From Ferrithrix thermotolerans DSM 19514 (lineage in GTDB: Bacteria; Actinomycetota; Acidimicrobiia; Acidimicrobiales; Ilumatobacteraceae): a DNA stretch of 64,000 bases. The DNA is taken from contig CAMDBM010000002.1 in the NCBI GenBank assembly GCA_945889085.1, positions 9,745 to 73,744 on the forward strand, in the 5' to 3' direction. This document shows, in pieces, positions 1 to 64,000 of the stretch (its first letter is position 1; the number at the start of each line of letters is the position of its first letter). A model generated the notes under the pieces. The model saw only the letters and a list, made by a program, of their open reading frames with translations. It did no database searches and was not told the DNA's origin. Made by a program: the position numbers and the translations under genes.

Positions 1-455
1 CCGTCGAGGACCGCCTTCGCCGTGTGTGGACAGCGCTGCTCTGGCGTGCACGGATCGAGGAGTCCGTCGCTGCACTGTGGAAGTTGTTCAACCGCAAAGT
101 GCCGATCGGTGTGGTCTCCAACGCGAGCGGACAAATCGAGGGCATCCTTGCCACACAGGGCATCTGCCAGGTAGGTGCCGGAGCCGGGGTTCCCGTGAGC
201 GTGGTGAGCGACTCGCACGTGGTCGGTTTCGCGAAGCCCGATCCGCGTGTGTTCGAGCCGGCGCTCGCCGTTCTGGCGGCGCAGGGGATCACCGACGGCT
301 CGCGTATCGGCTACATCGGAGACTCGTTCATCAACGACGTTGCCGGCGCTGCGGCCGCCGGTCTCGTGCCCCTGCACCTCGATCCGTACGGCCTGTACGA
401 CGACCTCGGCCACGAGCGGATCCAGTCGCTGCACGACCTGCTCGACTGGGTGTGA
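1..455 (+). CDS. HAD-superfamily hydrolase (5' end outside the window)
   Basis: The frame stays open from base 3. HAD motif III/IV-like GFAKPDPRVF and IGDSFINDVAGAAAAG are present. Stop at 453..455. Confidence 0.75.
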   Translation, partial: VEDRLRRVWTALLWRARIEESVAALWKLFNRKVPIGVVSNASGQIEGILATQGICQVGAGAGVPVSVVSDSHVVGFAKPDPRVFEPALAVLAAQGITDGSRIGYIGDSFINDVAGAAAAGLVPLHLDPYGLYDDLGHERIQSLHDLLDWV

Positions 456-462
456 CCTGAAC

Positions 463-1110
463 GTGCCCGGTGGTGACGAGCAGCAAGCGCGTGTGCCGGG
501 CAGCGAGGTGTCGGCGCGCTGGGTGAAGTGGCGCCGCGCGATCAACCTCGACGAGTACGACGCACGCTGGCAGCGAATGGTGGACGCTGGCGAGGCGGCG
601 CACGGCGAGGCGGATTTCCTCGACACGCTCGGTGCAGGTGCGGTGCTCGATGCGGGTTGCGGCACGGGTCGTCTCGCGATCGAACTCGCACACCGTGGTC
701 GCGAGGTTGTCGGCGTGGACCTCGATGTGGACATGGTGGACCGTGCACGCCGCAAGGCCCCGCAGATCGACTGGCACGTTGCGGATCTCGCCACCGTGCA
801 GCTCGGCCGCACGTTCCCGATCGTGGTGATGGCGGGCAACATCCTGCTGTTCTGCAAGCCCGAGGACCGTGGGGCGATCGTCGCGAATCTTTCGCACCAC
901 CTCGAACCCGGCGGTCGACTCGTCGCAGGCTTCAGCCTCGACGCGCAGGGCTATCCCGTCGAGCGTTACGACGAACTGTGCGCTGCAGCGGGCCTGGTGC
1001 TGGAGGCGCGCTACGCCACCTGGGAGCGAGCACCGTTTGCTGGCGGCGACGGTGCTGGCGCCGACGGTGCTGGCGGGGACTATGCCGTCAGCATCCACCG
1101 CCAGCCCTAA
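463..1110 (+). CDS. class I SAM-dependent methyltransferase
   Basis: SAM-binding motif I VLDAGCGTGRLAIELA followed by VVGVDLD. GTG at 463 lies just after the upstream stop. The earlier part of ORF 247..1110 overlaps the HAD gene and is not credible. Confidence 0.8.
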   Translation: MPGGDEQQARVPGSEVSARWVKWRRAINLDEYDARWQRMVDAGEAAHGEADFLDTLGAGAVLDAGCGTGRLAIELAHRGREVVGVDLDVDMVDRARRKAPQIDWHVADLATVQLGRTFPIVVMAGNILLFCKPEDRGAIVANLSHHLEPGGRLVAGFSLDAQGYPVERYDELCAAAGLVLEARYATWERAPFAGGDGAGADGAGGDYAVSIHRQP

Positions 1111-1182
1111 CCCCTCAGGGATCTCGGTCTACTTCTGGCGGAGGGGTCGCCCGATGTAGACCCAGAACTTGGTGAGGGAGGG

Positions 1183-2781
1183 TTACTTGCCGAGCGAGTC
1201 GACGAGGCGGCGGGCAACCACCTTGAGGCACAGGGTCTCGTCGGCACCCTCGAAGATGCTGAGCACGCGGGCATCGACGAACAGCCGGCTCACGCTGTAC
1301 TCCTCGGCGTAGCCGTAGCCGCCGTGGATTTGCATGGCCTCACGGGTAACCCACTCGGCGGCCTTGCACACGTAGGCCTTCACCATCGAGGCCTCCATCT
1401 GGCCCTGACCCTTCGCCATGAGCGTCGCCACGGCGTAGGAGAACTGGCGGGATGCCTGGATCACGAATGCCATGCGGCCGAGCTTCACCTTCGTGAGTTC
1501 GTAGTCGCCCACGGTGTTGCCGAACACGGTGCGGTCCTGGGAGTAGGTGAGCGCAGCCTCGTACGCAGCCTGCATCACGCCGACGGCGCGTGCAGCGGTC
1601 TGCAGACGGCCGTTCTCGAATCCCTCCATCTGGTAGTAGAAGCCCTTGCCCATGCCGTCCTCGAGGCCGATGAGGTTCTCGGCGGGCACCCACCAGGCAT
1701 CGAGAGCGATCTCGTAGGAGTGCATGCCGCGGTACCCGATGGTGTCGATCGGGCGGCCTTCCATCTTGCCGCCACCGGGCTGGCTGAACTGGAAGCCGTG
1801 GGCATCGCCGAGCGGCTTGGGCACGATGAACACCGACAGGCCGCGGTGGGTCTTGGTGCGGTCCGGATCGGTGCGGGCGAGCAGCATGAGCACATTCGCG
1901 CGGGCGGCGAACGTGCACCAGGTCTTCACGCCGTTGATCACGTACCCGGCCTCGCCGTTGGGGCCTGCGGCCGGGGTGCCCGTGACCTTGATGCCGGCAA
2001 CGTCGGAGCCGTAATCGGGCTCGGTGACGGCCACGGCGCACATCACCTCAGCAGTAGCGAGCTTGGGCAGCCACTCCTGCTTCTGCTCCTCGGTGCCGCC
2101 CTTGACGAGCGCACGCGTGAGGATCTCGGGGCGGGTAATGAGCGAGCCGCCGATGCCGAGGCTGGCGCGGCTCAGTTCCTCGGTGGCGATGACCATCGCG
2201 GTGTACTCGCCGTCGCCGCCGGTGGAGAACCCGCCGTACTCCTCGGGGATCGAGAGGCCGAATGCGCCGATCTCGGCGAGTCCGCTGATGATGTTCTCGG
2301 GGACGTCCTCGTTGTAGCGGTGCACATGCTCGGCATGCGGGGCGATGACCTTGTCACCGAACGCGCGGAACGTGTCCTGCACCATCTCGAAGTCGGAGTC
2401 CAGATGACGTGGGCCGGGTGTAGCCGCAAGCGATGCGATGAACGACGGGTCGCGGTACGTGGCCACGAAGCCGTGTGCCGGTGTGAGCGCATTCGCGTCA
2501 ACGCCCCACAGCTGTTCGCGCCCGACCAGCTTGCACACGAGGTCGTGAACGGCATCAGCGACAAAGGCACAGGTGAGCGCGGATTCGACGGCGCCCTTTG
2601 CCCCGTAGTCGAGCATCGACCGGGCAGTGGACACGGCGGAGGCGGCATGAGCCACGTCGTACGCCAGCACCTGCTGGGAGTCTGGTCCACCGAGGTCGGC
2701 GAGGCGCCGTACGGCCTTGCCGACAACCCCCTCGGCCAGCTCGATGACGGAAACGGCAGCCTGCAGATCGTGGGCGGTCAT
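1183..2781 (-). CDS. acyl-CoA dehydrogenase family protein (long N-terminal extension)
   Basis: ACAD-like middle and C-terminal regions (TEPDYGSD, IHGGYGYAEEY, IFEGADE). Probable ATG at 2781 (MTAHDLQ). Confidence 0.85.
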   Translation of the reverse strand: MTAHDLQAAVSVIELAEGVVGKAVRRLADLGGPDSQQVLAYDVAHAASAVSTARSMLDYGAKGAVESALTCAFVADAVHDLVCKLVGREQLWGVDANALTPAHGFVATYRDPSFIASLAATPGPRHLDSDFEMVQDTFRAFGDKVIAPHAEHVHRYNEDVPENIISGLAEIGAFGLSIPEEYGGFSTGGDGEYTAMVIATEELSRASLGIGGSLITRPEILTRALVKGGTEEQKQEWLPKLATAEVMCAVAVTEPDYGSDVAGIKVTGTPAAGPNGEAGYVINGVKTWCTFAARANVLMLLARTDPDRTKTHRGLSVFIVPKPLGDAHGFQFSQPGGGKMEGRPIDTIGYRGMHSYEIALDAWWVPAENLIGLEDGMGKGFYYQMEGFENGRLQTAARAVGVMQAAYEAALTYSQDRTVFGNTVGDYELTKVKLGRMAFVIQASRQFSYAVATLMAKGQGQMEASMVKAYVCKAAEWVTREAMQIHGGYGYAEEYSVSRLFVDARVLSIFEGADETLCLKVVARRLVDSLGK

Positions 2782-2878
2782 AGTTCCACAACCTACCGAG
2801 CAGACCGCCCGCAACACTCCGTCGGCGACCGCCTCATAGATGGCCGCAGGGGAGGGCGTCGGGCGTCAGACTGGGTCG

Positions 2879-3436
2879 ATGCGGATCTGTGTGTACTGCG
2901 GCTCGAGCAAGGGCCCCGAGACCTTCCAGCGACTGGCCGTGGAACTAGGCGCCGAGATGGCCAGCCGGGGGATCGGGTTGGTCTACGGCGGGGGTGACGT
3001 CGGTCTCATGGGGATCATTGCGGACGCCGTGCTCGCCGGTGGTGGTGAGGTGATTGGGGTGATCCCCGAGGCGATGATCCCCTTCGAGGTGGCCCACCGG
3101 GGGCTGAACGAGCTGATCGTCGTGGACTCGATGCACGCCCGCAAGTTCAAGATGGCCGAGCTGTCCGACGCGTTCATCGCCCTGCCGGGTGGGTTCGGCA
3201 CACTTGACGAGATCTTCGAGATCCTCTCGTGGAACCAGCTCGGCTACCTGCGCAAGCCGGCGATCTTCCTCGACGTCGAGGGGTTCTGGGACCCGATGTT
3301 TGCCCAGATCGACGTGATGAGCGAGGCGGGTCTGTTGCGCCCCAAACACCGTGGGCTGGCGCAACGAGCAGGGTCGGTTGCGGAGGCGATCGATCTCGCA
3401 GCCGCCGCCCCGCCGCCCACCGAGTCCAAGAAGTAG
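2879..3436 (+). CDS. LOG family / TIGR00730 Rossmann-fold protein (cytokinin riboside 5'-monophosphate phosphoribohydrolase-like)
   Basis: Starts MRICVYCGSS. Carries the signature PGGFGTLDE. Confidence 0.85.
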   Translation: MRICVYCGSSKGPETFQRLAVELGAEMASRGIGLVYGGGDVGLMGIIADAVLAGGGEVIGVIPEAMIPFEVAHRGLNELIVVDSMHARKFKMAELSDAFIALPGGFGTLDEIFEILSWNQLGYLRKPAIFLDVEGFWDPMFAQIDVMSEAGLLRPKHRGLAQRAGSVAEAIDLAAAAPPPTESKK

Positions 3437-3449
3437 CGGAGCCCGGGGG

Positions 3450-4646
3450 TTACTCGCCGAAGGTGACCGGACACATGCGCGGCCCGCGCACCTGACCGCC
3501 GGCCCAGGTGACTTCTGCGCCCTCGGTAAGGCCGAATTCGGGGATCATTGCGAGCCATTCCTCGACGGCCACGCGCAGTTCCATGCGAGCGAGGTTGGCG
3601 CCTGCGCAGCGGTGGATGCCCGATCCGAACGCGATGTGGCGGTTCTGCTCGCGGTCGAAGTCGACCACGTCGGGGTTCGGGAACACGTCCGGGTCCCGGT
3701 TGGCAGCCGGGAACGCGAGCAGCACGTTGTCGCCCTTGTGCATCGGGCAGCCGTTGTACTCGAAGTCCTCGGTGACGATGCGGGCCATGGTGACCGGCGA
3801 GTACGCGCGGAGCAGTTCCTCGAGCGCGAACGGCATGATCTCGGGGTCGTCGATGAGCCGTTGCCGGTCGGCGGGGTGCGTAGCGAGGTGCCACAGTGCG
3901 GAACCGATGGCGCTCCAAGTGGTATCCACCCCGGCGAGGAGTGTGAGCGCTGCCGTGCCGAGCACGTGGGCGTCGGGAATGGCCTCGCCCTCCACCTTGG
4001 TGTGCGCAAGCTCGCTGATGAGGTCGTCGCCCGGGTTGGCCTTGCGCTCTTCGAGGGCCTGCATGAAAAAGGTGAAAATATTGATCTGCCCGCGCTGGAG
4101 GCGCTCGGGGTCGTAGGCGAACTCGAGGACGTCACGCACCCAGCTCGTGAAGTCGTCCGACATCTCGGCGGGAACGCCGAGCACCTTGGCGATGATGCGC
4201 ACCGGGATCTGCTGGGCGTAGTCCTGTGCGGCGTCGGCCTTGCCATCCTCGATAAAGCCCCGAATGAGGCTGCGGCACAGTTCACGCGTAATGACCTCGT
4301 ACTCGGCCACCCTGGTGTGGGAGAACCAAGGGAGCAGGAGACGACGCGACCAGGTGTGCACCGGCGGGTCACTGGTGATCGGCGGGAGACCCATCGGGAA
4401 CGGGTCCGGCGCGCCCTCGGGTGCACGGATCACGCCGACCTCGGCAGAGCTGAAGTGCTCGACATCGTGGGCGATCGCCACGACGTCGTCGTACTTGGTG
4501 GGCAACCACGATCCGCCCCAGCGATCCGTGTGGGCAACCGGGCAGGTGCCGCGCAGTTCCTCGTACACGGGGTACGGGTCCTTCACGAACTCCGGGTCAA
4601 CCACGTCGTAGTCGGTTGCCCAGTTCAGGTGGTTCGGTGTGGACAC
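3450..4646 (-). CDS. cytochrome P450
   Basis: Heme-thiolate loop FGSGIHRCAGANLA, EELLR (ExxR) and the I-helix AGVDTT. GTG start preceded by GAGGAGG. Confidence 0.9.
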   Translation of the reverse strand: MSTPNHLNWATDYDVVDPEFVKDPYPVYEELRGTCPVAHTDRWGGSWLPTKYDDVVAIAHDVEHFSSAEVGVIRAPEGAPDPFPMGLPPITSDPPVHTWSRRLLLPWFSHTRVAEYEVITRELCRSLIRGFIEDGKADAAQDYAQQIPVRIIAKVLGVPAEMSDDFTSWVRDVLEFAYDPERLQRGQINIFTFFMQALEERKANPGDDLISELAHTKVEGEAIPDAHVLGTAALTLLAGVDTTWSAIGSALWHLATHPADRQRLIDDPEIMPFALEELLRAYSPVTMARIVTEDFEYNGCPMHKGDNVLLAFPAANRDPDVFPNPDVVDFDREQNRHIAFGSGIHRCAGANLARMELRVAVEEWLAMIPEFGLTEGAEVTWAGGQVRGPRMCPVTFGE

Positions 4647-4935
4647 GGGATTCCTCCTCGGATCCGGCGGACTGGGCCGGACTGCGCAATCCTAGGCAAC
4701 GGTGTGCCGAACGTCACGAGATTAGTGATGGGTGTCATGGCCGCCCACACAGTCCCGACGCCGTTTCTGGGTGGAGAGTACGGTGGCACCCAATGCCAGC
4801 GCCGTCCGATCCGTCGTGCCTTGAGCGTTTGGTCGACACGTTGTTCAACCCCGCCGTTGCGCAGGTGCCGAAGGTCGATGCGGCACTCGCCGGGATCGTG
4901 GGATGCCTCGCCCCGTTTGCTGGATCGGCTAGCAA

Positions 4936-6072
4936 ATGAGTGTGGACGAGACCGTGACACCGAGGCGAACGCGCCGGCGCCACTGGTGGTACGTGCGCGG
5001 AAGCCTCAAGGTGATGGCGTCGTTCTTCGTCTTCTGGTTCCTCATCCTTCCGCTCATCCCGGGCTTCCGGAAGGCGAGCAGCGACCTGCAGAACTCGAAC
5101 TTCTGGTTCCTCGGCGTGGGCTTTGTCCTCGAGGGCGTCGCCCTGTTCTGCTACTCGATGCTGACACACGCCGCGCTCGGGGCGCCCTCGCCCAAGCCAC
5201 TGCGGTTGTTCCGCATCCAGCTGTCGACCCGGGCGGTGTCTTCACTCATGCCTGGTGGGTCGGCGGCAGGTTCCGCACTCGGCTACCGCTTGCTCACAAC
5301 CTCGGGGGTTCCGGCAGCAGACGCCGGGTTCGCGCTCGCCACCGTGGGCCTCGGGTCTGCCGTGATGCTCAACATCTTGCTGTTCTTCGCGTTGATGGTG
5401 TCCATCCCGCTTCGCGGCTTCAACCCTGTCTACGGCTCGGCTGCGGTGGTCGGGGTCATCCTTCTGATGTTCTCGGCCGGTGTCGTTGTCGGCCTGCTGC
5501 AGGGCCAGACACGCGCCGAGCGGCTCGTGCGCTGGGTCGCACGGCGGCTGCGCTTCGACCCGGACCGCGCGGTCGCTGTCATCCGTCACGTGGCCGATCG
5601 CATGCGGTACCTCCTGAGGGACCGCCAGCTGTTGGCACGTGTCGCGGTGTGGGCGGCGCTCAACTGGTTGCTCGACGCGGCGGCCCTCTGGTTCTTCCTG
5701 CGCGCGTTCGGCGGTTCCATCGCCGTGGACGGCCTGCTCGTGGCGTTCTGTCTGGCGAACGTGCTGGCCGTCATCCCGATCACCCCGGGCGGCCTCGGGA
5801 TCGTCGAGGGTGTCTACATCCCCGCACTCACCGGGTTCGGCCTGACTCGAAGCCAGTCGTCGCTCGGCGTGCTCGGCTATCGGCTGGCCCAGTACTGGGT
5901 GCCGATGCTGATCGGTGGTCTCTGTTACGTCTCGCTGCGAGTCGGCCCGTGGTCGATGGAGCGCCGGGACCGCCTCGCCCGACTGCGCCAGGTGGCCCAT
6001 GACTCAATCATGGACACCACCGACTCGCTGGAGTGGGCCGAGAAATACGCACAGCGCCGTCCGGGCACGTAG
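4936..6072 (+). CDS. integral membrane protein, lysylphosphatidylglycerol-synthase-TM / flippase-like family
   Basis: Polytopic hydrophobic protein with a basic N-terminus and PITPGGLGIVEG typical of the UPF0104/LPG_synthase_TM family. Confidence 0.6.
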   Translation: MSVDETVTPRRTRRRHWWYVRGSLKVMASFFVFWFLILPLIPGFRKASSDLQNSNFWFLGVGFVLEGVALFCYSMLTHAALGAPSPKPLRLFRIQLSTRAVSSLMPGGSAAGSALGYRLLTTSGVPAADAGFALATVGLGSAVMLNILLFFALMVSIPLRGFNPVYGSAAVVGVILLMFSAGVVVGLLQGQTRAERLVRWVARRLRFDPDRAVAVIRHVADRMRYLLRDRQLLARVAVWAALNWLLDAAALWFFLRAFGGSIAVDGLLVAFCLANVLAVIPITPGGLGIVEGVYIPALTGFGLTRSQSSLGVLGYRLAQYWVPMLIGGLCYVSLRVGPWSMERRDRLARLRQVAHDSIMDTTDSLEWAEKYAQRRPGT

Positions 6073-6084
6073 CGTTTGGGTCCT

Positions 6085-6600
6085 ATGACCGTCCACGATC
6101 GCCCCTTCGGCCGCTGCCTCGAAGACTTCGCAGTTGGTGACATCTACCGGCACTGGCCCGGCAAGACCATCACCGAGTACGACGACCACCTCTTCTGCAT
6201 GATCACCATGAATCATCACCCGTTGCACACCAACGACTGGTTTGCGGCCAAGAGCGTTCAGGGTCGCAATGTGGTGGTCGGCAACCTCGTGTACTCCCTC
6301 ACGCTCGGCATGAGTGTCCCCGACGTGAGCGGTGCCGCCATCGCCAACCTCGAGGTGGAGACGCTGCAGCACAAGTTCCCCACATTCCACGGGGACACCA
6401 TTCACGCCGAGACCCGTGTCCTCGACGTGCAGGAATCGAAGTCTCGCAACGACCGCGGTGTCGTCACCGTCGAGACAAAGGCGTTCAACCAGGACGGCAA
6501 GGAAGTGTGTTACTTCCGCCGTCGCGTGATGGTGTGGAAGCGCGAGTTCGCCCCCTCGCGGGAGCGCCCGTATGACGGCCAGGACGTCTGGGCCGGCTGA
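6085..6600 (+). CDS. MaoC-family (hot-dog fold) dehydratase
   Basis: Hot-dog hydratase pattern: ITEYDDHLFCMITMNHHPLHTN, then GDTIHAETRVLDV and GVVTVETKAFNQDG. Confidence 0.8.
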   Translation: MTVHDRPFGRCLEDFAVGDIYRHWPGKTITEYDDHLFCMITMNHHPLHTNDWFAAKSVQGRNVVVGNLVYSLTLGMSVPDVSGAAIANLEVETLQHKFPTFHGDTIHAETRVLDVQESKSRNDRGVVTVETKAFNQDGKEVCYFRRRVMVWKREFAPSRERPYDGQDVWAG

Positions 6601-6613
6601 TCCCGCGTTGAGC

Positions 6614-7459
6614 ATGGCCGACCTCGTCGGCCGTGTGCTGGCGTGGGGTTTGCCCCGCATGCGGGATCTGCCGTGGCGGCAGTCCCGGGACCCGTGGGGC
6701 ATCCTCGTCGCAGAGGTGATGGCCCAACAGACGCAGGTGGACCGGGTGGTGCAGCGCTGGGGCCGGTTCCTCGAGCGCTTCCCCACTCCGGCCGCGTGCG
6801 CAGCCGCACCGCTCGGTGACGTCCTGCGCGAGTGGCAGGGCCTCGGGTACCCGAGGCGAGCAAGGCATCTCCACGAGTCAGCGAACCGCGTGGTGGAGCT
6901 CGGCGTATTCCCGTCCACGCTTGACGGGCTGCTGAGCCTGCCCGGGGTCGGTCAGTACACGGCGCGTGCGGTGCTCGCCTTCGCGTTTGAGTCGCCGGCG
7001 GCCGTGGTGGACACGAACATCGCACGGGTGCTCGCAAGGACGGTGGGGGAGCGGCTCACGGCGAAACGTGCGCAGTCGATTGCCGACGAACTCTGCCCGC
7101 CCGAGGATTCGTGGGTGTGGAACCAGGTGATCATGGACCTCGGTGCCGTCCTGTGCAGGCCAGCGCCTCGCTGTGCTGAGTGTCCGATCCAGCAGCAGTG
7201 CGTATGGACTGCGTCGGGTCAGCCGGATCCAGACCCTGCGATCGGCACGGCCGGCGTCAGTGGCAAGCAGGCGCGTTTCGAGGGATCGGACCGTCAGGCC
7301 CGCGGCCGACTGATGGCGAGGCTTGTTGTGGGCCCCCTCTCGGCTGCCGAGGCTGCGGCCGCGATGCAGGTGGACGCAGAACGCGCCGAGCGACTCGTCT
7401 CGGCGCTCGTCGCCGAGGGTCTTGTTGTCGGCAACGGTGAGTCGCTCCGGCTGCCCTAG
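6614..7459 (+). CDS. mutY: A/G-specific adenine DNA glycosylase (MutY/HhH-GPD family)
   Basis: LPWRQSRDPWGILVAEVMAQQTQV, HhH LPGVGQYTARAVLAFAF, and the 4Fe-4S loop CRPAPRCAECPIQQQC. Confidence 0.8.
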   Translation: MADLVGRVLAWGLPRMRDLPWRQSRDPWGILVAEVMAQQTQVDRVVQRWGRFLERFPTPAACAAAPLGDVLREWQGLGYPRRARHLHESANRVVELGVFPSTLDGLLSLPGVGQYTARAVLAFAFESPAAVVDTNIARVLARTVGERLTAKRAQSIADELCPPEDSWVWNQVIMDLGAVLCRPAPRCAECPIQQQCVWTASGQPDPDPAIGTAGVSGKQARFEGSDRQARGRLMARLVVGPLSAAEAAAAMQVDAERAERLVSALVAEGLVVGNGESLRLP

Positions 7460-7466
7460 GGCCTGC

Positions 7467-8006
7467 TCAGCGGGTCACGGAGCGAAGGATCTCGGCGAAG
7501 GCCTCGTCGGCCTTGGCGCGCATCTCGTCGTCGGTGCGGTCCTGAATGGGATGTGGCACGAACACGCTCGCCGGCGTGAAGCCGAGTGCCGCTGATTGCG
7601 CCTCGGCGGCCTGAACGAACTCGGTGGAGGCAATGAACATGCCGACCACACCGCGGGACTCGAGATCACTGATGTCGTGCACACTGCACGACGTACAACT
7701 GCCTCAATCGGCGAGTGCTTCGATAACCACCTGGCACTGGCTGGCGATCTCGTGGCGGAGGTCCACGGGGGCCGGCTTGGTGAAGGTGGGCTTCTTGAAG
7801 CGTTTCACCTTCGCCCCGACCTCGGTGAGACGCTGCTCGAGCCGGTCGAGGAACACGTCGCCGCGCGCCTTGGAGATGTCGAGCAGACCGACGGTCATGC
7901 CGGACAGCGTCGTCGGTCGCTCGAGGAGCGTCCGGTGGGCGACGGTGCGCTCACTCGTGGGATCCAAGATGGTCGTGGTCACGTGCTCATCTCCTCGTGT
8001 CGTCAA
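7467..8006 (-). CDS. UGSC-family selenoprotein with in-frame UGA (selenocysteine) at 7704..7706
   Basis: Track ORFs 7704..8006 and 7467..7682 are one frame (540 nt), interrupted only by TGA. Read-through gives ...VVIEALAD-U-GSC-TSCSVHDISD..., which contains the U-G-S-C signature. A SECIS-like hairpin follows. The likely true start is GTG 7982, 8 nt after GAGGAG (7991..7996). Confidence 0.8.
7674..7692 (-). promoter_or_regulatory. putative bacterial SECIS hairpin
   Basis: On the minus strand, exactly 11 nt after the UGA, lies GTCGTGCA-GTG-TGCACGAC. This is a perfect 8-bp stem, or 7 bp plus a 5-nt AGUGU loop, with G/U in the apical loop. Confidence 0.65.
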
Positions 8007-8021
8007 TTCTGTGTCGTCGGT

Positions 8022-9494
8022 TCATCGCCAAGTCACTTCTCGTGTGACGGGCTGGCTGCCCGCCGCACCGTTTAGCCAGCCACCGATCATGGTGGAGAAC
8101 AACCCGGCACCGCCACCAGCATGCACCAAGAGGATGCCGCCCTGCCGGAACTTCGGGAGTGTTTGGTCTTTCAGGCCCTCCGGCACGCCCTCGGCGATAC
8201 CGGCGGCCCCGCGGATGATGTCCGCACCCGCTATCTGCGTGCGCTCGTGGAGCTCGGCGAGGATGCGGGTTCGGTCCCACCCGGCGTCCGCGAACACACG
8301 GGCGTGCTCCGGGCCGAGGATGAGGACGACGTCAAAGGCGATGACAAGCTTCGGATGCGTCATGGCGCGCAATGCAGCAGCCAACGAGTTGGCCAGCGAC
8401 TCGGGTGTGCGTGACAACTGATCCACAATCACCTTGGGGCCTTCGCCGGCAAACAGCGTGATGGCGTCCGTGCCCGGGGTGATCCCGCGTTCGGTGGCGA
8501 GCGAGGTCCACGGCGAGCCCACTTCGTCCTCGGGGAAGCAGAACGAGATCTTCCCAGGATTGCCGTGTGCCGCGCGGTCCACGCCGCCCGGACGGCCACC
8601 GCCGACATTGCGGATCACGAGTTGCAAGGCCCTGCCGATGGTGAGGTTGGCGCGGTTGCCCTGGCCGAGCACGTTGACACCGCTGTTCATACCGATGGCC
8701 TGCGTGCCCGGACCGTTACAGATGATGACCGGACCCACCGGCATCGTGGTGGCCAGCACGCCGTGGATGTTGAACTCGTCGGTGCACGCGGCCTGCACGG
8801 CAGTAAGCACCCACGGGAAATACTCGGGTTTGCAACCGGCCATGACGGCGTTGATCGCAACCTTCTCCACCGTGATCTCCACGAGGTCCGGTGGCACGAT
8901 CGCAACGAGTTCGTCCGGAGCGTGCGAGGTTCCCTCGAGCATGCGCAGCACGCGGGCCTCGGTGGGCGGCACGACGGGGAGGCCGTCGGTCCAGCCGCGC
9001 TCGAACAATGTCTCCATCTCGTCCTCGAGCGTTGCGAGTTCGATGCGGCGTGCACGCAATTTTGATCCGGTGAAGCGGACGCGCAGTTCGTCGGCAAGGT
9101 CGGGATCCACCGACTTCGACCCGCAACCCGGGCGCATCACCGGAAGATCGGGTGCTAGCCCCGCAACGCCGCTGACCTGCTCCCAGTCGGTACGGGACCA
9201 GCCAACAGTGCGTTCAAGCTCCCGGCCGTTAGCCACCCGGATGAGCGTGGGTACGGTCTCGATCTCGTGGTGCCAACTGACAGCGAGCTCGGCATCCGAG
9301 AGTGACGGCAGGCCGCCAAGGAACGACGCATCGTCCTGCACGTAGACGGTGAGCGGGGTTGCCGAGGCACCCAACTGTTCGAGCACGGGCACGACCATGC
9401 GGCATGTGGCGCAGTCCTGCTTGACGACCACGACGAGTCCGTCGGGTAGTACAGGTGCGGCGGTCGGGGCGACGGCGTGCGGCTCAGCGGACAT
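8022..9494 (-). CDS. thioredoxin-fold (CxxC) domain fused to a ~350-aa domain of unknown function
   Basis: 490-aa ORF with ATG at 9494. The N-terminus VVVVKQDCATCRMVVPVLEQL is thioredoxin-like. I do not recognise the remainder (GWTDGLPVVPPT..., GGGRPGGVDRAAHGNPGK...). The ORF ends 15 nt upstream of the UGSC ORF on the same strand. Confidence 0.6.
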   Translation of the reverse strand: MSAEPHAVAPTAAPVLPDGLVVVVKQDCATCRMVVPVLEQLGASATPLTVYVQDDASFLGGLPSLSDAELAVSWHHEIETVPTLIRVANGRELERTVGWSRTDWEQVSGVAGLAPDLPVMRPGCGSKSVDPDLADELRVRFTGSKLRARRIELATLEDEMETLFERGWTDGLPVVPPTEARVLRMLEGTSHAPDELVAIVPPDLVEITVEKVAINAVMAGCKPEYFPWVLTAVQAACTDEFNIHGVLATTMPVGPVIICNGPGTQAIGMNSGVNVLGQGNRANLTIGRALQLVIRNVGGGRPGGVDRAAHGNPGKISFCFPEDEVGSPWTSLATERGITPGTDAITLFAGEGPKVIVDQLSRTPESLANSLAAALRAMTHPKLVIAFDVVLILGPEHARVFADAGWDRTRILAELHERTQIAGADIIRGAAGIAEGVPEGLKDQTLPKFRQGGILLVHAGGGAGLFSTMIGGWLNGAAGSQPVTREVTWR

Positions 9495-9582
9495 TGACCC
9501 GGACGGTAGTGCTCCGGTGCGACATGTGCCACAGTCCCGCCCCTAGACACGGCCAGATGGCACCCGTAGCGTCTGTCCCGCT

Positions 9583-10437
9583 GTGGGGAACACCGTTCGA
9601 ATCACGTTCCACGGCGTCCGTGGGTCGACGCCGTGTCACGGTGACGAAGTCCGTCGGTACGGCGGGAACACGTCATGCGTGTCTGTTGACGCGCCCGGGG
9701 AGGACCCGCTCGTGTTCGACCTCGGCACCGGATTGCGCTACTTCGGCCGAAACCAACCCCACGACGGATCGTTCCGAGGAACGTGCCTGCTCACGCACCT
9801 GCACTGGGACCACACCCAGGGTCTCCCGTTCTTCGTCCCGATCCTGCGCGATGGCGCCAAGCTCGACATCTACGGGCCAACCCAGGAGGACGGGGCCACG
9901 GTCCGTACCGCGATGAGCCGCTTCATGGCGCCCCCACACTTCCCGGTGGAGCTGGACAAGCTTCCCGGTGCGATCAACTTCTTCGATGTGGGCGACCACG
10001 ATTTCTTCGTCGGGGGCTTCGCCGTCCGGTCGCGCCTCATCCCCCATGTTGGCAACACGCTCGGCTTCCGGGTGGAGTGGAACGGGCTGTCGATTGCCTA
10101 CCTGTCGGACCACCAACAGCCCTACGACGGTTCGTTCGGCGCCACCGACGGGGCGATGGACCTTGTACGCGGTGCCGATCTCGTGATCCACGATGCGCAG
10201 TACACGCCTGAAGAGTTCGAGATGAAGAGCACGTGGGGTCATTGCACGGTTGATTACGCCGTGTGGCTCGCCGCAACAGCGGGCGCCAAGCGTCTTGCTC
10301 TGTTCCATCACGACCCGACCCGTCATGACGACGATGTGGACGCGCTGCTGTGCGCGGCGCGCGAGTCCGGCCGTGAACAGGGTGTGGAGGTCTTCGCTGC
10401 AAGCGAGGGTCTCACCGTGTCGCTCGACGCTGCCTGA
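9583..10437 (+). CDS. MBL-fold metallo-hydrolase
   Basis: Metal-binding motif HLHWDHTQG and a later HHD near the C-terminus. Confidence 0.85.
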   Translation: MGNTVRITFHGVRGSTPCHGDEVRRYGGNTSCVSVDAPGEDPLVFDLGTGLRYFGRNQPHDGSFRGTCLLTHLHWDHTQGLPFFVPILRDGAKLDIYGPTQEDGATVRTAMSRFMAPPHFPVELDKLPGAINFFDVGDHDFFVGGFAVRSRLIPHVGNTLGFRVEWNGLSIAYLSDHQQPYDGSFGATDGAMDLVRGADLVIHDAQYTPEEFEMKSTWGHCTVDYAVWLAATAGAKRLALFHHDPTRHDDDVDALLCAARESGREQGVEVFAASEGLTVSLDAA

Positions 10438-10511
10438 CCGAGGCTTACCCGTTGCCGGTAAGGGCAGATCCCCGGTTGCGTTGACGAGTACGTGCCGGAC
10501 GTCTGCTCCCC

Positions 10512-10535
10512 GGGTTGACGGACTAGGGTCAACCC
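10512..10535 (+). promoter_or_regulatory. 8-bp perfect inverted repeat (candidate operator or hairpin) upstream of the IOR gene
   Basis: GGGTTGAC-N8-GTCAACCC, about 70 nt upstream of ATG 10607. Confidence 0.3.
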
Positions 10536-10606
10536 CTGAAGAGGGTCTCGCCCAGATCCGCAGTGTCGGCAGTTCGCTGGCGGGAACCGGGTGTGAAGGG
10601 ACGATC

Positions 10607-13600
10607 ATGACTGACGTAGTTCACAAGCGGGGTGGCCAGCACGCCGGGGACCTCGACGCGAAGTACCGGGAGCCCGACGGCAGTTTCTACTTCACTGGGG
10701 TGCAGGCCCTCGTCCGCGTGCCGATCGACCAGATGCGTGCGGACCGGGACGCGGGTCTGAACACGGCGACCTTCATCTCCGGCTATCAGGGCTCGCCGCT
10801 TGGCGGTTACGACCGAGAACTCATTGCGCACAAGAAGCTCCTCGAACCGTGGAACTTCGTGCATGTGCCCGGCCTGAACGAGGAACTCGGCGCAACCGCA
10901 GTGGTCGGCAGCCAGATCTCGGCAACGTTCCCGGGACAGAAATATGACGGTGTCCTCGGCGTCTGGTACGGCAAGGCACCGGGTCTCGACCGCTCGGGCG
11001 ACGCGATCCGCCACGCGCAGTACGGCGGCACCACCCGTCACGGCGGTGTGCTCGCGCTGGTAGGGGACGATCCGGCCTGCAAGTCGTCCACCCTGCCGTC
11101 GTCATCGGAGTGGTCGATGGCGGATCTGCACATCCCCACCCTCCAGCCCGGAAACGTGCAGGAGAGCCTGGACCTCGGTCTGCACGGAATCGCGATCTCC
11201 CGACTCGTCGGGCTCTGGACCGGCATGAAGATCGTGTCGGCGGTTGCCGACGGTACGGCAACCATCGAGGTCGGTCCCGGCCGGTTCGCCCCAGTGATCC
11301 CCGAACTGATCTGGAACGGCAAGCCGTATCGGCCGACCGTCGAGGGCAACGTCGGGCCCTGGACCTCCGGTCCGCTGGAGAAGGAGATCTTCGAAGCACG
11401 GATCCCGCTCGCCGAGATGTATGCGTCGGCCAACAACCTCAACCGGATCACGGTCGACCCACCGCAGGCATGGATCGGCATTGTTGCATCGGGTCGTTGT
11501 TACTACGAGACCCTTGAGGCGCTTCATCTCCTCGGCCTCAGCCGGGCGGACCTCTCCAGATTCGGTATCCGACTCCTGCAGCTCGGCATGCTCTACCCGT
11601 TGGAGCGCGACGTGGTGCGCCGCTTCGCGCAGGGCCTCGAGGAGATCGTCGTCGTCGAGGAGAAGCGCCCGTTCATCGAGACGTACCTCCGTGACGCCCT
11701 GTACGACATGACGAACGCGCCGAGGATCCTCGGCAAGCGGGACCACGAGGGTGCCCTGCTGGTGCCCGGCACGGGAGCCCTCGATGCCGACTACCTCGTC
11801 GACCCCCTGCGCCGGCGTCTCGCAGCGCGCCTCGACTCTGCGCAGATGACACCGGCCACTCCGTCCTCGTCGGCCCTGCAGATCAAGCGCAAGATCGAGG
11901 TGCTCCCGAACCGCACGCCGTACTTCTGCTCCGGGTGCCCGCACTCCACGAGCACCAAGGTGCCAGAGGGCTCGCTGGTCGGCTCCGGAATCGGCTGCCA
12001 CGGTCTCGTGGTGTTCCTCGCCCCGGAGCGCGTGGGCCAGATCATGGGCGGCACGCAGATGGGCGGCGAGGGCGTCCAGTGGATTGGGGTTGCCCCGTTC
12101 GTCGAGACCGAACACTTCATCCAGAACATCGGGGACGGCACCTTCGCCCACTCGGGCTCGCTCGCCATCCGCCAGGCAGTCGCCGCGGACGCGAACATGA
12201 CGTTCAAACTGCTCTACAACAGCGCCGTGGCAATGACCGGCGGTCAGGACGCAGCAGGCGCGATGCCCGTCGACCGTCTCTCGTCGTGGGCGCTGTGCGA
12301 AGGCGTCAAGCGGGTCATCATCACCACCGACGAGTTGTCGAGGTACCGGGGCGTCAAACTGTCGTCCGGTGTCGAGGTGTGGGACCGCTCCCGAATCGTC
12401 GAGGCACAGGAAGTACTCGCGAAGATCCCCGGCGTCACTCTGCTCATCCACGACCAGCAGTGCGCAGCGGAAAAGCGTCGGGACCGCAAGCGCGGCAACG
12501 CCGTAGATCCGGCACGCCGGGTTGTCATCAACCAGCGCGTGTGCGAGGGATGTGGAGACTGCGGCGTGAAGTCGAACTGTCTCTCCGTTCAGCCCGTGGA
12601 TACCGAGTTCGGGCGCAAGACGGCAATTCACCAGTCGTCCTGCAACAAGGACTATTCCTGCCTCGAGGGTGATTGCCCCTCGTTCCTCACCGTGGTGCCC
12701 AAGAAATCCTCCGCTAGGTCGAAAAAAGCGACACGGGCCGAGGGCGGGGCCCGCCGTCGCCCGACGTTCGACCTGTCGCTGCTGCCCGAGCCGACACCGA
12801 TCGTGCCCACAGACAACGTCACGCTCCGGATGCCCGGGGTAGGCGGTACGGGCGTGGTCACTGTTGCCCAGATCGTCGGCACGGCCGCAACCCTCGACGG
12901 CAAGCACGTCGGTGGCCTCGATCAGACCGGTCTCTCGCAGAAGGCCGGGCCGGTGGTTTCCGACGTGCACATCTCCTCCACGCCCATCGAGGGAACGAAC
13001 AAGATCACTGCGGGTGGGGCGGATCTCTACCTCGTGTTCGACCTCCTCGTCGGTCTCTCGCCGGGCAACCTGGTTGGGGTGTCGCCTGCCCGGACGGTTG
13101 CGGTGGTCTCCACCTCGAAGAGTCCCACCGGGCTCATGGTGCGGGATACGAGCGCCGTGTACCCGAATCTCGCGGACCTGCAGTCCGACATGAACCAGGC
13201 GACGCGTGCGGCGGACAACCGTTTCCTCGACACGATCGCCGTCACCGAAGCACTCTTTGGGGAGTCGACAACGGCGAACATTTTCCAGCTCGGTATTGCG
13301 TACCAGTTGGGGGCACTGCCGGTATCTGCCGGGGCGATCGAATCGGCAATCGAGCTGAACGGTGCAGCGGTCAAGGCCAACAAGCTTGCGTTCCGCTGGG
13401 GGCGGCTCTGGGCCGTCGATCCCGCGAGGGTCCGCGAGCACTCGGTGTTCGCGGAGGACTACCTCCCCAAGCCCACGCAGCGCATCGAGGAAGCGATTGT
13501 CTCCATGGGTCTCGGCGACGGGGAACTGGGTCGGATCGTTCGCCTGCGCGCAGGGGATCTCGTCGTCTACCAGAACGAGAAGTACGCACGCTCCTATCTC

Positions 13601-14128
13601 GATGTGGTGAAGCAGGCCGCCGGTACGGACAGCATTGCCTTCGCCGAGGCCGTTGCTCGCGGTCTCTACCGGCTGATGGCGTACAAGGACGAGTACGAGG
13701 TTGCCCGGCTCCATCTGGAGGAGGGGGCCCGCGCCGAGGTGGAGAATGCCGTCGGCGCGAACGTCAAGGTGTACTTCAACTTCCATCCGCCGCTCCTGCG
13801 CAGCCTCGGTATGAAGAACAAGATTGCGCTGGGTCCGTGGGCCCGCCCGATCCTCGGCATGCTGCGCGCAGGGCGCGGCCTGCGGGGCACGTGGGCCGAT
13901 CCCTTCGGCAAGGCCGAGGTCCGTCGGGTGGAGCGTGGGCTCATCAACGAGTACGTGTCACTGATCGGGCAGGTATCTACCCGGGTCAACGACGGCACGG
14001 TGGCGGCAGCGGTGGAGCTGGCTGGTCTGCCGGAACTCGTCCGTGGGTATGAGCAGATCAAACTGCGCACCGTGGAGCACTACCGCTCAGAGCTCGCCCG
14101 CCTCCGTAGCAACCTCGGGCTCGTGTAG
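10607..14128 (+). CDS. indolepyruvate ferredoxin oxidoreductase family protein (fused alpha/beta, ~1170 aa)
   Basis: N-terminus FYFTGVQALVRVPIDQ, a TPP-binding region, ferredoxin-like CEGCGDCGVKSNC, and characteristic length. ATG at 10607. The upstream part of ORF 10250.. overlaps the MBL gene. Confidence 0.9.
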   Translation: MTDVVHKRGGQHAGDLDAKYREPDGSFYFTGVQALVRVPIDQMRADRDAGLNTATFISGYQGSPLGGYDRELIAHKKLLEPWNFVHVPGLNEELGATAVVGSQISATFPGQKYDGVLGVWYGKAPGLDRSGDAIRHAQYGGTTRHGGVLALVGDDPACKSSTLPSSSEWSMADLHIPTLQPGNVQESLDLGLHGIAISRLVGLWTGMKIVSAVADGTATIEVGPGRFAPVIPELIWNGKPYRPTVEGNVGPWTSGPLEKEIFEARIPLAEMYASANNLNRITVDPPQAWIGIVASGRCYYETLEALHLLGLSRADLSRFGIRLLQLGMLYPLERDVVRRFAQGLEEIVVVEEKRPFIETYLRDALYDMTNAPRILGKRDHEGALLVPGTGALDADYLVDPLRRRLAARLDSAQMTPATPSSSALQIKRKIEVLPNRTPYFCSGCPHSTSTKVPEGSLVGSGIGCHGLVVFLAPERVGQIMGGTQMGGEGVQWIGVAPFVETEHFIQNIGDGTFAHSGSLAIRQAVAADANMTFKLLYNSAVAMTGGQDAAGAMPVDRLSSWALCEGVKRVIITTDELSRYRGVKLSSGVEVWDRSRIVEAQEVLAKIPGVTLLIHDQQCAAEKRRDRKRGNAVDPARRVVINQRVCEGCGDCGVKSNCLSVQPVDTEFGRKTAIHQSSCNKDYSCLEGDCPSFLTVVPKKSSARSKKATRAEGGARRRPTFDLSLLPEPTPIVPTDNVTLRMPGVGGTGVVTVAQIVGTAATLDGKHVGGLDQTGLSQKAGPVVSDVHISSTPIEGTNKITAGGADLYLVFDLLVGLSPGNLVGVSPARTVAVVSTSKSPTGLMVRDTSAVYPNLADLQSDMNQATRAADNRFLDTIAVTEALFGESTTANIFQLGIAYQLGALPVSAGAIESAIELNGAAVKANKLAFRWGRLWAVDPARVREHSVFAEDYLPKPTQRIEEAIVSMGLGDGELGRIVRLRAGDLVVYQNEKYARSYLDVVKQAAGTDSIAFAEAVARGLYRLMAYKDEYEVARLHLEEGARAEVENAVGANVKVYFNFHPPLLRSLGMKNKIALGPWARPILGMLRAGRGLRGTWADPFGKAEVRRVERGLINEYVSLIGQVSTRVNDGTVAAAVELAGLPELVRGYEQIKLRTVEHYRSELARLRSNLGLV

Positions 14129-14138
14129 CTGCGGCGAG

Positions 14139-14690
14139 TTATTTGGCAGTCTCGAACCGGTGGTAGTCCGTGGTGTCCATGATGGAGCCGGGGCCCTCGG
14201 TGGGCAGCATCTCGAAGTAGTTGAGTGCGCCGTTCACGTCGTGCTCCCAGACCTCCTTGGGCACCTCGTAGAGCACCTCGATGCCGTTGCCGTCGGGGTC
14301 GCTGATGTAGACGCTGTGGGTCATGCCGTGGTTGCCGCGAATGATGAACTTCACCCCGATGTCCTGGATGTGCTCGATGCGCGCTAGCCATTCCTCCCGT
14401 GTCGGGTAGCCGATGGCAACGTGGTTCAGGCCGACCTTGGCCTCGGGGAAGAAGCCGCCCCACGGTTCAGCGGGCTCGAGGGTGCCCTTCCCCTGGACGA
14501 GCGCGATGTCGTGATGCGAGTCTGGGTGGCCCTGGTAGAACCACATCGTGGAGCCGGCGAGCGGTCCGGTGAGTTCACCGTTGCGCGTGAAGCCGAGGAC
14601 CTCGGTGTAGAACCGATGCGACGCCTCGATGTCCCGGACGGTGAGGACGAGGTGATTGACGGACGGGCCGTACGGGTGTGCAGAAGGCAT
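14139..14690 (-). CDS. VOC-family (glyoxalase / extradiol dioxygenase-like) protein
   Basis: VNHLVLTVRDIEASHRFYTEVLGF and a second beta-alpha-beta-beta-beta module LNHVAIGY. Confidence 0.8.
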   Translation of the reverse strand: MPSAHPYGPSVNHLVLTVRDIEASHRFYTEVLGFTRNGELTGPLAGSTMWFYQGHPDSHHDIALVQGKGTLEPAEPWGGFFPEAKVGLNHVAIGYPTREEWLARIEHIQDIGVKFIIRGNHGMTHSVYISDPDGNGIEVLYEVPKEVWEHDVNGALNYFEMLPTEGPGSIMDTTDYHRFETAK

Positions 14691-14735
14691 GACAGTTCCC
14701 CAGATCGAGAAGATTTCCCGCTTCGGAGACTACGA

Positions 14736-14776
14736 GATCGCCCGAGATGGGGCAACGGTTCGAGGCTCGGGCGATC
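14736..14776. promoter_or_regulatory. 11-bp perfect inverted repeat in the divergent VOC / hpaB-like promoter region
   Basis: GATCGCCCGAG-N19-CTCGGGCGATC. Confidence 0.3.
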
Positions 14777-14878
14777 CGTCCCGCTGCAGAGCGAGTGGCT
14801 GCGTGGTTACGCTGATTGGGTGGGCAGGCAAGCACAAGGACCACCGCCGTGCTGGGCCGATGCGACCGGGGGATCAAC

Positions 14879-16441
14879 GTGACAGCAACCGAGAGTCAGC
14901 CGACCTCGTCCACCGCACGTCGTGCGTACACGGGCGCCGAGTACATCGAGAGCCTGCGCGATGGCCGCACGGTGTACTTCCAGGGCGAGCGGGTCAAGGA
15001 CGTCACCACGCACCCGGCGTTCCGCAACAGCGTGAGGTCCATCGCGACGATGTACGACGCGCTGCACGACCCAGCCACCCGGGACATCCTCACCACCGAG
15101 ACCGACACCGGGAGCGGCGGCCGTACGCATCGGTTCTTCAAGGTTCCCCGGACGGTGGAGGATCTCATCGGCGGCCGTGACGCCATCGCCTGCTGGCAGC
15201 GCCTCGTCCATGGATGGATGGGTCGGGCGCCCGACTACAAGGCGGCGTTCCTCGGCACCCTCGGTGCCAACAGCGAGTTCTACGCCCCGTACCAGGCCAA
15301 CGCGCTGCACTGGTACAAAGAGACGCAGGAGACCGTTCCGTACTGGAACCACGCAATCGTCCACCCGCCCGTGGACCGCAACCTGCCCGCGGACGAGTCG
15401 GCGGGGGTTTGCATGCACGTCGAGAAAGAGACCGACAACGGCCTCGTCGTGTCGGGTGCGAAGGTGGTCGCAACCGGCTCGGCACTCACGCACTACAACT
15501 TCATCGCCCACTACGGACTGCCGGTGAGGCACAAGGCGTACGGAATCGTGTGCACAACGCCGATGGACGCACCCGGGGTCAAACTGATCTGCCGCAACTC
15601 CTTCGAGTTCCAGGCGGCTGTTACCGGCAGCCCATTCGACTACCCACTGTCGAGCCGGCTGGACGAGAACGACTCGATCCTCGTGTTCGACAAGGTGCTC
15701 ATCCCGTGGGAGAACGTCTTCATGTACGGGGCCGACGAGGCAACGTCGTGGGCGGGTGGTTCGGGCTTCACTCCGCGGTTCACCCTGCACGGGCTCACAC
15801 GCCTCTGCGTCAAACTCGACTTCATCATCGGAGTGCTCGCCAAGGCCCTGCGCGCCACCGGCGCGAGCGAGTTCCGCGGCGTTCAGGCAAACCTCGGCGA
15901 GTGCATCGCAATCCGCAACATGTTCTGGGCGATGAGTGACCAGATGTGCAAGTCGCCGACCATGTGGGCGAACGGCTGCTTGCAGCCGAACCTCGAGACC
16001 GGGATGTCGTACCGGGTCATGGCCCCGTGGCTGTACCCGAGGATCAAGGAGATCATCGAGCAGGTGGTCGCATCCGGCCTCATCTACGTGAACTCGAACG
16101 CTGCCGACTTCAAGTCCGACGAGATCCGCCCGTACCTCGAGAAGTACGTCCGTGGGTCCAACGGCATCGGTGCCCTCGACCGCGTGAAGATCATGAAACT
16201 GCTGTGGGACTGCATCGGCAGCGAGTTCGGCGGTCGCCACGAGTTGTACGAGCGCAATTACTCGGGAAGCCACGAGGACGCACGAATCCAGTGCGTAGGC
16301 GTGGCCAGCATGACCGGGACCCTCGAGATGATGGAGGGCATGGCGGATCGCGCGATGTCTGAGTACGACCTCGACGGCTGGACCTCGGACAAGTTCCTGA
16401 ATCCCACAGACGTCAGCGCCATCGGCAAGTTCAACTTCTGA
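14879..16441 (+). CDS. 4-hydroxyphenylacetate 3-hydroxylase family flavin-dependent monooxygenase (oxygenase component)
   Basis: HpaB-family N-terminus [32 protein letters not shown], with length and C-terminal region typical of the family. The start is uncertain (GTG 14879 or the upstream 14816). Confidence 0.85.
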
Positions 16442-16475
16442 TTCCGGGCCGCATGATGGCTACGGTCGGGGGCAC

Positions 16476-17450
16476 ATGAGGTTCATCGTCTACGGAACAG
16501 GTGCGGTCGGGGGCCCGATCGCCGCAAAGCTGGTGCAGAACGAACACGACGTGGTTGCGGTGGCCCGCGGCGAGCATGCCACGGCGATGGCGCGGGATGG
16601 GTTGGTGCTCGAGACGCCCACGGGTGCGGTTCACGTGCGGCTGCCGGTGGTCACGGACCCGGGCGACATCGTGTTCGGCGTGGGGGACGTCGTGATCATC
16701 TCGGTGAAGTCCCAGGACCTCCCCCCGGTACTCGAGCGGCTGGCCAGGACGATGCCGTGGGGTACGCCGGTGGTGTGTGCCCAGAACGCAGTGTGCAACG
16801 AGCCGAGTGCGCTCCGGCTCTTCCCCAACGTGTACGGGATGAACGTGATGCTCATCGGCACGCACCTGAAGCCCGGGGTGGTGCAGGTGTATACGTCGCC
16901 GCTCAACGGGATCCTCGACATCGGTCGGTACCCCAACGGGGTGGATGACACGAGCCGTGCGATCTGTGCTGCGCTCGAACAGTCGGGATTCGAGTCCGCG
17001 GCCCGGCCGGACATCATGCGGTGGAAGTACGGCAAGCTGCTCATGAACCTCAACAATGCGATCGAGGTGGCCGTCGGCCCCGGGTTCGGGTACTCCGAGG
17101 CCTACCGACGCGTGCGTGCAGAGGGGGAGGCGTGCCTGAGTGCCGCCGGGATCGAGTACGTAGGACGCGACGAGGATGTCGCCCACCGTGGGGACACACT
17201 CCGCTTCCACCTCATCGAGGGGCAGGACCGCGGCGGCGGGTCAACGTGGCAGAGCTTCCTGCGCAACCGCGGCAGCGCCGAGACCGACTATCTCAACGGT
17301 GAGATCGTGCTCCTCGGCCGGCTGCACGGAATCCCGACCCCCGCGAACGCGTTCCTCCAGCGCCTGATGCACCGCATGCTCGTCGACGGACCCGCCCCGG
17401 GATCGATGAGCCACGACGAACTCGTGGCGGCTATGGATGCCGACCAGTAG
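16476..17450 (+). CDS. ketopantoate reductase (ApbA/PanE) family oxidoreductase
   Basis: N-terminal Rossmann MRFIVYGTGAVGGPIAAKL. MRWKYGKLLMNLNNA matches the family's conserved KxxxN region. Confidence 0.8.
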   Translation: MRFIVYGTGAVGGPIAAKLVQNEHDVVAVARGEHATAMARDGLVLETPTGAVHVRLPVVTDPGDIVFGVGDVVIISVKSQDLPPVLERLARTMPWGTPVVCAQNAVCNEPSALRLFPNVYGMNVMLIGTHLKPGVVQVYTSPLNGILDIGRYPNGVDDTSRAICAALEQSGFESAARPDIMRWKYGKLLMNLNNAIEVAVGPGFGYSEAYRRVRAEGEACLSAAGIEYVGRDEDVAHRGDTLRFHLIEGQDRGGGSTWQSFLRNRGSAETDYLNGEIVLLGRLHGIPTPANAFLQRLMHRMLVDGPAPGSMSHDELVAAMDADQ

Positions 17451-17545
17451 TCGGTCGCATTGGTCGGTCCGTCGGTTGCGTACCGAGTGGCACGGGGGGC
17501 GAAGTCGTTCCTGACAGTTGTGGCGCCGTCGCCTAACGTGAGCAC

Positions 17546-18034
17546 GTGAGCAACTTCGATACCGCGCGCTTCCGTCAGGTCCTCGGACACTTCCCCACCG
17601 GGGTCACGATCGTGACGGGCCTGTCTGCCTCGGGGGAGCCGGGCGGGCTCACCATCGGTTCGTTCTGCTCGGTCTCGCTCGAGCCGCCGCTCGTGGGGTT
17701 TCTGCCGGCCATCAATTCGCGCAGTTGGCCAGACATCGCTCCCGGCGGATCGTTCTGCGTGAACATCCTCGGCGCCGAACAGGGAGAACTGTGCTGGAGA
17801 TTCGCCAAGGACTCAGAGGGTCGCTTCGACGGCATCGACTGGCAGAAGGCCCCGAGCGGCTCGCCCATCCTGCCGGGTGCAATCGGGTGGATTGACTGCA
17901 GCACGGAGCAGGTCATTGAGATGGGTGACCACTGGTTCGTGCTCGGCCGTGTGGGGGATCTGCACTGCGAGGACGACGTGAGCGACGCCATGACCTTCTT
18001 CAAGGGCAAGGTCTGCAGCGTCAAGATGGGATGA
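17546..18034 (+). CDS. flavin reductase family protein (FMN-binding split barrel)
   Basis: FRQVLGHFPTGVTIVT...GLTIGSFCSVSLEPPLV is typical of HpaC/NADH:flavin reductase components. Confidence 0.85.
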   Translation: MSNFDTARFRQVLGHFPTGVTIVTGLSASGEPGGLTIGSFCSVSLEPPLVGFLPAINSRSWPDIAPGGSFCVNILGAEQGELCWRFAKDSEGRFDGIDWQKAPSGSPILPGAIGWIDCSTEQVIEMGDHWFVLGRVGDLHCEDDVSDAMTFFKGKVCSVKMG

Positions 18035-18035
18035 G

Positions 18036-20060
18036 CTAGGTGGTGGCGAGGAGGAAGACGAACGTCTGGGCCAGATCGCGCCAGGCGTCGTAGCGGCCCG
18101 AGGGCCCACCGTGCCCGGCGTCCATTTCGGTCTTGAACACGATCGGCCTCGACCCCGTATTCACCGACCGCAGGCGTGCCACCCACTTTGCCGGCTCGTG
18201 GTAACTCACCCGTGGATCGTTGAGGCCCGCAGTGACGTACGTGGCCGGATAGTCGGCCGCATCGGTGTTGTCGTACGGCGAGTAGCCGAGCATGTAACTG
18301 GCGTACGGCTCGCTGCGCGGGTCTCCCCACTCCTCCCACTCTGTCACCGTCAGCGGGAGAGTCGGGTCGCTCATCGTCGTGACGATGTCGAGGAACGGCA
18401 CCTCGGCAACCACGGACGCAAAGAGTTCCGGACGCATCGTGGCGCAGGCACCGACGAGCAGGCCGCCGGCCGAGCCTCCCTCGATCGCCACACGGCTCGG
18501 GTGCGCCCAACCCTCGGCGACGAGGTGCTCCGCGCAGGCGATGAAGTCCTCGAAGGTGTTGCGCTTGTTGAGCAGCTTGCCGTTCCGGTACCAGCGCCGA
18601 CCCAGCTCGCCGCCACCCCTCGGGTGCGCAAGTGCCCACACCCACCCCCGGTCGAGGAGCGAGAGGCGGCCCACCGAGAACCATGGGGCGATCGACATCT
18701 CGTACGAGCCGTAGCCGTAGAGCAGTAGGGGAGCGGTGGAGTTGCGCTCCGTCCCCCTGCGCCACACGAGGTCGACCGGTACGCGCTCGCCGTCACTGGA
18801 CGTCGCCCACGTGCGGGTGGTCTCGTACGCAGCGAGGTCCACGTTGGGCGTTGGCGTCTGCTTGAGCAGCGCCCGCTCGCCGGTGCGCACGTTCTCCTCG
18901 AACGTGCCGCGTGGCTGCATGAGCGACTGGTAGTCGAAGCGGAGCAGTTCAGTGTCGTACTCGGGGTTCGCGGAGAACTCGACGTCGCACGGGCTGTCGC
19001 CAACGTCGATGCGACGCGTTGATCGGTCGCGAAACATCACGCGCAGCCCGGGCTGGGCGTCGGCCCACTGGTGGAGGACAAGATGGGTGCCGAAGGGTTC
19101 CACCCCGGTGATGCGGCGCCCAGATTCGTGCGGAACCAATTCGGTCCAAGCGGCCGGGTCGTCGATCGACGCGGTCATCACGCGGAAGTCCTCTGCGTCG
19201 AGATTGGTCAGTACGACGAAGCAGTCCCCCCAGTGATCCACCGCGTACTCGTGCTTGTCGAGTCGTTCACGGACACGCAACGGCCCGGCCGTCGGGTTGT
19301 CGGCCCGGATGAGCCACACCTCGGAGGATTCCTTCGATTCCAGCGTGACGATGATCCAGGCCCCACTGCGGCTCAGGTCCACCTCGAGGAAGAACCGCTC
19401 GTCGGGTTCCTCGAGCACGAGGACGTCCGCGGACTGCTCCGTGCCGATGCGGTGGCGCCACAGTTGATACGGCCGCATCGCCTCGTCGGGCACCGTGTAA
19501 AAGATCCACTCGTTGTCGGCGGACCACGCAGTTCCGTAGTACGTGCGCTCAACTCGGTCGGCGAGGTCCGCCCCGGTGTCGAGGTCTCTCACCCGCAGGA
19601 CGTACTCCTCCGAGCCGTCCCGATCGTGCGACCACGCGAGCAGACGATGGTTGGGGCTGATGTCGAAGGCGCCGAGTGCGAAATAGTCGGACCCCTCTGC
19701 CTCACGGTTCTCGTCGAGGAGCACGTGCGACGACGCGGTCCCGGCCGAGTCGCCGCGGCAGTGAACCCCGTAGGACTGCCCCTCGATCGTGCGCCCGACG
19801 TACCACCACGGTCCCTTGCGCACCGGGACGGACTGGTCGGTCTCCTGGATCCGTGACCGGATCTCGCCGAACAACGTCTCTTTGAGCGCAGCGTGGGGGC
19901 CGAACCACTCCTCGCAATACGTGTTCTCGGCGTGGAGGTAGCCAAGGGTCGCCGGGTCCTGCGGGTTGCTCAGCCACGCGTACGGGTCCTCGGTTGGCCC
20001 GGTGGGGCGTTGCCAGGTGTGGGCACGGCGTTCGGCGACGGGGGGTTGCACGACGGGCAC
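18036..20060 (-). CDS. ptrB: S9A serine peptidase, oligopeptidase B-like
   Basis: DPYAWL N-terminus, a beta-propeller region, catalytic GGSAGGLLVGA, and a late D/H (DAGHGG). Confidence 0.85.
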   Translation of the reverse strand: MPVVQPPVAERRAHTWQRPTGPTEDPYAWLSNPQDPATLGYLHAENTYCEEWFGPHAALKETLFGEIRSRIQETDQSVPVRKGPWWYVGRTIEGQSYGVHCRGDSAGTASSHVLLDENREAEGSDYFALGAFDISPNHRLLAWSHDRDGSEEYVLRVRDLDTGADLADRVERTYYGTAWSADNEWIFYTVPDEAMRPYQLWRHRIGTEQSADVLVLEEPDERFFLEVDLSRSGAWIIVTLESKESSEVWLIRADNPTAGPLRVRERLDKHEYAVDHWGDCFVVLTNLDAEDFRVMTASIDDPAAWTELVPHESGRRITGVEPFGTHLVLHQWADAQPGLRVMFRDRSTRRIDVGDSPCDVEFSANPEYDTELLRFDYQSLMQPRGTFEENVRTGERALLKQTPTPNVDLAAYETTRTWATSSDGERVPVDLVWRRGTERNSTAPLLLYGYGSYEMSIAPWFSVGRLSLLDRGWVWALAHPRGGGELGRRWYRNGKLLNKRNTFEDFIACAEHLVAEGWAHPSRVAIEGGSAGGLLVGACATMRPELFASVVAEVPFLDIVTTMSDPTLPLTVTEWEEWGDPRSEPYASYMLGYSPYDNTDAADYPATYVTAGLNDPRVSYHEPAKWVARLRSVNTGSRPIVFKTEMDAGHGGPSGRYDAWRDLAQTFVFLLATT

Positions 20061-20118
20061 GCTAACGGCAGGCGCCTTGTACCCTGCGGGGCACCATGGT
20101 TACTCAGGGCGGGCCGCG

Positions 20119-20355
20119 ATGAGGGTGTGGATCGATCAGGACCTGTGCACGGGAGACGGTCTGTGCGAGGACCACGCCCCTGATGTGTTCGCCCTGCTCG
20201 AGGACGGAATCGCCTACGTGAAAGAGGCGGATCAGATCCTCAACGACCCGGGCGGCTCGGGCAGCCTCGCCTTCGTCCCCGAGCGCCTCTACCAGCAGGT
20301 GGTCAACGCCGCAGAGGAGTGCCCCGGGGAGTGCATCTTCATCGAGATGCGCTGA
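20119..20355 (+). CDS. small ferredoxin (3Fe-4S/4Fe-4S type)
   Basis: MRVWIDQDLCTGDGLCEDHAPDVF...ECPGECI (CxxxxxC...CP pattern), 78 aa. Confidence 0.8.
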   Translation: MRVWIDQDLCTGDGLCEDHAPDVFALLEDGIAYVKEADQILNDPGGSGSLAFVPERLYQQVVNAAEECPGECIFIEMR

Positions 20356-20404
20356 ACCGGCGGTTCGGCTCGGGGTTTTTGTCCAAGGAATTGTTACTAT
20401 GGCC

Positions 20405-20421
20405 GTAGTGGAAATCCCGGG
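20405..20421 (+). promoter_or_regulatory. shared suf-upstream motif, copy A (upstream of sufB)
   Basis: GTAGTGGAAATCCCGGG lies 38 nt before the sufB ATG. It matches the reverse complement of 33303..33319 at 16 of 17 positions. Confidence 0.45.
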
Positions 20422-20459
20422 TTCCTCGCTCGGGATGCACCTCTCCGAGGAGTCTCACG

Positions 20460-21863
20460 ATGACCGCCATTGATCTCGACCTGAGCAAGTACAGCCTCGG
20501 CTGGAACGACGGTGAAGAGTACGTATTCCGGCCGGCGAAGGGCATTAGCTCCGATGTCGTCAACCAGATGTCGCGCTGGAAGGGCGAGCCCGAGTGGATG
20601 CGCAAATTCCGCGAGCGCAGCTTCAACGTGTTCGAGAAGAAGCCGATGGCAGCGTGGTTCGCGATCAACATGCCCGACATCAACTTCGACGACATCTACT
20701 ACTACATCAAGCCGACCGAGGGCGGCGTGGTGGACGCGTGGGAAGACCTGCCCGAGAAGATCAAGCAGACGTACGAGAAGCTCGGTATCCCGGAGGCGGA
20801 GCGCAAGTACCTCGCCGGTGTCACCAGCCAGTACGACTCCGAGGTCGTCTACCACAAGAACCGTGACGAGCTCGCCGCCCAGGGGATCCTGTTCTGCGAC
20901 ATGGACACCGCGCTGCGCGAGTACCCGGACCTGGTCAAGCAGCACTTCGGCTCCATCATCCCCCCGGCCGACAACAAGTTCTCGGCGCTGAACTCGGCGG
21001 TGTGGAGCGGTGGCTCGTTCGTCTACGTTCCGCCGGGTGTCGAGTGCGAGATGCCGCTTCAGGCGTACTTCCGCATCAACTCCGAGAGTGCCGGCCAGTT
21101 CGAGCGCACACTCATCATCGCCGACGAGGGCTCGAAGGTGCACTACATCGAAGGCTGTTCGGCGCCCGTCTACGCGAAGGAGGCGCTGCACTCCGCTGTC
21201 GTGGAGATCATCGTGAAGCCTTCCGCTCGCGTCACCTACACCACCATCCAGAACTGGTCGTCGAACGTGTACAACCTCGTCACCAAGCGCGCACGCGTGG
21301 AGGCCGAGGGCCACATGGAGTGGATCGACGGCAACATCGGCTCCAAGCTCACGATGAAGTACCCGAGCGTGTACCTCGTCGGACCGAAGGCAACCGGAGA
21401 GGTGCTCTCGGTGGCCTACGCCGGCGAGGGCCAGCACCAGGACGCGGGTGCCAAGATGGTGCACGCAGCACCGGAGACCACGTCGAAGATCGTGTCGAAG
21501 TCGATCAGCAAGGACGGTGGGATCACCACCTACCGCGGTCTGGTTCGTGTCGAGGAAGGCGCGTACGGCTGCAAGAGCCACGTGCAGTGCGACGCACTCA
21601 TCCTCGACGAGGACTCCACCTCACGCACCTTCCCGTACATGGAAGTGGGCGAGAAGGACGCGCAGATCGGCCACGAGGCAACGGTGTCCAAGATCGCCGA
21701 CGAGCAGTTGTTCTACCTGATGAGCCGCGGGCTCTCCCAGGAGCAGGCGATGTCGATGGTGGTCAACGGGTTCATCGAGCCGGTCACCCGCACGCTGCCG
21801 ATGGAGTACGCCGTGGAGTGGAGCCGCCTCATCGAGCTGCAGATGGAAGGCTCGGTCGGCTAG
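20460..21863 (+). CDS. sufB: Fe-S cluster assembly protein SufB
   Basis: Full-length SufB-like sequence (YSLGWNDGEEYVF..., FVYVPPGVECEMPLQAYFRIN, HEATVSKI..QLFYLMSRG). Confidence 0.95.
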   Translation: MTAIDLDLSKYSLGWNDGEEYVFRPAKGISSDVVNQMSRWKGEPEWMRKFRERSFNVFEKKPMAAWFAINMPDINFDDIYYYIKPTEGGVVDAWEDLPEKIKQTYEKLGIPEAERKYLAGVTSQYDSEVVYHKNRDELAAQGILFCDMDTALREYPDLVKQHFGSIIPPADNKFSALNSAVWSGGSFVYVPPGVECEMPLQAYFRINSESAGQFERTLIIADEGSKVHYIEGCSAPVYAKEALHSAVVEIIVKPSARVTYTTIQNWSSNVYNLVTKRARVEAEGHMEWIDGNIGSKLTMKYPSVYLVGPKATGEVLSVAYAGEGQHQDAGAKMVHAAPETTSKIVSKSISKDGGITTYRGLVRVEEGAYGCKSHVQCDALILDEDSTSRTFPYMEVGEKDAQIGHEATVSKIADEQLFYLMSRGLSQEQAMSMVVNGFIEPVTRTLPMEYAVEWSRLIELQMEGSVG

Positions 21864-23908
21864 CCGAGTTTGGTGTAGATGCGACACGGCTGGCCGCGCA
21901 GCGATCCGCAAGGTGCCAGCCCGGCCGGTGCCGCAATGCCCTTCAGTACGGGAAGCACGATGCGCGACGGGTGTTGCTTGTCGGTCAGCACCGTAACCGT
22001 GCCTCCGGCCGGGAGGCCCTGGAAGATCCATTGTGCGCGGTTGCCGCCGGGGGAGCCGACGAGCACCCGGACACGGGAGCCCTTGCGGAACACGTGGGCA
22101 AAGGGGAAAAGTTCCACGCGTACGAGAGTCGGCTCGCCGGCAACGAGTGGAGCCGCGTCCCGCTGGAGATGGGTGTGCACCGGCCGCAGTTCGGTGGAGG
22201 CTGCGGTATCGAGTGCCCGCCGACTGGCACGCAGCCAGCCTGATTGCACGTAGACCTCCTGCCCGTCGGGGCGGACCTCGGTGATTGTCACCTCGAGATC
22301 GGTGTCGGGGGCAGAGGAGGAGATCCAGAGATCGGCCGAAGCGGGCCCGACGAGCACCTGATCGGCCCCCAGCGTCGGACCCTCAAATGCCACTACGGCG
22401 CCTTTCGGCGCAGGCTTCCAGTCCCACTTCACGTCGGCGTTCCAGATCTCGGCGAGCGACCCGGTGTAATACGTGTCGGCAGTTGCATCGGGATCGTAGG
22501 TGTACGCAGCGGCGCCACCCTTCGCGGTGAGCAGCATCGGTGTCGGTTCGGTGCTCGGGATCGGCCACGACGGGAACGACGCCTCGAAGCGAGGAGCGGG
22601 TGCACCGGCGGGCAGGCCGTCGGCTGCGCCCTCCTCGAACAGGATGCGCACCGGAGGCTCGGACTCGAAGGCCGCCAGTGCTTCTTCATACGTCTTGCCG
22701 GTGAACCGGAGCGGGGCGAAGCCGAGCCCGCTCACGTTGAACACGGTCTTGTAGAGCACCGATGGAATGAACCCGGCCATGATGCTCAACTGTGGGGTGC
22801 GCTGTGCGACGTAGAGCTCGAGGAACTCGTGGTAGCGGTTGAGGAAACCGACACCGAGCGCCTCGGTATGCAGGCCGTTCGACATGGTGGCGTACACATG
22901 CGGTGACGACGTGAACTTGTCGAGCAGCGCCGGGAAGCGCCCGCCGGTCTGCTCGTCCTGCCACGCCCCGGCGAGGAATACCGGCACCGTGATCTTCCCG
23001 ACGAGCAGCGACGGGTTCAGCACATCGGAGACGCCCGGGTTGTAGAAGGGGTTGTCCGCGATCTCCTTCGCGGGGTCCAGATTGCCCGAGCGCGCATCCT
23101 GGTTGGTGATGCAGGTTGTGTCGCCCGCGTCAGCACGCTTCTTGGTCCATGCCTGACCGAAGGGCTGTGCCTCCTTGCCGCGCTCGGTGCTCCACATCAC
23201 GGCGAAGCCCGTGTTGAGGATCCCGCCCGGATACAGCGTGGAGCGATAGAGGTCGTCGCTCACCGAGAACGGTGCGATTGATGTAAGGCTCGGCGGCTGT
23301 GTGGACGCAACGAAGAGCTGCGTGATGCCGGGATACGAGATGCCGACCATGCCAACCTTGTTGTGCAGCACCCACGGTTGCGACGCGATGGTCTCGATCG
23401 CGTCGTAGCCGTCGGTGAGCTGCTTGTCCTCGAAGAACCTGAACGCACCGCCCGAGCAGCCGGTACCGCGCACGTTGATGCCGACGTGGGCGTAGCCCAA
23501 TGCGTTATAGAGCGCCGACGATGTTGTGTTGTCGGGGTTGCTCGGGTCGTATCCCGAGTACTCGACCACGGTCGGGTAGGGGCCGGACTTCTCCGTCCCC
23601 GGGAGCATCACGTTGATCGACAGCGTGACGCCGTCTCGGACCGTCAGGTAGCCGAACCCGGGCTTGATGGTCTGGGCACCGGTGGCCTCGGTGGTCGGTG
23701 CGGCACTCTCGGACGGCGCGGGCGCTGTGGTGCCGGCGACGCTGCTCGTGGACGGGGCCACGGATACCAGTGCGGTGGTCGGGCCCCCGGCCGGGGTTGA
23801 AGACCCACAGGCCGCTAGGAGAGCGAGCGGTAGGAGGACGAGCAGGTGGCGTGTGCGACAGATCACTATGCATGATCGTGCCACGAAGCAGCGCGATTGC
23901 GACACCAT
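21860..23908 (-). CDS. CocE/NonD (S15 X-Pro dipeptidyl-peptidase) family hydrolase, probable lipoprotein
   Basis: Lipobox LALLAACGS near the N-terminus, nucleophile elbow GISYPG, and a large C-terminal beta-sandwich region. Its stop overlaps the sufB stop (CTAG). Confidence 0.8.
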   Translation of the reverse strand: MVSQSRCFVARSCIVICRTRHLLVLLPLALLAACGSSTPAGGPTTALVSVAPSTSSVAGTTAPAPSESAAPTTEATGAQTIKPGFGYLTVRDGVTLSINVMLPGTEKSGPYPTVVEYSGYDPSNPDNTTSSALYNALGYAHVGINVRGTGCSGGAFRFFEDKQLTDGYDAIETIASQPWVLHNKVGMVGISYPGITQLFVASTQPPSLTSIAPFSVSDDLYRSTLYPGGILNTGFAVMWSTERGKEAQPFGQAWTKKRADAGDTTCITNQDARSGNLDPAKEIADNPFYNPGVSDVLNPSLLVGKITVPVFLAGAWQDEQTGGRFPALLDKFTSSPHVYATMSNGLHTEALGVGFLNRYHEFLELYVAQRTPQLSIMAGFIPSVLYKTVFNVSGLGFAPLRFTGKTYEEALAAFESEPPVRILFEEGAADGLPAGAPAPRFEASFPSWPIPSTEPTPMLLTAKGGAAAYTYDPDATADTYYTGSLAEIWNADVKWDWKPAPKGAVVAFEGPTLGADQVLVGPASADLWISSSAPDTDLEVTITEVRPDGQEVYVQSGWLRASRRALDTAASTELRPVHTHLQRDAAPLVAGEPTLVRVELFPFAHVFRKGSRVRVLVGSPGGNRAQWIFQGLPAGGTVTVLTDKQHPSRIVLPVLKGIAAPAGLAPCGSLRGQPCRIYTKLG

Positions 23909-23942
23909 GGGGCCAGCGACGAGCCAGAATGTCGGGGTGCCG

Positions 23943-24287
23943 ATGCGTCAGGAATGCAAGAACTTCGAGAGCCGCACCTATGCCAACGGCGAGACCGTGC
24001 AGAAGTGCAACGTCGACCTCGCCCCCGATGCACCGTGGCGCTGCCCCGATCAGTGCGCGGGCTACCAGAGGCGGATCATCGACGGTGGCTGGACCTACGG
24101 GAGTCTGACGCCGCCGAGTACACCGGAGGAACCGCCGGGACTCGATGACGGAACCGCTGCGGCGGTCCTCGACGAGGCTGAGGAGATCATCAACGCGATC
24201 GTGCCCGAGGTGCTCGCGGAGGTGCTCGCCGAGAACCAGCGCAAGAAGGGTTTTGGCCGCTTTTTCCGGCGTCGCGGCAGGTCCTGA
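23943..24287 (+). CDS. small Cys-containing hypothetical protein with a basic C-terminal tail
   Basis: MRQECKNFESRTYANGETVQKCNVDLAPDAPWRCPDQCAGY... contains four Cys, then an acidic helix and RRRGRS. The start was chosen to avoid overlap with the cocE-like start. No family recognised. Confidence 0.45.
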   Translation: MRQECKNFESRTYANGETVQKCNVDLAPDAPWRCPDQCAGYQRRIIDGGWTYGSLTPPSTPEEPPGLDDGTAAAVLDEAEEIINAIVPEVLAEVLAENQRKKGFGRFFRRRGRS

Positions 24288-24305
24288 GCCCCAGCGGGCC
24301 GGGGG

Positions 24306-24337
24306 ATTTCCCCTACGGCGATGGTAGTATTTCCCCT
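24306..24337 (+). promoter_or_regulatory. shared suf-upstream motif, copy B (upstream of sufD)
   Basis: ATTTCCCCTACGGCGATGGTAGTATTTCCCCT. TTTCCCCTACG is identical to the reverse complement of 33323..33333, followed by a GAT(A/G)GT core. It contains the direct repeat ATTTCCCCT. Confidence 0.4.
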
Positions 24338-24362
24338 GCTCCCGACCCCCTCAGGACCGCCG

Positions 24363-25514
24363 ATGAACCCCGAACTTGCGAGCGCGATCCCCGGCCCGAG
24401 CTGGCTGATCGAGCGAAGGACTGCCGCTGCCGTGCGGGCTACCGCCTCAGCGATGCCCCAGGTGGACGAGGAGATCTGGCGGTACAGCCGGATCGACGAA
24501 CTCAACCTCGACCGCTACGCCTACTCGCCCGCCGCATCGTCGATCAGCGGCGCCGGCGAGTGTTTGTCCGAACCCCTCGAGACGGACCCCGTGGCGCCTG
24601 CCCCCGACGTGTTTGCCGAGTGGAACACAGCCCTCAGCGAGCCGATCGTGCTGCGCACGGTCCGCGGTCAGGTGCTCGAGGTGCCGGTCGTAGTTGAGCA
24701 TTCGGTCAGCGAGGGACAGATCACGTTCCCGCGCCTCGTGATCCATGCAGCGGCCGACAGCGAGATCACGGTGGTCGAGCGGTTCCGCAGCGACGCCTCG
24801 GGCGCTGCACTCGTCGCTCCGGTGGTCGAGATCCACGCCGGCCCCGCCGCGCGGGTGAAGTACGTCGCCATCAATGAACTCGGCACGGATGTGTGGCTGA
24901 TCGGCCACCAACTCGCCTGGGCGGACCGCGACAGCACCGTCTCGCTGTCGTCGGTGGCCCTCGGCGGGGACTACGCCCGTGTGCGAACCGAGGCCGTGGC
25001 CAATGGGCAGGGTTCCTCGACGAAGCAAACGGCCCTGTACTTTGCGGACGGCACCCAGATGCATGACTTCCGTACGATCCAGTCGCACATCGCACCGCGC
25101 ACACAGTCGAACCTGCTGTTCAAGGGTGCAGTGAAGGACACGGCCCGAAGCGTTTACACCGGCCTCATCCGGATCGGTCACGAAGCCAAGGGCTCCTCAG
25201 CGTTCCAGACGAACCGCAACCTCACACTGTCGGCGGGGGCGTGGGCCGAGAGTGTCCCCAACCTCGACATCGAGACCAACGACGTGCGCTGCAGCCATGC
25301 GAGCACCGTCGGCCCGATCGACGTGGAGCAGCGCTTCTACCTCGAGAGCCGTGGCGTGTCCCCGGAGATCGCAGAGCGGCTGATCGTGCTCGGCTTCTTC
25401 GACGAGGTACTCGAACAGCTTCCGTTGCCGGCGCTCGCGGCCCAGTTGCGTGCGCGCGTGGCGGCCAAACTCGACGGTGTGCCGGCGGCGCTTGCCGGTT
25501 CGGTGGGCGGATGA
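24363..25514 (+). CDS. sufD: Fe-S cluster assembly protein SufD
   Basis: SufD/SufB-fold C-terminus (NLLFKGAV.D.ARSVYTGLIRI, HASTVGPID.EQRFYLESRG). Stop overlaps the next start (ATGA). Confidence 0.85.
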   Translation: MNPELASAIPGPSWLIERRTAAAVRATASAMPQVDEEIWRYSRIDELNLDRYAYSPAASSISGAGECLSEPLETDPVAPAPDVFAEWNTALSEPIVLRTVRGQVLEVPVVVEHSVSEGQITFPRLVIHAAADSEITVVERFRSDASGAALVAPVVEIHAGPAARVKYVAINELGTDVWLIGHQLAWADRDSTVSLSSVALGGDYARVRTEAVANGQGSSTKQTALYFADGTQMHDFRTIQSHIAPRTQSNLLFKGAVKDTARSVYTGLIRIGHEAKGSSAFQTNRNLTLSAGAWAESVPNLDIETNDVRCSHASTVGPIDVEQRFYLESRGVSPEIAERLIVLGFFDEVLEQLPLPALAAQLRARVAAKLDGVPAALAGSVGG

Positions 25515-25824
25515 GCGTCGTGCACCATCTCGGTCCGCTCGCGCAGTTCGAATCCGGTTCGGCGCGCCGGGTGGAGATCGCCGGTCTGGCCATTGCCCTC
25601 GTGCGCCTCGGAGACAGCGTGTACGCCATCGGCGACGTTTGCTCGCACGCCGACGTGTCGTTGAGCGGTGGCGAGGTGTTGGCCGACGAGTGCGAACTCG
25701 AGTGCCCCAAGCACGGAAGCCGCTTCAGCCTCACCTCTGGCGCCCCCCTGTCCCTGCCGGCTACCCAGCCGGTTCCCGTCTACGACGTCCGCGTGGTGAA
25801 CGGCGAAGTGGAGTTGGAGATCTC

Positions 25825-25828
<4 letters not shown>
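25511..25828 (+). CDS. Rieske (2Fe-2S) ferredoxin-like protein
   Basis: CSHADVSL...CPKHGSRF (CxH...CxxH). Translationally coupled on both sides. Confidence 0.85.
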
Positions 25829-26625
<797 letters not shown>

Positions 26626-26655
26626 ACCGGGCCGCGGGATGCGCCCATCCGCGTC

Positions 26656-26952
26656 CTAGAAGTCGAAGATCTCCCCGAGCAGGCCCTTCTTCTTGCGGTG
26701 CTTGCCGTGCTTCCTCCAGTCGTCATCGTCGTCGTCGTCCTTGGGGCGGTACGGCGGGGGTGGCGGTGCTACCGAGGACGGCCGGGGGCTCAACGGAGCC
26801 GGCGCGACGGACTGGGTTGCCGATCGCTCGATGAGTTTGTCGAGTTCTCCCCGGTCGAGCCACACGCCACGGCACTGCGGGCAGTAGTCGATCTCGATAC
26901 CGGACCGCTCGGACAGGACGAGTCGCTCAGATACGCAAGTGGGGCACAACAT
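26656..26952 (-). CDS. TFIIB-type zinc-ribbon protein
   Basis: CPTC...CPQCRGVWLDRGELDKL, a poly-Asp run, and the basic tail KKKGLLGEIFDF. Confidence 0.75.
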   Translation of the reverse strand: MLCPTCVSERLVLSERSGIEIDYCPQCRGVWLDRGELDKLIERSATQSVAPAPLSPRPSSVAPPPPPYRPKDDDDDDDWRKHGKHRKKKGLLGEIFDF

Positions 26953-26994
26953 GCTGGTCTCCTTCGGTTCTGGGGGGGCTGCGTTCAGGTCAGG

Positions 26995-27864
26995 TCAGAA
27001 GGTCATCGTGCGCAACCGGGCGATGCGCTCCTCGGTGGGGGGATGACTGCTGAAGAGCCGGGCCATGCTGGCGTTGCGCCCGCCGCGGAACTCGCTGAGC
27101 GGGTTGTGGATGTAGGCGTACGCCTGGGCCGGTGCGACCGACATGGGCGCCTTGGCGGCGAGCACCTCAATGCGCTCAAGGGCGGTTGCTAGCGATGCAC
27201 CGGAGCCGAGCAACTGCGCTGCGCCGCGGTCGGCCTCGAACTCGCGTGAGCGGCTGACCGCCATCTGGATGAGCGATGCTGCAATCGGTGCGAGCAGCGA
27301 CATGAGCAACATCGCGAACGGGTTCGGTCGGTCCTCGTCGTCGCGACCGCCTCCGAACATGCTCGCGAACATTGCCATCTGTGCGATGTAGGAGATCGCA
27401 GTCGAGATGGCAGCAGCCACCGAACCGATGAGGATGTCCCGGTGGCGAACGTGCATCAGTTCGTGCGCCATGACCGCCTCGATCTCGTCGCGCGGCATGG
27501 CCCGCAGGAGACCCTCGGTGGCGCAGACCACCGCCTTGCTGGGGCCGCGACCGGTAGCGAACGCGTTGGGCTGCGCACTTGGGGCGATCGCCACCCGGGG
27601 CATCGGGAGATTCGCCCGGGTGGCGAGCGACGCGACCATGTCGTAGAAGTCGGGGTTGTCGGAGCGCTCGATCACCTTCGCCTTGGCCGCACTGAGCGCA
27701 AGGCGGTCGCTGAACCAGTAGGAACCGCCGACCATGACGAAGGCGATGAGCAGGCCGATGGTAAGTGCTCCGCTGCTTCCTCCGCCGAGCAGGCCGGCGA
27801 CGGCCACGATGAGCCCGCCGAGTGCGGCGAGGAGCACGGTTGTCTTTGCGGTGTTCTTGAACAC
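26995..27864 (-). CDS. htpX: zinc metalloprotease HtpX (M48)
   Basis: HELMHV zinc motif, a TM-rich N-terminus, and EFEADRGAA. GTG start at 27864. The longer track ORF is an unlikely extension. Confidence 0.9.
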   Translation of the reverse strand: MFKNTAKTTVLLAALGGLIVAVAGLLGGGSSGALTIGLLIAFVMVGGSYWFSDRLALSAAKAKVIERSDNPDFYDMVASLATRANLPMPRVAIAPSAQPNAFATGRGPSKAVVCATEGLLRAMPRDEIEAVMAHELMHVRHRDILIGSVAAAISTAISYIAQMAMFASMFGGGRDDEDRPNPFAMLLMSLLAPIAASLIQMAVSRSREFEADRGAAQLLGSGASLATALERIEVLAAKAPMSVAPAQAYAYIHNPLSEFRGGRNASMARLFSSHPPTEERIARLRTMTF

Positions 27865-27877
27865 GGGTGGACCCTTC

Positions 27878-30613
27878 CTAACGGGTGTTGCGGGTACGGG
27901 CAGAGATGAACTTGCGGGCCTCCTCGGCGACCAGCACGCTGCTGGCCACCGCGATGCACACGAACCACTGGGCGAGGCTGATCGACATGGTGTCGAACAG
28001 GCTCTGCATCGGGCCGAAATGCGTGACGCCGACCTGCAGGAGGAGCACGGCGGCAAGCGAGACCCACAGCCAACGGTTCCGCAGGGTCGAGCGCCTGAAC
28101 ACGCTGCGCGTGTCGTGGCGGGCATTGAGGATGTTGAAGAACTGGAAGAGCACGAAGGTGTTGAATGCCATCGTCCCAGCGATCGAGGCCGTGCCTGCGC
28201 TGAGTGCGGGCCCGGGTGCGAACTCGAGCACGAGGAGCGTGCCGACGGCCATCACCAGGGCGGAGAGCCCGACGCTGGCCCAGCGGCCGCGCGTCAGGAT
28301 CCGCTCGTCTGCCGGTCGCGGTGCCGCGTGCATCGCGTCCGGTTCTTCTGCGTCAAGACCGAGCGCCATGGCCGGGGGGCCGTCCATGATGAGGTTGACC
28401 CAGAGGATTGCTACGGCAGTGAACGGCTTGCCGCTCGCGATGCCGATTATCGACGCAAGCAGGAACAGCACGGCGAACCCGAGCGTTGTGCTGAGCTGGA
28501 AGCGGACGAACTTCACAATGTTGGCGTAGATCGCCCGCCCCCGCCCGACGGCGCTGACGATCGTGGCGAAGTTGTCGTCGGCCAGCACCATGGTGGCGGC
28601 CTCCTTGCTCACATCCGTTCCGGTGATCCCCATGGCGATACCTAGGTCCGCCTGCTTGAGTGCCGGCGCGTCGTTCACCCCGTCACCGGTCATGGCAACC
28701 ACGTGGCCCCGGTGCTGCAGGATGCGGACGAGCCGCAGCTTGTGCTCGGGAGAGACACGGGCGAACACCGCAACCTCGTCCACGCGCTCGGCGAGTTGCT
28801 CGTCGCTCATCGCCTCGAGGTCCGCTCCCGAGAGCACGTCTCCCTCGAGGCCCAGTTCCCGAGCGATGGCGGTGGCGGTGGACGCGTGGTCTCCCGTGAT
28901 CATCTTCACGGCGATACCAGCCCGGTGCGCCTGCACGATCGCGTCCCTTGCCTCTGCCCGTGCGGGGTCGACGATTCCGACCAACGCGAGGAGCGTGAGG
29001 TCACGGACGAGGCCCATCGGCTCGCCCCCGCTTGACTGGAACTCCTGCCAGGCGTCGAGCGGCAGTTCCCGCTGGGCGATGGCCAGCACGCGATATCCGT
29101 TGTCGCCGAGGCGGCTGTTGTGGGCCTCGAGCGTCGCGCGGTGCTCGTTGATGTCCACTGCTGCGCCCGAACGGTCGATGACGCTCGTAGTGCGTGCGAG
29201 GAGCACGTCGGGGGCGCCCTTGACGAGGACCCGCACCATCACGTCGCCGTTGCTGTCGGCGAGCTCGTGCACCGTCGCCATGAACTTGTGCGTCGAGTCG
29301 AACGGCACCTCCGCAATCCGCGGATGCCGGGTGCGTAGCGGGCCGGCCTCTACGCCGCCCTTCGCGGCGAGCGCCACGAGCGCTCCCTCCGTCGGGTCGC
29401 CGACCAACTGCCAGTCGTTCTCGTTGCGCCGGATCTCGGCATCATTGCAGAGGACCATCGCGACGAGTGCAGTATCGAGCCCAACGGGGTCGTCGTCGTT
29501 CTTGCGGCGGATCTCCCCCTCCGGGGAGTACCCGAGGCCGCTCACCGCATGCTCGTGCAACTGCGTAACCAGCTCCACAGCGGTCATCTCGTTGAGCGTC
29601 AGCGTTCCGGTCTTGTCGCTGCAGATCACGGTTGCGCAGCCGAGCGTCTCGACCGAGGCGAGTCGCTTCACGATGGCGTTGCGCTTGGCGAGCTTGGAGA
29701 CCCCGACGGCGAGCGTGACAACGGTGACGGCGGGCAGTCCCTCGGGGATGGCGGCGACCGCGAGCGCTACCGAGGTGAGGATCACCTTGCTCAGGGGCTC
29801 TCCGCGGATCAGCCCGATGATGAAGACCACGGCGACGATGCCCATGGCGAGCTTGGCGACGCTGTTGGCCAGACCGTGGAGCTGTTTCTGCAACGGCGTG
29901 TCACCCGGCTCGGTTTCCCTGAGCAACGTCGCCAGTCGACCGATCTGGGTCTCCATCCCCGTGCCGGTCGCCACGAACTCGCCGCGTCCGCGGGTGATTG
30001 CGCTGTTCATGAACACCATGCCGCTTCGGTCCCCGAGCGGGACCGACTCGTCGGTGGGTCCACCCACGGCCTTGACCACCGGCGTGCTCTCGCCGGTGAG
30101 GGCGGACTCTGCTGCCTCGAGATTCGCTGTGGAAATCAGCCGCCCGTCGGCCGGCACCCGGTCGCCGGCCTCGAGCAGCACAATGTCGCCGGGTACGACC
30201 TCGCGGGACTCGACGTACAGCAGCGAGCCGTCCCGGCGGACCCGGGCCCGGGAGGTCATCGAGTTCCGAAGTGCGTCAACCGACTTCTCGGCGCGCTGTT
30301 CTTGCATGAAACCGATCACCACGTTGAGGACAACGACGGTGAGGACAATCGCCGGGGTCTTGAGCTCTCCCGACACGAGCCAGGCGACGACGGCGGCCGT
30401 GATGAGGAGCAGGATGAGCCTGTCGGTGAAGCCAGCGAGCAGGCGGCGCCACGCGGGCACACCGGCTGCGGCTACGAGTTCGTTCGGCCCGTGGGAGTCC
30501 AGACGGAGGGCGGCTTCCTGTGTGGAAAGCCCGAGCGAAGCATCACCGCTGTTCGGTGCGGTTTCGGCGGGAATGTTGGAGGCGGCAGTGCTCACGAGGG
30601 TTCCTTCGGTCAA
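27878..30613 (-). CDS. cation-transporting P-type ATPase (P2-like)
   Basis: CSDKTGTLT, MITGDH and TGDGVNDAPALKQADLGIAMG. The start is ambiguous: TTG 30613, or more likely GTG 30595 preceded by GAAGGA. Confidence 0.9.
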   Translation of the reverse strand: MTEGTLVSTAASNIPAETAPNSGDASLGLSTQEAALRLDSHGPNELVAAAGVPAWRRLLAGFTDRLILLLITAAVVAWLVSGELKTPAIVLTVVVLNVVIGFMQEQRAEKSVDALRNSMTSRARVRRDGSLLYVESREVVPGDIVLLEAGDRVPADGRLISTANLEAAESALTGESTPVVKAVGGPTDESVPLGDRSGMVFMNSAITRGRGEFVATGTGMETQIGRLATLLRETEPGDTPLQKQLHGLANSVAKLAMGIVAVVFIIGLIRGEPLSKVILTSVALAVAAIPEGLPAVTVVTLAVGVSKLAKRNAIVKRLASVETLGCATVICSDKTGTLTLNEMTAVELVTQLHEHAVSGLGYSPEGEIRRKNDDDPVGLDTALVAMVLCNDAEIRRNENDWQLVGDPTEGALVALAAKGGVEAGPLRTRHPRIAEVPFDSTHKFMATVHELADSNGDVMVRVLVKGAPDVLLARTTSVIDRSGAAVDINEHRATLEAHNSRLGDNGYRVLAIAQRELPLDAWQEFQSSGGEPMGLVRDLTLLALVGIVDPARAEARDAIVQAHRAGIAVKMITGDHASTATAIARELGLEGDVLSGADLEAMSDEQLAERVDEVAVFARVSPEHKLRLVRILQHRGHVVAMTGDGVNDAPALKQADLGIAMGITGTDVSKEAATMVLADDNFATIVSAVGRGRAIYANIVKFVRFQLSTTLGFAVLFLLASIIGIASGKPFTAVAILWVNLIMDGPPAMALGLDAEEPDAMHAAPRPADERILTRGRWASVGLSALVMAVGTLLVLEFAPGPALSAGTASIAGTMAFNTFVLFQFFNILNARHDTRSVFRRSTLRNRWLWVSLAAVLLLQVGVTHFGPMQSLFDTMSISLAQWFVCIAVASSVLVAEEARKFISARTRNTR

Positions 30614-30630
30614 ACGACGATGTTCGTTTT

Positions 30631-30727
30631 CCGAAGGTCTTTCCCGGCCCAGCTAGCTGGACCCACTGCAACCGGGTGTTTCCACCGTGATGACGACTGC
30701 AATGCGGAGGAATACTCCCCTTCTTGG
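30631..30727 (-). promoter_or_regulatory. yybP-ykoY (Mn2+) riboswitch-like leader
   Basis: The minus-strand RNA reads AGAAGGGGAGUA...AGUCGUCAUCACGGUGGAAACACCCGGUUGCAGUG-GGUCCAGCUAGCUGGGCC-GGGAAAGACCUUCGG. It matches the conserved GGGGAGUA (L1), AGUCGUCA (L3), GAAA-capped hairpin and AAGACCUU 3' strand of the Lactococcus lactis yoaB element, recalled from memory. I could not place a P2 hairpin. Confidence 0.65.
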
Positions 30728-30797
30728 ATGCGGAGTTTACGGCACCCAGAAACACTTTCCACTCATCATCAGCGGGGCTGATGCGTAGGGAGTGTCC

Positions 30798-31238
30798 TCA
30801 AGCGCCGGCTTCGTCCATCGCCTGAGCGAGCGTTGTCCACGCGAGGGTCGCACACTTGATCCTCACGGGGAACTTCACGACGCCCTGCAGTGCCTCGAGG
30901 TCGCCGAGGTTCACGTCCTCCGGTTCCCCGTCCACCTCAAGTCCCATCATGCGGCGGAATGCGTCGAGCACCCGGTGTGCATCGGCGACGGGCTTGCCCT
31001 TCACGGCCTGGGTCATCATCGAGGCAGAGGACTGGCTGATTGAACAGCCCTGACCGCCCACCTTCACGTCCCTCACCACGCCATCCTCGACGAAGAGGTA
31101 CACCTGGATCTCGTCGCCGCACAGCGGATTGTGACCCTGGGCCACGACTGCTGGCGGTGTCTCGAGCGCACCACGGTTCCGCGGGGTGCGGTAGTGGTCG
31201 AGGATGATCTCCCTATAGAGGTCTTCGAGTCCGGGCAC
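30798..31238 (-). CDS. sufU: SUF-type Fe-S scaffold SufU (NifU/IscU-like)
   Basis: LYREIILDHYRTPRN, GHNPLCGDE, GQGCSISQSSASMM and RIKCATLAW. Confidence 0.9.
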   Translation of the reverse strand: MPGLEDLYREIILDHYRTPRNRGALETPPAVVAQGHNPLCGDEIQVYLFVEDGVVRDVKVGGQGCSISQSSASMMTQAVKGKPVADAHRVLDAFRRMMGLEVDGEPEDVNLGDLEALQGVVKFPVRIKCATLAWTTLAQAMDEAGA

Positions 31239-31253
31239 AGCAGGTCCTTTCGA

Positions 31254-32486
31254 TCAGAAACCGAAGATATCGGTGGCCGAGTCGAGGGCGTCCGCCAGTG
31301 CATCGGCGTCGCTCTCGTCGTTGTAGATATAGAAACTCGCCCGGGTGGTGGCGGGTGTACCGAGGATCCGCATGAGCGGCTTGGCGCAGTGGTGGCCGGC
31401 ACGAACGCACACATTCGTCTGGTCCAGCACCTGGCTGACGTCGTGCGGGTGGATGCCGCGGAAATCGAACGACAGGGTTGCCCCGCGAACCTCGATGTTG
31501 TCGGGACCGTAGATGCGGATGTCGTCGCCGAAGCGATCCTTCAGCAGGTTCAGGGCGTACACGGTGAGGTCCATCTCGTGCTGGCGGATCTCGGCCATGC
31601 CGATCGACTCGAGGTACTCGATCGCCGCACCGAGGCCGACTGCCTCGATGATGGCCGGGGTGCCCGCCTCGAACTTGGCGGGCAGTTCGGCGGTGTCGAA
31701 TCCATCGAGACGCACGTCGCTGATCATGTTGCCACCGCCGAGGAAGGGGGGCATGGCGTCCAGCAGTGCTTCGTGGGCCCAGAGGACCCCGATACCAGTC
31801 GGCCCGCACAGCTTGTGCGAGGAGAACGCGAGGAAGTCCGCGCCCATGGCGCTCACGTCGGTGACATGGTGTGGAACGTACTGGCAACCGTCCACGATCG
31901 CGATCGCTCCGGCTGCGTGTGCGGCATCCGTGAGGCGACGCACCGGCGTGATGGTGCCGAGCACGTTGGACATCGCGGTGAAGGAGAAGGCCTTGACCCC
32001 GTCGAGCAGGTGATCAAGATTCGTGAGGTCCAGCTGCCCATCATCGGTGAGCGGCACCCAACGGATGGCGAAACCCTTCTCCGCCTGAAGCATCTGCCAC
32101 GGCACGATGTTGGCGTGATGCTCCATGTGGGTAAGCAGCACTGCGTCATCGCTCGACAGGTTGGCGCGGCCCCATGACTGCACCACGAGGTTGAGCGCCT
32201 CGGTGGCGTTCTTGGTGAAGATGACCTCGTGGGGCTTGCGGGCGTTGATGAATCGCTGTGTGATGGTCCTGGCCTGCTCGTAGCAATCGTTTGACTCGGC
32301 GGCGAGTCGGTACGAACTGCGGTTCACCGGCGCGTACGAATTACGCATGAACCCGGCCATCGCGTCGATGACCTGTCGGGGCTTCTGGGTGGAGTTTGCC
32401 GAGTCCAGGAACACGAGCCGCTTACCGTCGATCATGCGATCGAAGATCGGGAAGTCACCCTTGATCGTTGCGGCGTGCAGGCCCAT
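31254..32486 (-). CDS. sufS: cysteine desulfurase SufS
   Basis: FPIF...VFLDSANSTQKP, PLP lysine SSHKLCGPTGIG, and catalytic Cys RAGHHCAKPL. ATG at 32486. Confidence 0.9.
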   Translation of the reverse strand: MGLHAATIKGDFPIFDRMIDGKRLVFLDSANSTQKPRQVIDAMAGFMRNSYAPVNRSSYRLAAESNDCYEQARTITQRFINARKPHEVIFTKNATEALNLVVQSWGRANLSSDDAVLLTHMEHHANIVPWQMLQAEKGFAIRWVPLTDDGQLDLTNLDHLLDGVKAFSFTAMSNVLGTITPVRRLTDAAHAAGAIAIVDGCQYVPHHVTDVSAMGADFLAFSSHKLCGPTGIGVLWAHEALLDAMPPFLGGGNMISDVRLDGFDTAELPAKFEAGTPAIIEAVGLGAAIEYLESIGMAEIRQHEMDLTVYALNLLKDRFGDDIRIYGPDNIEVRGATLSFDFRGIHPHDVSQVLDQTNVCVRAGHHCAKPLMRILGTPATTRASFYIYNDESDADALADALDSATDIFGF

Positions 32487-32499
32487 GGTGCAGTGTCCC

Positions 32500-33282
32500 T
32501 CAGTCGGCCCCGCGGAAGGCTTCGTAGCCGTCCCGCTCGAGGCGTTCGGCAAGCTCCATGCCGCCGGAGGCAACGATACGACCCGCCACCATGATGTGCA
32601 CGAAGTCCGGCTGTAGCTCGTCGAGCAGGCGCTGGTAGTGCGTGATGAGCAGGATGCCGAGCTGCGAGCGGTCCTTGCGGATCTCACGGATGCCGGTGGC
32701 GACAACCCGCAGCGCGTCGATGTCGAGCCCGGAGTCGGTCTCGTCGAGGATCGCGAGTTCGGGCTCGAGGATGGCCATCTGCATGATCTCGTTGCGCTTC
32801 TTCTCGCCACCGGAGAACCCCTCGTTCAGGTACCGGTCAACGAAGGACGAGTCCATGCCGAGGCGCTTCATCCAGTCCATGGTGGCGAGGCGCAGTTCGA
32901 GCACTGAGAGGTCAAGGCCCTTGCGGGCAGACAGGGCCTGCCGGAGGAACTGGATGACCGAGACACCCTGGATCTCTTGCGGGTACTGGAACGCGAGGAA
33001 CATGCCGCTCTTGGCCCGTACATCGGTGGGCCACTGGGTGACGTCGTCGCCGTCGTACAGGATCCGACCGCTGGTGACCTCGTACGCCGGGTTGCCGAGC
33101 AGCGTGTTGGCGAGGGTGGACTTGCCCGAGCCGTTGGGCCCCATGATGGCGTGCACCTCACCGCGGCGAACCACGAGATCGAGCCCCTTCAGGATGTCGG
33201 CACCGGGGTCGGCGCCCTCCTCGGGTGTCGGTCGGGCATGGAGGTCCTCAATGTGCAGCAGGTCAGCAGCCGTGTCGGTCAC
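32500..33282 (-). CDS. sufC: Fe-S cluster assembly ATPase SufC (canonical-looking copy)
   Basis: GPNGSGKST, FLAFQYPQEIQGVS, FSGGEKKRNEIMQMAILEP, LAILDETDSGLDIDAL and ITHYQRLL. Confidence 0.95.
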   Translation of the reverse strand: MTDTAADLLHIEDLHARPTPEEGADPGADILKGLDLVVRRGEVHAIMGPNGSGKSTLANTLLGNPAYEVTSGRILYDGDDVTQWPTDVRAKSGMFLAFQYPQEIQGVSVIQFLRQALSARKGLDLSVLELRLATMDWMKRLGMDSSFVDRYLNEGFSGGEKKRNEIMQMAILEPELAILDETDSGLDIDALRVVATGIREIRKDRSQLGILLITHYQRLLDELQPDFVHIMVAGRIVASGGMELAERLERDGYEAFRGAD

Positions 33283-33302
33283 GCTTCTCAGTCTATTTCC
33301 GG

Positions 33303-33333
33303 CCCGGGATTTCCACTATCTGCGTAGGGGAAA
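33303..33333 (-). promoter_or_regulatory. shared suf-upstream motif, copy C (upstream of sufC-sufS-sufU)
   Basis: The minus strand reads TTTCCCCTACGCAGATAGTGGAAATCCCGGG and ends 20 nt before the GTG start at 33282. It combines the 5' half seen in copy B and the 3' half seen in copy A. Confidence 0.45.
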
Positions 33334-33354
33334 CGTCTGGGGGCGTGCGGCGGG

Positions 33355-34416
33355 TCAGTTCCCGGAGCGCAGACGGGACCAGAGTGCCCGGTAGGAGGGG
33401 TATTCGAGCGCTTCGCTGACGTAGCCGGCCTCCACCAGCGCCAGGTGGTAGCGCGGGAGATTCCTGAATGGCACGCCGCTGTCGACGTGGTGGGCGAGGT
33501 GCCAGCCGATGCGGTACGGCACGAGGGCGAAGCGAGCGAACAAGTGCTGGCGGACCGAGTGGGTGGTTTCCCGGCGGTCCTCCGACGCCCGCAGTCCGCC
33601 GTGCTCGGCGATGGAACGCAGACGGTTGATGACCCGCCACACCGTGAGGTAGGGCAGCAGCCAGAGCAGCGGGTACATGAGCGGGTGCCCGAACAAGGTC
33701 ATCAGCACCGCGAGCCCGATCTGCACGAGCACGATCTTCAGGAACGTGAGGCGCACCCGTCGGTCCGCGTTGCGCAATCCGTTGCGCCACTGGCCGACGA
33801 GAAGTTTCAGCCCCGTGGAACCGCGTGCATCGCGCCACAGCTTGCGGCGGAATGACGAAGGGCTGACGGGGTAGCCGCGGTAGAGCGGGATGTCTGGCTC
33901 GTCAGGGCCGAACTCCTGGCGGTGGTGCGCCATGTGCACGCGACGGTAGGCGTCGGTGGACGTCCAGGCCGGGAAGCCGAGTATCCATCTGCCGACAACG
34001 TCGTTGGCCGCCTTGTTGCTGAACAGCAGGCGGTGCGCGGCCTCGTGCATGAGCGACGCGAACTGCGCGTTGGTGCGCCCGAGCAGCAATACGGCGACGA
34101 TCCATGCGGCCGGCCACCACGCCCACTGCGTCGTCCATGCTGAGGCCCACAGGATCGCGAGTGTCTGCACGTAGACGGAGAGGACCGAGAGCGCGTTGCG
34201 CAGGTTCGGGATGCGGCGCAGTTCCTCGCGGAAGGCCGGCGTGGTGCGTCCGTCGGGACGGATGAGCGCGGTCTCGTGCGCAGGAGCCAACAGCTTCGGC
34301 TCGGGAACCATCGTCGCGACCACGTCGAGAACGTACTCCGCTCGGTGTGGCGCTTGTGCCTTGGTGTGCGGCGCGGTGGCAGGATAGGCCGATGGATCAC
34401 CAGCAGAACTGCGCAA
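33355..34416 (-). CDS. fatty acid desaturase family membrane protein
   Basis: Three His boxes HEAAHR, HMAHHRQ and HLAHH. The start is uncertain (34416 or ATG 34311). Confidence 0.85.
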   Translation of the reverse strand: MRSSAGDPSAYPATAPHTKAQAPHRAEYVLDVVATMVPEPKLLAPAHETALIRPDGRTTPAFREELRRIPNLRNALSVLSVYVQTLAILWASAWTTQWAWWPAAWIVAVLLLGRTNAQFASLMHEAAHRLLFSNKAANDVVGRWILGFPAWTSTDAYRRVHMAHHRQEFGPDEPDIPLYRGYPVSPSSFRRKLWRDARGSTGLKLLVGQWRNGLRNADRRVRLTFLKIVLVQIGLAVLMTLFGHPLMYPLLWLLPYLTVWRVINRLRSIAEHGGLRASEDRRETTHSVRQHLFARFALVPYRIGWHLAHHVDSGVPFRNLPRYHLALVEAGYVSEALEYPSYRALWSRLRSGN

Positions 34417-35123
34417 TCGCCGCCACGCTCATCGATCGCATGGCAGGGCTGCTGAGCGAGGCAGACCTGTCGACCCCGGTCCCCACGTGTCCGGGATGGG
34501 ATCTCGCACGGTTGATCACCCACGTGGGCGGCATTCACCGTTGGGCGGTCCAGTTGGTGGAGGCCCGGGCCCAGGAGCGGGTCGCACCTACCAAGGGCGA
34601 ACGCGGCGACGATCTTGTTGCGTGGCTGGCGGCAGGTGCCCTCCCCGTTGCCGGTCTCGTCACTGCGGACCCGAACGACCGCATGTGGTCGTGGGGCAAG
34701 GAGCAGACGGTGGGCTTCTGGACCCGACGCCTCGTCCACGAGACAGCCGTGCACTACGCGGATGCGGCGATCGCGCTCGGTGTTGAGCCGCAGATCGAGG
34801 CACCCATCGCCGTTGACGGCATTGACGAGAGCCTCGGGAATCTTCCGTTCGCTACATGGTCGCCCACGGTCGCCAACCTGCGCGGCACCGATTCCATCCA
34901 CCTGCACGGCACCGACACCGAGGGTGCCGAGTGGATGATCCAGATGAACGACAGCGGCTACACGTTCGATCATTCGCACGGCAAGGGATCGGTTGCGGTA
35001 CGCGGTGCAGCGGTGGACCTCTACCTGCTGCTGCAGGGCCGTCGTTCGCTCGACAGCGATCGGTTCGAGACGTTCGGCGACCGAGCGGTCATCGAGTTCT
35101 GGCTGGCGAACGCATCGACGTGA
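34392..35123 (+). CDS. maleylpyruvate isomerase family mycothiol-dependent enzyme (MDMPI_N / DinB-like)
   Basis: CPGWDLARLITHVGGIHRWA is typical of the actinobacterial TIGR03083-type N-terminal domain. Confidence 0.8.
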   Translation: MDHQQNCAIAATLIDRMAGLLSEADLSTPVPTCPGWDLARLITHVGGIHRWAVQLVEARAQERVAPTKGERGDDLVAWLAAGALPVAGLVTADPNDRMWSWGKEQTVGFWTRRLVHETAVHYADAAIALGVEPQIEAPIAVDGIDESLGNLPFATWSPTVANLRGTDSIHLHGTDTEGAEWMIQMNDSGYTFDHSHGKGSVAVRGAAVDLYLLLQGRRSLDSDRFETFGDRAVIEFWLANAST

Positions 35124-36566
35124 TCAGCTGCGCTCGGCGCGCAAGGCGGAGCGGCGCACCTTGCCGGCGTCGTCCCGCACGGCCTCGCTCGTGTACTCGA
35201 ACGTGCGCGGGATCTTGTAGCGCACGAGTCGCTCGGCGAGGAACGTACGCAGTTCGTTGTCGGTAACGGGGCAGACCGCCTGCACGATGGCATGGATGCG
35301 GTTGCCGAGGTCGTCATCGGGAATGCCAACCACGGCGCACGAGCGCACGGCGGGGTGCTCGTCGATGGCAGCCTCCACCTCGGCCGGGTAGATGTTGGCA
35401 CCACCCGAGAGGATCATGTCGCTCCTGCGGTCGCCGAGATACAGGTAACCCTCCCCGTCGAAATGGCCCATGTCGCCAAGGCTCTCCCAGCCGTCGGGTG
35501 AGAGGCGTGCATCAGCGCCCACGTACCGGTAGGTCGGGTTGGCCGACAGCGAGCGCATGAACACCTCGCCCTCGTTGCCGATGGGCACCTCCACGAAGGT
35601 CTCCGGGTCGAGAACCTTCATTTCGCCGACGAGACAGCGACCGACCGAACCCCTGTGTGTGAGCCACTCATCGCCACGGATGATGGTGATCGCCTGTGCC
35701 TCGGTGCCGGCGTACAGCTCCCAGATCCTCTCGCCGCCGAGCCATTCGATCCACGCCTGCTTCAGCCACGGCGGGCACGGCGCCGCCATGTGCCACACGG
35801 TTTCGAGCGACGAGAGGTCGTAGCGATTACGCACGTCGTCGGGCAGGCGCCAGATGCGCAGCATCATCGTTGGCACGAGCAACAACCAGTCGGCTCTGTG
35901 GCGCTGAATCTCGGCAAGGGTGCTCTCGGCATCGAACTTCTCGAGGATGCTGATGTGATTGCCGTGGAATAGCGCCTGCGTGGAGAAGCCGAACGGAGCG
36001 TTGTGATACAGCGGCCCTGGCACGCACACGCTGCCGTCCACCTTGATGCCCTGCGCTGTCTGACCTTCGTTCACCACACCGGGGTCGCCCGACACGATGA
36101 GTTTGGGGCGACCGGTGGAGCCACCCGATGTCGGCGCCTTCCACGTGGGCGACACAGCATCGGGTAGCTCGGTGTCCGCGTACTTGCTCTCTGGCTCCCA
36201 ACCGACCGGGATCACGGTGAAGCCCGGGTGCTTTGCTGGATCGGCACCGACAACGAGTGCGGGTTGTGCAAGGTCGACGATCGCCTGGCGCTCGCGATCG
36301 GGGAGACGGTGCGAGATGGGCTGCGGCACTGCACCGAGTTTCCATGCGGCAGTCGCGGCCTCATAGAACGCAATCGAATTAGGAAGGCCGATGGTGACGT
36401 AGCTGCCGGCCGTCACGCCCAGGTCCGCAAAGGCTCGGGCCAAGCGATTAGTCCGGAGATCGAGGTCGCGGCGAGTAATGGTGCGTTCACCACAGGTGAT
36501 CGCCGGCCGGTGAGGGTCCGCGGCGGCTTTGGAGCTGATTGCACGACTGATCGAGAGCTGTCCCAT
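35124..36566 (-). CDS. AMP-binding acyl-CoA synthetase / ligase
   Basis: Adenylation motif PTSGGSTGRPKLIV, YAGTE, and the C-terminal lysine region GKVRRSAL. Its stop abuts the convergent gene stop (TGATCA). Confidence 0.85.
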   Translation of the reverse strand: MGQLSISRAISSKAAADPHRPAITCGERTITRRDLDLRTNRLARAFADLGVTAGSYVTIGLPNSIAFYEAATAAWKLGAVPQPISHRLPDRERQAIVDLAQPALVVGADPAKHPGFTVIPVGWEPESKYADTELPDAVSPTWKAPTSGGSTGRPKLIVSGDPGVVNEGQTAQGIKVDGSVCVPGPLYHNAPFGFSTQALFHGNHISILEKFDAESTLAEIQRHRADWLLLVPTMMLRIWRLPDDVRNRYDLSSLETVWHMAAPCPPWLKQAWIEWLGGERIWELYAGTEAQAITIIRGDEWLTHRGSVGRCLVGEMKVLDPETFVEVPIGNEGEVFMRSLSANPTYRYVGADARLSPDGWESLGDMGHFDGEGYLYLGDRRSDMILSGGANIYPAEVEAAIDEHPAVRSCAVVGIPDDDLGNRIHAIVQAVCPVTDNELRTFLAERLVRYKIPRTFEYTSEAVRDDAGKVRRSALRAERS

Positions 36567-36640
36567 GGGCGGGGGACTGTACTCGTTTCCTCTGCTCACG
36601 GACCGTGACCAGATCGTCACAAAAATCTTCCCGCCAGATA

Positions 36641-36669
36641 TTGCCAGAGCGTGGTGGACCGACTACAGT
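36641..36669 (+). promoter_or_regulatory. candidate housekeeping-sigma promoter for the pilin gene
   Basis: TTGCCA-N17-TACAGT, about 80 nt upstream of pilin ATG 36752. Confidence 0.35.
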
Positions 36670-36751
36670 ACGTAGCAGTCAAGGGACACCGTCAGCGTCT
36701 CGTGGACCGAGGGTGGCAACTCCGCCACTCAACAAGTTGGAGGGAACTTAC

Positions 36752-37099
36752 ATGGACCGCAAAGCACTCATCGCCAAGAAGCGCAAGGACAAGGGCTTCA
36801 CGCTCATCGAATTGCTCATCGTCATCGCCATCCTCGGCATCCTCAGCACCATCGTCGTGCTGTCGGTCCGTGGTATCCAGGACCGTGGCCAGTCGTCTGC
36901 CTGCTCCAGCGACAAGAAGTCGCTCGAGACCTCTTACGAGACGGCTCTCGCCAACGGCCTCGACCTGACCACCCCGGTCGCCGCCGACGTGTCCAGCTCG
37001 CTGGTCGCCAACGGCTACCTGCACGCCGAGTCGGCCTGGTACAACGTCGGCTCAGACGGATCCGTGACTGTCAAGACGGGCGTCACGGCCTGCACCTGA
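36752..37099 (+). CDS. type IV (major) pilin with prepilin-type N-terminal cleavage/methylation motif
   Basis: GGAGGG RBS and leader MDRKALIAKKRKDKG|FTLIELLIVIAILGIL (class III signal peptide, E5). 115 aa, with a Cys pair. Confidence 0.85.
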   Translation: MDRKALIAKKRKDKGFTLIELLIVIAILGILSTIVVLSVRGIQDRGQSSACSSDKKSLETSYETALANGLDLTTPVAADVSSSLVANGYLHAESAWYNVGSDGSVTVKTGVTACT

Positions 37100-37125
37100 T
37101 GCACTGACGCAGCGACTTCGCTGAT

Positions 37126-37162
37126 GGGGGCCGGACCGCTTGGTCCGGCCCCCATTCGTTTT
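37126..37162 (+). terminator. intrinsic terminator after the pilin gene
   Basis: GGGGGCCGGACC-GCTT-GGTCCGGCCCCC (12-bp perfect stem, tetraloop) followed by ATTCGTTTT. Confidence 0.8.
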
Positions 37163-37217
37163 GGCCCCGTCACCCGCCTGCATGGTCTGCAGTGTGTGAG
37201 GGTGTGAGGGTGTGTCG

Positions 37218-37934
37218 TCAGCGCACGAGTTCGATACGGCGGCCTTGATCGTCCCATTGAGGGTCCTGAGGAAGCCGGGTGATTGCTTTGCCGGCGATCC
37301 TGCGGGCTGTCCAGAGCAAGGCTGCTGCGTTGAGGAGATGACGGAGCGAACTACCTCGAGGTGGCTGGGCCATCGCAAGCGCACGCAGTCCCGGAAGGCG
37401 GTCCTGGAGCAGGGCCAAGCGTTCCGCCGGACCATCGCTCCAGAAACTTGAAGTGGACGCGGCTCGGTCGGCGTTGAGGAGCAGGATGCTGAGGTCGGGG
37501 TTCCCGGAAAATATCCGGCGCTGGTGATACGCCTGAACCTCGGTGTCAACCTCGCGGATCCACCGGAAGCGTCGGTAGGCGAGCGGGGTCAGCCATGGCT
37601 CGAGCGCCTGCGCCTTTGTCATATTGGGCGCGTACAGGGCATCCCGGCTCGGCACCCGTGGGATCGCGATGCGTTGGGGCCAGCCCAACAGGTCCCGGGC
37701 ATCGTGGTCGCACGAGCGGTATCCCCCGAACGGTTTGTCCGGGAGGCCGATCGGTGCGTCGATCACGATGTAGAGGAACGACGGGCGATAGTCGATCACG
37801 TCGGCAAGCGACTCGAGGACAAAGGGCTCCTCGGGCACGATCGTGGCGGTGAAGAGTCGGGCCGGCTGGACCAACCATCCGCCCGGACACGGCACCACAC
37901 CGGCGAGCGGTTTGTAGGGGAGCGGCGGAGGCAT
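37218..37934 (-). CDS. DUF429-like protein (predicted RNase H-fold)
   Basis: VVPCPGGWLV...VIDAPIGLP...YRSCDHDARDLLG resembles the DUF429 pattern. It starts 20 nt after the pilT stop on the same strand. Confidence 0.55.
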   Translation of the reverse strand: MPPPLPYKPLAGVVPCPGGWLVQPARLFTATIVPEEPFVLESLADVIDYRPSFLYIVIDAPIGLPDKPFGGYRSCDHDARDLLGWPQRIAIPRVPSRDALYAPNMTKAQALEPWLTPLAYRRFRWIREVDTEVQAYHQRRIFSGNPDLSILLLNADRAASTSSFWSDGPAERLALLQDRLPGLRALAMAQPPRGSSLRHLLNAAALLWTARRIAGKAITRLPQDPQWDDQGRRIELVR

Positions 37935-37954
37935 GTCGGGTCAGGGGCGCTCGG

Positions 37955-39220
37955 TCAGCGCCGGCCGCCGAGGGGCACCTGACCCGCCCGCGCGAACCGG
38001 GGGTCCTGGATCTCCTTCGGGTACTGGCTCAGGCTGATCGCCTCTTCATAGGTGATGAGCCCGGCGCTCAGCACCGCGTTGATCGAGGACTCGAGCGTCT
38101 GCATGCCCTCGGCGGCACAGGTGGCAATCACGTTGCGGATCTGGCGAGTCTTTCCCTCACGGATGAGGTTGCGCACGGCGTCGTTGGCGAGCAGCACCTC
38201 GTACGCGCCGACACGGCCCTTCCCGATCCGCTTGGCGAGCCGCTGGCTCACGACGCCCTGAAGCACCGAGGACAACTGCGTCTGGATCTGGTCCCGGCGC
38301 TCGGCCGGGTAGGAGTCAACGATGCGGTCGATGGCCTGGGCGGCATCGTTGGTGTGCAGCGTGGCGAAAACGAGGTGACCGGTCTCGGCGAGGGTGAGGG
38401 TGATCGAGATCGACTCGAGATCCCGCATTTCGCCGAGGAGGATGACATCCGGGTCCTCGCGCAGCGCCGCACGCAGCCCATCCTCGAAGGTGCGCACGTC
38501 GGTGCCAACCTCGCGCTGGCTGACAAGGGCAGTGCTGTGGCGGTGCACGTACTCCACTGGGTCCTCGATCGTCAGGATGTGACACGGACGGTTCTGGGCG
38601 ATGCGGGAGATCAGAGCGGCTTGGGTCGTGGATTTACCCGAACCCGTCGGCCCCACGAACAGTACGAGACCGTACGGAAAGTTCATCACCCGCTGGACAC
38701 CGGCCGGAACGCCCAATTCCTCGAGCGTGGGGATGTAGCTCTGGATGGCGCGAAAGACCGCAGAGGGGTAGCCGCGCTGGTGGAACGCGTTGACACGAAA
38801 GCGCGAATCGTCGTCGAGCGCTACCGAGTAGTCCACCTGACGATCGTCGATGAACCGCGTCCAGAGCTCGTCGTTGAGCGAGGAGCGCAGCATTCGGTTG
38901 AGGCGGTCTGCGTCCATGGGCGGCTCGCCCTCGATAGGGAGCAGCGTCCCGTCGATGCGTGCCGAGGGAGGAACCTCAACGGTGAGGTGGAGGTCCGAGC
39001 CGCGGTTGGCGATGAGGTAGTTGAGCAGCCGCTCCAGTTCGGGGTCCAGTTGGTCGCCCGTTGGGGCCAACGACGGCTTGGGGGGTGTCCAGCTGTCGAG
39101 GGAACGATCCGGCTGCGGGGTGCCCGCGGCTGCCCGGTAGAGCAGCGAGAAGTCGTCCTCGGGCGCGTCGACAATAGGTCGGCCCGGCTGATGGGCGTGG
39201 GGTTGTCCGTCAGCGTTCAT
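37955..39220 (-). CDS. pilT: type IV pilus retraction ATPase PilT (with a ~65-aa N-terminal extension)
   Basis: AGGAG RBS, SDLHL, Walker A GPTGSGKSTT, Asp box, Walker B ILLGEMRD, and His box ATLHTNDA. Confidence 0.9.
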   Translation of the reverse strand: MNADGQPHAHQPGRPIVDAPEDDFSLLYRAAAGTPQPDRSLDSWTPPKPSLAPTGDQLDPELERLLNYLIANRGSDLHLTVEVPPSARIDGTLLPIEGEPPMDADRLNRMLRSSLNDELWTRFIDDRQVDYSVALDDDSRFRVNAFHQRGYPSAVFRAIQSYIPTLEELGVPAGVQRVMNFPYGLVLFVGPTGSGKSTTQAALISRIAQNRPCHILTIEDPVEYVHRHSTALVSQREVGTDVRTFEDGLRAALREDPDVILLGEMRDLESISITLTLAETGHLVFATLHTNDAAQAIDRIVDSYPAERRDQIQTQLSSVLQGVVSQRLAKRIGKGRVGAYEVLLANDAVRNLIREGKTRQIRNVIATCAAEGMQTLESSINAVLSAGLITYEEAISLSQYPKEIQDPRFARAGQVPLGGRR

Positions 39221-39243
39221 CAATACTCCTAGGCTGCATTGCA

Positions 39244-40008
39244 GTGTTCGTGACCTTGCTCGTAGTGCTCGGCGTTCTTTCCGGCTCGTATCTCGGCGTT
39301 GTTGCCGACCGTCTGCCCCGTGAGGAGCGCACCAGCACCGGCCGCTCCCATTGTGACGCATGCGGGGCGGCACTCCGGTGGTTCGAGCTCATCCCGATCC
39401 TGTCGTGGCTGGTGCAGCGGGGTCGCTGCCGTCGGTGCGGGGCGTCCATCACGTGGGCGCCGCTCCTCATGGAGATCCTGACGGGCACCCTGTTCGGGGC
39501 AATGGGGGCGCGGTTCGGTTTCCACCTCGAGACCGCTGCCTTCGTGGTGCTGGTGGGCGTGCTGATGCCGCTCGGCCTGATTGACCTGCGGACCAAGCGT
39601 CTTCCCCGTCAATTGATCTACGTGGCCGGCGCGCTCGGAGCGCCACTGCTCGTTGTTGCGGCGCTGATCGCGGACGAACCACAACGGATCTGGTGGGCGG
39701 CGGTCGGTGGCGGTGGGGCCCTTGCGTTCTTCCTCGCGCTCTATCTCGGTTGGAGCGGCGGTATGGGTGACGGCGATGTTCGTCTCGCCGGACTGCTCGG
39801 CATGTACCTCGGGTGGATCGGGCTCTCGCACGTGCCGATCGGTCTGTTCCTCGGCTTCCTGCTGGGCGCCGTCGTCGGGGTGGCGTTGATCGCCCGCAAT
39901 GGCGGTGATCGCAAGACGGCCATCCCGTTCGGTCCGTTCATGGCGATGGGCGCCGTGGTCACGGTTCTCTGGGGCCGGAACATCGTGCATCTCTGGCTGG
40001 GGCACTGA
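39244..40008 (+). CDS. pilD: prepilin peptidase (A24 family)
   Basis: CDAC...CRRC zinc-binding pairs, catalytic Asp motifs GMGDGDVRLAG and IPFGPFMAMG. Polytopic. Confidence 0.9.
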   Translation: MFVTLLVVLGVLSGSYLGVVADRLPREERTSTGRSHCDACGAALRWFELIPILSWLVQRGRCRRCGASITWAPLLMEILTGTLFGAMGARFGFHLETAAFVVLVGVLMPLGLIDLRTKRLPRQLIYVAGALGAPLLVVAALIADEPQRIWWAAVGGGGALAFFLALYLGWSGGMGDGDVRLAGLLGMYLGWIGLSHVPIGLFLGFLLGAVVGVALIARNGGDRKTAIPFGPFMAMGAVVTVLWGRNIVHLWLGH

Positions 40009-40040
40009 GTACGGACGCTCCGGAGTGACCGCTGACGCGG

Positions 40041-42071
40041 TCATTGCACTTCCCAGGTGTTCACGGCGTACGCGCCGTTCTGGTTCACCTGCACGATGGC
40101 GATCGAGGACTCTCGCCCGCTCGAGCGTGACTCGATCCGGAACACCCGTTGGACGACGGCTTCGACAAAGCCGATGGGAACGGTTTGCAGGCCGGTTGCC
40201 CGGGCATCGGTCACGTCGAACTGGGCAGCGAGCACCCCACTGGTCATGCGCACATCCAGCCCGAAAGGGTTGTTCACCCGAAGCCGACCCTGGGGGATGC
40301 TCACATAACCCGGAATGAGGATGCTCGACGATGACGAGTTCGCGAGATCGATCTCGACGACAGCGGTTGGCTGGTACAGCGCGCCGACGACAGGGGGAGT
40401 GCTCGGGATCGTTGATGCCCCGGCCGTTGGGGTCACCGCGGTGCTTGCTGCTGAGGCCACCGAATCACCGGCGGCGTTCGTGGCGACCACCGTGAACGTG
40501 TACGCCGTCCCATTCGTCAGGCCGACGAAGTCGCACTGCAGCGTAGGAGGGGGTGAGGTGGACGCCGACAGGGTGCACGCGAGGCCTTCCGGCGACGAGG
40601 TGACGCGGTAGGACGTCACCGGAGCGGTCGTTGTGGCTGCAGCGGTCCAGGACACGCGGGCTGCCCCGGAGTAGGCAACAGCGGTCGGCGTGGCAGGCGC
40701 AGTCGGAACGGCCAGCGCGGTGCTCGATACTGCCGGGGTGATGGCCGACGAGGCCGACGAGGCTGACGAGTCACCGACCACGTTGCTGGCGACGACCGAG
40801 AAGGTGACGGCCGAACCGTTCGCGAGGCCGGTGACAGCGCACGCCGTGGACCCAGAGGTGGTGCAGGTTGCTCCCGATGACGAGGTGACGCGGTATCCGG
40901 TGATCGAACTGCCGCCCGACGAGGGTGCGGACCACGACACGACCGCCGCGCCGTTGTAGGCCGTGGCGACGACGCCTGTGGGCTTGCTGGGGACTGAGGG
41001 CTTGGCGTGAAAGTTCGATGGCGTGTAATCCGCGCTGGTGGCGCTCACCGGGTCGACGTTGCCGACCAGCGAATAGGGGATACTCAACGCTCCGCTCCCG
41101 CTCCACGTGAGATCCTGGGCTGACTGCGACGGGGTGCCGTTCACGGACGCGATACTCAGTCCGGCCGAGGTGTCCGTGTCAGCCTCGGCGGCGCTCACGT
41201 ACCGTGAGTTGAGCACGAGGGAGGGTCCGAGTGAGGCCGTATTCGTCACCAGCAGGCGGCCGTTCTTGCCGAAGATCAGGGTGCCGCCCAGGCCGCTGAT
41301 GTTGTGCGTGACCGGGGCGTCGACTGCGTAGAACGCAGCATCCTGATCGGTCGAGCATCCCTCCGTGGCCCCGAGGCCGACGACAACCGACGCTCCGTTC
41401 TGAACTGTCAGCGTGTTCTCGAAGTAGTAGATGCCCGACGCGAAGTAAGTCGGTCCGATGAGGGTGACGGCGTCGGTGTAGGTGCCCGGGAAGTACACCG
41501 TGCAGGTGGTGAAGCCCGCCGGCATCTGGAAGCCACCGGGGGATCGCCGGTCGAGGGAGTGGATCGGCAGGTTGGGCAGCCAGATGCGGTTGGTCTCGGA
41601 GAACTGGGTGGTTGCGGTTCTCCACTCCGAAGCCGACTCGGGGTTGGCCGGCGAGTAGCGCGCCCCGGTCAGAGCGCTCGGGATCGCCGACCCGACCTGG
41701 GTGGCGACGAGGCCGTAGCGCAGTTCGTTCGAGTCCTGTGCAGTCTGGTAATCGAGGAAGTAGCAGCGCGTGGTCACGCTCTTGCCGCTGGTCGTGGTGC
41801 CCGCAAGCGTCACCGCCACTGTTGGTCCGGCGTTGCCGCACGTGCGATACAGCGCTGCCGGATCGGCGAGGGCAATCCGCGTTCCTGCCTTGACCGCCTC
41901 GAGGCGGGCGGTCTTCGCGCTCAGCACGGAGTTCGACCGCAGGACGGTCTGTTGGTAGGAAAGAAGTGGGATGATCACCAGCGACACCACGATGGTGAAG
42001 ATCATGACGAGGAGGAGTACCGAACCTTCGTCCTCGTTCGGTCGCTTCCGGCGCCGGGGGGAGGACACCAT
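40041..42071 (-). CDS. large pilus-associated protein with a PilX_N-like hydrophobic N-terminus and two FN3-like repeats
   Basis: The start ATG overlaps the upstream stop (TGATG). N-terminus DEGSVLLLVMIFTIVVSLVII. There are two tandem ~90-aa repeats of the form VSW...Y.V.S....C.....C...GL.NG.A.TF.V.A.N..GDS (nt 40428..40991). Confidence 0.6.
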   Translation of the reverse strand: MVSSPRRRKRPNEDEGSVLLLVMIFTIVVSLVIIPLLSYQQTVLRSNSVLSAKTARLEAVKAGTRIALADPAALYRTCGNAGPTVAVTLAGTTTSGKSVTTRCYFLDYQTAQDSNELRYGLVATQVGSAIPSALTGARYSPANPESASEWRTATTQFSETNRIWLPNLPIHSLDRRSPGGFQMPAGFTTCTVYFPGTYTDAVTLIGPTYFASGIYYFENTLTVQNGASVVVGLGATEGCSTDQDAAFYAVDAPVTHNISGLGGTLIFGKNGRLLVTNTASLGPSLVLNSRYVSAAEADTDTSAGLSIASVNGTPSQSAQDLTWSGSGALSIPYSLVGNVDPVSATSADYTPSNFHAKPSVPSKPTGVVATAYNGAAVVSWSAPSSGGSSITGYRVTSSSGATCTTSGSTACAVTGLANGSAVTFSVVASNVVGDSSASSASSAITPAVSSTALAVPTAPATPTAVAYSGAARVSWTAAATTTAPVTSYRVTSSPEGLACTLSASTSPPPTLQCDFVGLTNGTAYTFTVVATNAAGDSVASAASTAVTPTAGASTIPSTPPVVGALYQPTAVVEIDLANSSSSSILIPGYVSIPQGRLRVNNPFGLDVRMTSGVLAAQFDVTDARATGLQTVPIGFVEAVVQRVFRIESRSSGRESSIAIVQVNQNGAYAVNTWEVQ

Positions 42072-44473
42072 CAGTCCCGTCTCACCGTCAGCGTGCACGA
42101 GATAGCGGCGTTCGCAGGCACACGGACCCGGATGCCTGTCCACTGACTCTGCCCCGCAATAGCGATCGAGGTATAAGACAGCGCAGTGATCCCCGCCTTG
42201 CAGGCCCACGAAACGGGCTCGTAGCCGTTCAGATCCGAGTAGTTCTGCGGGATGATGTCGACATCGACGTACTGCCCGTTGGGGATCGTGAAGTCGAAGG
42301 TGCCGGTCGTGAACTGTTGGTTCGTGGTGACGACGCGTGGTTCTACGTTCAGCGCTGCACCACTGGAGTCGGTAACGGTGGAGTTCTCGTAGCGGAACGG
42401 GTCGGCGACGGCCGCGGAGCCGACTTTGGTCTGGAGCGTGAGCGTGCCGCCGCACACGCCGAGCGACACCGCCTGCATCGCCGTGGCGAACTGGGACCAC
42501 TGGGGCAGGACGTACATGTCCGCAAGCTGGGTGTTGGTGTAGGAGGTTCCGTCGAATGCGGCAGGCGTGCCGTAGTCGTTCCCGGCGATGAGCCTCGCGA
42601 GGATGACGCTGTTCGCAGTGGTCGCGGTGACCGCCGGGTCGTACGCCTCGTACGGCGGGCTGTTGTACACCTTGGTGGAGCGGTACTCGGTGGTCGCCCC
42701 CGAGGAGCGTGAGCCCGTCCACATCTCCCAGTCCGGCCCTGCCGCATAGGTCTTGGTGACCGCCCGGTAGGTGGAATTGCCTGAATTCGCCTGATACTCA
42801 ACGGTCGATACCGGGCTGGTGGTGACGACCACCTTCGCCCCGTCCGTAGTGCTCGTATTGATCGGGTTCTCGACGGTGAGGTACTCGGCCTGCGTCACGT
42901 TCGTCCAGCCGAGGTCCCGGCGGCGGTTTGTCGCTGTCGTTGCATAGGTGTTGTAGTTCACCCAGGACCAGAACTGGGTGGTGGTGTTCCGCGCCTGGTA
43001 GCGGAGTTGGTACGACGTGATGTCCCGCACGTACGAGTACGAGCCCCGCTCCCACTGGGTGCGGTAGCCGGCACCCGGGTCCACGATCCAGTTGGAGGAC
43101 CCGGAGATGCCGGTGCCGACACCGACCCCGATGATGCGCGCACTGGTGCGGAACTCGTCTGCCAGGAATCGTGCACGGTCGAATGCGACCTGGTTGTAGG
43201 CGCTGCCGTTCGCTGTCGGCCACGGAGCACCCAGCGCGGCCGGGTCGGTGGGCAGCACACCCGGCGACGTGCGCCGCACGAGACGGTCGAAGGTGGGCAC
43301 GCCGTCGGTAAAGAACACGATGGTCTTGGGCACCAGACCGGTCGTGGTGGCATCGGACTGGCGCAGGGTCCGGAACAGCGCCTCCTCCCAGTTCGTGCCG
43401 CCGTTGGGACTGGATGACCACGTGCCCTGCAGAGTGTCGATCGCGGTCAGCAGGGTAGAAACCTCGCTGTCCTTGGTCATGTCCCAGTACTTCTGCCAAG
43501 ACGTCGTGCCGAGCACGTGCGAGTAGGTGTGGAATCCGATGATCTGGATCTTCACCGGCGTGCCCACGAGCGTCTGCACAAACTGCTTGACGCCGGCACG
43601 AACCTGGGTGATTGACGTTCCGATCGAGTTGGACTCGTCGACGATCACTGTGATGTTGCCGCCGCAACGACTGCGCACGTCGGCAAAGGACGGGGCGCCC
43701 TGAAGACTTTTCGAGTCGATATTCGAACGGACGGCGCCACCTGCGGTGATGCTGATCTGGTTGATACCGCCGCCCGGGCCGGCCGCGCTGCCGCCGCCGT
43801 TGATCGTGACAACGACGCGGTTCGAGTTCTTCAGGTCGGCGACGGTTGCGACCTGGGTTTCGTTAATTGCATCCGCTGCGAGTGGCTGGCTCACCGTGAT
43901 GACCCAGTCCGGGTTCGTGCAGTTCAGGGTGCTGCCCACCGACGAACAGCCCGAGCCATTCGCCACACCCGCCACGAACGTTTCTCCACCCGGCGGCCTG
44001 GGCAGGTTGCGGAGCACGGTAGTGGTCTCGCAGTTCCAGGCCCCTGCGTCGATGGTGCTGCACTTCACACGCCGAAGGGAGTACGTGCCGTCCGCGGCGG
44101 GGAAAAAGTTGTACGACACCTTGGTGATCGCCGTACCAGTCGCCCCCCTGGTACTCCATGAGAGCATGATCACGTTCGAGCCCTCGGCGAGGTTCACCCC
44201 ATCGCACACGGTCGAGCCGCACGGTGTCGACTCCGGCTTGGTATCCACCGACTCGGCCGACGACAGGTCAGCAGGCAGCCACAGGCTCACGTTCTGCTCG
44301 GAACGGGCAACCTCGGTTCGGCCTTGGGTGTTGCCGATCTGTCGGAAGACGATGATCACAGCAGCCGCAACAACCGAGCCAACGATCCCCAGCACGGCAA
44401 CGGAGACGAGCAACTCCACCAGCGTCATGCCCCTGTCCGGGTTCCTGCCACTATTCAGTCGACGTCTAGACAT
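42071..44473 (-). CDS. modular type IV pilin: prepilin N-terminus fused to a vWA (MIDAS) domain and a large C-terminal region
   Basis: DRG|MTLVELLVSVAVLGIV (E5). The MIDAS triad is VDESNS, a conserved T in GGTNWEEAL, and FFTDG (about nt 43093..43660). 800 aa. Confidence 0.75.
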   Translation of the reverse strand: MSRRRLNSGRNPDRGMTLVELLVSVAVLGIVGSVVAAAVIIVFRQIGNTQGRTEVARSEQNVSLWLPADLSSAESVDTKPESTPCGSTVCDGVNLAEGSNVIMLSWSTRGATGTAITKVSYNFFPAADGTYSLRRVKCSTIDAGAWNCETTTVLRNLPRPPGGETFVAGVANGSGCSSVGSTLNCTNPDWVITVSQPLAADAINETQVATVADLKNSNRVVVTINGGGSAAGPGGGINQISITAGGAVRSNIDSKSLQGAPSFADVRSRCGGNITVIVDESNSIGTSITQVRAGVKQFVQTLVGTPVKIQIIGFHTYSHVLGTTSWQKYWDMTKDSEVSTLLTAIDTLQGTWSSSPNGGTNWEEALFRTLRQSDATTTGLVPKTIVFFTDGVPTFDRLVRRTSPGVLPTDPAALGAPWPTANGSAYNQVAFDRARFLADEFRTSARIIGVGVGTGISGSSNWIVDPGAGYRTQWERGSYSYVRDITSYQLRYQARNTTTQFWSWVNYNTYATTATNRRRDLGWTNVTQAEYLTVENPINTSTTDGAKVVVTTSPVSTVEYQANSGNSTYRAVTKTYAAGPDWEMWTGSRSSGATTEYRSTKVYNSPPYEAYDPAVTATTANSVILARLIAGNDYGTPAAFDGTSYTNTQLADMYVLPQWSQFATAMQAVSLGVCGGTLTLQTKVGSAAVADPFRYENSTVTDSSGAALNVEPRVVTTNQQFTTGTFDFTIPNGQYVDVDIIPQNYSDLNGYEPVSWACKAGITALSYTSIAIAGQSQWTGIRVRVPANAAISCTLTVRRD

Positions 44474-44921
44474 CGCTCTTCACCACCTGGATGCTTCGCT
44501 GTACCCGGCCGTCCGGGCTTCTTACGGTGACACTGACGCGTTGCACGAGGAGGTCGGCGAGCGCCCCAGCGGGGCAGGCGGGCGAACTTGTTGGTCCGGC
44601 GGTCCAGGTGCCGGGCGACGTCGGGTCGATCGCCGGTTGGTAGTACTCCTGGGCGACCGTGGCCGCGGAGGCTGCCCAGCCCTCGGTCTGCACGGCGGCC
44701 TGCGCATACGCGCTGTAGTCGCAGGATTTCGGTGCACGGTTGACGCGGTCGGCGGCGTTCACGATGACGGTCTCGACCCGCGCACCCGATCGGGTGACGG
44801 CCGAAGTTGTCACCGAGGTGATGACCGCCGTGAGCACGGCGATGATCACGATGCCCATGAGCATGATCACGATCACGACCTCGACGAGCGAGAAGCCCTC
44901 GTCGAGCTGTCGGGGCCTCAT
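44466..44921 (-). CDS. minor pilin (prepilin-type N-terminal cleavage/methylation domain)
   Basis: GGAGGAG RBS, DEG|FSLVEVVIVIMLMGIV (E5), 151 aa. ATGA overlap with pilC. Confidence 0.75.
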   Translation of the reverse strand: MRPRQLDEGFSLVEVVIVIMLMGIVIIAVLTAVITSVTTSAVTRSGARVETVIVNAADRVNRAPKSCDYSAYAQAAVQTEGWAASAATVAQEYYQPAIDPTSPGTWTAGPTSSPACPAGALADLLVQRVSVTVRSPDGRVQRSIQVVKSDV

Positions 44922-46135
44922 CCTGTCTCCTCCGCCTTGAACCCGTTGAGGACGCCGTACATGGCAGAGACGAGGGCGATAGCAACGAAACCGACCGCCG
45001 CACCGACCATCAGGATGGTGAACGGCTCGAACATCGAGGTAAAGCGACGGATCTTCACCTCGAGTTCGCGGTTGAAGTACTCCGACGCAGAGGCCAACTG
45101 GTCGTCGAGGGTTCCGGTCTCCTCGCCGACCTTCATCATCTGGCGGGCAGCGCCGGGGAACAGGCCGGTCTCGATGAGGGGGCGGGCGAGCCCGGCCCCG
45201 CTCACCATTGCCTGGCGCGAGATCTCGAGTTTTTCCTGGAAAATGAGGTTCCCGGTGGACTTGGTGGTGACCTCCATGGCCTCGGGCAGCGAGACACCGG
45301 CCTTGGTCATTGTGGACAGGATGAGGCAGAAGCGCTCGAGGATCGAGTACTGGATGATCTCGCCGAGCACGGGGAGTTTCAGGATCATCTTGTCCTTGGC
45401 CCGCCTACCGGCCGGGGTCATCGCCATCCAGATGAGCATCAGCACGAACATGAACACGAACCCGACCGGGATATAGAAGAAGTCGGTGAGGAACCCGGTC
45501 ATCCCCAGGAGCAGTTTGGTGGGGAGCGGGAGGTCCGAGCCGAGTTCGTCGAACAGCGCCTTGAACTGGGGGAGCACCACCACGGCGAGGATCCCGATCG
45601 TGATGATCGCGAGGCCGAAGACGACCGCCGGATAGACGAGGGCGGCGATCACCTTGGAACGGGCAGTGATCTCCCGGTCGAGGTACGAGGTGAGCTGGTC
45701 GATGGTCTCGTCGAGGTTGCCCGTGAGCTCGGCAGACTTCAGCACACCGAGGTAGTACTTCGGGAACGCCTCGGGGTGCATGGCAGCGGCATCTGCGAAC
45801 GTGGAGCCCCCGCGCAGCTTGTCCGCAAGGTCGGCGAGCACGCGGCGCAGCACCTTGTCGTGGGCCTCATCGGCGATCGTCTCGAGGGAGTCGATGATGG
45901 GGATGCCGGCCCGCAGGAACACGGCGAGCTGACGAGAGAAGTGCATGAGCTCACGCTTTTTCAGCTTCTCGCTGGTGAGTTCGAGGTTCAGCCGGCTCTT
46001 GGGCTCGCCAATCTTGATCGGGAACAGTGATTTGTCCTGCAGCCACGAACGGACGTCGCCGATGGTGTCGCGCTTGAGCGAACCCTTAACGGTATTACCG
46101 GTGGCGTCGACGGCGACGTAGTGGAACTTCGGCAT
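44918..46135 (-). CDS. pilC: type IV pilus platform protein PilC (GspF family)
   Basis: Two T2SSF repeats, three TM segments, and N-terminus MPKFHYVAVDATGNTVKG. Confidence 0.9.
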   Translation of the reverse strand: MPKFHYVAVDATGNTVKGSLKRDTIGDVRSWLQDKSLFPIKIGEPKSRLNLELTSEKLKKRELMHFSRQLAVFLRAGIPIIDSLETIADEAHDKVLRRVLADLADKLRGGSTFADAAAMHPEAFPKYYLGVLKSAELTGNLDETIDQLTSYLDREITARSKVIAALVYPAVVFGLAIITIGILAVVVLPQFKALFDELGSDLPLPTKLLLGMTGFLTDFFYIPVGFVFMFVLMLIWMAMTPAGRRAKDKMILKLPVLGEIIQYSILERFCLILSTMTKAGVSLPEAMEVTTKSTGNLIFQEKLEISRQAMVSGAGLARPLIETGLFPGAARQMMKVGEETGTLDDQLASASEYFNRELEVKIRRFTSMFEPFTILMVGAAVGFVAIALVSAMYGVLNGFKAEETG

Positions 46136-46143
46136 GGACTACC

Positions 46144-47886
46144 TCAGCCTGCGTAGAGCGTTCGGACGACTTCGCCGATGGTGCTCACGTCGTTCTCCAC
46201 CAGCGTGAGTGCCTCGTCCACGAGGGTCCGCATGCCCTGGGACACCGCAAGGCGACGCAGTTCCTCCTGCGTGGCCCAACCAACGATCAGCCGTCGCAGT
46301 TCGGGCGTGACGCGCAGCAGTTCGTACACGCCGATGCGGTCGCGGTAGCCGGTGCCGGCGCAGAAGGTGCAGCCCGCCCCGTGCCAGAACTGGCTCTTCG
46401 GGTTGCGGCCCTCACGGTTCCACACAGCGATCTCCTCGGGCCCGGGCTCGTAGGGCTCCTTGCAGGCGTCGCAGATACGACGGAGGAGACGCTGGCCGAT
46501 GACGGCAACGACGGAGGACGCGATGAGGAACGACTCGATGCCCATGTCGAGCATGCGGTGGAGCGCCGCCACCGAGTCCGTGCCGTGGAGCGAGGAGAGC
46601 ACGAGGTGGCCGGTGAGCGCAGACTGCACGGCGATGCGGGCGGTGTCTGCGTCGCGAACCTCTCCCACGAGGATCACGTCCGGGTCCTGGCGCAGGATTG
46701 CCTTGAGGCCCTGCGCAAAGGTGAGCCCGGCCTGCTCGTTGGTCTGGATCTGGTTGATGCCGGGGAACACGTACTCCACCGGGTCCTCGATCGTCATCAC
46801 GTTCTTGCCGCCGTCGTTGATGGCACGCAGCGTGGCGTAGAGCGTCGTGGTCTTTCCGGCACCCGTGGGCCCGGCGCAGATGACCATGCCGAATGGCGCA
46901 TGGATGAGCTTGGACCACTCCTCGTAGGTGGCGCCCGGCATGCCGAGTTGCCTCAACTCCAGCGCAGCGCGGCTCTTGTCGAGCAGTCGCATGACGACCT
47001 TCTCGCCGAACACGGTTGCCAGCGACGACACGCGGACGTCCATGTCCCTGCCGTCGACCGTCATCGAGAACTGCCCGTCCTGGGGCCTGCGACGTTCCAC
47101 GATGTTCATGCCACCGAGGATCTTGTACCTGCTCACGAGGGCAGCGTGTGCCGACAGCGGGAGCGTGAAGGTATCGACCATGTTGCCGTCGATGCGGAAT
47201 CGGATGCGGATGTGGTCGTTCATCGGCTCGACGTGTACGTCCGATGCGCGGTCGCGCAGGCCCTGGGCGATGATCCGGTTTGCGATCTGGACGACGGGGG
47301 CGTCTTCGTCGTCGCTCTGCTGCGATGCGGCGAGCAGGGCCTGGGTGGAGTCGCTGGCTTCGAAGGCTCTGCTGAGGGCGTCGATCTCGGCGTCGGCCCG
47401 GTACATCCGGTCGAGCGTGTTGGAGATGTCCTGCTCCATCGCCACCTTGAACACGACGGTCCCGGTGAACTTCGCGGCGACTGCTGCGCGCGCTGTCTGG
47501 CACGGGTCTGCGATCGCCACGTGGGCGCCGTTCGCGTCAGCCGTGAGTGGCAGGCACTTCAGCAGGCGACAGGTGCGCTCGTCGAGAAGCGAGACGGCGT
47601 CCTCGTTGGGAGTGGTCTGGCGCAGGTCCAGCATCTCGAGGCCGTGGAAGCCGGCCCAGACACTGACCATGTTGGAACGGTTGGCCCCGCGACGCTCGGT
47701 CTTGAAGAGCAGGGCGATCAACTCGGACTCCGACTGCGGTTCGGCACCCTTGGCGATGGCGAGGTCGGCCGGCGACACGGCCTCGGCGGCCACGAGAGCC
47801 TGAGCAAGTTCGTCAACCTGACCGTCGCGGGGACGAATTGCTTCGACCGCCGTCGCAGCCGTCTGTGAGCGCCCGCGAAATGCCAT
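46144..47886 (-). CDS. pilB: type IV pilus assembly ATPase PilB (GspE family)
   Basis: T2SSE_N domain, Walker A GPTGAGKTTT, Walker B ILVGEVRD, and tetracysteine CDAC...CTFC. Confidence 0.9.
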   Translation of the reverse strand: MAFRGRSQTAATAVEAIRPRDGQVDELAQALVAAEAVSPADLAIAKGAEPQSESELIALLFKTERRGANRSNMVSVWAGFHGLEMLDLRQTTPNEDAVSLLDERTCRLLKCLPLTADANGAHVAIADPCQTARAAVAAKFTGTVVFKVAMEQDISNTLDRMYRADAEIDALSRAFEASDSTQALLAASQQSDDEDAPVVQIANRIIAQGLRDRASDVHVEPMNDHIRIRFRIDGNMVDTFTLPLSAHAALVSRYKILGGMNIVERRRPQDGQFSMTVDGRDMDVRVSSLATVFGEKVVMRLLDKSRAALELRQLGMPGATYEEWSKLIHAPFGMVICAGPTGAGKTTTLYATLRAINDGGKNVMTIEDPVEYVFPGINQIQTNEQAGLTFAQGLKAILRQDPDVILVGEVRDADTARIAVQSALTGHLVLSSLHGTDSVAALHRMLDMGIESFLIASSVVAVIGQRLLRRICDACKEPYEPGPEEIAVWNREGRNPKSQFWHGAGCTFCAGTGYRDRIGVYELLRVTPELRRLIVGWATQEELRRLAVSQGMRTLVDEALTLVENDVSTIGEVVRTLYAG

Positions 47887-47971
47887 GACTGGTTCGCCCC
47901 TTTCTCAAGTCCCGACCAACTCTCACTCTGCCATGAGAACGTCGGAAATACAACGATAAGTATTGACGTAC

Positions 47972-48961
47972 CTACTCTGGGTGGCTTTCCCGGCGAAGAT
48001 TGTCGATAATCTGACGCAGCGTGTCAAGATCGCTGCGCATAGCGTAATCTGCGGGGTCAACTTCGGCGAGGACACGCTCGAATTCCTCGGCCCGCTCGAG
48101 TTGCAGATCGAGGTCCGTGCGCTGGTTCAGCACCAACTCGGCCGCCACCACCCGGTCATTCATCCCCATCACCGTGTCGGTCAGGGCGCTGAACTGCGAG
48201 GGGAGGGGCCCGAGCGGACCCATGGCGTTCGTGAGGGCCGCCACCTGGGACTCCAGCCCGGCAATCGTGGTCAACCCGGCGCGCAGCGTGTCGGCGATCG
48301 TCTCCGCCTCCCGTTGGCCGGTGAGCACCTGTTCCCGCAGAGCTGCAGCGTCGGTGAGCTGCTGGTGAGCAAGTGCACCGGTGGCATCCGTGCGCAGGGC
48401 CAGTTTCTCCACGGCGTCACGGATCGCCCGAATCGTGGAACTCATACGTTCGACGATGTCGCCGAGCTCCACACGGAATGTCTCGAACGCATCGACACGA
48501 CCGGACAGCATGCGGGCACTTACCTCGAGCTGATCCACCCGGCCCTCGGACTGGGCGAGGCGTGTCGCCTGTTCCGAGGCAATCGCCCCGACAGCCGACT
48601 CGACTGCATCGACTCTCGCCCCAAAGGTCTCGTCCTGGCGCTTCTGCTGGCGTCGCACCACGTCGAGGACCCCGACCTGGCGGCGGTAGTCCTCCTTTGC
48701 CTGGGCCCTCACGGCCTCGAACTCGGCCCCGGTCGCCTCGTTCTGGGCGGTGATGAGCGCCGTGGTGGCGGCGATGCGTAACTCCAGATCCTCCACCAGA
48801 CGCTGGTGCAAGTCGCTCAGCCCGTCGATGCGGGCCTCGGCCGCCGACAGCCGGTCAGTGGCGTCTCTGGGCACGCCACGGCGCAGCAGACGTTTGCGCT
48901 CGCGTCCCCCTCTTGCCATTGAACGAACTGTACTTCCGGGCCGCACGGGGACCGGGGACAC
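47972..48961 (-). CDS. coiled-coil hypothetical protein
   Basis: Long heptad-like Ala/Glu/Arg/Leu-rich sequence with no recognisable catalytic motif. Alternative ATG start at 48919. Confidence 0.5.
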   Translation of the reverse strand: MSPVPVRPGSTVRSMARGGRERKRLLRRGVPRDATDRLSAAEARIDGLSDLHQRLVEDLELRIAATTALITAQNEATGAEFEAVRAQAKEDYRRQVGVLDVVRRQQKRQDETFGARVDAVESAVGAIASEQATRLAQSEGRVDQLEVSARMLSGRVDAFETFRVELGDIVERMSSTIRAIRDAVEKLALRTDATGALAHQQLTDAAALREQVLTGQREAETIADTLRAGLTTIAGLESQVAALTNAMGPLGPLPSQFSALTDTVMGMNDRVVAAELVLNQRTDLDLQLERAEEFERVLAEVDPADYAMRSDLDTLRQIIDNLRRESHPE

Positions 48962-48982
48962 CGGACGACCGGCTGTCGCAGG

Positions 48983-49390
48983 TCAGACGGCCGGCGAGGT
49001 GCGTGCACGCCGCACGCGGCCGGCGAGACAGGCCAGCGAGGTGAGGGCGCCCGCACCAGCGAGGATGGCTTCGCCCACGGCGACCGAGGGGCTGCGGCCA
49101 GCATCCACGATGGCGAAGGTGCCGAGGGCGGCCACCCCGAGGGCAGCGGCAATCGGCCAGCGACGCCAGTTCGCTGCTGCCGCACACGTGACGAGGAGCG
49201 GGGCGAGGAAGGCGAGCGGGGACTCCCACGAGGCGGTGGCTGCGTCGCTCAACCACCACGTCGGCTTTCCGAAGGAGTTTGCGGCATCGGCCAGTGTCAG
49301 CAGCGCCGGGATGATGAGGGCCCATCCGACGGCGAGCACCCAACGCCAGCCCTCGGTGAGCTGGCCGGGTCGGTAGTCGGTCTCACTCAT
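48983..49390 (-). CDS. small integral membrane protein, hypothetical
   Basis: Four predicted hydrophobic segments. No family recognised. Confidence 0.5.
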   Translation of the reverse strand: MSETDYRPGQLTEGWRWVLAVGWALIIPALLTLADAANSFGKPTWWLSDAATASWESPLAFLAPLLVTCAAAANWRRWPIAAALGVAALGTFAIVDAGRSPSVAVGEAILAGAGALTSLACLAGRVRRARTSPAV

Positions 49391-49443
49391 GCTCTGTCGA
49401 ACGCTAGCCAGCGCTGGCAGCCGATACGCGGCGGGAACGGCCG

Positions 49444-50229
49444 GTGCCGAACCGATACCCTTGCGCCCCGATGCCTACCTCCACCGGCCCCTCGTTCGGC
49501 ACGCTGTCGATCTTCTTCCCGATGTGGAACGAGGAGGCATACGTGCACCGTGCGATCAACGCTGCCACGACGGCCTGTGTGGAGCTCATGGCTGCCGGTG
49601 AGATCGACAACTACGAGCTCATCATCGTGGACGATGCCTCCACCGATGCAACACCCCGGCTCGCCGACGAACTCGCTGCCGCAAACCTCCATGTGAAGGT
49701 GGTCCATCACCCCGTCAACCGCAAGCTCGGCGGTGCCATGAAGACCGGCTTCGCGGCTGCGACCGGCGACCTCGTGCTGTACACCGATGCAGATCTGCCC
49801 TTCGACATGGCCGAGATCGGCAAGGCATGCCGCATCATGCGCCTCTACGAGTCCGACATCGTGAGCGCCTATCGGCACGACCGCACGGGCGAGGGAGCCG
49901 CGCGCGAGATCTACACGTTCTTCTACAACTTCCTCATCCGGAGGTTGTTCGGGGTTCGGATGCGGGACATCAACTTTGCGTTCAAGCTGTGCCGGCGCAG
50001 CATCTTCGAGCACATCTCGCTGGTGAGCGAGGGCTCGTTCATCGACGCGGAACTCATCATCCGCGCCAAGAAACTCGGTTTCGAGGTCACCCAGTTCGGC
50101 GTCGATTACTTCCCGCGTACCCGGGGTGTCTCCACGCTCAGTTCGCCGAAAGTGATCCTGAAGATCGTCCGCGAGATGTTTGCGCTCCGCAAGAAACTCC
50201 GAAATATTCAGCCGGTCGTCAAGCGCTGA
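49444..50229 (+). CDS. family 2 glycosyltransferase (polyprenol-phosphate sugar synthase-like)
   Basis: LSIFFPMWNEE, IIVDDASTDAT and YTDADLPFD. The start may instead be ATG 49471. Confidence 0.85.
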   Translation: MPNRYPCAPMPTSTGPSFGTLSIFFPMWNEEAYVHRAINAATTACVELMAAGEIDNYELIIVDDASTDATPRLADELAAANLHVKVVHHPVNRKLGGAMKTGFAAATGDLVLYTDADLPFDMAEIGKACRIMRLYESDIVSAYRHDRTGEGAAREIYTFFYNFLIRRLFGVRMRDINFAFKLCRRSIFEHISLVSEGSFIDAELIIRAKKLGFEVTQFGVDYFPRTRGVSTLSSPKVILKIVREMFALRKKLRNIQPVVKR

Positions 50230-50341
50230 GACGACTGTCACCCGATGCCCCCCGCTCCGGGGGGGCCGCTAGCCTTTCACGCGATCCGGGGAGCACTCAG
50301 GCGTTCCGGTGCACAGGACGGCCATGGGAGGTGTCGAGCGA

Positions 50342-51427
50342 ATGGAACCACGGTCCCTGAAGCGCTGGACGCCGGCACTCATTGCCGCAATCGTCCTCGG
50401 GGTAGTCGGCATCGGTGCTGCTGTCGGTAGCGGGAACTCGGCCAAGTCCGATGGCTCCGAGAGCACCGACCCGTCCCTTCTCCCGGTCACCGAGGAGCCC
50501 TCCGATGTCATCGACTCCGGTGTCGTCGACTCGCTCCCCGTTGTTGCTACCGCACCGGTGGTTACCGCCAAGCCAAAGACACATCTCAAGCGCACCATGA
50601 AGAAGGGGTCCAAGGGAACCGCCGTCAAGCGTCTCCAGCAGCGACTCATTGATCTGGGCTACGACCCGGGCGACGTGGACGGCAGTTTCAACTCCAAGAC
50701 CCGCGCCGCCGTCTGGGCGTTCGAGAAACTGGTGATGCGCGTGCCCCCTTCGAAGGTGAGGGGACAGGTCAACGACGAGATGTGGCTGCGGATGCAGGAC
50801 AACCTTGTGGTGAAACCCAAGCGACCGAAGGGCTCTACGGTTCACCTCGAGGTGTACCTGCCGGAGCAGGTTGCGGTACTTTTCGAGAAGAACAAGGTTC
50901 GGCTCATCACCCACATCTCCTCGGGAACCGGGAAGTGGTGGGAGGAGCCCGTCACGATTGACCCGGGCGAGGACGGCAACCTGAGCGGCAACAAGCCGCT
51001 CGCTGCGATCGTCCGTGGCATCTCAATCACGCCGGGCGGTACGTACCGCTTCTACCGACGTTACGTGGACCAAAGCACCGGGGGATGGCGAGAAGGCCGC
51101 CTCGGCCGGATGTACCAGCCGGTGTACTTCAACAAGGGACTCGCGGTACACGGCGCGAACGAGGTGCCGTCGTACCCGGCGTCCCACGGTTGTGTGCGCA
51201 TCCCCATGCACATTGCCGAGTACTTCCCGGACCTCGTGAAGAACGGTGACCAGGTGTTCGTGTGGGACGGCAAGAAGCAGCCCGAGTACTACGGGGCCCA
51301 GCCCCCGAAGGCGGACTCGATCAGCAGGGCGCCCACCACCACGGTAGCGACCACCAGCACGACGGTGAAGAAGACCACGACGACGACGACGTCGACGACA
51401 ACGACTACGACTACGACGTCTGCCTGA
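50342..51427 (+). CDS. L,D-transpeptidase with a peptidoglycan-binding domain and a Thr-rich tail
   Basis: TM anchor, PG_binding_1 (GTAVKRLQQRLIDLGYDPGDVDGSF), YkuD catalytic HG...SHGCVR, and a C-terminal poly-Thr. Confidence 0.85.
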   Translation: MEPRSLKRWTPALIAAIVLGVVGIGAAVGSGNSAKSDGSESTDPSLLPVTEEPSDVIDSGVVDSLPVVATAPVVTAKPKTHLKRTMKKGSKGTAVKRLQQRLIDLGYDPGDVDGSFNSKTRAAVWAFEKLVMRVPPSKVRGQVNDEMWLRMQDNLVVKPKRPKGSTVHLEVYLPEQVAVLFEKNKVRLITHISSGTGKWWEEPVTIDPGEDGNLSGNKPLAAIVRGISITPGGTYRFYRRYVDQSTGGWREGRLGRMYQPVYFNKGLAVHGANEVPSYPASHGCVRIPMHIAEYFPDLVKNGDQVFVWDGKKQPEYYGAQPPKADSISRAPTTTVATTSTTVKKTTTTTTSTTTTTTTTSA

Positions 51428-52958
51428 ACGACACCTCGAGCCCGGTGACCTCCTCGAGCAGCGAAGAGCGTTCGCCAGCCGAGTAGAACTCGAGGTCGAG
51501 GTCGGTGTCAGGTCGCCGGCCCCTCACCTCGATGACCAGTTGGTGGCCATCTTGCAAGGCCCGCACGGACTTTGCGCGCTGGTCGTGACTCCGGTCGAGC
51601 CCGATCGCCACGCGCAACAGCGCCGCCAAGACGCGCACTGCCAGCTGGGACTCGGCATCGAGCCGCCCGAACTCGGCGTGTGACGGTTTCGGCGCAGACT
51701 TCCGGTGGTACCGGGCGATCAGCGCGACGATCTCGATCTCGTGGTCGGTGAACCCGGTCAGGTCATCGGTGTTCCGGATCACGTAGTACGAGTGAAGGTG
51801 ATGCTTGGTGTGGGAGATCACGAGCCCGACGTTCGCCAGCAGGGCCGCTGCCTCGAGGTAGTCCCTGTGGGACCGGTCCAGATGATGGATCTCGGCGGTG
51901 GAGTCGAACAGCTGCAGGGCAAGGCGTGCGACGTGATCGGAGTGGGTGCGGTCGTCGTCGCAGCGGTCCGCGAGGTGCCGGACGCTCTGGCGTGACACCT
52001 CCCGGAGGTGGTGGAGCGAGCCCCCCTGGTGCCGCTCGTACGTATCGAGCAGCACGCCTTCACGCAGCGCGTACTCGGAGAACATGAGCTCGTCGATCCC
52101 GAAGGCCTCGCAGACACTCTCGAGGATGAGCGTGCCGGCCACGATGATGTCTGCCCGATCGCTCTCCACACCGGGAACTGCTGCACGTGCCTTGGCCGTC
52201 GGTGCGGCAAGGAGGCGCTCGAGCACCGCTGCAACGTCGCCACGGGTGAACGTGAGGCAGTTGTACGTTCGCAGTTCGGCGCCGCCCGCGAGTGCGTGAG
52301 CGGCCCGGGCCACAGCCTCGGCGGTTCCCGACGAGGCAACGGCTACCTCGAAGCCGATCCGTCGGGCGCGTCCCTCGAACGTCGCCAGTGTGGAGCGGAT
52401 GAAGGCCCGACAGTGGCGGACCGCCTCCGGGGTGACCAGACCCTCCGGGAAGAAACGGTCCGTGAGGCGAACCGCACCGAGCTTGAAGCTCCGGGCATCG
52501 AGCGTCGTGCCACGCTCGCCGAGCAGGATCTCGGTGCTCCCGCCGCCGATGTCGACGAGGATAAGTCTCCTGTCGAAGACGGGCACGGCCTGCAGCACCC
52601 CGAGGTGGATGAGGCGTGCCTCCTCCAGACCGGAGATCACCTCGACGGTCACCCCGACCTCTGCTGCCGCCCTGATGAAGTCGTCCGCGTTGGCTGCCTC
52701 TCGCACGGCCGAGGTGGCAACGGCGCGAAGCGGAGCGTTCTTGCTCCGGGCGAGTTGGGCCATCCGCGCAAGCGCCGCAACGCCCCGCTCGATGGCGTCG
52801 GGCTCGAGCTGTTTCATGTCTCCGCCACCGTGGCCGAGGCGTACCGTCACCTTCTCGCGCTCAATCACGTCGAAACGCGCACCCTGTTTGATCTTCGCGA
52901 TCACTAGGTGGAAGCTGTTGGTGCCCACGTCGATTGCTGCGAGTACCGGATCCGTCAC
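51411..52958 (-). CDS. Ppx/GppA family phosphatase with a C-terminal HD domain
   Basis: AAIDVGTNSFHLVIA, VDIGGGSTE, and an HD-type region HH...HLHSYYVI. The 3' end overlaps the convergent ldt gene by 17 nt. Confidence 0.9.
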   Translation of the reverse strand: MTDPVLAAIDVGTNSFHLVIAKIKQGARFDVIEREKVTVRLGHGGGDMKQLEPDAIERGVAALARMAQLARSKNAPLRAVATSAVREAANADDFIRAAAEVGVTVEVISGLEEARLIHLGVLQAVPVFDRRLILVDIGGGSTEILLGERGTTLDARSFKLGAVRLTDRFFPEGLVTPEAVRHCRAFIRSTLATFEGRARRIGFEVAVASSGTAEAVARAAHALAGGAELRTYNCLTFTRGDVAAVLERLLAAPTAKARAAVPGVESDRADIIVAGTLILESVCEAFGIDELMFSEYALREGVLLDTYERHQGGSLHHLREVSRQSVRHLADRCDDDRTHSDHVARLALQLFDSTAEIHHLDRSHRDYLEAAALLANVGLVISHTKHHLHSYYVIRNTDDLTGFTDHEIEIVALIARYHRKSAPKPSHAEFGRLDAESQLAVRVLAALLRVAIGLDRSHDQRAKSVRALQDGHQLVIEVRGRRPDTDLDLEFYSAGERSSLLEEVTGLEVSFRQTS

Positions 52959-52991
52959 CGAACCATCATCGCAGCCGGTGCGGACGAAGCC

Positions 52992-54281
52992 TCAGGCCCT
53001 CCGGGACAAACGCTGTGCCTCGGCGAAACTGATGTCCTTGTCCACCCTGGGCTCGGCGGGCAGTTGCAGCACCCGTTCCCCAACGATGTTGCGCTGGACC
53101 TCGTCGGACCCGCCGGCGATCCGGTACCCCGGGGCGCCGAGCAGGTGCTCACCCCAGGCATAGGTGCCCCACTCGCCGCTGTCGGCGACAAGACGGGCGC
53201 CGAGGATCAGCGAGACGACGTCACTGACCCGCCGCATGTTCGCGGTCCACATCAGCTTGGACAGCGAACCTTCGGGCCCGGGGGTCTGGCCCGCCTTCAG
53301 CGAGGCTGCGGCCCGGCGGTTGGTGAATTGGGCCATTTTTTCGTGTGCGTAGAGGTCGGCGAGCATCTGGCGGATGACGGGGTCGCCGGTCATCTCGAAG
53401 TGGCGTGCTGTGGCCAGCACGCGTTTCAGGCTGCCGCCCACCGGGGTCCCGCCACCGGAGTGGTCGCGTTCGAAGCCGAGGCAGGTGAGAGCAACCCTCC
53501 AGCCGTCGCCCTCGCCGCCGAGACGATGGTCAGCATCCTTCAGGCGCACGTCGGAGAGGAACACCTCGTTGAAGGAGGCGCCACCGCTCATCTGGCGGAT
53601 CGGGCGGATCTCCACACCGGGGGCGTCGAGGGGCACCATGAACGCCGTGAGCCCACGGTGCTTGGGCACGTCGAAGTCTGTGCGCGTGATGGCGAGGCCC
53701 CACTGGGAGAAGCGTGCACCGGAGGTCCACACCTTCTGGCCGTTGAGCACCCACTCGTCGCCGTCCTTGACTGCCTTCGTGACGACCGACGCGAGGTCTG
53801 ACCCTGCGGCGGGCTCGCTGAACAACTGGCAGCCGTACTCGTCCTGGCGCATGATCGGCTTGACCCAGCGCTGCTTCTGCTCCGCTGTGCCGTAGGCGGC
53901 GACGGTGGGGGCGATGAGCCCCATCGAGGTGGGCGGAAGCTCGCCAGCGTCGGGGATCACGAACCGGGACTCCTCGGAGTTCCAGATGCGCACATACGAC
54001 ATGGGCAGGCCGCGACCGCCGAGCTCCACCGGCCAGCTGAGCATCCCGTAGCCGGCATCGAACTTCTTGCGCTGCCAGTCCTGGGCGAGCGCGAGCATCG
54101 AGGCCTCTTCGGTCTCGGTGCGGTTGTGGAACACGGCGACGTTGTCTGAGCCGGTACCCCAGTCGGGGTCGGTGTCGGTGCCGGGGTCGGTGGAAACGGT
54201 CTGGCGAAGCTCGCCGTGTTGCTCGAGCCACGCCCTCGCCTCGCTGCGGAAGGTATCGGGATCGGGATGGATGGCGGACAT
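52992..54281 (-). CDS. acyl-CoA dehydrogenase family protein
   Basis: CQLFSEPAAGSD, KVWTSGA, and C-terminal RIAGGSDEVQRNIV. Confidence 0.9.
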   Translation of the reverse strand: MSAIHPDPDTFRSEARAWLEQHGELRQTVSTDPGTDTDPDWGTGSDNVAVFHNRTETEEASMLALAQDWQRKKFDAGYGMLSWPVELGGRGLPMSYVRIWNSEESRFVIPDAGELPPTSMGLIAPTVAAYGTAEQKQRWVKPIMRQDEYGCQLFSEPAAGSDLASVVTKAVKDGDEWVLNGQKVWTSGARFSQWGLAITRTDFDVPKHRGLTAFMVPLDAPGVEIRPIRQMSGGASFNEVFLSDVRLKDADHRLGGEGDGWRVALTCLGFERDHSGGGTPVGGSLKRVLATARHFEMTGDPVIRQMLADLYAHEKMAQFTNRRAAASLKAGQTPGPEGSLSKLMWTANMRRVSDVVSLILGARLVADSGEWGTYAWGEHLLGAPGYRIAGGSDEVQRNIVGERVLQLPAEPRVDKDISFAEAQRLSRRA

Positions 54282-54383
54282 GGCGTAAAACTACTTCGGG
54301 GGCACGGCCTTGCGTCGGGTGTGTTTGCGGCGCCACCCGCTCCCGTTCGGGTGCGGCCGTCGCCGACTGACTAAGGTCCGCGC

Positions 54384-55223
54384 ATGGCCGAAGCCGCAGA
54401 CCCCACCGTTCTCGTCGACGATCCCGCCCCCGGCGTCCGCCGGCTCACGCTGAACCGGCCCACGAAGCGCAATGCGCTGTCGCACCGGCTCCGCAGCGAA
54501 TTGTTCGCGGCCCTCCGGGCAGGCGACGCCGATCCAGACGTACGGGTATTCGTCATCCGCGGCGCCGGACCCTGCTTCTCTGCCGGGTATGACCTCGCTC
54601 AGGACCCGGCGGAGCAGCACCCCTGGCCGCTCTCACCGGCCGACGGGGCGTGGGCCCGTCACGTGCTCCAGGGCTGGTTCGAGATGATGGATCTCTCCAA
54701 GCCGATCATCGCCCAGGTGCACGGCTTCTGCCTCGCCGGCGGGACCGAACTCGCCACGGCGTGTGATCTCGTGTACGTCGCAGAGGATGCCCGGATCGGC
54801 TACCCGCCGGTGCGGTCGATGTCGTCGCCCGACATGGCGTGGCACGTGTGGCTAATGGGAATGCGCCGGGCGATGGAGGCCATGCTGACGGGTGACTCGA
54901 TGACCGGAACCGACGCGGTCGAGGCGGGCTTCGCCAACCGGGCCTTCCCGGCGGACCGGCTCGACGCCGAGGTGCTCGACATCGCCGTCCGTGTCGCGAA
55001 GGTGGAACCGGACCTGCAGGCGATCAACAAGCGCGTCGTCCACCGGGCGATGGAGGCCATGGGCATGCGCGACGGCATGCGTGCAACCGCCGATCTCAAT
55101 GCGCTCGGGTTCCACCAGCGCTCGAGCAAGGAATACTTCGAGCACCTGCGCCGTGGGGTTACCCAGGCGCTCGACAAGCGTGACAGCCAGTTCGGGGACT
55201 ACCGGACGGCGGAGAAGGAGTAG
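54384..55223 (+). CDS. enoyl-CoA hydratase/isomerase (crotonase) family protein
   Basis: RLTLNRPTKRNAL, FSAGYDL and HGFCLAGGTELA. Confidence 0.85.
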   Translation: MAEAADPTVLVDDPAPGVRRLTLNRPTKRNALSHRLRSELFAALRAGDADPDVRVFVIRGAGPCFSAGYDLAQDPAEQHPWPLSPADGAWARHVLQGWFEMMDLSKPIIAQVHGFCLAGGTELATACDLVYVAEDARIGYPPVRSMSSPDMAWHVWLMGMRRAMEAMLTGDSMTGTDAVEAGFANRAFPADRLDAEVLDIAVRVAKVEPDLQAINKRVVHRAMEAMGMRDGMRATADLNALGFHQRSSKEYFEHLRRGVTQALDKRDSQFGDYRTAEKE

Positions 55224-55225
55224 CA

Positions 55226-56065
55226 ATGGAATCGATCGACCTCTCCAACCTGAGGACGCTCCACTACGCGGTGGAGAACCCCGGCGACAACGGGATCGCG
55301 GTGGTGACCCTCAACCGGCCCGAGATGCGCAACGCGCAGAACAACCGCATGACGTACGAGATGAATGCCTGCTTCAACGACGCCTCGAGGCGTTCGGACG
55401 TGAAGGTGATCGTTCTCCAGGCCGACGGACCGCACTTCTGCTCCGGGCACGACCTGAAAGAGACCGAAGGGGTCGGCACCTTTGACCTCGTGTTCCCGGT
55501 GGCAGGTCTCGACGGCAAGGGTCAGGAGGCAATGATGGCCGGCGAGGAGGAGGTGTACCTCAACATGACGTGGCGCTGGCGCAACCTCCCCAAGCCGCTC
55601 CTCGCTGCGGCGCAGGGCAAGACAATCGCCGGTGGACTGCCGCTGCTGTGGTGTGCCGACATCATCATCGCTGCGGACGACGCCATCTTCAGCGATCCGG
55701 TCGTCGCTTTCGGCGTGAACGGCGTGGAGTACTTCGCCCACCCTTGGGAGGTTGGCCCGCGCAAGGCCAAAGAGATGTTGTTCACCGGCGACTGGCTCTC
55801 TGCCGCCGACGCCAAGCAGCTCGGCATGGTGAACCATGTGGTCCCCAAGGACGAACTGCGCACGTTCGTGATGGCGATGGCTGCCAAGATCGCGGAGAAG
55901 CCGGCGTTCGGCCTGAAGCTCGCCAAGGAAAGCGTGAACCAGGCGCTCGAGGCGCAGGGTCAGTGGACGGCGCTGAGGGCAGCGTTCAGCCTGCAGCACC
56001 TCGCGCACGCGAACAACCGTCTCAAGTTCGGCATCCCGATCGACCCCGGCTTCCGCAAGCCGTAG
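55226..56065 (+). CDS. enoyl-CoA hydratase/isomerase (crotonase) family protein
   Basis: VVTLNRPEMRNAQN, FCSGHDL and QGKTIAGGLPL. It starts 2 nt after the previous stop. Confidence 0.85.
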   Translation: MESIDLSNLRTLHYAVENPGDNGIAVVTLNRPEMRNAQNNRMTYEMNACFNDASRRSDVKVIVLQADGPHFCSGHDLKETEGVGTFDLVFPVAGLDGKGQEAMMAGEEEVYLNMTWRWRNLPKPLLAAAQGKTIAGGLPLLWCADIIIAADDAIFSDPVVAFGVNGVEYFAHPWEVGPRKAKEMLFTGDWLSAADAKQLGMVNHVVPKDELRTFVMAMAAKIAEKPAFGLKLAKESVNQALEAQGQWTALRAAFSLQHLAHANNRLKFGIPIDPGFRKP

Positions 56066-56087
56066 GCCGCGGCCGCTGGGGGCCTAC
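56062..56087. terminator. hairpin spanning both stop codons of a convergent gene pair
   Basis: GTAGGCC-N12-GGCCTAC with no U-tract. A possible bidirectional terminator. Confidence 0.3.
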
Positions 56088-56383
56088 TCGACGGCCTTGT
56101 AGTCGGTGATCTCAACCCTGCTGCTGCTCGTGATCGTTGCCGTGAACTTGTACCGCTTGCCGTCGGTCTTGCCCTGCCCGGCGCACGAGAAGGTCACGCC
56201 CTTGGAGGTGCTGCCCGGGTCCTCGCAGTAGATCCCGGTGAACTCTTGGCCGATCACGCGGGCGGTATCCGCCCCGCCGATCGCCTTCTCGGCGGCCTTC
56301 GCAAAGTCGGTGCTGCTCCTGCTGCACGATGTCAACGAGAACAGGGCGATTGCCGTCACGCCGACGGCGAGGAGTTTGCGCAT
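56084..56383 (-). CDS. small lipoprotein, hypothetical
   Basis: Signal peptide with lipobox LFSLTSC. 99 aa. Confidence 0.65.
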   Translation of the reverse strand: MRKLLAVGVTAIALFSLTSCSRSSTDFAKAAEKAIGGADTARVIGQEFTGIYCEDPGSTSKGVTFSCAGQGKTDGKRYKFTATITSSSRVEITDYKAVE

Positions 56384-56437
56384 GGGGGAACGGTACCCGT
56401 TGCGGGGCAGGGTGGGGTGGGGTTCCCCATCCCATGA

Positions 56438-57301
56438 TCAACGCAACCCGTCGACAGTCATAATGGCGAGGGCGAGCCACACGAGCGAGAAGCCGATCAC
56501 ACGCGCAGCGGTCAGTTGCTCGTGGTACACCACGGCCCCGAGCACGAAGTTGATGCTCGGCACGAGGTATCCGACCGGTCCGAGCACGGTGAACGGCGTG
56601 CGCTTGGCAGAGTACGCAAAGAGCAGCAGGGGTGTTGCGGTCACAATGCCGCTGCACAGCAGCAGGGCGATCTCGACAGGTGTTCCGGTCGAGAAGATTC
56701 CGGCTCCGTCGCCCTGGCGGATGGCGACGAGGACGACTGCCGGCACGAGCAGGAGCAGGATCTCGCCCGACAGGCTTTCGATCGCGGCGAGCGGGATCTG
56801 CCGCTTCGCGTAGCCGTAGGCACACCACGACGTCCCAAGAACGATGGCCAGCCAGGGCACCTGTCCGTAGGCGGCACCTACGACAGCGACGGCGCACACG
56901 GCGAGACCGAGTGCGCACCATTGCGCGACCCGGAGCCGTTCCTTCATGGCGAAGACACCGATCAACATGGTCCCGATTGGGGAGATGAAGTAGCCGAGCG
57001 CTGTCTCGATCACGTGTCCGTGGACGACGGCGTAGACATAGGTGGTCCAGTTGGTGGCGAGCAGGAGTGCGAGCAGGGCCAAGTGGGCGACGGTTCGTGG
57101 GGACCGGAAGGCATCGAGTACGGCGCGCCCCTTGCGCATCGCCATGAGCACCACGACCAGCACGACGGTTGACCAGACGGTCCGCTGCGCGATCAACTCG
57201 AACGCGTTGAACCGGTGGAACTGCTTCCAGTAAATGGTGATGGCGCCCCACAGGGTGTAGGCGAGGATGCCCGCCCACAGCCCGGAGTGGCCGCGCCTCA
57301 C
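56438..57301 (-). CDS. rarD: EamA-family transporter RarD
   Basis: GILAYTLWGAITIYWK, ten hydrophobic segments, and a GTGA overlap with the upstream gene stop. The rest of the 528-aa track ORF overlaps the beta-lactamase-family gene. Confidence 0.8.
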   Translation of the reverse strand: MRRGHSGLWAGILAYTLWGAITIYWKQFHRFNAFELIAQRTVWSTVVLVVVLMAMRKGRAVLDAFRSPRTVAHLALLALLLATNWTTYVYAVVHGHVIETALGYFISPIGTMLIGVFAMKERLRVAQWCALGLAVCAVAVVGAAYGQVPWLAIVLGTSWCAYGYAKRQIPLAAIESLSGEILLLLVPAVVLVAIRQGDGAGIFSTGTPVEIALLLCSGIVTATPLLLFAYSAKRTPFTVLGPVGYLVPSINFVLGAVVYHEQLTAARVIGFSLVWLALAIMTVDGLR

Positions 57302-58380
57302 ACGCAGGCGCTGGCGAGGGTGGAGAGGTCCTGGGACCGCAAGAAGTCGGTGCGCGGGTCCTGGTCGAGGGTGTCGTGCACGAACGCGAAACTCAGCCCG
57401 GTGTCGGGATCGGCCCAGGCGATCTGGCCCCCGGCTCCCATGTGGCCGAACGCCCGGGGTGAGGGCCCTGACATCCAGCGGTGTGCAGCGAAACCGTCGT
57501 CGCCGGCGATCACGAACGCGAGCGAACGGTTGGCCACCACGTTGTCGGTATCGCTGACCATCCGGTTCCGGACCTGGAACGCGACAGCCGGGAGCGCAAG
57601 GAGGCGCTGGTAGACGAGGGCGATCTCGCCAGCACGCGCGAAACCGCCCCCTCCGGGGACGCCGGCGATCCGCGTCGCCGGGTGGTTCATCACGAGCAGA
57701 GCGTCGAGCGAGATCGTCGACGGCATCACGTAATCCATCCCGCCAAGGACCTCGGCGATGGCGGTATCGGGCGGCCGTTCGCCGGTGGCGCGAACGTCGT
57801 GACAGGGGTCCTCGACCACGGAGGGTCCGATCAGGGGAGCGAGGTCGAGCGGCGAGGTCAGCGTGTCGTGGACCACGTCTGTATAAGGACGACCGGTGAC
57901 GGTGCTGATCAGTTCGGCGAGCACCCAGTGGGCGGCCATCGGGTGGTACGCACAGCGCGTCCCGGGCTCCCAGTCGAGGCGCCAGCCAGCCATCCGTTCC
58001 CGCCGGCCCTCGCTCGTTGCCCACTGCTTCGGGCCCATCGGCGCGTACGGAAAACCACCCTGCATGAGCATCACGTGCTCGACGAGGACGTGATGCTTGC
58101 CGTTGCCCGCGAACTCCGGGATGTAGTGCGCTACGGGTCGGGACGGGTCGAGTGCGCCGGACTCGACGAGCGGGATACAGGTGGCCGATACGAGGGCCTT
58201 GGTGGCCGAGAACATGCAGAACCGGGTGTCCGGTGTTGCGTCCCCGAAGTAGCCCTCGGCGATCACCGAACCGTTACGGGCCAGCGCAAATTGCGCACCG
58301 AGGGATCGGCCGCTGTCAACCTCGTCCCGAACCCGGGCAGCAAGCCGATCCGCACCCGAAAAGTCGACCAATTCGCCCAC
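57298..58380 (-). CDS. serine hydrolase, beta-lactamase (class C/esterase) family
   Basis: S-x-x-K nucleophile motif FSATKAL. About 360 aa, typical for the family. Confidence 0.85.
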   Translation of the reverse strand: MGELVDFSGADRLAARVRDEVDSGRSLGAQFALARNGSVIAEGYFGDATPDTRFCMFSATKALVSATCIPLVESGALDPSRPVAHYIPEFAGNGKHHVLVEHVMLMQGGFPYAPMGPKQWATSEGRRERMAGWRLDWEPGTRCAYHPMAAHWVLAELISTVTGRPYTDVVHDTLTSPLDLAPLIGPSVVEDPCHDVRATGERPPDTAIAEVLGGMDYVMPSTISLDALLVMNHPATRIAGVPGGGGFARAGEIALVYQRLLALPAVAFQVRNRMVSDTDNVVANRSLAFVIAGDDGFAAHRWMSGPSPRAFGHMGAGGQIAWADPDTGLSFAFVHDTLDQDPRTDFLRSQDLSTLASACV

Positions 58381-58432
58381 GATCCGTACACTAGGTGTCG
58401 ACGGTCACAAATGCCGAAGCGCTGGGGAGATC

Positions 58433-60067
<1,635 letters not shown>

Positions 60068-60078
60068 CCCCGCTCCAC

Positions 60079-60840
60079 GTGCGAGTGCTTCGGGCGCGCG
60101 TGCGCGAGGCGATCAAGGGCACGCGCCCCGGGCAATGGCTCGTAGCGGTGCGGCGACTTCGCCTGTGGGGCGGTCCCGGTCAGGCGGTGCTCGCGGCTAC
60201 CCCCGGCGCGCAGTGGACGTGGGGTGGTCCGATGAACGGGCAGCACGGCCGGCGAGCGCTCGTGCGCAGGATCGCCACCGGAATCCGGTTTCGGTACGCC
60301 GTCGAGACCGGCACGCACCGAGGCGCAAGCACCGCATTCCTCGCTGACGTAACCGGCGCGCCCGTTCACACGGTGGATGCCGACCCGGTTTCGGGGGGCT
60401 ATGCCACTCGTGTCTTCGCAGGCCGCACGGACGTCACGGTGTCGATCGACGACTCCCGACGATTTCTCGAGCGCGTGGCCGGCGAACAGGTCCGGACGGA
60501 TCCGGTGCTCTTTTATCTCGACGCGCACTGGGATGCGCAAGACCTCCCGCTGTGGGAGGAGATCCGGTATGTGTTCGCCCATTGGGACCATCCGGTGGTT
60601 GTCGTCGACGACTTCGCGGTGCCAGGCGATCCCGGTTACGGCTTCGACGCGTATGGCGTTGGGCGCAGCCTCTGCCTCGACGATCTGCTTCCTCACCTGC
60701 CTGAGACGGTCGAGGCGTGGTTTCCCTCGCTGCCGTCAGGCTCTGAGAGCGGGGCACGGCGGGGTTGCGTCGTGCTCGTGCGCTCCACGCCCCCGGCGGG
60801 CTGGGACCACGGCGGGCTGCTGTCCGCCGCCCGGCGCTGA
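60079..60840 (+). CDS. hypothetical protein, possibly a class I methyltransferase-like fold
   Basis: ETGTHRGASTAFLA and FYLDAHW resemble SAM-MTase motifs I and post-II. The assignment is weak. Confidence 0.4.
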   Translation: MRVLRARVREAIKGTRPGQWLVAVRRLRLWGGPGQAVLAATPGAQWTWGGPMNGQHGRRALVRRIATGIRFRYAVETGTHRGASTAFLADVTGAPVHTVDADPVSGGYATRVFAGRTDVTVSIDDSRRFLERVAGEQVRTDPVLFYLDAHWDAQDLPLWEEIRYVFAHWDHPVVVVDDFAVPGDPGYGFDAYGVGRSLCLDDLLPHLPETVEAWFPSLPSGSESGARRGCVVLVRSTPPAGWDHGGLLSAARR

Positions 60841-60849
60841 CGCGTCGGC

Positions 60850-62385
60850 TCAGCCCGAACGGCGGGCGACGAGGATGAGGTTCTTGCCGAGCGGCGGGTG
60901 CACCAGGGCGCGCTGCAGCACCTTGCTGACGGGGACGATGACCCGGTCGTAGATGGCGTTCGAGCCGGTGCCGAGCGTTTCCACACCGAGCACCCGGTAC
61001 ATCAGCCAGTAGGGGAGCACGCTGGCGACGTCGAAGTAGTCGATGGACTCCACGGTGAAACCGGCCTGCTCCACCTTTGCACGCAATGTCGCCTTCGTGT
61101 AGCGGCGGTAGTGCCCGGACTTGTGGTCGATCGCGGAGTACAGGCTCGGCATGGCGGGGACGAAGAGGCAGAGGTGCCCGCCCGGGGCGAGCAGGTGGCG
61201 GGCAGTGAGCAGTTCCCCGCCGTCGTCCTCGATGTGCTCGAGCACGTTCACGTAGACGGCGGTGTCGAACGGACCGTCCATGCCCTCGGCGAGGACCTCG
61301 GCCGAGGTGGCCTGACGGAGCGTGATGCGGGGGCTCCCCGCGATTCGCTTGGCGCATCGCGGGTACACGTTGGCGGCCGGTTCGAGCGCGAGCACGGTGC
61401 CGGGGTGGCGTTCGGTGATGGCGAGCGTGACGGTCCCGAGGCCAGCACCGACCTCGATCGTTCGCTGCCCGATGGCGGTGCCGAAGCCGTCGACGATCCA
61501 GCCGAAGAAATTGCGCGCGCCCGAGAGCGCTTCCAGCTCGTCGAGCGCCCCGAAGTGGGACTGCGCTGCAGGGTTCTGGCCGGCGAAGTGTGGCTGCCGC
61601 TTGGCCCAGTTTGTCTGGTCCGAGCGGTGCTCGGCCCGTGCTACGGCTCCGGCCTGTCGGGTGGCGCGGAGTCCGAGCAGAAACCGCCGCGTATCGGCGC
61701 GACTGATGGCAGGCACACCCGAGTAGCGCGGGCGGAACGTGATCGGCATCTCCTGGACGACGAACCCGTTGGCCTGGGCGAGTGCGGTGAGCGCTGCGAA
61801 GTAGACCGAGGCTTCGGCAAGCGCATCGGCGGGCACGGAGAGCGCGAGCACATCGGGGTGCATCACGCGGAACCCCGAGGTGGAGTCGCTGACACCGTCC
61901 ACCGGGCCGAGCCAGCGGACGAGTTGGTTGCCGAGGCGACTCGCGAGGGAGCGGGTCAGGCTGTTGCCGGGGGCTGAACCGCCACGGACCCATCGCGAGC
62001 CGATCGTGATGCCGTACCCGCCGGCGAGGTGTGCGCGCACAAGGTCGGGGATCTGGCGTGCATCGTGCTGGCCGTCACCGTCGAGCGTGACGAGGAAGCC
62101 GGAGGACCCTATTTCCCGAACGTGAGCGAACGCCGTTCGCATCGTGTCCACGCGACCGGTGCGCGCGCACTTCAGCACCTCAAGGTCCACGCCGAGGTGT
62201 TCGGCCTCGGCGCGGGCGAGGTCCACGGTGGCATCGTCTGAGCCGTCGTCGACGAGGAGCACCCCGAGCGTGATATCGCTGCGAACGAGCACCGAACGCG
62301 CTTCGTCGATCTCCTGAAGCACGGGAGCGATGGATCGCGCGTCGTTCTGTGTCGCCAGCAGGATCGTTCCGCGCATTCCGAGCAC
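60850..62385 (-). CDS. bifunctional-looking family 2 glycosyltransferase / class I SAM-dependent methyltransferase fusion
   Basis: The N-terminal half has LLVDDGSDDAT and LDGDGQHD. The C-terminal half has IEVGAGLGTVT, VNVLEHIEDD and APGGHLCLFVP. Confidence 0.75.
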   Translation of the reverse strand: MLGMRGTILLATQNDARSIAPVLQEIDEARSVLVRSDITLGVLLVDDGSDDATVDLARAEAEHLGVDLEVLKCARTGRVDTMRTAFAHVREIGSSGFLVTLDGDGQHDARQIPDLVRAHLAGGYGITIGSRWVRGGSAPGNSLTRSLASRLGNQLVRWLGPVDGVSDSTSGFRVMHPDVLALSVPADALAEASVYFAALTALAQANGFVVQEMPITFRPRYSGVPAISRADTRRFLLGLRATRQAGAVARAEHRSDQTNWAKRQPHFAGQNPAAQSHFGALDELEALSGARNFFGWIVDGFGTAIGQRTIEVGAGLGTVTLAITERHPGTVLALEPAANVYPRCAKRIAGSPRITLRQATSAEVLAEGMDGPFDTAVYVNVLEHIEDDGGELLTARHLLAPGGHLCLFVPAMPSLYSAIDHKSGHYRRYTKATLRAKVEQAGFTVESIDYFDVASVLPYWLMYRVLGVETLGTGSNAIYDRVIVPVSKVLQRALVHPPLGKNLILVARRSG

Positions 62386-62479
62386 AGTACCGGGCTAGTG
62401 CGGTCGAAGACCGAGCATCACCGATGCCTCGTCGGGCGTGGCGCCAGCGGTACTCGATGTCACCGCCGTGCCCCTCATC

Positions 62480-62558
62480 TCCTCATCCTTTCGCGTTCTG
62501 GGCAAACTTTTCCCCCGCATGCGTGGGGAAAGTCCCGTCAGAACGCAGAGGATGGGGG
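62480..62558. promoter_or_regulatory. long nested imperfect palindrome / extended hairpin in the divergent intergenic region upstream of metY
   Basis: The outer arms 62480..62500 and 62539..62558 pair over about 20 bp (8 perfect bp GCGTTCTG/CAGAACGC, then 12 bp with G-U wobbles and one bulge). The inner hairpin is TTTTCCCCCG-CATG-CGtGGGGAAAG (62508..62532). Confidence 0.35.
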
Positions 62559-62659
62559 AAAGGTGACCATTTAGGTCGACATTTGGCGCCCGCGTCACTA
62601 CACTTCCCCGATCGAACGCTTCGGCCGCATCGGTTGGCCATGGGACATCGGAGACAGTC

Positions 62660-63973
62660 ATGAGTGACAACTGGGGTTTTGAGACCAAGCAGATCCATGT
62701 GGGCGGAGACCCGGACCCGGCAACGGGCGCCCGGGCCGTACCGATCTACCAGACCACGTCGTACGAGTTCCGCAACTCCGAGCATGCCGCGAACCTGTTC
62801 GGTCTCGCCGAGGTGGGCTTCATCTACACCCGCATCATGAACCCCACCCAGGCCGCGCTCGAGGCCCGGGTGAACGCTCTGGAAGGCGGTTGCACCACCG
62901 CCATCGGCATCCCCGGCACCCTTGCCGTTGCCTCGGGCCAGGCTGCCGAGAGTCTCGCCCTCACCACCCTGTGCGAGGCCGGCAGCCACATTGTCGCCTC
63001 GCCGTCGCTCTACGGCGGTACCTACAACCTGCTGCACTACTCGCTCCCGAAGATGGGCATCGAGGTCACCTTCGTGGACGACCCGCACGATCTCGAGCAG
63101 TGGCGTGCGGCCATCCGCCCGAACACCCGCGCCTTCTACGGTGAGGCACTCGCCAACCCGAAGAACGACGTGTTCGACGTGGAGGGTGTGTCCAAGGTTG
63201 CCCACGACAACGGCATTCCGCTCATCATCGACAACACGGTTCCGTCGCCGTACCTGTTCCGTCCCCTCGAGTGGGGCGCAGACATCGTCGTGCACTCGCT
63301 CACCAAGTTCATCGGCGGCCACGGCACCTCGGTTGGCGGCGCGATCATCGACGGCGGCAAGTTTGACTTCGGCGCCAGCGGTCGCTTCCCGAACATGACC
63401 GAGCCCGACCCGTCGTACCACGGCCTCGCCTACTGGACGGCACTCGGCCACGGCTCGTTCGTGCTCAAGGCCCGCCTCCAGGGCCTGCGCGATCACGGCG
63501 CAGCCATCTCGCCGTTCAACGCCTTCCTCATCTTGCAGGGTCTCGAGACGCTCAGCCTGCGCATGGAGCGCCACTTCTCGAACGCCTCGAAGGTTGCGGC
63601 GTATCTCGAGGCACGTCCCGAGGTGGAGCGCGTGATCTACGCAGGTTCGGCGTCGTCGCCGTGGAAGGCCCGTGCGGACAAGTACTTCGGCGGCAAGGGC
63701 TACGGTTCGGTGTTGTCGTTCATCATCAAGGGCGGCAAGGAAGTCGGTCAGAAGTTTGCGGACTCGCTCGTGCTGCACAGCCATGTCGCCAATATCGGTG
63801 ACGTGCGCAGCCTCGTGATCCACCCGGCGTCCACCACCCACAGCCAGCTGACGGCCGAGGAGCAGGAGAGCTCGGGCGTGTACCCGGGTCTTGTGCGCCT
63901 CTCGGTGGGCCTCGAGTCGATTGAGGACATCCTTGCCGATCTCGATGCGGGGTTCGCTGCCGTCAAGGGCTGA
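62660..63973 (+). CDS. metY: O-acetylhomoserine aminocarboxypropyltransferase (sulfhydrylase)
   Basis: [22 protein letters not shown]-lysine [11 protein letters not shown] and RLSVGLE. Confidence 0.9.
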
Positions 63974-64000
63974 GTACGGGCTTCCCTCGCCGCGGCGCGC

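Follow-up and report, generated by a model that had tools for sequence, protein, structure and literature searches.

A probable UGSC-family selenoprotein gene interrupted by an in-frame UGA, with its downstream hairpin and linked 490-aa partner gene

The 'UGSC-containing protein' owes its name to Zhang and Gladyshev and was described in 2007 as a selenoprotein without assigned function that was also present in Hyphomonas neptunium (PMC1976440). In 2008 the GOS data were reported to hold 255 selenocysteine (Sec) and 21 Cys forms of UGSC, the family was the most frequent selenoprotein family in the non-marine samples, and a likely thioredoxin (Trx)-like fold was suggested for the protein (PMC2398784). 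The same report describes a domain termed 'Unknown_1' fused to UGSC (PMC2398784). By 2016 the family was counted in 26 sequenced organisms with a total of 33 genes (PMC5029168), and a review of 2026 lists it with the profile NF041046 and calls the functions of such families uncharacterised (PMC13188914).

The RNA element expected next to the UGA of a bacterial selenoprotein gene has also been defined. The bacterial SECIS consensus used by bSECISearch consists of a stem of 4-16 bp and a loop of 3-9 nt, with G in the first two loop positions and then usually G or U, a distance of 16-37 nt from UGA to loop and a minimum free energy (MFE) of -7.5 kcal/mol or lower (PMC13188914).

The locus described here lies in a stretch of DNA of 64,000 nucleotides, which was analysed as a whole and is referred to as the window. 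The region 7467..7982 very probably encodes a true selenoprotein of the UGSC family and contains a working SECIS. The family, described since 2007-2008, and this type of feature are both already known, and the gene is an ordinary but mis-annotated member. It has the length of about 170-180 aa and the U/C-G-S-C-T-S-C core common to the family as described by Zhang and Gladyshev (2007/2008), its relatives likewise divide into Sec and Cys forms, and nothing essential sets it apart. The frequency of UGSC in the non-marine aquatic GOS samples fits the freshwater-type Acidimicrobiia source of the window.

Gene layout and family membership

The features of the coding region are as follows.

7467..7982, minus strand: complete UGSC-family selenoprotein gene as proposed here, start GTG 7980..7982, stop TGA 7467..7469
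7991..7996, minus strand: candidate GAGGAG motif of Shine-Dalgarno type, 8 nt ahead of the GTG start, read from the sequence
7704..7706, minus strand: in-frame UGA, codon 93, predicted to be read as selenocysteine; TGA in 80/80 species-level relatives
7707..7709, minus strand: codon -1 (GAU, Asp), adjoining the UGA on its 5' side and nearly frozen at its synonymous site

Translation of the minus strand bore out the preliminary description of the locus, in which the two open reading frames (ORFs) 7704..8006 and 7467..7682 had been placed in a single frame with the TGA at 7704..7706 as the sole interruption. Reading through this codon gave ...QVVIEALAD-*-GSCTSCSVHDISDLESRG..., as the earlier translation QVVIEALAD-U-GSC had it, with the complete motif being D-U-G-S-C-T-S-C and the peptide that spans residue 93 being EALAD-U-GSCTSCSVHDISDLESR. 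The start of the gene is most likely GTG 7980..7982, since a 92-aa gene call in public records and homologue fragments of about 94 aa both agree with it, while the TTG at 8006 is probably not a start. From the GTG the gene contains 171 sense codons with Sec93 counted among them. A product of 171-179 aa had previously been given for the locus; the lower figure is the favoured one and the longer form, starting from TTG 8006, is improbable.

The use of TGA as a stop codon was examined throughout the 64-kb window. TGA terminates 26 of the 51 coding-like ORFs, the UGSC gene itself and the gene upstream of it among them, indicating that TGA is an ordinary stop elsewhere in the window and that there is no genome-wide reassignment of this codon.

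The read-through product was scored against family profiles with Cys in place of Sec. The NCBIfam equivalog profile NF041046, 'UGSC family (seleno)protein', has a cut-off of 125 bits and gave 156 (E = 6.3e-46), and the Pfam family PF24696, 'UGSC', gave 142 bits against a cut-off of 25. Both scores exceed the curated thresholds, and the earlier assignment to a UGSC-type protein is upheld. Both alignments cross the UGA and cover the two halves of the gene. The match of the family model across both halves (E = 6e-46), together with the comparative data given below, indicates that the feature is more than a product of chance.

A search of 5.8 billion proteins found 4128 relatives, which formed two populations. 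The first consisted of full-length proteins of 170-191 aa with 45-70% identity, a size range that includes the 171 codons counted here, as for a protein with a single domain. The second contained many fragments of about 94 aa with about 80% identity, which covered only the N-terminal half and every one of which stopped precisely at ...EALAD. In the alignment the full-length homologues mostly had D-C-G-S-C-T-S-C at the motif column, and the codon at the Sec column encoded Cys (TGC/TGT) in 62/63 unique Cys-form genes, so that the alignment proposed earlier, in which Cys-for-Sec homologues were to be sought at this column, did reveal them. The preliminary description had also held that homologues ending at the UGA would count against a selenoprotein. 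The database fragments do end there, yet the DNA of the homologues continues in frame, and the apparent termination is therefore an artefact of gene calling.

The same artefact was found in public records, in agreement with the expectation that gene callers would split the locus. In public MAG records the locus is annotated as two ORFs of 92 aa and 71 aa, each with a match to the UGSC Pfam family. Several MAG assemblies contain a 490-aa neighbour of identical sequence and call the UGSC gene as two ORFs.

Conservation of the UGA and translation beyond it

For comparison, one genome per GTDB species was scanned, which gave 80 loci with 70-85% protein identity, nearly all of them from Acidimicrobiia/Ilumatobacteraceae-type MAGs. 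Codon 93 was TGA in each of these 80 species-level relatives and TAA or TAG in none, and TGA was also kept in two more distant Sec lineages. Downstream of the UGA the frame of the relatives was open for 74-89 codons up to a normal stop. It contained no in-frame stops, compared to 41 in one of the alternative frames and 62 in the other.

Substitution rates were then compared for the two sides of the UGA. The N-terminal half gave a dN/dS of 0.145 and the C-terminal half a dN/dS of 0.21-0.25. Codons +1 to +3 gave dN = 0 at a dS of about 1.2, including a switch between the AGY and TCN codon families of Ser. The absence of amino acid change at this level of synonymous change, together with the C-terminal dN/dS of 0.21-0.25, indicates that the sequence past the UGA is translated in the UGSC frame. 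It had been argued earlier that two independently conserved halves would speak against a single gene; in every case the halves lay next to each other in a single frame, and dN was 0 at a dS of about 1.2 for the codons that separate the UGA from the downstream GTG. The two halves belong to one gene.

These data bear directly on a split gene, in which translation would really end at the UGA and a second chain of 71 C-terminal residues would be initiated separately at GTG 7680..7682, with the two chains assembling into one domain. A GTG-started ORF of 71 aa does exist, and the public calls list two pieces that each match the UGSC Pfam family. In a split gene, however, translation would skip the seven codons from UGA to GTG (GSCTSCS). 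The amino acids encoded by these codons are invariant and correspond to the CGSCTSC core that is conserved in Cys-form proteins, and the first three codons vary synonymously with dN = 0 at a dS of 1.2. The Cys-form homologues are single chains, a Shine-Dalgarno motif is absent upstream of GTG 7680..7682, and the distant Sec form L166 has ACG, which is not a start codon, at the position of the GTG. Two separately translated chains are thus very unlikely.

A pseudogene or assembly error was also considered, in which a codon that once encoded Cys (TGC/TGT) would read TGA because of a nonsense mutation or an error in sequencing. The two Cys codons differ from TGA by one base, and MAG assemblies contain errors. 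Against this, TGA was found in 4/4 loci from independent assemblies with the identical 490-aa partner as well as in the 80 species, the downstream frame was intact and under purifying selection, and the selection on synonymous sites was confined to the hairpin described below. An error or decayed gene is accordingly so improbable that it can hardly be entertained.

The codon directly before the UGA was also conserved, with GAT in 79/80 relatives (Hsyn 0.10); the Cys-form genes had GAT in 40 cases and GAC in 23. Codon -1 may therefore act as context for the UGA.

The downstream hairpin and decoding of the UGA

The structural elements downstream of the UGA are as follows.

7674..7692, minus strand: predicted bSECIS upper hairpin, from fold, consensus and comparative data
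7685..7692, minus strand: 5' arm of the hairpin, GUCGUGCA, from fold
7682..7684, minus strand: apical loop of the hairpin, GUG, from fold
7674..7681, minus strand: 3' arm of the hairpin, UGCACGAC, from fold

The hairpin begins 11 nt after the UGA and consists of 8 bp closed by a 3-nt loop, and the position 7674..7692 assigned to it in the preliminary description was confirmed. When folded by itself it had an energy of -10.9 kcal/mol, and in a context of 90 nt the probabilities of its eight pairs were 0.66-1.0. The GTG treated as the start of the downstream ORF had been regarded as an artefact located inside the hairpin loop. It is considered an artefact here as well, but its placement has to be corrected, as GTG 7680..7682 straddles the loop boundary, with one base at the end of the loop and the other two at the beginning of the 3' arm.

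All four values of the published consensus agree with the hairpin, which has a GUG loop of 3 nt, a stem of 8 bp, a distance of 19 nt from UGA to loop and an energy of -10.9 kcal/mol. Comparison of the 63-nt fold with shuffled sequences gave z = -1.1, a local stability no better than chance, and the case for the element therefore rests on homology and on comparative data. Rfam gave no match to the window at gathering thresholds or to 7600..7760 at E up to 10; the SECIS models of Rfam are essentially non-bacterial.

The comparative data revealed a strong constraint on the hairpin codons. Codons +4 to +10 (ACG UCG UGC AGU GUG CAC GAC, 21 nt) had zero synonymous entropy across the 80 species, with the sole exception of a change from CAC to CAU in three species, by which a G-C pair becomes G-U. 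Minor synonymous codons made up 3/560 in the hairpin compared to 1064/3504 (30%) at residues outside it that were just as invariant (Mann-Whitney p = 1.6e-5). The 63 unique Cys-form genes, taken from metagenomes, served as a control; the peptide that they encode differs only in residue +8. At the hairpin codons they had a synonymous entropy of 0.67-2.1, and the full stem of eight pairs was possible in only one of them. The difference extended to residues +7 and +8, which were Ser-AGU and Val-GUG or Leu-UUG in the UGA forms, and Ser, mostly as UCN, and Thr-ACN in the Cys forms, indicating that codon choice and one residue have been shaped by the stem. As judged from the aligned genes, the freezing of synonymous sites reflects selection on the hairpin that is specific to the UGA forms. 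The classic bacterial SECIS arrangement proposed earlier is thus supported twice, by agreement with the published consensus and by synonymous sites that are frozen in UGA forms only.

Conservation of the structure itself was examined with RNAalifold on 83 sequences, in which the 8-bp hairpin was the only conserved structure. Changes in the stem were solely from G-C to G-U, one-sided and limited to 5/83 sequences, and no two-sided compensatory change was found at any stem pair of this alignment. The distant Sec forms retained the stem with an altered loop, GUU in L129 and UGUAC in L166. A lower stem that includes the UGA appeared in the single-sequence MFE fold; it was not conserved among the relatives and is therefore not considered part of the SECIS element.

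Like the fdhF/fdnG-type SECIS of E. coli, the hairpin is located inside the coding region and follows closely on the UGA, and like the bSECISearch consensus it has a small apical loop led by G and then U. It differs from the E. coli type in having the minimal allowed loop (3 nt) and no evident bulged U, and the UGA-containing lower stem is not conserved, with binding of SelB being only putative.

In the proposed mechanism the UGA at codon 93 would be decoded as selenocysteine during translation, with the 8-bp GUG-loop hairpin recruiting SelB-GTP-Sec-tRNA(Sec) to a ribosome that has paused at this codon. Decoding at this UGA would thus be SelB-dependent. Genes of the Sec machinery were sought near the locus. 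ARAGORN found no tRNA-Sec in the 64-kb window and 60 related loci, and tblastn found no selA, selB or selD in the window and related loci (1.64 Mb), with E. coli SelA, SelB and SelD as queries. A SelB-like GTPase of 416 aa in two of the related loci (L075 and L068) was identified as CysN rather than SelB, as it adjoins homologues of CysD and CysH. The genes of the Sec machinery need not be linked to the UGSC gene. In Actinomarina, which belongs to another order of the Acidimicrobiia, selA, selB, selC and selD are reported to be present in 84/84 complete genomes (bioRxiv 10.64898/2026.04.03.716425). Some doubt over the selenoprotein call remains because no Sec machinery was seen in the window and related loci.

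This doubt corresponds to a reading in which an organism without the Sec pathway reads through the UGA with a near-cognate Trp, Cys or Gly, stimulated by the hairpin. Such read-through would be consistent with the lack of Sec machinery in the window and about 1.6 Mb of related loci, and with one relative (L165) that carries a true TGG at the Sec codon while the hairpin is intact. It is at odds with the homologues, which align Cys, the standard counterpart of Sec, in a U/CxxC redox motif, with the fit of the hairpin to the geometry and G-U loop rule of a SelB-dependent bSECIS, and with the recognition of UGSC as a selenoprotein family of Sec-trait organisms. If Trp or Cys were tolerated, TGG or TGC would be expected to spread, yet TGA is kept in 80/80 relatives. 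Non-Sec read-through is therefore regarded as highly unlikely, and insertion of Sec is the preferred reading of the UGA.

Predicted fold, the 490-aa partner and possible function

The fold was examined using the AF2 model of a Cys homologue with 66% identity (pLDDT 90.5, pTM 0.84). The model consists of a five-fold beta-alpha repeat with five strands, in which Cys95, the equivalent of Sec, lies between strand E87-93 and helix H96-111. A Foldseek comparison with the PDB gave only generic flavodoxin/Rossmann-like domains at a TM of 0.5 or less. There were no thioredoxins among these matches, so the comparison did not support a thioredoxin fold, and a search of PDB sequences with the UGSC profile gave no match. 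Weak matches to the Pfam family 2-Hacid_dh_C in 14/60 UGSC members (best E = 8e-4) were taken as generic Rossmann-like similarity only. In contrast to the likely Trx-like fold suggested in 2008, the predicted fold is thus flavodoxin/Rossmann-like, although the nucleophile is still located at the N-terminus of a helix.

In the predicted structure, an alpha/beta domain of flavodoxin-like fold, Sec would lie where strand beta-3 ends and a helix begins, at the head of the motif U-x-x-C-x-x-C. A further invariant Cys lies 10 residues upstream. The nucleophile at the helix N-terminus, the U-x-x-C-x-x-C motif and the invariant Cys at -10 are consistent with a selenol/thiol redox centre. Sec would most likely be the attacking nucleophile of such a centre, and a selenenylsulfide could form between it and Cys96, perhaps with a relay to Cys99.

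The gene directly upstream of the UGSC gene encodes a larger protein.

8022..9494, minus strand: partner protein of 490 aa, upstream of the UGSC gene on the same strand

Its TGA stop lies 39 nt ahead of the start of the UGSC gene. In 78/80 Sec-form loci and 72/80 Cys-form loci the partner directly preceded the UGSC gene, on the same strand and no more than about 100 nt away, and the loci without it were mostly contig ends. It is the only neighbour that stays linked across phyla, while the synteny of the other neighbours (an HhH-GPD glycosylase, MaoC, an LPG synthase and an MBL-fold protein) was confined to Acidimicrobiia. In this locus the TGA of the partner is in frame with the UGSC gene, and a read-through fusion of the two proteins was considered and rejected, as the in-frame relation occurred in only 8/62 relatives and is therefore a coincidence.

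The N-terminal ~100 residues of the partner have a thioredoxin fold with the motif C28-A-T-C31, as revealed by Foldseek (TM to target of 0.5-0.7) and by a profile search of PDB sequences; an HMM scan of the partner gave a weak thioredoxin match only. The C-terminal ~380 residues matched no family in Pfam, NCBIfam, PADLOC or the PDB, and PADLOC gave no match to a defence system. Assignment of this domain as a fumarate hydratase was rejected as noise (TM about 0.19). A total of 126 partner residues were at least 95% conserved across phyla in both the Sec-linked and the Cys-linked forms, among them C28, C31, C124, C221 and C319.

The best reading of this arrangement is that UGSC and the partner make up a redox module of two genes, with electrons that would pass between the thioredoxin domain and the UGSC centre. 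The UGSC protein would be co-transcribed with the 490-aa protein, whose thioredoxin CxxC probably exchanges reducing equivalents with it. The arrangement resembles that of small redox-active selenoproteins which cooperate with a larger partner and the thioredoxin system, such as GrdA (glycine reductase selenoprotein A) and PrdB (UxxC). UGSC, too, is small and has Sec near Cys in a U/C-x-x-C/U motif, with a larger conserved protein encoded beside it and a thioredoxin module at hand. The analogy is one of working principle only; no sequence or fold similarity of GrdA, GrdB or PrdB to the UGSC protein was detected and the UGSC partner, unlike those systems, has no recognisable reductase domain. 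The hosts also differ, with UGSC belonging to aerobic aquatic and soil bacteria and GrdA and PrdB to amino-acid-fermenting anaerobes.

The results correct the annotation of a public MAG locus that had been given as hypothetical 'UGSC' fragments, one of 92 aa and one of 71 aa, and hundreds of similar fragments of about 94 aa are present in protein databases. To the description of the family are added a predicted non-thioredoxin fold, a SECIS sequence that is frozen across 80 species and a tight linkage to the 490-aa partner. The gene also provides an example of a SECIS dictating the synonymous sites of a coding sequence and, at position +8, even the residue itself. These side findings are incremental and leave the general picture of Sec biology unchanged. 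The near-universal operon partner, the prediction of a non-thioredoxin fold and the example of SECIS-dictated coding may aid the assignment of a function.

A more specific proposal, advanced tentatively and with somewhat less than balanced confidence, is that UGSC and the partner form an uncharacterised, widely distributed two-component redox enzyme, with UGSC as a flavodoxin-like small subunit carrying a U/C-x-x-C-x-x-C centre. In such an enzyme the centre could act as a selenenylsulfide relay; it is also conceivable that Sec is a ligand of a metal or Fe-S site that uses the invariant Cys at -10. The partner would contribute its thioredoxin domain and the novel ~380-aa domain, in which three Cys residues are universally conserved. 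If this proposal is true, one of the most abundant selenoprotein families of fresh waters would gain its first defined functional context.

The upstream partner gene and the conserved neighbourhood

The gene adjoining the UGSC selenoprotein gene and its stop codon were located as follows.

8022..9494, minus strand: gene for a 490-aa 'thioredoxin family protein', directly upstream of the UGSC gene
8022..8024, minus strand: TGA stop of this partner gene

The 490-aa protein is encoded immediately 5' of UGSC in nearly all loci, both those with TGA at the Sec column (Sec forms) and those with a Cys codon there (Cys forms). Its N-terminus is a thioredoxin fold carrying a CATC motif, while a domain of approximately 380 aa belongs to no known family, and no Pfam or NCBIfam model represents the protein. 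Across phyla 126 of its residues are conserved, five of them Cys, and the 490-aa protein is probably the functional partner of the UGSC protein. Relative to 7980..8021 (minus strand), the partner stop lies in the same frame as the UGSC ORF, separated from it by 13 sense codons, which could naively be read as a second read-through or a fusion of the two genes. This reading was rejected and the in-frame stop regarded as coincidental, because the relation is kept in only 8 of 62 relatives.

Within the Acidimicrobiia the pair lies in a conserved neighbourhood (window ~4900..10440 and the 80 Sec-form relatives' loci, L001-L080) containing genes for an LPG-synthase-like membrane protein, a MaoC-like hydratase, an HhH-GPD glycosylase and an MBL-fold hydrolase, found in 46–61 of the 80 loci. 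The HhH-GPD gene is convergent with UGSC, and 7 nt separate the end of the glycosylase gene from the stop codon of UGSC. None of the four was linked to the pair within the 3-kb flanks of the Cys-form lineages.

Two relatives (L075:512-4006 and L068:3-338) carry, a few kb away from the pair, a sulfate-assimilation cluster made up of CysH-, CysD- and CysN-like genes and one siroheme-synthase-like gene. The sole SelB-like match was false, and came from CysN of this cluster.

Other residues at the Sec column

A genuine TGG (Trp) codon occupies the Sec column at L165:603-605, on a 930-bp contig (ENA ERZ27254974 k141_3515288). The sequence of the SECIS hairpin is nevertheless completely preserved there, and the codon reflects either a sequencing error or a mutation of UGA to UGG that happened very recently. 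The second homologue with Trp, P0005, has TGA in its DNA (locus L166), rendered as Trp by the gene caller. In alignment A1 (columns ~140–165) the Sec column is occupied by Arg in the protein sequence of P0001, and P0010, from an 88-kb contig, is scrambled around the motif (RDRGPRRLRELHVVQCARHR) in what looks like a local frameshift that bypasses the UGA.

Sec codon context and a marine UGA form

7707..7709, minus strand: codon -1 (Asp, GAU), adjoining the UGA on its 5' side
L129:3268-3330, TARA_R110000787 scaffold: marine UGA form

Among the UGA-form relatives 79/80 have GAU at codon -1, compared with 40 GAU and 23 GAC in the Cys-form genes. This bias suggests that the sequence context 5' to the Sec codon is under selection.

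The marine form was found with a Cys-form query, the remaining genes retrieved alongside being Cys-form, and shares with these the flanking motifs ALSD... and ...HDLNDL. Its stem is rebuilt as in other UGA forms, with Ser +7 encoded by AGU and Leu-UUG replacing Thr-ACN at +8, and its loop is GUU. This sequence hints that switches between Cys and Sec arose independently, with amino-acid changes accommodating the SECIS.

Follow-up and report, generated by a model that had tools for sequence, protein, structure and literature searches.

A recoded selenocysteine codon in the downstream gene

The window, by which we mean the whole 64-kb stretch of DNA that was analysed, carries on its minus strand a two-gene module in which a fusion gene for a thioredoxin domain and a second domain, here called domain X (Trx-X; 8022..9494), is followed by the gene for a UGSC-family selenoprotein (7467..7982). 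The Trx-X gene is present as the earlier note had described it, as a reading frame of 490 residues with an ATG start, its coordinates including the stop codon, and it begins as quoted there, including 'VVVVKQDCATCRMVVPVLE'. Translation from 7982 to 7467 yields a single frame of 171 codons plus stop, with the sole in-frame TGA at 7704-7706. The likely start of this second gene is the GTG at 7982, and homologues start at an equivalent M-T-x-I-L-D-P-T; a ribosome-binding sequence, GAGGAG, can be read at 7991..7996, 8 nt 5' of this codon. With the start at GTG 7982 and not at TTG 8006, the spacer between the two genes is 39 nt. Thus, the strand and gene order claimed earlier hold, whereas the distance of 15 nt given with them is true only for the mechanically called start at TTG 8006. 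In one relative (L001) a 4-nt overlap of the two genes takes the place of the spacer. No match was obtained in a sigma-70 promoter scan, which is uninformative for high-GC actinobacterial sequence, and neither selA, selB or selD (by motif scan) nor a tRNA (by tRNA scan) was detected within the 64-kb window.

With U read as C, the product of the downstream gene matches the Pfam model PF24696 (UGSC) from residue 4 to residue 170, covering positions 1-171 of the 172 in the profile (E 2.4e-41, 142.1 bits against a cut-off of 25), and it also exceeds the cut-off of NF041046 (156 bits against 125, E 6.3e-46). This full-length match and the in-frame TGA bear out the claim that a UxxC selenoprotein lies directly downstream. 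The motif U93-G-S-C96-T-S-C99, of the UxxCxxC type (7686..7706, with the TGA as its first codon), reads ALAD-U-GSCTSC in its context and is near-invariant in 81 related loci. Across 79 genome loci the selenocysteine codon is TGA in 76, TAG in two and TGC in one. Zhang and Gladyshev reported the UGSC selenoprotein family in 2007/2008, and the GOS survey counted 255 selenocysteine forms against 21 cysteine homologues (PMC2398784). Such rare replacement of the selenocysteine speaks for its importance to the chemistry. Two apparent fusions of UGSC to an outer-membrane-protein-like sequence (L162 and L109) were judged to be chimeric or truncated assemblies.

A SECIS-type hairpin, GUCGUGC-AGUGU-GCACGAC, is predicted as a local stem at 7674..7692, 14-32 nt after the T of the TGA. 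Its five core pairs are paired in all 81 Sec-type genes, the bases G22 and U23 of its loop never vary, and third-codon positions show 64-100% conservation within the stem (at least 90% for five of the six) versus 46-72% outside it. In the single Cys-type gene (L082) the hairpin is lost. The support for this element comes from conservation and pairing analysis; an Rfam search for a SECIS family gave no match and the fold z-score of the whole region was not significant. We conclude that the TGA is a recoded selenocysteine codon accompanied by a conserved SECIS hairpin. One could argue that the TGA is a true stop, or that the adjacency is incidental and the genes are unrelated or decayed, and the only result that favours this is the mechanical list of ORFs, in which the TGA divides the selenoprotein in two. 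We give such a reading next to no credence, because the Pfam match is full-length and continuous through the TGA, the hairpin is conserved with constraint at the RNA level, the two genes stay paired across phyla whichever of them the search starts from, and the two partners are also found as fusion proteins.

Domain X and the thioredoxin module

Domain X comprises residues ~159-490 of the Trx-X protein (8025..9020, minus strand) and belongs to a family that we could not assign. Neither Pfam nor NCBIfam has a model that matches residues ~130-490, in agreement with the earlier note, which had left about 350 C-terminal residues without a family, and neither sequence nor profile searches of the PDB found a relative. 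The family is large. Among the matches listed, the full-length Trx-X protein has more than 8000 homologues, which carry only the names 'thioredoxin family protein' or 'hypothetical protein' in their source records, and domain X alone matches 5453 clusters at 50% identity. Residues conserved throughout the family are D170-G-L-P...P-P-T178, A219-G-C221, R281, N283, R288, C319, E322, W329, H397 and G460-G461, the two cysteines being encoded at 8832-8834 (C221) and 8538-8540 (C319). With its size and its invariant polar residues, the family looks like one of enzymes. The AF2 model of the domain alone is of high confidence (pLDDT 91, pTM 0.90), and a search for internal repeats of the 'Toblerone' type by hhalign of sub-segments gave probabilities below 3%, so this kind of concatenation was rejected.

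Foldseek searches of the PDB, one with the full-length Trx-X model and one with the model of the domain alone, found no solved structural relative of X, the best query-normalised TM being 0.31. Together with the missing Pfam, NCBIfam and PDB-sequence matches, this result answers the question whether the C-terminal domain maps to a known enzyme family, and it does not. The top matches of both models are class I fumarate hydratases of Leishmania (E 1.7e-4 to 3.2e-4, probability 0.95-0.98), which raises the idea that X is a hydro-lyase-like or metal- or cluster-containing enzyme, distantly akin to the class I (4Fe-4S) fumarate hydratases and acting on a carboxylate, with the thioredoxin domain and UGSC serving to protect, activate or repair a Cys-ligated site and taking no part in catalysis. 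Conserved arginines in X fit this idea, as do C221, C237 and C319, all of which are conserved within the Trx/redoxin-fused subfamily, and genes for CoA-transferases, acyl-CoA dehydrogenases and carboxylate transporters near several stand-alone X loci. However, the superposition reaches a TM of just 0.2-0.31 with an rmsd of ~16 Å, and no Fumerase or Fumerase_C Pfam match was obtained. Furthermore, C221 and C319 are family-wide, but C237 is a cysteine in only 35 of the 107 family representatives, so that a three-Cys cluster site is not a feature of the X family and a three-Cys iron-sulfur site was rejected. The neighbouring gene families, for their part, occur so widely in these genomes that their presence carries no weight as evidence, and a census of 140 genes showed no enrichment of them. 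We regard this reading of X as highly unlikely.

The N-terminal domain of the fusion protein (residues ~15-122; 9129..9452, minus strand) is CcmG/TlpA/ResA-like in its AF2 model and Foldseek matches. The earlier note had placed the motif C28-A-T-C31, whose codons are read directly at 9402..9413 on the minus strand, in a thioredoxin-like segment, and structure prediction agrees with it: in the model, strand 19-24 is followed by C28/C31 at the start of helix 29-43, the first helix, with pLDDT 81-93. Foldseek gives a probability of 1.0 for CcmG (1kng, 2b1k), ResA (1st9) and thioredoxins; the target-normalised TM values are 0.5-0.58 and the rmsd values 2.2-3.3 Å. Both cysteines are invariant among 28 relatives. 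E79, T80, V81 and P82 are likewise invariant and lie just ahead of strand 83-88, where the conserved proline of a cis-Pro loop facing the CxxC is expected. The thioredoxin fold and the position of its CxxC are canonical. Curated sequence models score below their cut-offs on this domain, TIGR01068 reaching 22 bits against 96.8 and TraF, its sole Pfam match, 14 bits against 23. In the wider fused subfamily the consensus around the CxxC is D-C-P-T-C, where the window protein has D-C-A-T-C, and other X proteins bear an AhpC/TSA-, Redoxin- or TlpA-type N-terminal domain with a CPTC motif. Between the two domains, residues ~123-158 (9021..9128, minus strand) form what appears to be a flexible linker, modelled with low confidence (pLDDT 28-41 in the full-length model). 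It carries a conserved motif, R-P-G-C124-G-S (C124 codon 9123-9125). None of its residues R121, P122, G123, C124, G125 and S126 varies among close relatives, and P-R-P-G-C is at least 90% conserved in both Trx- and redoxin-fused forms.

The N-terminal domains of relatives pass the cut-offs of the AhpC-TSA and Redoxin models, and this is one reason to consider an antioxidant role, in which UGSC would be a selenium peroxidase or a reductase of oxidised sulfur in proteins or small molecules, and Trx-X would only recycle it, as in Prx or Msr proteins with a fused thioredoxin. Such a role would suit hosts from oxic aquatic and soil habitats, the abundance of UGSC in surface waters (PMC2398784) and an operon without metabolic partner genes. 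On the other hand, mere recycling leaves unexplained a domain of 330 residues with many invariant polar positions that is also found without thioredoxin. The N-terminal domain in the window has a CxxC and not the PxxxTxxC of Prx, and matches neither the AhpC-TSA nor the Redoxin model at E up to 0.1. Besides, selenocysteine is almost always kept here, whereas thiol peroxidase families usually have many cysteine homologues. An antioxidant role of this kind is, in our view, unlikely.

Conservation of the X-UGSC pair

The earlier note proposed that the pairing should be looked for in related genomes, and it is found there. In 79 of the 80 species-level genomes with a full-length homologue, the next gene downstream on the same strand is UGSC. 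These genomes span at least eight phyla, and their hosts include Acidimicrobiia, Geodermatophilus, Myxococcota, Spirochaetes, Alpha-, Beta- and Gammaproteobacteria, Chloroflexota, Acidobacteriota and Krumholzibacteriia. The reverse test, which started from metagenome contigs found through a UGSC/SECIS nucleotide motif, placed X upstream in 38 of the 40 evaluable contigs (directly adjacent in 36, ~2 kb upstream in two more). Distant stand-alone X genes with ~38-40% identity are likewise followed by UGSC in all four examined, and UGSC genes without X nearby are few (L094, L154 and L119). Natural fusions of the two occur in both orders, UGSC-X and X-UGSC, with the UGSC parts backed by Pfam UGSC matches. 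The two-gene operon is thus real and conserved across many bacterial phyla, and the linkage of X to UGSC is near-obligate, as the natural fusions confirm. We found no third conserved gene: when ORFs were clustered, the next most widespread cluster reached no further than 22 of the 81 loci, and in a Pfam census the 140 nearest neighbours were spread over 99 families.

The thioredoxin domain is absent from ~20% of the sampled UGSC-linked X partners. This indicates that the core pair consists of X and UGSC and that the fused reductant is dispensable; the thioredoxin module is an accessory to that pair. X also occurs alone, in tandem (X-X) or fused to redoxin-type domains. In some fused UGSC-like domains, such as that of protein P0269, the Cys/Sec motif is lost while X keeps both of its cysteines, which suggests that X may have a chemistry of its own.

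The tandem X-X proteins, which suggest self-association, could also be taken to mean that X is not catalytic at all and serves as a carrier or scaffold, for example in the handling of persulfide, selenide or a metal, or as a platform that docks UGSC to other enzymes. Apart from C221 and C319, X has no residue that is obviously redox-active, a gene of the Aminotran_5 (cysteine-desulfurase) type precedes one stand-alone X, and in several genomes the module lies directly beside selA-selB, all of which would accord with such a function. Yet only a single Aminotran_5 neighbour was observed, any dominant selenoprotein would be just as likely to show linkage to selA/selB, and the numerous Asp, Arg, Asn, Glu and His residues that are invariant in X suggest a defined pocket for a small molecule. 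A purely carrying or scaffolding X therefore seems quite unlikely to us.

Proposed function and comparison with known systems

On the whole we lean towards the reading that the two genes encode one self-contained, thioredoxin-driven selenoenzyme. Its core would be formed by X and the small UGSC selenoprotein, probably working as a complex. X, with its ~330 residues, C221, C319 and the conserved Asp, Arg, Asn, Glu and His, probably binds the substrate, and UGSC would supply the reactive centre, U93-x-x-C96-x-x-C99, and do the redox chemistry. In such a scheme the selenolate of UGSC would attack the substrate, and the resulting selenenyl-sulfide, or Se-substrate adduct, would then be resolved by the neighbouring cysteines. 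The version in the window would bring its own reductant, the CcmG/TlpA-like domain (C28-x-x-C31), tethered by the flexible linker with its further cysteine C124; fed by the thioredoxin/NADPH pool of the cell, this domain would reset the centre to its reduced state. Electrons would thus flow in the direction of reduction. As for the substrate, the neighbourhoods of some stand-alone X loci give a faint hint of an organic acid or an acyl-CoA-related compound. The earlier note had suggested a dedicated thiol/selenol redox relay. Its parts, the thioredoxin fold and the pairing with a selenocysteine protein, stood, and the analysis found neither a pairing that fails in relatives, nor a familiar enzyme family for the C-terminal domain, nor a CxxC outside a thioredoxin fold; the relay itself is what we infer from these parts. 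We further speculate, well short of calling it probable, that catalysis may reside in X, as a subunit with a new fold in a globally abundant aerobic selenoenzyme. With its UxxCxxC partner it would carry out the selenium-dependent reductive cleavage of a bond in a common dissolved organic compound, much as glycine or proline reductase does, with the CcmG-like domain as electron source.

UGSC has been counted among the most abundant aquatic selenoproteins since the reports of 2007-2008, and a 2026 review still lists it among the selenoproteins whose biological functions are largely uncharacterised. The UGSC family itself was previously known. In the literature we found no description of a conserved X-UGSC operon, nor any characterisation of X. 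Because UGSC almost never occurs without X, whose family exceeds 5000 clusters and has neither a Pfam model nor a solved structural relative, it appears to be part of a defined two-protein enzyme and not an orphan small protein, and in most cases this enzyme carries its own thioredoxin-type reductant. Since the module adjoins selA-selB in several genomes, it may be the main reason why its hosts keep the selenocysteine machinery. If the speculation above is right, the pair would represent a new enzyme class that explains the abundance of UGSC in fresh and marine waters. The pair is present in the cultured strain Geodermatophilus obscurus DSM 43162 (L066), which offers a tractable host for its study.

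Compared with the UGSC family as modelled in PF24696 and NF041046, the downstream gene is a full-length member with the U-G-S-C motif and a SECIS hairpin, and nothing sets it apart. Fig. S1A of the 2008 GOS metagenome paper (PMC2398784) includes a fusion of UGSC to an unnamed domain, 'Unknown_1'. Given the many natural UGSC/X fusions in both orders, Unknown_1, as presented in that figure, is very probably domain X. The window differs from such 'UGSC/Unknown_1' fusions in having two separate genes, with a thioredoxin domain at the N-terminus of X. The class I (4Fe-4S) fumarate hydratases and the 'Toblerone-fold' cyclic amide hydrolases come closest to X in structure, though the matches are weak, and X differs from them in a TM of at most 0.31, in matching none of their sequence models and in lacking a conserved three-Cys site. 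For residues ~15-122 the best structural matches are CcmG, TlpA and ResA, and the subfamily consensus C-P-T-C is also the active-site motif of CcmG. These proteins are exported and membrane-anchored, whereas the N-terminus in the window has, by eye, no obvious signal peptide or anchor, and its domain is fused to X and scores below the cut-offs of the sequence models. Trx-MsrA-MsrB fusions of the PilB type have a thioredoxin built into the reductase. Like them, the Trx-X protein joins a Trx-fold CxxC domain to an enzyme that is presumed to be recycled; unlike them, it has unrelated catalytic parts, and its redox-active selenoprotein is a separate polypeptide.

A further parallel to the proposed enzyme is offered by the thioredoxin-dependent reductases of glycine, sarcosine and betaine, whose substrate-specific selenoprotein B has a UxxCxxC motif (PMC6778437, PMC13188914). 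Homology of UGSC to GrdB or PrdB was rejected, and the parallel is kept as an analogy at the level of the motif: none of 26 UGSC sequences matches the Pfam model GRDB (PF07355) at E up to 10, UGSC has no relative in the PDB, and its sole NCBIfam match, to GrdF, reaches only 11.4 bits (E 0.087) where the cut-off is 800. X, without any Pfam match, likewise differs from the pyruvoyl proproteins GrdE and PrdA, and grdA, grdC and grdD are absent among the conserved neighbours of the pair. UGSC is also smaller, with ~170 residues against ~430 in GrdB, and its hosts are largely aerobic heterotrophs, whereas those of the Grd systems are Stickland fermenters. What the module shares with the Grd systems (GrdB/F/H with GrdE/G/I) and with D-proline reductase (PrdB with PrdA) is its general design, in which a UxxCxxC selenoprotein (U93-G-S-C96-T-S-C99 in the window) is encoded alongside a larger, substrate-binding partner, here the putative role of X, the system is tied to reducing power of the thioredoxin type, and selenocysteine is rarely replaced by cysteine.

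The Trx-X/UGSC gene pair and its conservation

The 490-codon frame at 8022-9494 (minus strand, ATG start) is present in the ORF listing and in the sequence as the earlier note had quoted it, and its product, Trx-X, joins an N-terminal thioredoxin domain to a domain at residues ~159-490 that we call X. Downstream, the UGSC selenoprotein gene (7982-7467, minus) is one 171-codon frame with one internal TGA at 7704-7706 (minus; context ALAD-U-GSCTSCSVHD). With the TGA read as Cys, its product aligns with Pfam PF24696 'UGSC' over the full length (E 2.4e-41) and scores above the cut-off of NCBIfam NF041046 'UGSC family (seleno)protein', and these matches confirm the UxxC selenoprotein proposed to follow Trx-X. 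The proposed 15-nt gap holds only if the gene starts at the mechanically called TTG (8006). A 39-nt spacer is probable, because the GTG at 7982 has GAGGAG 8 nt upstream and agrees in position with the starts of homologues. One relative has no spacer: its genes share 4 nt. The flanking genes, a divergent MBL-fold hydrolase gene (9583-10437, plus) and a convergent HhH-GPD glycosylase gene (6572-7459, plus), therefore leave the pair as an isolated two-gene operon.

The pairing of the thioredoxin fusion with UGSC is conserved in related genomes, as the earlier note's proposal required. On the X side, scanned with one genome per species, 80 loci carry a full-length Trx-X homologue (50-71% identity), and 79 of them have a UGSC gene directly downstream on the same strand; the exception is a 3.3-kb contig (L064) whose downstream sequence is unrelated. 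The hosts include Acidimicrobiia/Ilumatobacteraceae, Geodermatophilus (including the cultured G. obscurus DSM 43162), Frankiales, Myxococcota/Deltaproteobacteria, Spirochaetes, Alpha-, Beta- and Gammaproteobacteria, Chloroflexota, Acidobacteriota and Krumholzibacteriia. Starting from UGSC, a nucleotide pattern of UGA plus hairpin picked out 80 metagenome contigs, of which the 40 whose upstream sequence reaches 1.2 kb or more were evaluated: X lies directly upstream in 36 and ~2 kb upstream in two (together 38 of 40), and two have no X. The end of X abuts UGSC in 31 further short contigs. About 28 partners in this sample carry a Trx-type domain and seven are stand-alone X, that is, X without such a domain. 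All four distant stand-alone X genes on long contigs (~38-40% identity to the window X) are followed by a UGSC gene split at the Sec codon, and one redoxin-X gene and one more stand-alone X are likewise followed by UGSC. The window pair is one ordinary member of a widespread module; the closest protein to its Trx-X among the matches listed, 98% identical, comes from a freshwater actinobacterial MAG.

ORF clustering over 81 loci revealed no third conserved partner: every cluster outside X and UGSC is limited to at most 22 loci, and these clusters reflect Acidimicrobiia synteny. Pfam sorts the 140 nearest-neighbour genes into 99 families, of which HhH-GPD (11), Lactamase_B_2 (9) and thiolase (6) are the most frequent. 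Several stand-alone X loci are flanked by CoA-transferase, acyl-CoA dehydrogenase, acyl-CoA synthetase and carboxylate-transporter genes, but genomes of this kind hold so many members of these families that their presence carries no weight. Two genes upstream of the window module, a large ORF (10610-14128, plus) of the indolepyruvate/2-oxoacid:ferredoxin oxidoreductase type matches POR, TPP_enzyme_C and DUF6537 and is not conserved alongside the module; two genes downstream lies a MaoC/mesaconyl-CoA-hydratase-like gene (6076-6600, plus). At three loci (L084, L110, L149) an unrelated gene or a ~2-kb insert separates X from UGSC, in L084 a 311-aa ORF (6579-7514) with no Pfam match on record. UGSC stands without X in the available flanks of L094 (4517-5047), L154 (2862-3398) and L119 (692-1231), next to, as judged by eye, a VanX-like dipeptidase gene, ABC-transporter permease genes, and CoA-transferase-like and MaoC-like genes, respectively. 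The occurrence of MaoC-like genes near both the window module and the solitary UGSC of L119 is probably coincidence.

Selenocysteine recoding

Recoding of the TGA to selenocysteine is established at the sequence level. A predicted local stem, GUCGUGC-AGUGU-GCACGAC, begins 14 nt past the TGA of the window gene. All 81 Sec-type genes from related loci keep its five core base pairs and the loop bases G22 and U23. At one pair both bases have changed in a compensatory way, and at another G-C, G-U and A-U replace one another. Third-codon synonymous positions in these genes are 64-100% conserved inside the stem (five of six at 90% or above) and 46-72% outside it. The sole Cys-type (TGC) gene among 79 genome loci, from an uncultured Lysobacter sp. 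(L082, 2086-2145), has lost the hairpin-forming nucleotides (ACCTCCTGCAGCACCCACGAC), which is consistent with the hairpin being the SECIS element. An Rfam search matched no family.

Of the 79 genome loci, 76 have TGA at the U position, two have TAG and one has TGC. Both TAG codons, in G. obscurus DSM 43162 (L066:7662-7664) and a Geodermatophilus sp. (L068:1947-1949), are followed by an intact SECIS hairpin. They fit the UAG-to-Sec recoding reportedly described in Geodermatophilus by Mukai et al. in 2016. In the GOS metagenome survey, UGSC was represented by 255 Sec forms and 21 Cys homologues (PMC2398784). Together with the near-absence of Sec-to-Cys replacement among the genome loci, this suggests that UGSC chemistry truly requires a selenolate.

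ARAGORN found no tRNA genes in the window (1-64000), hence no tRNA-Sec, and a simple motif scan of the 64,000 nt found no selA, selB or selD signatures, so the Sec machinery must lie elsewhere in the genome. In at least five genomes of two phyla, from Actinomycetota and Gammaproteobacteria, selA-selB is contiguous with the module, either upstream (L010:2899-5882, L011:57-2694, L018:2865-5841) or downstream (L044:4576-8012, L062:4520-6645), and L051 has just a selB-like GTPase gene downstream (8473-10518). In such sel-linked genomes the module may be the main selenoprotein sustaining the Sec trait.

Domain X, its thioredoxin arm and a proposed mechanism

The AlphaFold model of full-length Trx-X has a mean pLDDT of 73.5, with 81-93 in the N-terminal domain. 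Here strand 19-24 is followed by C28-A-T-C31, which opens helix 29-43, and E79-T-V-P82, invariant in relatives, precedes strand 83-88. Foldseek matches this domain to CcmG, ResA, TlpA-like proteins and thioredoxins (probability 1.0, rmsd 2.2-3.3 Å), which places the CxxC motif within a thioredoxin fold as proposed. The domain falls under the cut-off of the curated Pfam and NCBIfam models; it is a divergent thioredoxin-fold member, not a classical thioredoxin. The linker (residues 123-158) is predicted to be disordered and carries an invariant R-P-G-C124-G-S motif, also kept in relatives whose N-terminal domains score as AhpC/TSA, Redoxin or TlpA. An antioxidant peroxidase-type system is less well supported as a reading of the pair.

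The earlier note could assign the C-terminal region to no family, and indeed no Pfam or NCBIfam model matched X in the window protein, stand-alone or fused forms, nor did sequence and profile searches of PDB sequences find anything. X homologues are abundant, with 5453 clusters at E <=1e-3 (1269 at E <=1e-30) among 1.84 billion cluster representatives, and their source names are taken from the N-terminal domain only or read 'hypothetical'. An X-only model based on 58 diverse sequences reached pLDDT 91 and pTM 0.90. Its best PDB match, class I fumarate hydratase, is weak (E 3.2e-4, query-normalised TM 0.31, rmsd ~16 Å), as is that to 'Toblerone-fold' cyclic amide hydrolases (TM ~0.24), and a hydro-lyase-like X with protective redox partners is also less well supported. 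No internal repeat was found within X. Family-wide residues are D170-G-L-P...P-P-T178, A219-G-C221-x-P, T250, G261-P, G277-x-G-x-R281-A-N283...G-R288-A, G311-x-P, C319-x-x-E322, W329, H397 and G460-G461. C221 and C319 are the only family-wide cysteines; at position 237, just 35 of 107 representatives have Cys, so a three-cysteine iron-sulfur site is unlikely to be a feature of the family.

Among the best 150 cluster representatives, a complete Cys-type UGSC domain (motif CGSCTSW) precedes X in P0251, P0266 and P0225. Others carry X and then the N-terminal half of UGSC, terminating exactly at the Sec position, or start with the C-terminal half followed by X; both half-UGSC classes are Sec-containing fusions, in one order and the other, that gene calling cut short. 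Tandem X-X proteins of ~715 aa also occur. The fused UGSC parts score above the curated Pfam cut-off. The 2008 GOS paper mentions a 'UGSC/Unknown_1' fusion (PMC2398784), and Unknown_1 is very probably domain X. At L162 (2-883) and L109 (380-1048), outer-membrane-protein-like sequence runs in frame into an N-terminal half of UGSC that is truncated relative to the family profile; both are more likely to be chimeric metagenome assemblies than real fusions.

The data support X and UGSC as an obligate functional unit, usually fitted with a CcmG/TlpA-type reductant of its own, attached by a flexible tether that bears a cysteine. The best reading is a thioredoxin-driven selenoenzyme, for which the association of the two proteins, the course of the electrons and the substrate are inferred. 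The earlier interpretation of the pair, with a putative redox relay, is supported. X would bind the substrate, U93 would attack it, C96/C99, possibly with C221/C319, would resolve the intermediate, and a relay of C124 and C28/C31 would deliver electrons to re-reduce the centre. A carrier or scaffold role for X is less well supported than this selenoenzyme.

Comparison with known selenoprotein systems

U-x-x-C-x-x-C is the motif of selenoprotein B in the thioredoxin-dependent glycine, sarcosine and betaine reductases (PMC6778437, PMC13188914). UGSC and GrdB are alike at this motif level only; UGSC/X failed both the sequence-model and the gene-context test against Grd/Prd, and membership in these systems was rejected. 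UGSC itself is a known selenoprotein family of unknown function, and we found no description in the literature of a conserved UGSC operon with a thioredoxin-fused partner. Nor, it appears, have the near-obligate link between X and UGSC, the variety of X architectures and the lack of a structural relative been described so far, and the finding is well suited to experimental follow-up.

What the first reader, a model, noticed from the sequence alone, without database searches (positions are those of the whole stretch)
30593..30727. Mn2+ (yybP-ykoY) riboswitch-like leader with an apparent RBS-sequestering switch in front of a P-type ATPase
The 184-nt gap between sufU and the ATPase gene, read on the minus strand, contains these elements:
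- GAAGGGGAGUA (30713..30723).
- AGUCGUCA (30691..30698).
- A GAAA-capped hairpin CGGUG-GAAA-CACCCG (30673..30687).
- UUGCAG/UUGCAG pairing.
- A GGUCCAG-CUAG-CUGGGCC hairpin (30646..30663).
- GGGAAAGACCUUCGG (30631..30645).

These match, segment by segment, the conserved L1, L3 and 3' P1 strands of the Lactococcus lactis yoaB manganese riboswitch, which also precedes a P-type ATPase.

The 3' P1 strand CCUUCGG (30631..30637) is perfectly complementary to CCGAAGG (30603..30609). That segment overlaps the GAAGGA Shine-Dalgarno-like element 6 nt upstream of GTG 30595, and also the alternative TTG start at 30613. An ON switch is therefore plausible: Mn2+-stabilised P1 would free the RBS.

One oddity is that I cannot find a P2 hairpin between L1 and P3, so this may be a reduced three-way-junction variant.
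Basis: partly seen in the sequence, partly recalled or inferred. Interest (0 to 1): 0.6.

Follow-up and report, generated by a model that had tools for sequence, protein, structure and literature searches.

The report
Actinobacterial manganese riboswitch lacking helix P2
The leader of this P-type ATPase gene is a real, strongly conserved RNA switch of the well-known manganese-sensing (yybP-ykoY) class, in a compact three-helix form that the standard Rfam model misses; it most likely turns on translation of a metal pump when manganese rises.

Summary
The 93-nt core (window 30723..30631, minus strand) is a conserved structured RNA, found in 165/301 genomes of the same family and 30/151 across the phylum.

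**Fold:** two legs carry invariant L1 (GGAGUAU/AAAGA) and L3 (UCGUCAUCAC/CGG) loops, joined by a three-way junction without P2. It has very strong covariation: 95-100% of cells paired and 22/27 pairs compensatory in 106 copies, against at most 54% in slid controls.

**Rfam:** RF00080 gives no hit. That test has no power here, because the same model scores validated E. coli mntP below its cut-off and misses validated, P2-less alx.

**Reciprocal test:** a model built only from the actinobacterial copies finds the E. coli alx aptamer full-length (E ~1e-4) with the same layout.

**Downstream genes:** TerC/Alx (TIGR03718), PMR1-like P-type ATPases and a Zn-ribbon gene, which fits the known Mn2+ riboswitch regulon.

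**Switch:** the 3' P1.1 strand CCUUCGG pairs either with GAAGG (aptamer closed) or with the Shine-Dalgarno CCGAAGGA, and this alternative helix also covaries. That implies a translational ON switch.

**Verdict:** This is an unannotated member of a known class. Metal binding is untested.

The parts
30734..30739 (-). Putative -10 promoter hexamer TAAACT, ending 10 nt before the first base of the aptamer. It implies a transcript that starts at about 30725-30727, independent of the suf operon.
   Evidence: A TANNNT hexamer lies 7-12 nt upstream of the aptamer in 31/32 copies, against 0.9% of comparable windows in the same loci. The strict sigma-70 consensus scan found nothing. Inference; no transcript data.
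30631..30723 (-). Aptamer, 93 nt: a three-way-junction (P2-less) yybP-ykoY-type fold.
   Evidence: Model R1 scores it 112 bits. Covariation. Reciprocal hit to the E. coli alx aptamer.
30719..30723 (-). P1.1 5' strand GAAGG (switch helix; mimics the Shine-Dalgarno sequence).
   Evidence: Pairs with CCUUC 30637..30633. Invariant in 32/32 family copies. Phylum-wide it is 96% paired with a few compensatory changes.
30712..30718 (-). L1 5' strand GGAGUAU.
   Evidence: Invariant in all copies. Matches the RF00080 consensus UGGGGAGUAGC and alx GGGGAGUAA.
30709..30711 (-). P1.2 5' strand UCC (CCC in most copies), pairing with GGG 30645..30643.
   Evidence: 100% paired; U-G in the genus and C-G elsewhere.
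30705..30708 (-). Junction linker UCCG, at the place where P2 sits in four-way-junction members.
   Evidence: 4-5 variable unpaired nt in all copies. RF00080 collapses 19 model positions to 5 nt here on sibling copy L031.
30664..30704 (-). P3 leg. P3.1 is CAUUGCAG (30704..30697) paired with UUGCAGUG (30671..30664). L3 is UCGUCAUCAC (30696..30687) plus CGG (30674..30672). P3.2 is the hairpin GGUG-GAAA-CACC (30686..30675).
   Evidence: All 8 pairs of P3.1 and all 4 pairs of P3.2 show compensatory changes, while L3 is invariant. L3 is nearly identical to E. coli alx UCGUCAUUAC...CGG. A30691, in UCGUCA, is the likely counterpart of the Mn-coordinating L3 adenosine (inference from memory of the L. 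lactis numbering and PMC6649816).
30646..30663 (-). P4 hairpin GGUCCAG-CUAG-CUGGGCC.
   Evidence: All 7 pairs show compensatory changes; loop and length vary.
30633..30642 (-). L1 3' strand AAAGA (30642..30638) and P1.1 3' strand CCUUC (30637..30633). Together with GG 30632..30631 this forms CCUUCGG, the strand that switches partners.
   Evidence: AGACCUUC is invariant; compare alx GAGACCUU. Pairs with either GAAGG or CCGAAGG.
30610..30630 (-). Inner hairpin of the sequestering stem (AAACGA...UCGUUU).
   Evidence: Part of the minimum-free-energy structure. Analogous short hairpins are present in other copies.
30602..30609 (-). CCGAAGGA: anti-P1 strand that contains the Shine-Dalgarno GAAGGA.
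   Evidence: Exact CCGAAGG lies 12-28 nt after the aptamer in 24 of 32 copies, and four more carry a near-variant (CCGAAAGG or CCGGAGG), with a start codon 5-12 nt later. The three bases flanking the core covary with the 3' P1 strand in 41/48 cases: CGA/UCG, GUG/CAC, CGU/ACG. P(unpaired) = 0 in the free ensemble.
27878..30595 (-). P-type IIA ATPase gene (905 aa from GTG 30595), PMR1/SERCA-like.
   Evidence: Pfam E1-E2_ATPase, Cation_ATPase_N and Cation_ATPase_C. Best NCBIfam match is TIGR01522, PMR1-type, at 710 bits, below the equivalog cut-off of 798.
26995..27864 (-). htpX-like M48 metalloprotease gene, probably co-transcribed. GTG 27864 lies 13 nt after the ATPase stop, preceded by GAAGGG.
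   Evidence: Sequence; Pfam Peptidase_M48. The same N-terminus (MFKNTAKT...) sits directly behind the riboswitch in loci labelled Bifidobacterium/Bifidobacteriaceae.

Best explanation
The 93-nt element at window 30723..30631 (minus strand) is the aptamer of a manganese-type (yybP-ykoY class) riboswitch in its three-way-junction form without P2, the same architecture as E. coli alx.

It heads its own transcription unit (putative -10 TAAACT at 30739..30734) for a PMR1-like P-type ATPase followed by an HtpX-type protease.

By default the 3' strand of the switch helix P1.1 (CCUUCGG, 30637..30631) pairs with CCGAAGG (30609..30603) and buries the Shine-Dalgarno sequence, so translation is off. When Mn2+ (with Mg2+) binds between the docked L1 and L3 loops, the two legs lock together. 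This stabilises P1.1 (GAAGG 30723..30719 with CCUUC). The Shine-Dalgarno GAAGGA is then free, and translation starts at GTG 30595.

Shown here: conservation, the fold, covariation of both alternative helices, the gene associations and the homology to validated Mn2+ riboswitches. Inferred: the ligand, the direction of the switch and the promoter.
For: 1. **Fold.** 100%, 97.7% and 95.3% of cells are paired in 7, 32 and 106 copies, with 12, 19 and 22 of 27 pairs compensatory. Slid controls reach at most 54%. The 106-copy set was collected with a pattern that fixed only the L1, P1.2 and L3 strands, not the covarying helices.
2. **Homology to validated members.** Model R1, built only from actinobacterial copies, finds the E. 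coli alx aptamer full-length (25.8 bits, E 9.5e-5 in 7 kb, 80 nt before the alx start). The order of elements is the same and L3 is nearly identical. It also finds the P3/L3/P4 leg of mntP at 25.1 bits. RF00080 aligns sibling copies below threshold (22-29.5 bits) through GGGGAGUA and the P3/L3 leg, with the P2 positions deleted.
3. **Regulon.** Of 120 phylum-wide copies, 60 precede TerC/Alx, 14 the IIA ATPase and 7 a Zn_ribbon_TFIIB gene. The TerC gene passes TIGR03718 'R_switched_Alx' at 374 bits against a cut-off of 246. TIGR03717/TIGR03718 are reported as the genes most commonly controlled by Mn2+ riboswitches (PMC5737381). A P-type II ATPase is the target of the validated S. pneumoniae mgtA Mn2+ riboswitch (PMC6649816).
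4. **Switch.** P1.1 is the family's documented switch helix (PMC12153347). Here its 3' strand has a conserved, covarying alternative partner that contains the SD. In the thermodynamic ensemble the SD is fully paired, and it becomes partly free when P1.1 is enforced.
5. **Known architecture.** A P2-less three-way junction is documented for alx (PMC12153347).
Against: - RF00080 gives no hit on the window copy, even at E<=10. This is weakened by the failed positive controls.
- The nearest-neighbour model favours the OFF fold by about 11 kcal/mol (-59.4 against -48.2). P1.1 has only 5 bp, so ligand-driven or co-transcriptional capture of P1.1 has to be assumed.
- Some target genes (PMR1/SERCA-like ATPase, Na_Ca_ex family) are classically Ca2+ transporters, and the S. 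pneumoniae aptamer binds Ca2+ more tightly than Mn2+ in vitro (PMC6649816). Metal identity is therefore not settled.
- The last L1 base is U where the Rfam consensus has G.
Confidence: 0.8

Rival explanations
1. The aptamer fold and switch mechanism are as described, but the physiological signal in these actinobacteria is Ca2+, or Ca2+ and Mn2+ jointly, and the unit controls a Ca2+ efflux pump.
For: The ATPase is closest to PMR1- and SERCA-type Ca2+ pumps. Na_Ca_ex-family transporters recur behind the motif. The related S. pneumoniae mgtA aptamer binds Ca2+ more tightly than Mn2+ in vitro (PMC6649816).
Against: Half of the phylum-wide copies precede TerC/Alx genes of the subfamily tied to Mn2+ riboswitches (PMC5737381). 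L3 is nearly identical to that of Mn2+-responsive alx. In S. pneumoniae, activation in vitro and in vivo was by Mn2+, not Ca2+ (PMC6649816).
Confidence: 0.1
2. The RNA behaves like the E. coli alx element and mainly reports alkaline pH, through pH-dependent folding or pausing, with Mn2+ only as a cofactor.
For: It shares the P2-less architecture and a near-identical L3 with alx (PMC12153347). Many copies precede Alx-type genes.
Against: The alx aptamer carries an intrinsic termination site in a long P4 (PMC12153347). Here P4 is a 7-bp hairpin with no U tract, and no terminator-like site was found. The cited work concludes that alx itself senses the Mn2+ rise caused by alkaline pH.
Confidence: 0.05
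3. It is a conserved structured leader that does not sense a metal: for example a protein-binding site, a thermosensor, or a constitutive translational attenuator that happens to resemble the Mn2+ aptamer.
For: No binding data exist. RF00080 does not reach threshold.
Against: The unpaired L1 and L3 strands are invariant across a phylum while all the helices covary, which is the signature of a ligand pocket. There is a reciprocal match to validated Mn2+ aptamers. The same element precedes unrelated genes with a metal-homeostasis theme.
Confidence: 0.05

Closest known systems
E. coli alx Mn2+ riboswitch (yybP-ykoY class, three-way junction without P2)
   Same: The order of elements is the same: P1.1, L1 (GGGGAGUA), P1.2, a short linker instead of P2, P3.1, L3 (UCGUCAUUAC in alx, UCGUCAUCAC here), P3.2, CGG, P4, GAGACCUU. 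Control is translational, through the 3' strand of P1.1. The target family (Alx/TerC) is the commonest target of the actinobacterial copies. The model built here finds alx full-length. The architecture is described in PMC12153347.
   Different: alx has a long P4 with an intrinsic termination site and a pH-linked response, and is described as restricted to Enterobacteriales (PMC12153347). Here P4 is a short hairpin. The platform is a compact SD-sequestering stem directly after the aptamer. The element is spread across Actinomycetota, with hits also in records labelled Chloroflexota. In the window the target is a P-type ATPase.
S. pneumoniae mgtA Mn2+/Ca2+ riboswitch (yybP-ykoY class)
   Same: It precedes a P-type II ATPase, has a three-way junction with conserved L1 (5' strand plus an invariant AGA on the 3' side) and L3, and is an ON switch (PMC6649816).
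   Different: mgtA lacks P4, not P2, and acts through a transcription terminator. The window element lacks P2 and acts on the ribosome-binding site.
L. lactis yoaB and E. coli mntP Mn2+ riboswitches (canonical four-way junction; Rfam RF00080)
   Same: L1 and L3 sequences, the two-leg design, the P1.1 switch helix and ON logic. R1 aligns the mntP P3/L3/P4 leg.
   Different: These have a P2 hairpin stacked on P1. RF00080 (177 positions, no P1 pairing in its consensus structure line as displayed) scores the window copy below detection.
terC motif RNA (Weinberg et al. 2017)
   Same: It is found upstream of TIGR03717/TIGR03718 and COG3809 genes and is suspected to sense a metal (PMC5737381).
   Different: It is a separate motif described in that paper. 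No Rfam family other than RF00080 aligned to any copy on the RNA strand. I did not confirm that the terC motif is among the 4227 families searched.

Membership tests
yybP-ykoY / Manganese riboswitch (Rfam RF00080) | Score at or above the RF00080 gathering threshold (45 bits) | tested here: not met
   There is no hit on the window copy even at E<=10, 0/25 family genomes over the cut-off and 0/151 phylum genomes. The test does not discriminate: validated E. coli mntP scores 41.6 bits and validated alx is not detected.
yybP-ykoY / Manganese riboswitch (Rfam RF00080) | Conserved L1 internal loop (5' GGGGAGUA, 3' AGA before the P1.1 strand) | tested here: met
   GAAGGGGAGUAU and A(A/G)AGACCUUC are invariant in 32 copies. 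They match the RF00080 consensus UGGGGAGUAGC and the invariant AGA described in PMC6649816.
yybP-ykoY / Manganese riboswitch (Rfam RF00080) | P3 leg with an L3 loop containing CGUCA, closed by the P3.2 hairpin | tested here: met
   UCGUCAUCAC...CGG is invariant, between covarying P3.1 and P3.2. It aligns to the RF00080 consensus GCGUCAACAUAC and to alx UCGUCAUUAC.
yybP-ykoY / Manganese riboswitch (Rfam RF00080) | Four-way junction (P2 stacked on P1, P4 on P3) | tested here: not met
   P2 is replaced by a 4-5 nt linker in all copies, while P4 is present. This is not disqualifying: validated members alx (no P2, PMC12153347) and mgtA (no P4, PMC6649816) are also three-way junctions.
yybP-ykoY / Manganese riboswitch (Rfam RF00080) | P1.1 switch helix whose 3' strand pairs alternatively with the expression platform | tested here: met
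   CCUUCGG pairs with GAAGG or with the SD-containing CCGAAGG. The alternative helix is conserved and covaries. The concept is from PMC12153347.
yybP-ykoY / Manganese riboswitch (Rfam RF00080) | Association with Mn2+ homeostasis genes (TerC/Alx, P-type ATPase, COG3809) | tested here: met
   TerC/Alx 60, ATPase 14 and Zn-ribbon 7 of 120. TIGR03718 is passed. The literature link is PMC5737381. The equivalence of the PF13453 gene with COG3809 is from memory and was not verified.
yybP-ykoY / Manganese riboswitch (Rfam RF00080) | Detectable homology to validated members by a covariance model | tested here: met
   R1 finds alx full-length at 25.8 bits, E 9.5e-5, and mntP partially at 25.1 bits, E 1.3e-4, each at the correct site and strand.
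yybP-ykoY / Manganese riboswitch (Rfam RF00080) | Selective Mn2+ binding and Mn2+-dependent activation | not testable with these tools
   This needs in-line probing, ITC and reporter assays.
alx-type subclass (P2-less, pH-linked, Enterobacteriales) | P2 absent, three-way junction | tested here: met
   PMC12153347.
alx-type subclass (P2-less, pH-linked, Enterobacteriales) | Intrinsic termination site within a long P4 | tested here: not met
   P4 is a 7-bp hairpin with a CUAG loop and no U tract. The terminator scan found nothing.
alx-type subclass (P2-less, pH-linked, Enterobacteriales) | Restricted to Enterobacteriales | tested here: not met
   The motif is found in Acidimicrobiia, Thermoleophilia, many Actinomycetes and records labelled Chloroflexota, and in 30/151 genomes of the phylum.

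The most novel reading that the evidence does not exclude
The P2-less three-way-junction aptamer is not an enterobacterial peculiarity. It is the standard Mn-type riboswitch of a whole phylum (Actinomycetota, reaching into Chloroflexota), is invisible to the current Rfam model, and has an unrecognised regulon that includes HtpX and M50 proteases, baeRF_family3 proteins, DksA/TraR zinc-finger proteins and a poly-Asp Zn-ribbon protein. In the boldest form, this subclass has shifted metal selectivity (Ca2+, or dual Ca2+/Mn2+), matching its frequent pairing with Ca2+-type pumps and exchangers.
Probability: 0.12. Interest if true: 0.6.

Novelty: new member of a known kind. Interest (0 to 1): 0.35.

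Why it matters
For this genome, it assigns a regulator and a likely substrate class (Mn2+, possibly Ca2+) to an otherwise generic P-type ATPase-htpX unit next to the suf genes.

More generally, it exposes an annotation gap. In the sample tested, the current RF00080 model reached its threshold in 0 of 151 genomes of the phylum, while the model built here found the element in 30 of 151, and in 165 of 301 genomes of the family. It also qualifies the published statement that alx-like (P2-less) aptamers are confined to Enterobacteriales.

The invariant P1.1 strand that doubles as a Shine-Dalgarno mimic gives a very compact translational platform, which would be convenient for mechanistic study. The recurring non-transporter targets (HtpX, baeRF_family3, the Zn-ribbon/poly-Asp protein) are leads into the manganese-stress response.

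Tried and rejected
- **Rfam.** I ran gathering mode on the whole window and permissive E-value mode on 401 nt and 106 nt. The only returns were chance microRNA and snoRNA matches on the other strand.
- **RF00080 on the window's own genome.** It gave only weak hits of about 12 bits elsewhere.
- **Strict sigma-70 and intrinsic-terminator scans.** Neither found anything. I therefore dropped a transcription-termination platform and identified the promoter only through the conserved TANNNT spacing.
- **TTG 30613 as the start codon.** Rejected: it lies upstream of the SD, inside the sequestering stem, and the GTG with its 7-nt spacing from GAAGG is the conserved arrangement in the genus.
- **Co-transcription from sufU as the only source of the leader.** Unlikely: genus orthologues have unrelated upstream DNA but keep the -10-like element.
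- **My first structure string.** It was one column out of register for three helices and was replaced. A second table (the outer P1.1 pairs) was mis-indexed, so I ignore it; P1.1 statistics come.
- **Founding papers.** The two founding Mn2+ riboswitch papers (PMC4376352, PMC4703321) are not held.
Full report
**Observation.** The genes themselves are confirmed by Pfam. The ATPase (905 aa from GTG 30595) has Cation_ATPase_N, E1-E2_ATPase and Cation_ATPase_C domains. It is closest to PMR1-type and SERCA-type pumps, scoring 710 bits on TIGR01522, below the equivalog cut-off. The 216-nt leader folds much better than shuffled versions (z = -3.7). Its minimum-free-energy structure already pairs CCUUCGG with CCGAAGG.

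**The Rfam test and why it does not decide the matter.** No Rfam 15 family reaches its gathering score anywhere in the window. RF00080 gives nothing at E<=10 on 401 nt or on 106 nt.

I therefore ran positive controls. On E. coli K-12 the same model scores the validated mntP aptamer at 41.6 bits, below its own cut-off of 45. It does not report the validated alx aptamer at all at E<=1. The consensus structure line shown for this model carries no P1 pairing and ends after a long P4. In genomes that demonstrably carry the element described below, RF00080 is over its cut-off in 0 of 25, and in 0 of 151 genomes sampled across the phylum. Its best sub-threshold hits (16-30 bits) fall on the same sites. 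On locus L031 it aligns GGGGAGUA and the whole P3/L3 leg, while collapsing 19 model positions to 5 nt exactly where P2 belongs.

**Conservation and structure.** It recurs as a second copy in one of them, before a different gene, and appears in another genus. Seven copies align without structural conflict. The structure I named for them has these parts:

| Element | Sequence in the window copy |
|---|---|
| P1.1 | GAAGG / CCUUC |
| L1 | GGAGUAU / AAAGA |
| P1.2 | UCC / GGG |
| Linker | 4 nt (UCCG) |
| P3.1 | 8 bp |
| L3 | UCGUCAUCAC / CGG |
| P3.2 | hairpin GGUG-GAAA-CACC |
| P4 | hairpin GGUCCAG-CUAG-CUGGGCC |

This structure is 100% paired, with 12 of 27 pairs changed on both sides, while slid registers reach at most 54%.

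A covariance model (R1) then found the element in 165 of 301 genomes and 44 of 61 genera of the same family, often in several copies. It found it in 30 of 151 genomes across the phylum. In 32 copies the structure is 97.7% paired, every pair of P3.1, P3.2 and P4 is compensatory, and L1, L3, P1.1 and P1.2 are invariant.

For a less circular test I scanned the named genome collection with a pattern that fixes only the L1, P1.2 and L3 strands. They come from Acidimicrobiia, Thermoleophilia, Streptomyces, Bifidobacterium, Dietzia, Brevibacterium, Cellulomonas and others, with some records labelled Chloroflexota. In 106 distinct copies the helices are 95.3% paired with 22 of 27 pairs compensatory, against at most 51% in slid registers.

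Matching contigs identify two genomes of the sample. G001 (same genus as the window) is an 'Acidimicrobiia bacterium' MAG, and G233 (same family) is an 'Ilumatobacteraceae bacterium' MAG. The window therefore most likely comes from a freshwater member of that family (inference).

**Relation to validated manganese riboswitches.** R1 contains no enterobacterial sequence. Run without filters on 7 kb of E. coli DNA, its best hit is a full-length alignment to the alx leader (25.8 bits, E 9.5e-5), 80 nt before the alx start. The layout is AAAGGGGAGUAA - CUU - linker - P3.1 - UCGUCAUUAC - P3.2 - CGG - P3.1' - P4 - AAG - UGAGACCUU. Its second hit is the P3/L3/P4 leg of the mntP aptamer (25.1 bits).

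[quoted passage not shown] The S. pneumoniae mgtA riboswitch, which precedes a P-type II ATPase, is a three-way junction lacking P4 (PMC6649816).

**Gene associations.** Within the family, copies precede P-type IIA ATPases, 331-aa TerC proteins and small Zn-ribbon proteins. The TerC protein passes NCBIfam TIGR03718 'R_switched_Alx' (374 bits, cut-off 246).

| Gene after the motif (120 phylum-wide loci) | Copies |
|---|---|
| TerC/Alx | 60 |
| P-type IIA ATPase | 14 |
| Zn-ribbon gene | 7 |

The remaining loci include HtpX-type M48 proteases, Na_Ca_ex transporters, baeRF_family3 proteins, an M50 protease, a VTT/DedA protein, DksA/TraR zinc-finger proteins, AMP-binding enzymes and a PGPGW protein. 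Weinberg et al. report TIGR03717/TIGR03718 as the genes most commonly controlled by Mn2+ riboswitches, with COG3809 genes also common (PMC5737381).

**Expression platform.** Exact CCGAAGG follows the aptamer by 12-28 nt in 24 of 32 family copies, and four more carry a near-variant. A start codon lies 5-12 nt behind it. Phylum-wide, the three bases that extend this helix beyond the AAGG/CCUU core pair in 41 of 48 cases and switch together (CGA/UCG, GUG/CAC, CGU/ACG). Both alternative helices are therefore under selection.

In the window, the free ensemble leaves the SD fully paired. Enforcing P1.1 partly frees it, at a nearest-neighbour cost of about 11 kcal/mol (-59.4 against -48.2 kcal/mol). 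This means OFF by default and ON when tertiary docking and metal binding stabilise P1.1, the same logic as the known Mn2+ switches. No terminator-like site exists, so control is translational.

A TANNNT hexamer lies 7-12 nt upstream of the aptamer in 31 of 32 copies, against a background of 0.9%. In the window it is TAAACT, 30739..30734. The ATPase unit therefore probably has its own promoter, with the transcript beginning at the aptamer. An htpX-like M48 gene starts 13 nt after the ATPase stop and is probably co-transcribed.

**Verdict.** The element is a genuine member of the manganese riboswitch class in its P2-less form, acting as a translational ON switch. It is unannotated because the current Rfam model lacks sensitivity for this subgroup.

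Actinobacterial yybP-ykoY motifs were already reported from older Rfam scans of C. glutamicum (PMC4046766, PMC8164766), so the class in this phylum is not new. What is modestly new is the recognition that the alx-type architecture is widespread in Actinomycetota, the size of the Rfam blind spot, and several non-transporter targets. Metal identity (Mn2+ against Ca2+) and the response itself remain untested.

Noticed in passing
window 26995-27864 (minus strand): An HtpX-like M48 metalloprotease gene starts at GTG 27864, 13 nt after the ATPase stop, behind its own GAAGGG. The same protein family (N-terminus MFKNTAKT...) sits directly behind the riboswitch in loci labelled Bifidobacterium/Bifidobacteriaceae (L075, L091, L138, L140). 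Membrane-protein quality control therefore appears to be part of this regulon.
   Followed up: partly
L010:1501-1910 (second copy in G002); also L018, L027, L030, L033: The same aptamer precedes an 87-113 aa protein with an N-terminal Zn_ribbon_TFIIB domain (two CxxC pairs), a run of 6-8 Asp, a basic patch and a conserved C-terminal GLLGE(L/I)FDF. Its function is unknown. It may correspond to the COG3809 genes linked to Mn2+ riboswitches in PMC5737381.
   Followed up: partly
L052, L057, L065, L077, L095, L100, L127, L133, L160: Proteins of about 340-400 aa that match Pfam baeRF_family3 (bacterial archaeo-eukaryotic release-factor-like) recur directly downstream of the aptamer in several actinobacterial lineages. 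This is an unexpected target for a metal riboswitch.
   Followed up: partly
L029:1333-1423(-) and 1501-1595(+); also L100, L095, L045, L110: Two aptamer copies sit back to back on opposite strands, about 80-180 nt apart, heading divergent genes.
   Followed up: no
L040 and L041 (E. coli K-12 alx and mntP leaders): The Rfam 15 RF00080 model, as run here, scores validated mntP at 41.6 bits (cut-off 45) and does not report validated alx. Its consensus structure line shows no P1 helix. This is a sensitivity problem that will affect any scan relying on the model.
   Followed up: yes
window 30767-30783 (minus strand): A hairpin CAUCAGC-CCC-GCUGAUG lies 15 nt after the sufU stop, without a U tract. 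It may be the end of the suf transcript.
   Followed up: no
L107, L145, L154, L157: Na_Ca_ex (CaCA family) transporters lie behind the same aptamer. This keeps open a link to Ca2+, or broader cation specificity.
   Followed up: partly

Follow-up and report, generated by a model that had tools for sequence, protein, structure and literature searches.

A probable type IVa-like pilus gene cluster without PilM, PilN and PilO and with a PilT-coupled DUF429 protein in an Acidimicrobiia genome

Type IVa pili (T4aP) of monoderm bacteria have been described in Streptococcus sanguinis, Clostridium perfringens and C. difficile, where PilB, PilC, PilD and PilT are encoded in clusters without a secretin and the T4a-type pilins have a G↓FxxxE N-terminus (the arrow marks the cleavage site). 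PilM, PilN and PilO are present in these systems and needed by them, and in the one monoderm studied systematically, S. sanguinis, PilMNO is essential for T4aP assembly (PMC6916266). The S. sanguinis minor pilin named PilB is a modular protein with a vWA/MIDAS domain (PMC6916266, PMC8179133); in this species, pilins of the vWA modular type have been proven to be adhesins, and pilins with FN3 or vWA modules are a common and widespread architecture (PMC8179133). In Actinobacteria and Acidimicrobiia, T4aP genes have been published from 2011 to 2025 (PMC3244431, PMC6668835, PMC6916266, PMC12008989), including pilABCEMOTY1 listed for the UBA5794 Acidimicrobiia (PMC12008989), and the characterised DNA-uptake pilus of Actinobacteria is of the Tad/Flp type (M. 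luteus; PMC6916266).

We have analysed a pilus gene cluster in a 64,000-nucleotide stretch of DNA (the window) from an Acidimicrobiia (Actinomycetota) metagenome-assembled genome (MAG; 93% complete, 81 contigs). On the one hand, this cluster shares with the monoderm T4aP the clustered PilB, PilC, PilD and PilT, the lack of a secretin, the pilin N-termini and a vWA/MIDAS modular pilin. On the other hand, the genome lacks all three of PilM, PilN and PilO, and a DUF429 gene is coupled to pilT. We consider it likely that a single-membrane Acidimicrobiia actinobacterium builds a working type IVa-like pilus from this cluster. The nearest PilB locus is 99% identical and comes from a record titled 'Actinomycetota bacterium', while the next relatives carry the titles Acidimicrobiia, Ilumatobacteraceae or Acidimicrobiaceae, in agreement with the actinobacterial host proposed in the preliminary description. 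GC content is uniform throughout the window at 64-67%, and the order of the genes flanking the cluster is kept in relatives. The host organism is freshwater, single-membrane and uncultured.

Pfam, NCBIfam and PDB searches confirmed nine genes (Table 1), and the annotations and coordinates given in the preliminary description were thus borne out, except for one domain label discussed below. That description had also coupled the genes of the minus-strand string by overlaps. This is the case for pilC and the minor pilin (ATGA, 4 nt), the minor pilin and the vWA pilin (8 nt), and the vWA pilin and the FN3 gene (TGATG), but pilB and pilC are separated by an 8-nt gap. The start of pilT is uncertain, as the ATG at 39220 was taken while the longest reading frame reaches 39373.

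Table 1. Features of the pilus gene cluster and their positions in the window
Feature	Position	Strand	Family match or basis
Promoter-like site TTGCCA-N17-TACAGT	36641-36669	+	9/12 consensus matches
Major pilin, 115 aa	36752-37099	+	N_methyl / TIGR02532
GC-rich hairpin, 14-bp stem	37124-37155	+	fold energy
DUF429, 238 aa	37218-37934	-	PF04250, 85 bits
PilT, 421 aa	37955-39220	-	TIGR01420, 428.9 bits
PilD, 254 aa	39244-40008	+	A24_N_bact + Peptidase_A24
FN3 protein, 676 aa	40041-42071	-	two fn3 stretches
Pilin-vWA fusion, 800 aa	42071-44473	-	N_methyl + VWA
Minor pilin, 151 aa	44466-44921	-	weak N_methyl, GspH and PilV matches
PilC platform protein, 405 aa	44918-46135	-	two T2SSF stretches
PilB extension ATPase, 580 aa	46144-47886	-	T2SSE + MshEN
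Coiled-coil protein (329 aa) and membrane protein (135 aa)	47972-49390	-	no family match
Promoter-like site TTGACA-N17-GACAAT	47999-48027	-	10/12, consensus match only

The retraction ATPase is a true PilT, as had been proposed: its TIGR01420 score exceeds the cut-off of 319, its best PDB matches are the PilT proteins of Aquifex, Geobacter and Pseudomonas (about 320 bits, against 267 for PilU), and it carries the motifs GPTGSGKS, VILLGEMRD, GHLVFATLHT and AVRNLIRE. PilC matches T2SSF over its two stretches with E=1.5e-47. PilD matches A24_N_bact (E=1e-27) and Peptidase_A24 (E=3e-10) and has the CxxC...CxxC and GDGD motifs. PilB carries MshEN at its N-terminus, along with a zinc motif (CDAC...CTFC).

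All three class III signal peptides of the preliminary description are present. In the major pilin (N_methyl E=6e-11), whose gene also adjoins the cluster in relatives, the leader MDRKALIAKKRKDKG is followed after the cleavage site by FTLIE, at the start of FTLIELLIVIAILGIL; the corresponding sites are G↓FSLVE in the minor pilin and G↓MTLVE in the vWA fusion. In a genome-wide scan, canonical G↓[FM][TS]L[IV]E N-termini were found in this cluster only. The vWA domain of the 800-aa pilin retains its MIDAS residues (DESNS...GGT...TDG) and is accompanied by a long C-terminal region, and a PDB sequence search with this protein gave no match. The 676-aa protein contains fn3 (E=9e-21), whereas the PilX_N domain previously assigned to it found no Pfam match even at E<=5. 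Its hydrophobic N-terminus resembles a pilin in shape only, with a basic stretch and then G↓SVLLLV..., lacking Glu5, and counterparts stand at the equivalent position in loci L022 and L012-L021. It is probably a PilX-like minor or tip component.

The promoter-like site assigned to the major pilin exists at a plausible position, 83 nt 5' of the ATG, but with nine of twelve consensus positions matched, and the region holds 2 such sites where shuffled sequence gives 1.6, which is no excess. Between this site and the start codon, at 36739-36744, there is a ribosome-binding site, GGAGGG. The GC-rich hairpin behind the pilin gene is followed by UCGUUUU; the 66-nt stretch at 37100-37165 folds at -41.9 kcal/mol (z = -7.1), and 0 of 200 shuffles were as good. 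Lying between the convergent genes for the pilin and DUF429, this very stable hairpin is probably a terminator, as had been suggested. The second promoter-like site lies 113 nt 5' of the pilB ATG, within the 3' end of the coiled-coil gene. This gene and that of the membrane protein stand directly upstream of pilB as a pair, kept only in the nearest relatives (L001-L005, with L015 partial); L009 has an analogous coiled-coil ORF upstream of pilB, and none was found there in L012-L021. The two proteins are possibly lineage-specific accessories.

Trees of PilB and PilT both split into two clades with SH-aLRT values of 98-100; they are quick searches with SH-aLRT support only and hold no experimentally validated reference sequences. 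The window's proteins group with those of Micromonosporaceae and Chloroflexota/Dormibacterota, and the PilM-linked loci of the same class, Acidimicrobiia, fall in the other clade together with diderm phyla. The preliminary description had regarded a PilT-equipped T4aP as unusual for the phylum. This rarity is overstated: among 401 sampled Actinomycetota genomes, 298 have PilT-family genes over the cut-off and 279 have PilM, and the papers cited above precede our study. What is distinctive is narrower, namely a separate lineage without PilMNO and a degenerate DUF429 protein coupled to PilT.

In Acidimicrobiia, the pilT of this lineage always comes with a DUF429 gene behind it; among metagenome loci, PilT lies directly upstream of DUF429 in 47 of 48, and the pilT stop overlaps or adjoins the DUF429 start. 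From its AF2 model (pLDDT 94; top Foldseek matches RuvC), the DUF429 protein is predicted to have a RuvC-like RNase H fold. Its fold and sequence family are those of canonical DUF429 (PF04250, RNase H-like clade D; Majorek et al. 2014, PMC3985635), which keeps the motifs GxDGC..GW, IDxPIG, EVHPE and DDxLDA, as does a paralogue on contig C8 of the host genome; in the PilT-linked subfamily these motifs are degraded. When 12 PilT-linked sequences were compared with 10 canonical paralogues, the strand-1 Asp was lost in 12/12 and the other acidic motifs were degenerate. Considering that catalytic acidic residues are lost, a nuclease role is unlikely, and the protein most likely serves PilT as a partner or regulator that is not itself catalytic.

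The absence of pilMNO and secretin genes, first noted for the window, holds for the genome. Pfam models detected no PilM, PilN or PilO in the 93%-complete MAG, no secretin was found across it, and class-specific profiles and phmmer run over all six frames, with a PilM profile that took in divergent Chloroflexota PilM, returned MreB as the sole match. It could be argued that this is a standard PilMNO-dependent T4aP whose pilMNO genes were missed through incompleteness or divergence. The MAG is indeed incomplete and in 81 contigs, PilN and PilO are small proteins with little conservation, and PilM drifts far: the Chloroflexota members of the window's clade have a divergent PilM-like gene inside the cluster, and in the Chloroflexota/Dormibacterota members it scores only 28-36 bits. 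PilM is therefore not missing throughout the clade, and the host genome could hide an analogue that has diverged even further. However, PilM is absent from the host genome (G000), its 99%-identical twin (G001) and G002, and from seven further PilT-positive family genomes with a completeness of 98-99%, of which three consist of a single contig; none of the eight PilT-positive genomes of the family has it. PilM, PilN, PilO and secretin were likewise not found in close relatives or sampled family genomes, and 8 of 10 other actinobacterial genomes with a related PilB locus are without PilM. Acidimicrobiia PilN and PilO queries recover one another with E-values of 1e-9 to 1e-44 but retrieve nothing from the host genome at E<=10. 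The compact clusters of relatives (PilB-PilC-PilD-PilT-DUF429-pilin) leave no room for more genes, and where larger Ilumatobacteraceae-titled genomes have PilM, it sits in a second, complete locus with its own PilB, PilT and PilC. Overlooked pilMNO genes are thus improbable.

Another alternative, which we rate as possible but doubtful, is that the main job of the pilus is DNA uptake, with the fibre bringing DNA to ComEA/ComEC and DUF429 acting on DNA. It overlaps with an adhesive, retractile pilus and does not exclude it. In its favour, comEA (HHH_3) is the direct neighbour of comEC on contig C36, the fold of DUF429 is that of a RuvC-like nuclease (PMC3985635), and DNA-uptake T4aP use PilT-driven retraction (PMC6370729). 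Against this, ComEC/ComEA occur in most bacteria, including non-competent controls such as C. glutamicum; the lost Asp and the degenerate acidic motifs speak against DUF429 as a nuclease; vWA/MIDAS and FN3, modules of the adhesion type, are found in the operon's two largest proteins; and the host genome has two Tad loci (C30 and C32), the type of the characterised actinobacterial DNA-uptake pilus. A T2SS-like or Com-like pseudopilus for secretion, forming no long surface pili, is very unlikely. The major pilin N-terminus has weak matches to the GspG, GspH and ComGC models, and PilB scores equally well on the PilB model (511 bits, over its full length) and the GspE model (518 bits), both under their equivalog cut-offs, such that NCBIfam does not separate the two. 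Yet PilB finds Geobacter PilB as its best PDB match (386 bits), with an alignment that spans the full length and takes in the N-terminal domains; GspE structures match the ATPase core only, and the ComGA model, whose family is without the N-terminal domain, reaches 267 under a cut-off of 300. There is also no secretin, and a true PilT with AVRNLIRE is present; to our knowledge, a retraction ATPase is not part of T2SS or Com systems. Finally, a decaying remnant without function is close to refuted. PilT is lost altogether in several small-genome family members, but here all nine reading frames and the catalytic motifs are intact. Compared with the relative L002, the nine proteins are 69-87% identical, and at 29-48% of the identical residues the codons differ, a strong synonymous divergence that reveals purifying selection, and gene order is kept in Acidimicrobiia across 53-99% PilB identity, in 80 metagenome contigs and in many environments.

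Judged from its genes, the cluster is real and under selection, and it probably encodes a functional pilus that is adhesive and retractile. During assembly, PilD would cut the class III leaders of the major pilin and the two canonical minor pilins, and PilB docked on the PilC platform would polymerise the pilins. The vWA/MIDAS pilin and the FN3 protein may be located at or near the tip as adhesins, and PilT would depolymerise the fibre and retract the pilus. In the host's family, this machine would run without the PilM-PilN-PilO subcomplex, which is an assumption, given that PilMNO is essential in S. sanguinis.

Among known systems, the PilMNO-linked loci of other Acidimicrobiia and most sampled Actinomycetota have the same core of PilB, PilT, PilC, PilD and pilins. 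However, they adjoin aro genes, follow the order PilB-PilT-PilC-pilins-PilD-PilM(N)-PilO, have no DUF429, and show only 39-43% (PilB), 45-49% (PilT) and 29-32% (PilC) identity to the window. Tad/Flp pili (type IVc), the kind that has been studied in Actinobacteria, belong to the same superfamily, but their CpaF/TadA ATPase, TadB and TadC platform and small Flp pilins have no counterpart in the cluster, and they have no PilT. The nearest relative outside Acidimicrobiia is the Micromonosporaceae locus L022, in the same clade (PilB 50%, PilT 51%). Its layout is that of the window, with pilin, PilT, PilB, PilC, a pair of minor pilins, a large PilX-like protein and, encoded on the other strand, PilD, and its genome is, like the host's, without PilM, PilN and PilO. 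On the other hand, L022 has no DUF429 beside pilT, and no vWA or FN3 modules were detected in its minor proteins. Kimura et al. reportedly carried out an experimental study in 2019 (J Bacteriol) on the type IV pili of zoospores in Actinoplanes missouriensis, a member of the family Micromonosporaceae, and we infer that the pilus cluster studied there is of the L022 type.

By the open reading frame list, Pfam and NCBIfam, all genes that the preliminary description had named in the pilus cluster were borne out, as listed in the table. The PilX_N label that it had placed on the FN3 protein found no Pfam match even at E ≤ 5. PilB carries the motif GPTGAGKT and a tetracysteine zinc motif (CDAC...CTFC), and matches both the PilB model and Geobacter PilB (5tsg) over its full length; in the PDB, it scores 386 bits with PilB vs. 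353 bits with GspE, indicating only a slight preference for PilB. PilT shows Walker A, the Asp-box, the His-box and the PilT signature AVRNLIRE, and its best PDB relatives are the PilT proteins of Aquifex, Geobacter and Pseudomonas at about 320 bits, with PilU at 267. PilT also begins with a Pro-rich stretch of about 60 aa, an N-terminal extension that most relatives lack. The MIDAS set of the vWA pilin is complete (DESNS, GGT and TDG), and a sequence search of the PDB with this protein gave no match.

Coordinates of the pilus genes, their neighbours and related genes elsewhere in the genome (positions without a contig are those of the window; G000 is the window's own genome, and C8, C30, C32 and C36 are its contigs)
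Feature	Position	Strand	Remarks
Major pilin, 115 aa	36752-37099	+	leader MDRKALIAKKRKDKG, followed by FTLIE
DUF429 gene	37218-37934	-	starts 20 nt past the pilT stop
pilT	37955-39220	-	TIGR01420, 428.9 bits (cut-off 319)
pilD, prepilin peptidase	39244-40008	+	A24_N_bact and Peptidase_A24
FN3 protein, 676 aa	40041-42071	-	two FN3 domains
Pilin-vWA fusion, 800 aa	42071-44473	-	
Minor pilin, 151 aa	44466-44921	-	
pilC	44918-46135	-	single platform protein, two T2SSF repeats; PilC and GspF models match
pilB	46144-47886	-	T2SSE and N-terminal MshEN; 580 aa
329-aa coiled-coil protein and 135-aa membrane protein	47972-49390	-	directly upstream of pilB
GT2-family glycosyltransferase	49444-50229	+	E = 3e-28
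Second, canonical DUF429 gene	G000:C8:60155-60724		144 bits
Tad/Flp locus	G000:C30:32920-35966		CpaE-like, CpaF/TadA, short TadB-like, Flp-like pilin (…QATAEYALVLLGAAAI…)
Tad/Flp locus	G000:C32:1075-6787		CpaB-like, CpaE-like, CpaF, TadB, TadC, two TadE-like genes
comEA (HHH_3) and comEC (Competence domain), side by side	G000:C36:13478-15011	-	

On the minus strand, pilB and pilC are separated by 8 nt, and the three junctions that follow are ATGA, an overlap of 8 nt and TGATG. At 39220-39244, the ATG of pilT (-) and the GTG of pilD (+) are separated by just 23 nt; accordingly, each promoter lies inside the coding region of the other gene, or the true starts differ. Three proteins of the cluster do have the T4a-type N-terminus ascribed to them, with a hydrophilic leader ending in Gly, F/M-x-x-x-E and a hydrophobic helix, and within the genome canonical N-termini of the form G|[FM][TS]L[IV]E occur only in the pilus cluster. 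The leader of the major pilin is 15 aa long; other monoderms have long leaders too (PMC6916266). The promoter-like hexamers described for the pilin gene are present, but such sites are no commoner here than in shuffled sequence. The hairpin 3' of this gene is very stable (z = -7.1). Upstream of pilB, family searches with the coiled-coil and membrane proteins gave no match, and both proteins keep this position in the nearest relatives alone. The coiled-coil gene contains TTGACA-N17-GACAAT near its 3' terminus, at a distance of 113 nt from pilB.

The assembly comprises 2.66 Mb in 81 contigs and is 93% complete. An actinobacterial host was confirmed, in that PilB is 99% identical to that of an Actinomycetota locus from a freshwater metagenome and 53-92% identical to those of loci from Acidimicrobiia, Ilumatobacteraceae or Acidimicrobiaceae, all of which are Actinomycetota. 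Two separate Tad/Flp-type loci elsewhere in the same genome fit such a host. GC content is flat across the window (64-67%). Considering that the order of the flanking genes (L,D-transpeptidase, GT2 glycosyltransferase and small membrane protein) is kept in relatives, the pilus cluster is resident and not a recent island. The glycosyltransferase also adjoins the small membrane protein and the L,D-transpeptidase in those relatives.

A PilT-equipped pilus had been presented as unusual for the phylum, and here the preliminary description did not hold, although it was right on the gene annotation, on the host and in finding neither PilMNO nor PilQ. In an even sample of 401 Actinomycetota genomes, PilT-family genes exceed the cut-off in 298 genomes and in 207 of 249 genera, and PilM is found in 279 genomes. 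From these totals, at least 27 of the 306 genomes having a PilT match at E ≤ 1e-30 are PilM-negative, and a hand cross-check of the survey lists gives about 40 PilT-positive, PilM-negative genomes, which is a minority state. The type IV pili of Actinoplanes missouriensis zoospores have reportedly been the subject of experimental study. Furthermore, pil operons with pilT are known across Gram-positives (PMC3244431), T4aP have been described in Firmicutes and Actinobacteria (PMC6668835, PMC6916266), and the UBA5794 Acidimicrobiia carry pilABCEMOTY1 in addition to Tad genes (PMC12008989). A PilT-equipped pilus in an actinobacterium is, by itself, already known. The modular pilins are not unusual either: vWA and FN3 pilins are among the commonest modular architectures, and the vWA pilin of S. 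sanguinis is a proven adhesin (PMC8179133). Our literature search on DUF429 and pili, on the pili of Ilumatobacter and on actinobacterial pili lacking PilM yielded no specific report.

The absence of pilMNO and of a secretin extends beyond the window. The Pfam models of PilM (PF11104), PilN (PF05137), PilO (PF04350) and the secretin (PF00263) had no match in the whole genome, so that these genes do not lie just outside the window either, and the best value for the PilQ secretin in the genome was E = 0.1. PilQ secretins belong to diderm systems only, and none is expected in a single-membrane cell. When a PilM profile built from seven Acidimicrobiia PilM and one divergent Chloroflexota PilM was run over all six reading frames of the genome, MreB alone matched; the match, at 39.7 bits on contig C15, lies within an mreBCD-pbp2-rodA operon. 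Acidimicrobiia PilN and PilO recover each other at E values of 1e-9 to 1e-44, and the same queries gave no match at E ≤ 10 in the window's genome. A PilM match in G004, the genome of a relative, seemed at first to be possibly part of its pilB-bearing locus L009, and blastn showed that it belongs to a second pilus locus on a separate contig. An incomplete assembly could in principle account for missing genes in a genome of this kind. It is unlikely to be the cause, because PilM is also absent in a 99%-identical twin genome, in another close relative and in all eight PilT-positive genomes of the family (the window's genome counted in), several of them complete genomes of 4.8 Mb; the other seven are 98-99% complete, and three of these seven are single contigs.

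The coiled-coil protein upstream of pilB was rejected as a universal PilMNO substitute, considering that its conservation does not reach beyond the nearest relatives (L001-L005, and partly L015) and that it is absent in the related loci L012-L021; L009 has an analogous coiled-coil ORF of 433 aa upstream of pilB. The DUF429 protein was rejected as a cryptic half of the actin-like PilM, as the hhalign profile comparison returned a probability of 0.08%.

As a comparison set, we used ten PilM-bearing loci from other Acidimicrobiia. In six of the ten, PilB or PilT with PilC, pilins and PilD precede PilM(N) and PilO, whereas the fetched stretches of L095 and L096 show PilD and PilMNO only. Several of these loci terminate at aro genes. 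Their proteins are 39-43% (PilB), 45-49% (PilT) and 29-32% (PilC) identical to those of the window, and both kinds of locus occur together in two larger Ilumatobacteraceae genomes. L089-L098 and, in addition, L087 and L088 from other Acidimicrobiia genomes are canonical PilM(N)-PilO T4aP loci that encode a PilB, PilT and PilC of their own. Fusion of PilM with PilN is frequent in them (550-590 aa), and PilO is followed by a further protein of about 195-230 aa that has a single membrane helix and then, in several, by aroC and aroK. In L087 and L088, PilB and PilT seem to be split over several frames, for which errors in long-read assembly may be responsible.

Quick maximum-likelihood trees of 30 PilT and 87 PilB sequences, with no experimentally validated references among them, agree in that one branch (SH-aLRT 98-100) divides two clades. 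The first contains the window-type Acidimicrobiia, the Micromonosporaceae locus L022, other Actinomycetota (L024, L071) and Chloroflexota/Dormibacterota (L025-L030), and the second combines the PilM-linked loci of Acidimicrobiia with sequences from Planctomycetota, Pseudomonadota, Aquificota and other groups. In the first clade, L022 resembles the window in its layout of pilin, PilT, PilB, PilC, two minor pilins and a large PilX-like protein, in having PilD on the opposite strand, and in the lack of PilM, PilN and PilO from its genome. In contrast, the Chloroflexota/Dormibacterota loci retain a PilM-like gene, though a very divergent one, located between the genes for the minor pilins and that for the pilin, indicating that the loss of PilM is a feature of the actinobacterial branch and not of the whole clade. 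In L025 and L026, this gene (28-36 bits to PF11104; about 13991-14899 in L026) lies between the PilX-like and major pilin genes.

The DUF429 gene follows pilT in every Acidimicrobiia locus that extends that far and overlaps it by 4 nt in several (e.g., L012, L013, L020 and L021). A metagenome scan with the DUF429 alignment found 80 loci, of which 48 have at least 700 nt upstream; PilT is directly upstream in 47 of these 48. The PilT-linked protein scores 85 bits with PF04250 (cut-off 23), and the genome has a second, canonical DUF429 gene. Within the RNase H superfamily, DUF429 has been assigned to the RuvC-like clade, and its active-site residues are predicted to lie on strands 1 and 4 (PMC3985635). 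In our alignment of 12 PilT-linked sequences against 10 canonical paralogues, the paralogues retain GxDGC..GW, IDxPIG, EVHPE and DDxLDA. Each of the 12 PilT-linked sequences instead has Val or Thr at the position of the strand-1 Asp, just 3 of them retain the IDxP Asp, and their EVHPE and DDxLDA motifs are degenerate. A first AF2 model from 12 sequences (pLDDT 60.6) gave only noise in Foldseek; the model redone with 78 sequences reached pLDDT 94, and its top six PDB matches are RuvC resolvases (probability up to 0.97). The predicted resemblance to RuvC is at the fold level only, because the E value is only 0.03 and the TM-score on the target 0.54-0.56. A sequence search of the PDB gave no match. 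The PilT-linked protein thus keeps the DUF429 family assignment and, by the model, the RuvC-like RNase H fold, without the acidic residues of strands 1 and 4. We infer that it has kept a nuclease fold but lost the ability to cut, and that it may act as a partner or regulator of PilT.

Compared with locus L002 (87% PilB identity), all nine proteins are 69-87% identical, and different codons are used at 29-48% of the identical residues in the nine genes. The ATPase, peptidase and MIDAS motifs are all intact. The core order PilB-PilC-PilD(-)-PilT-DUF429-pilin is repeated on freshwater, soil and marine metagenome contigs; only closer relatives have the giant vWA and FN3 proteins, and some loci place vWA pilins elsewhere. 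Judged from these sequences, the pilus lineage is clearly under purifying selection.

During assembly, PilD would process the pilins, PilB and PilC would extend a fibre of the 115-aa pilin, priming or capping would fall to the two canonical minor pilins together with one PilX-like protein, and PilT would retract the fibre. The predicted vWA/MIDAS and FN3 modules speak for a role in adhesion, with proteins or particles as targets. DNA uptake via comEA/comEC is possible; these genes are too widespread to be informative on this point. Taken together, the results permit a tentative reading that we consider rather doubtful as a whole: Actinomycetota and Chloroflexota may share a second, separate PilT-powered lineage, which would assemble and retract without PilMNO in Acidimicrobiia and Micromonosporaceae, and in Acidimicrobiia the catalytically dead RuvC-fold DUF429 protein would be an obligatory cytoplasmic partner of PilT. 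It might, for example, dock or gate PilT at the PilC platform, replacing the PilM ring.

Reviews regard PilMNO as the hallmark of T4aP and consider it indispensable even in bacteria with a single membrane (PMC6916266). Two points are of interest here: the actinobacterial branch of a separate PilB/PilT lineage lacks PilMNO, and a catalytically degenerate DUF429 protein is its invariant companion. A lineage with PilB, PilC, PilD, PilT and T4a-type pilins that lacks PilMNO would be a natural test of the minimal retractile machine, bearing on how PilB and PilT alternate at the platform and on the real contribution of PilM, PilN and PilO, and the invariant pairing makes the DUF429 protein a candidate new accessory protein. 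The lineage is widespread among freshwater, soil and marine Acidimicrobiia, and a retractile adhesive pilus would bear on particle attachment or DNA uptake by abundant planktonic members of this class.

With regard to known systems, the features of a Tad/Flp (type IVc) pilus, namely CpaF/TadA, TadB with TadC and an Flp pilin, are all lacking in the cluster. A ComG pseudopilus has a short ComGA without an N-terminal domain, ComGB, ComGC-GG pilins and no PilT, whereas here the ComGA model reaches 267 bits, under its cut-off of 300, PilB has 580 aa with MshEN, and PilT is present. A type II secretion system has GspE with GspL/M, a GspD secretin, GspG-K pseudopilins and no retraction ATPase; in contrast, the GspE model stays at 518 bits, under its cut-off of 630, no secretin is found and PilT is present. 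The cluster shares with T4aP the PilB-type ATPase, a single PilC, PilD, T4a-type pilins and PilT. The PilM-PilN-PilO subcomplex, which has been called Tfpa-specific (PMC6916266), is lacking genome-wide, and we keep the system out of standard T4aP because this defining feature was looked for and is absent. We class the system as a T4aP-like variant, which most likely works like a standard T4aP.
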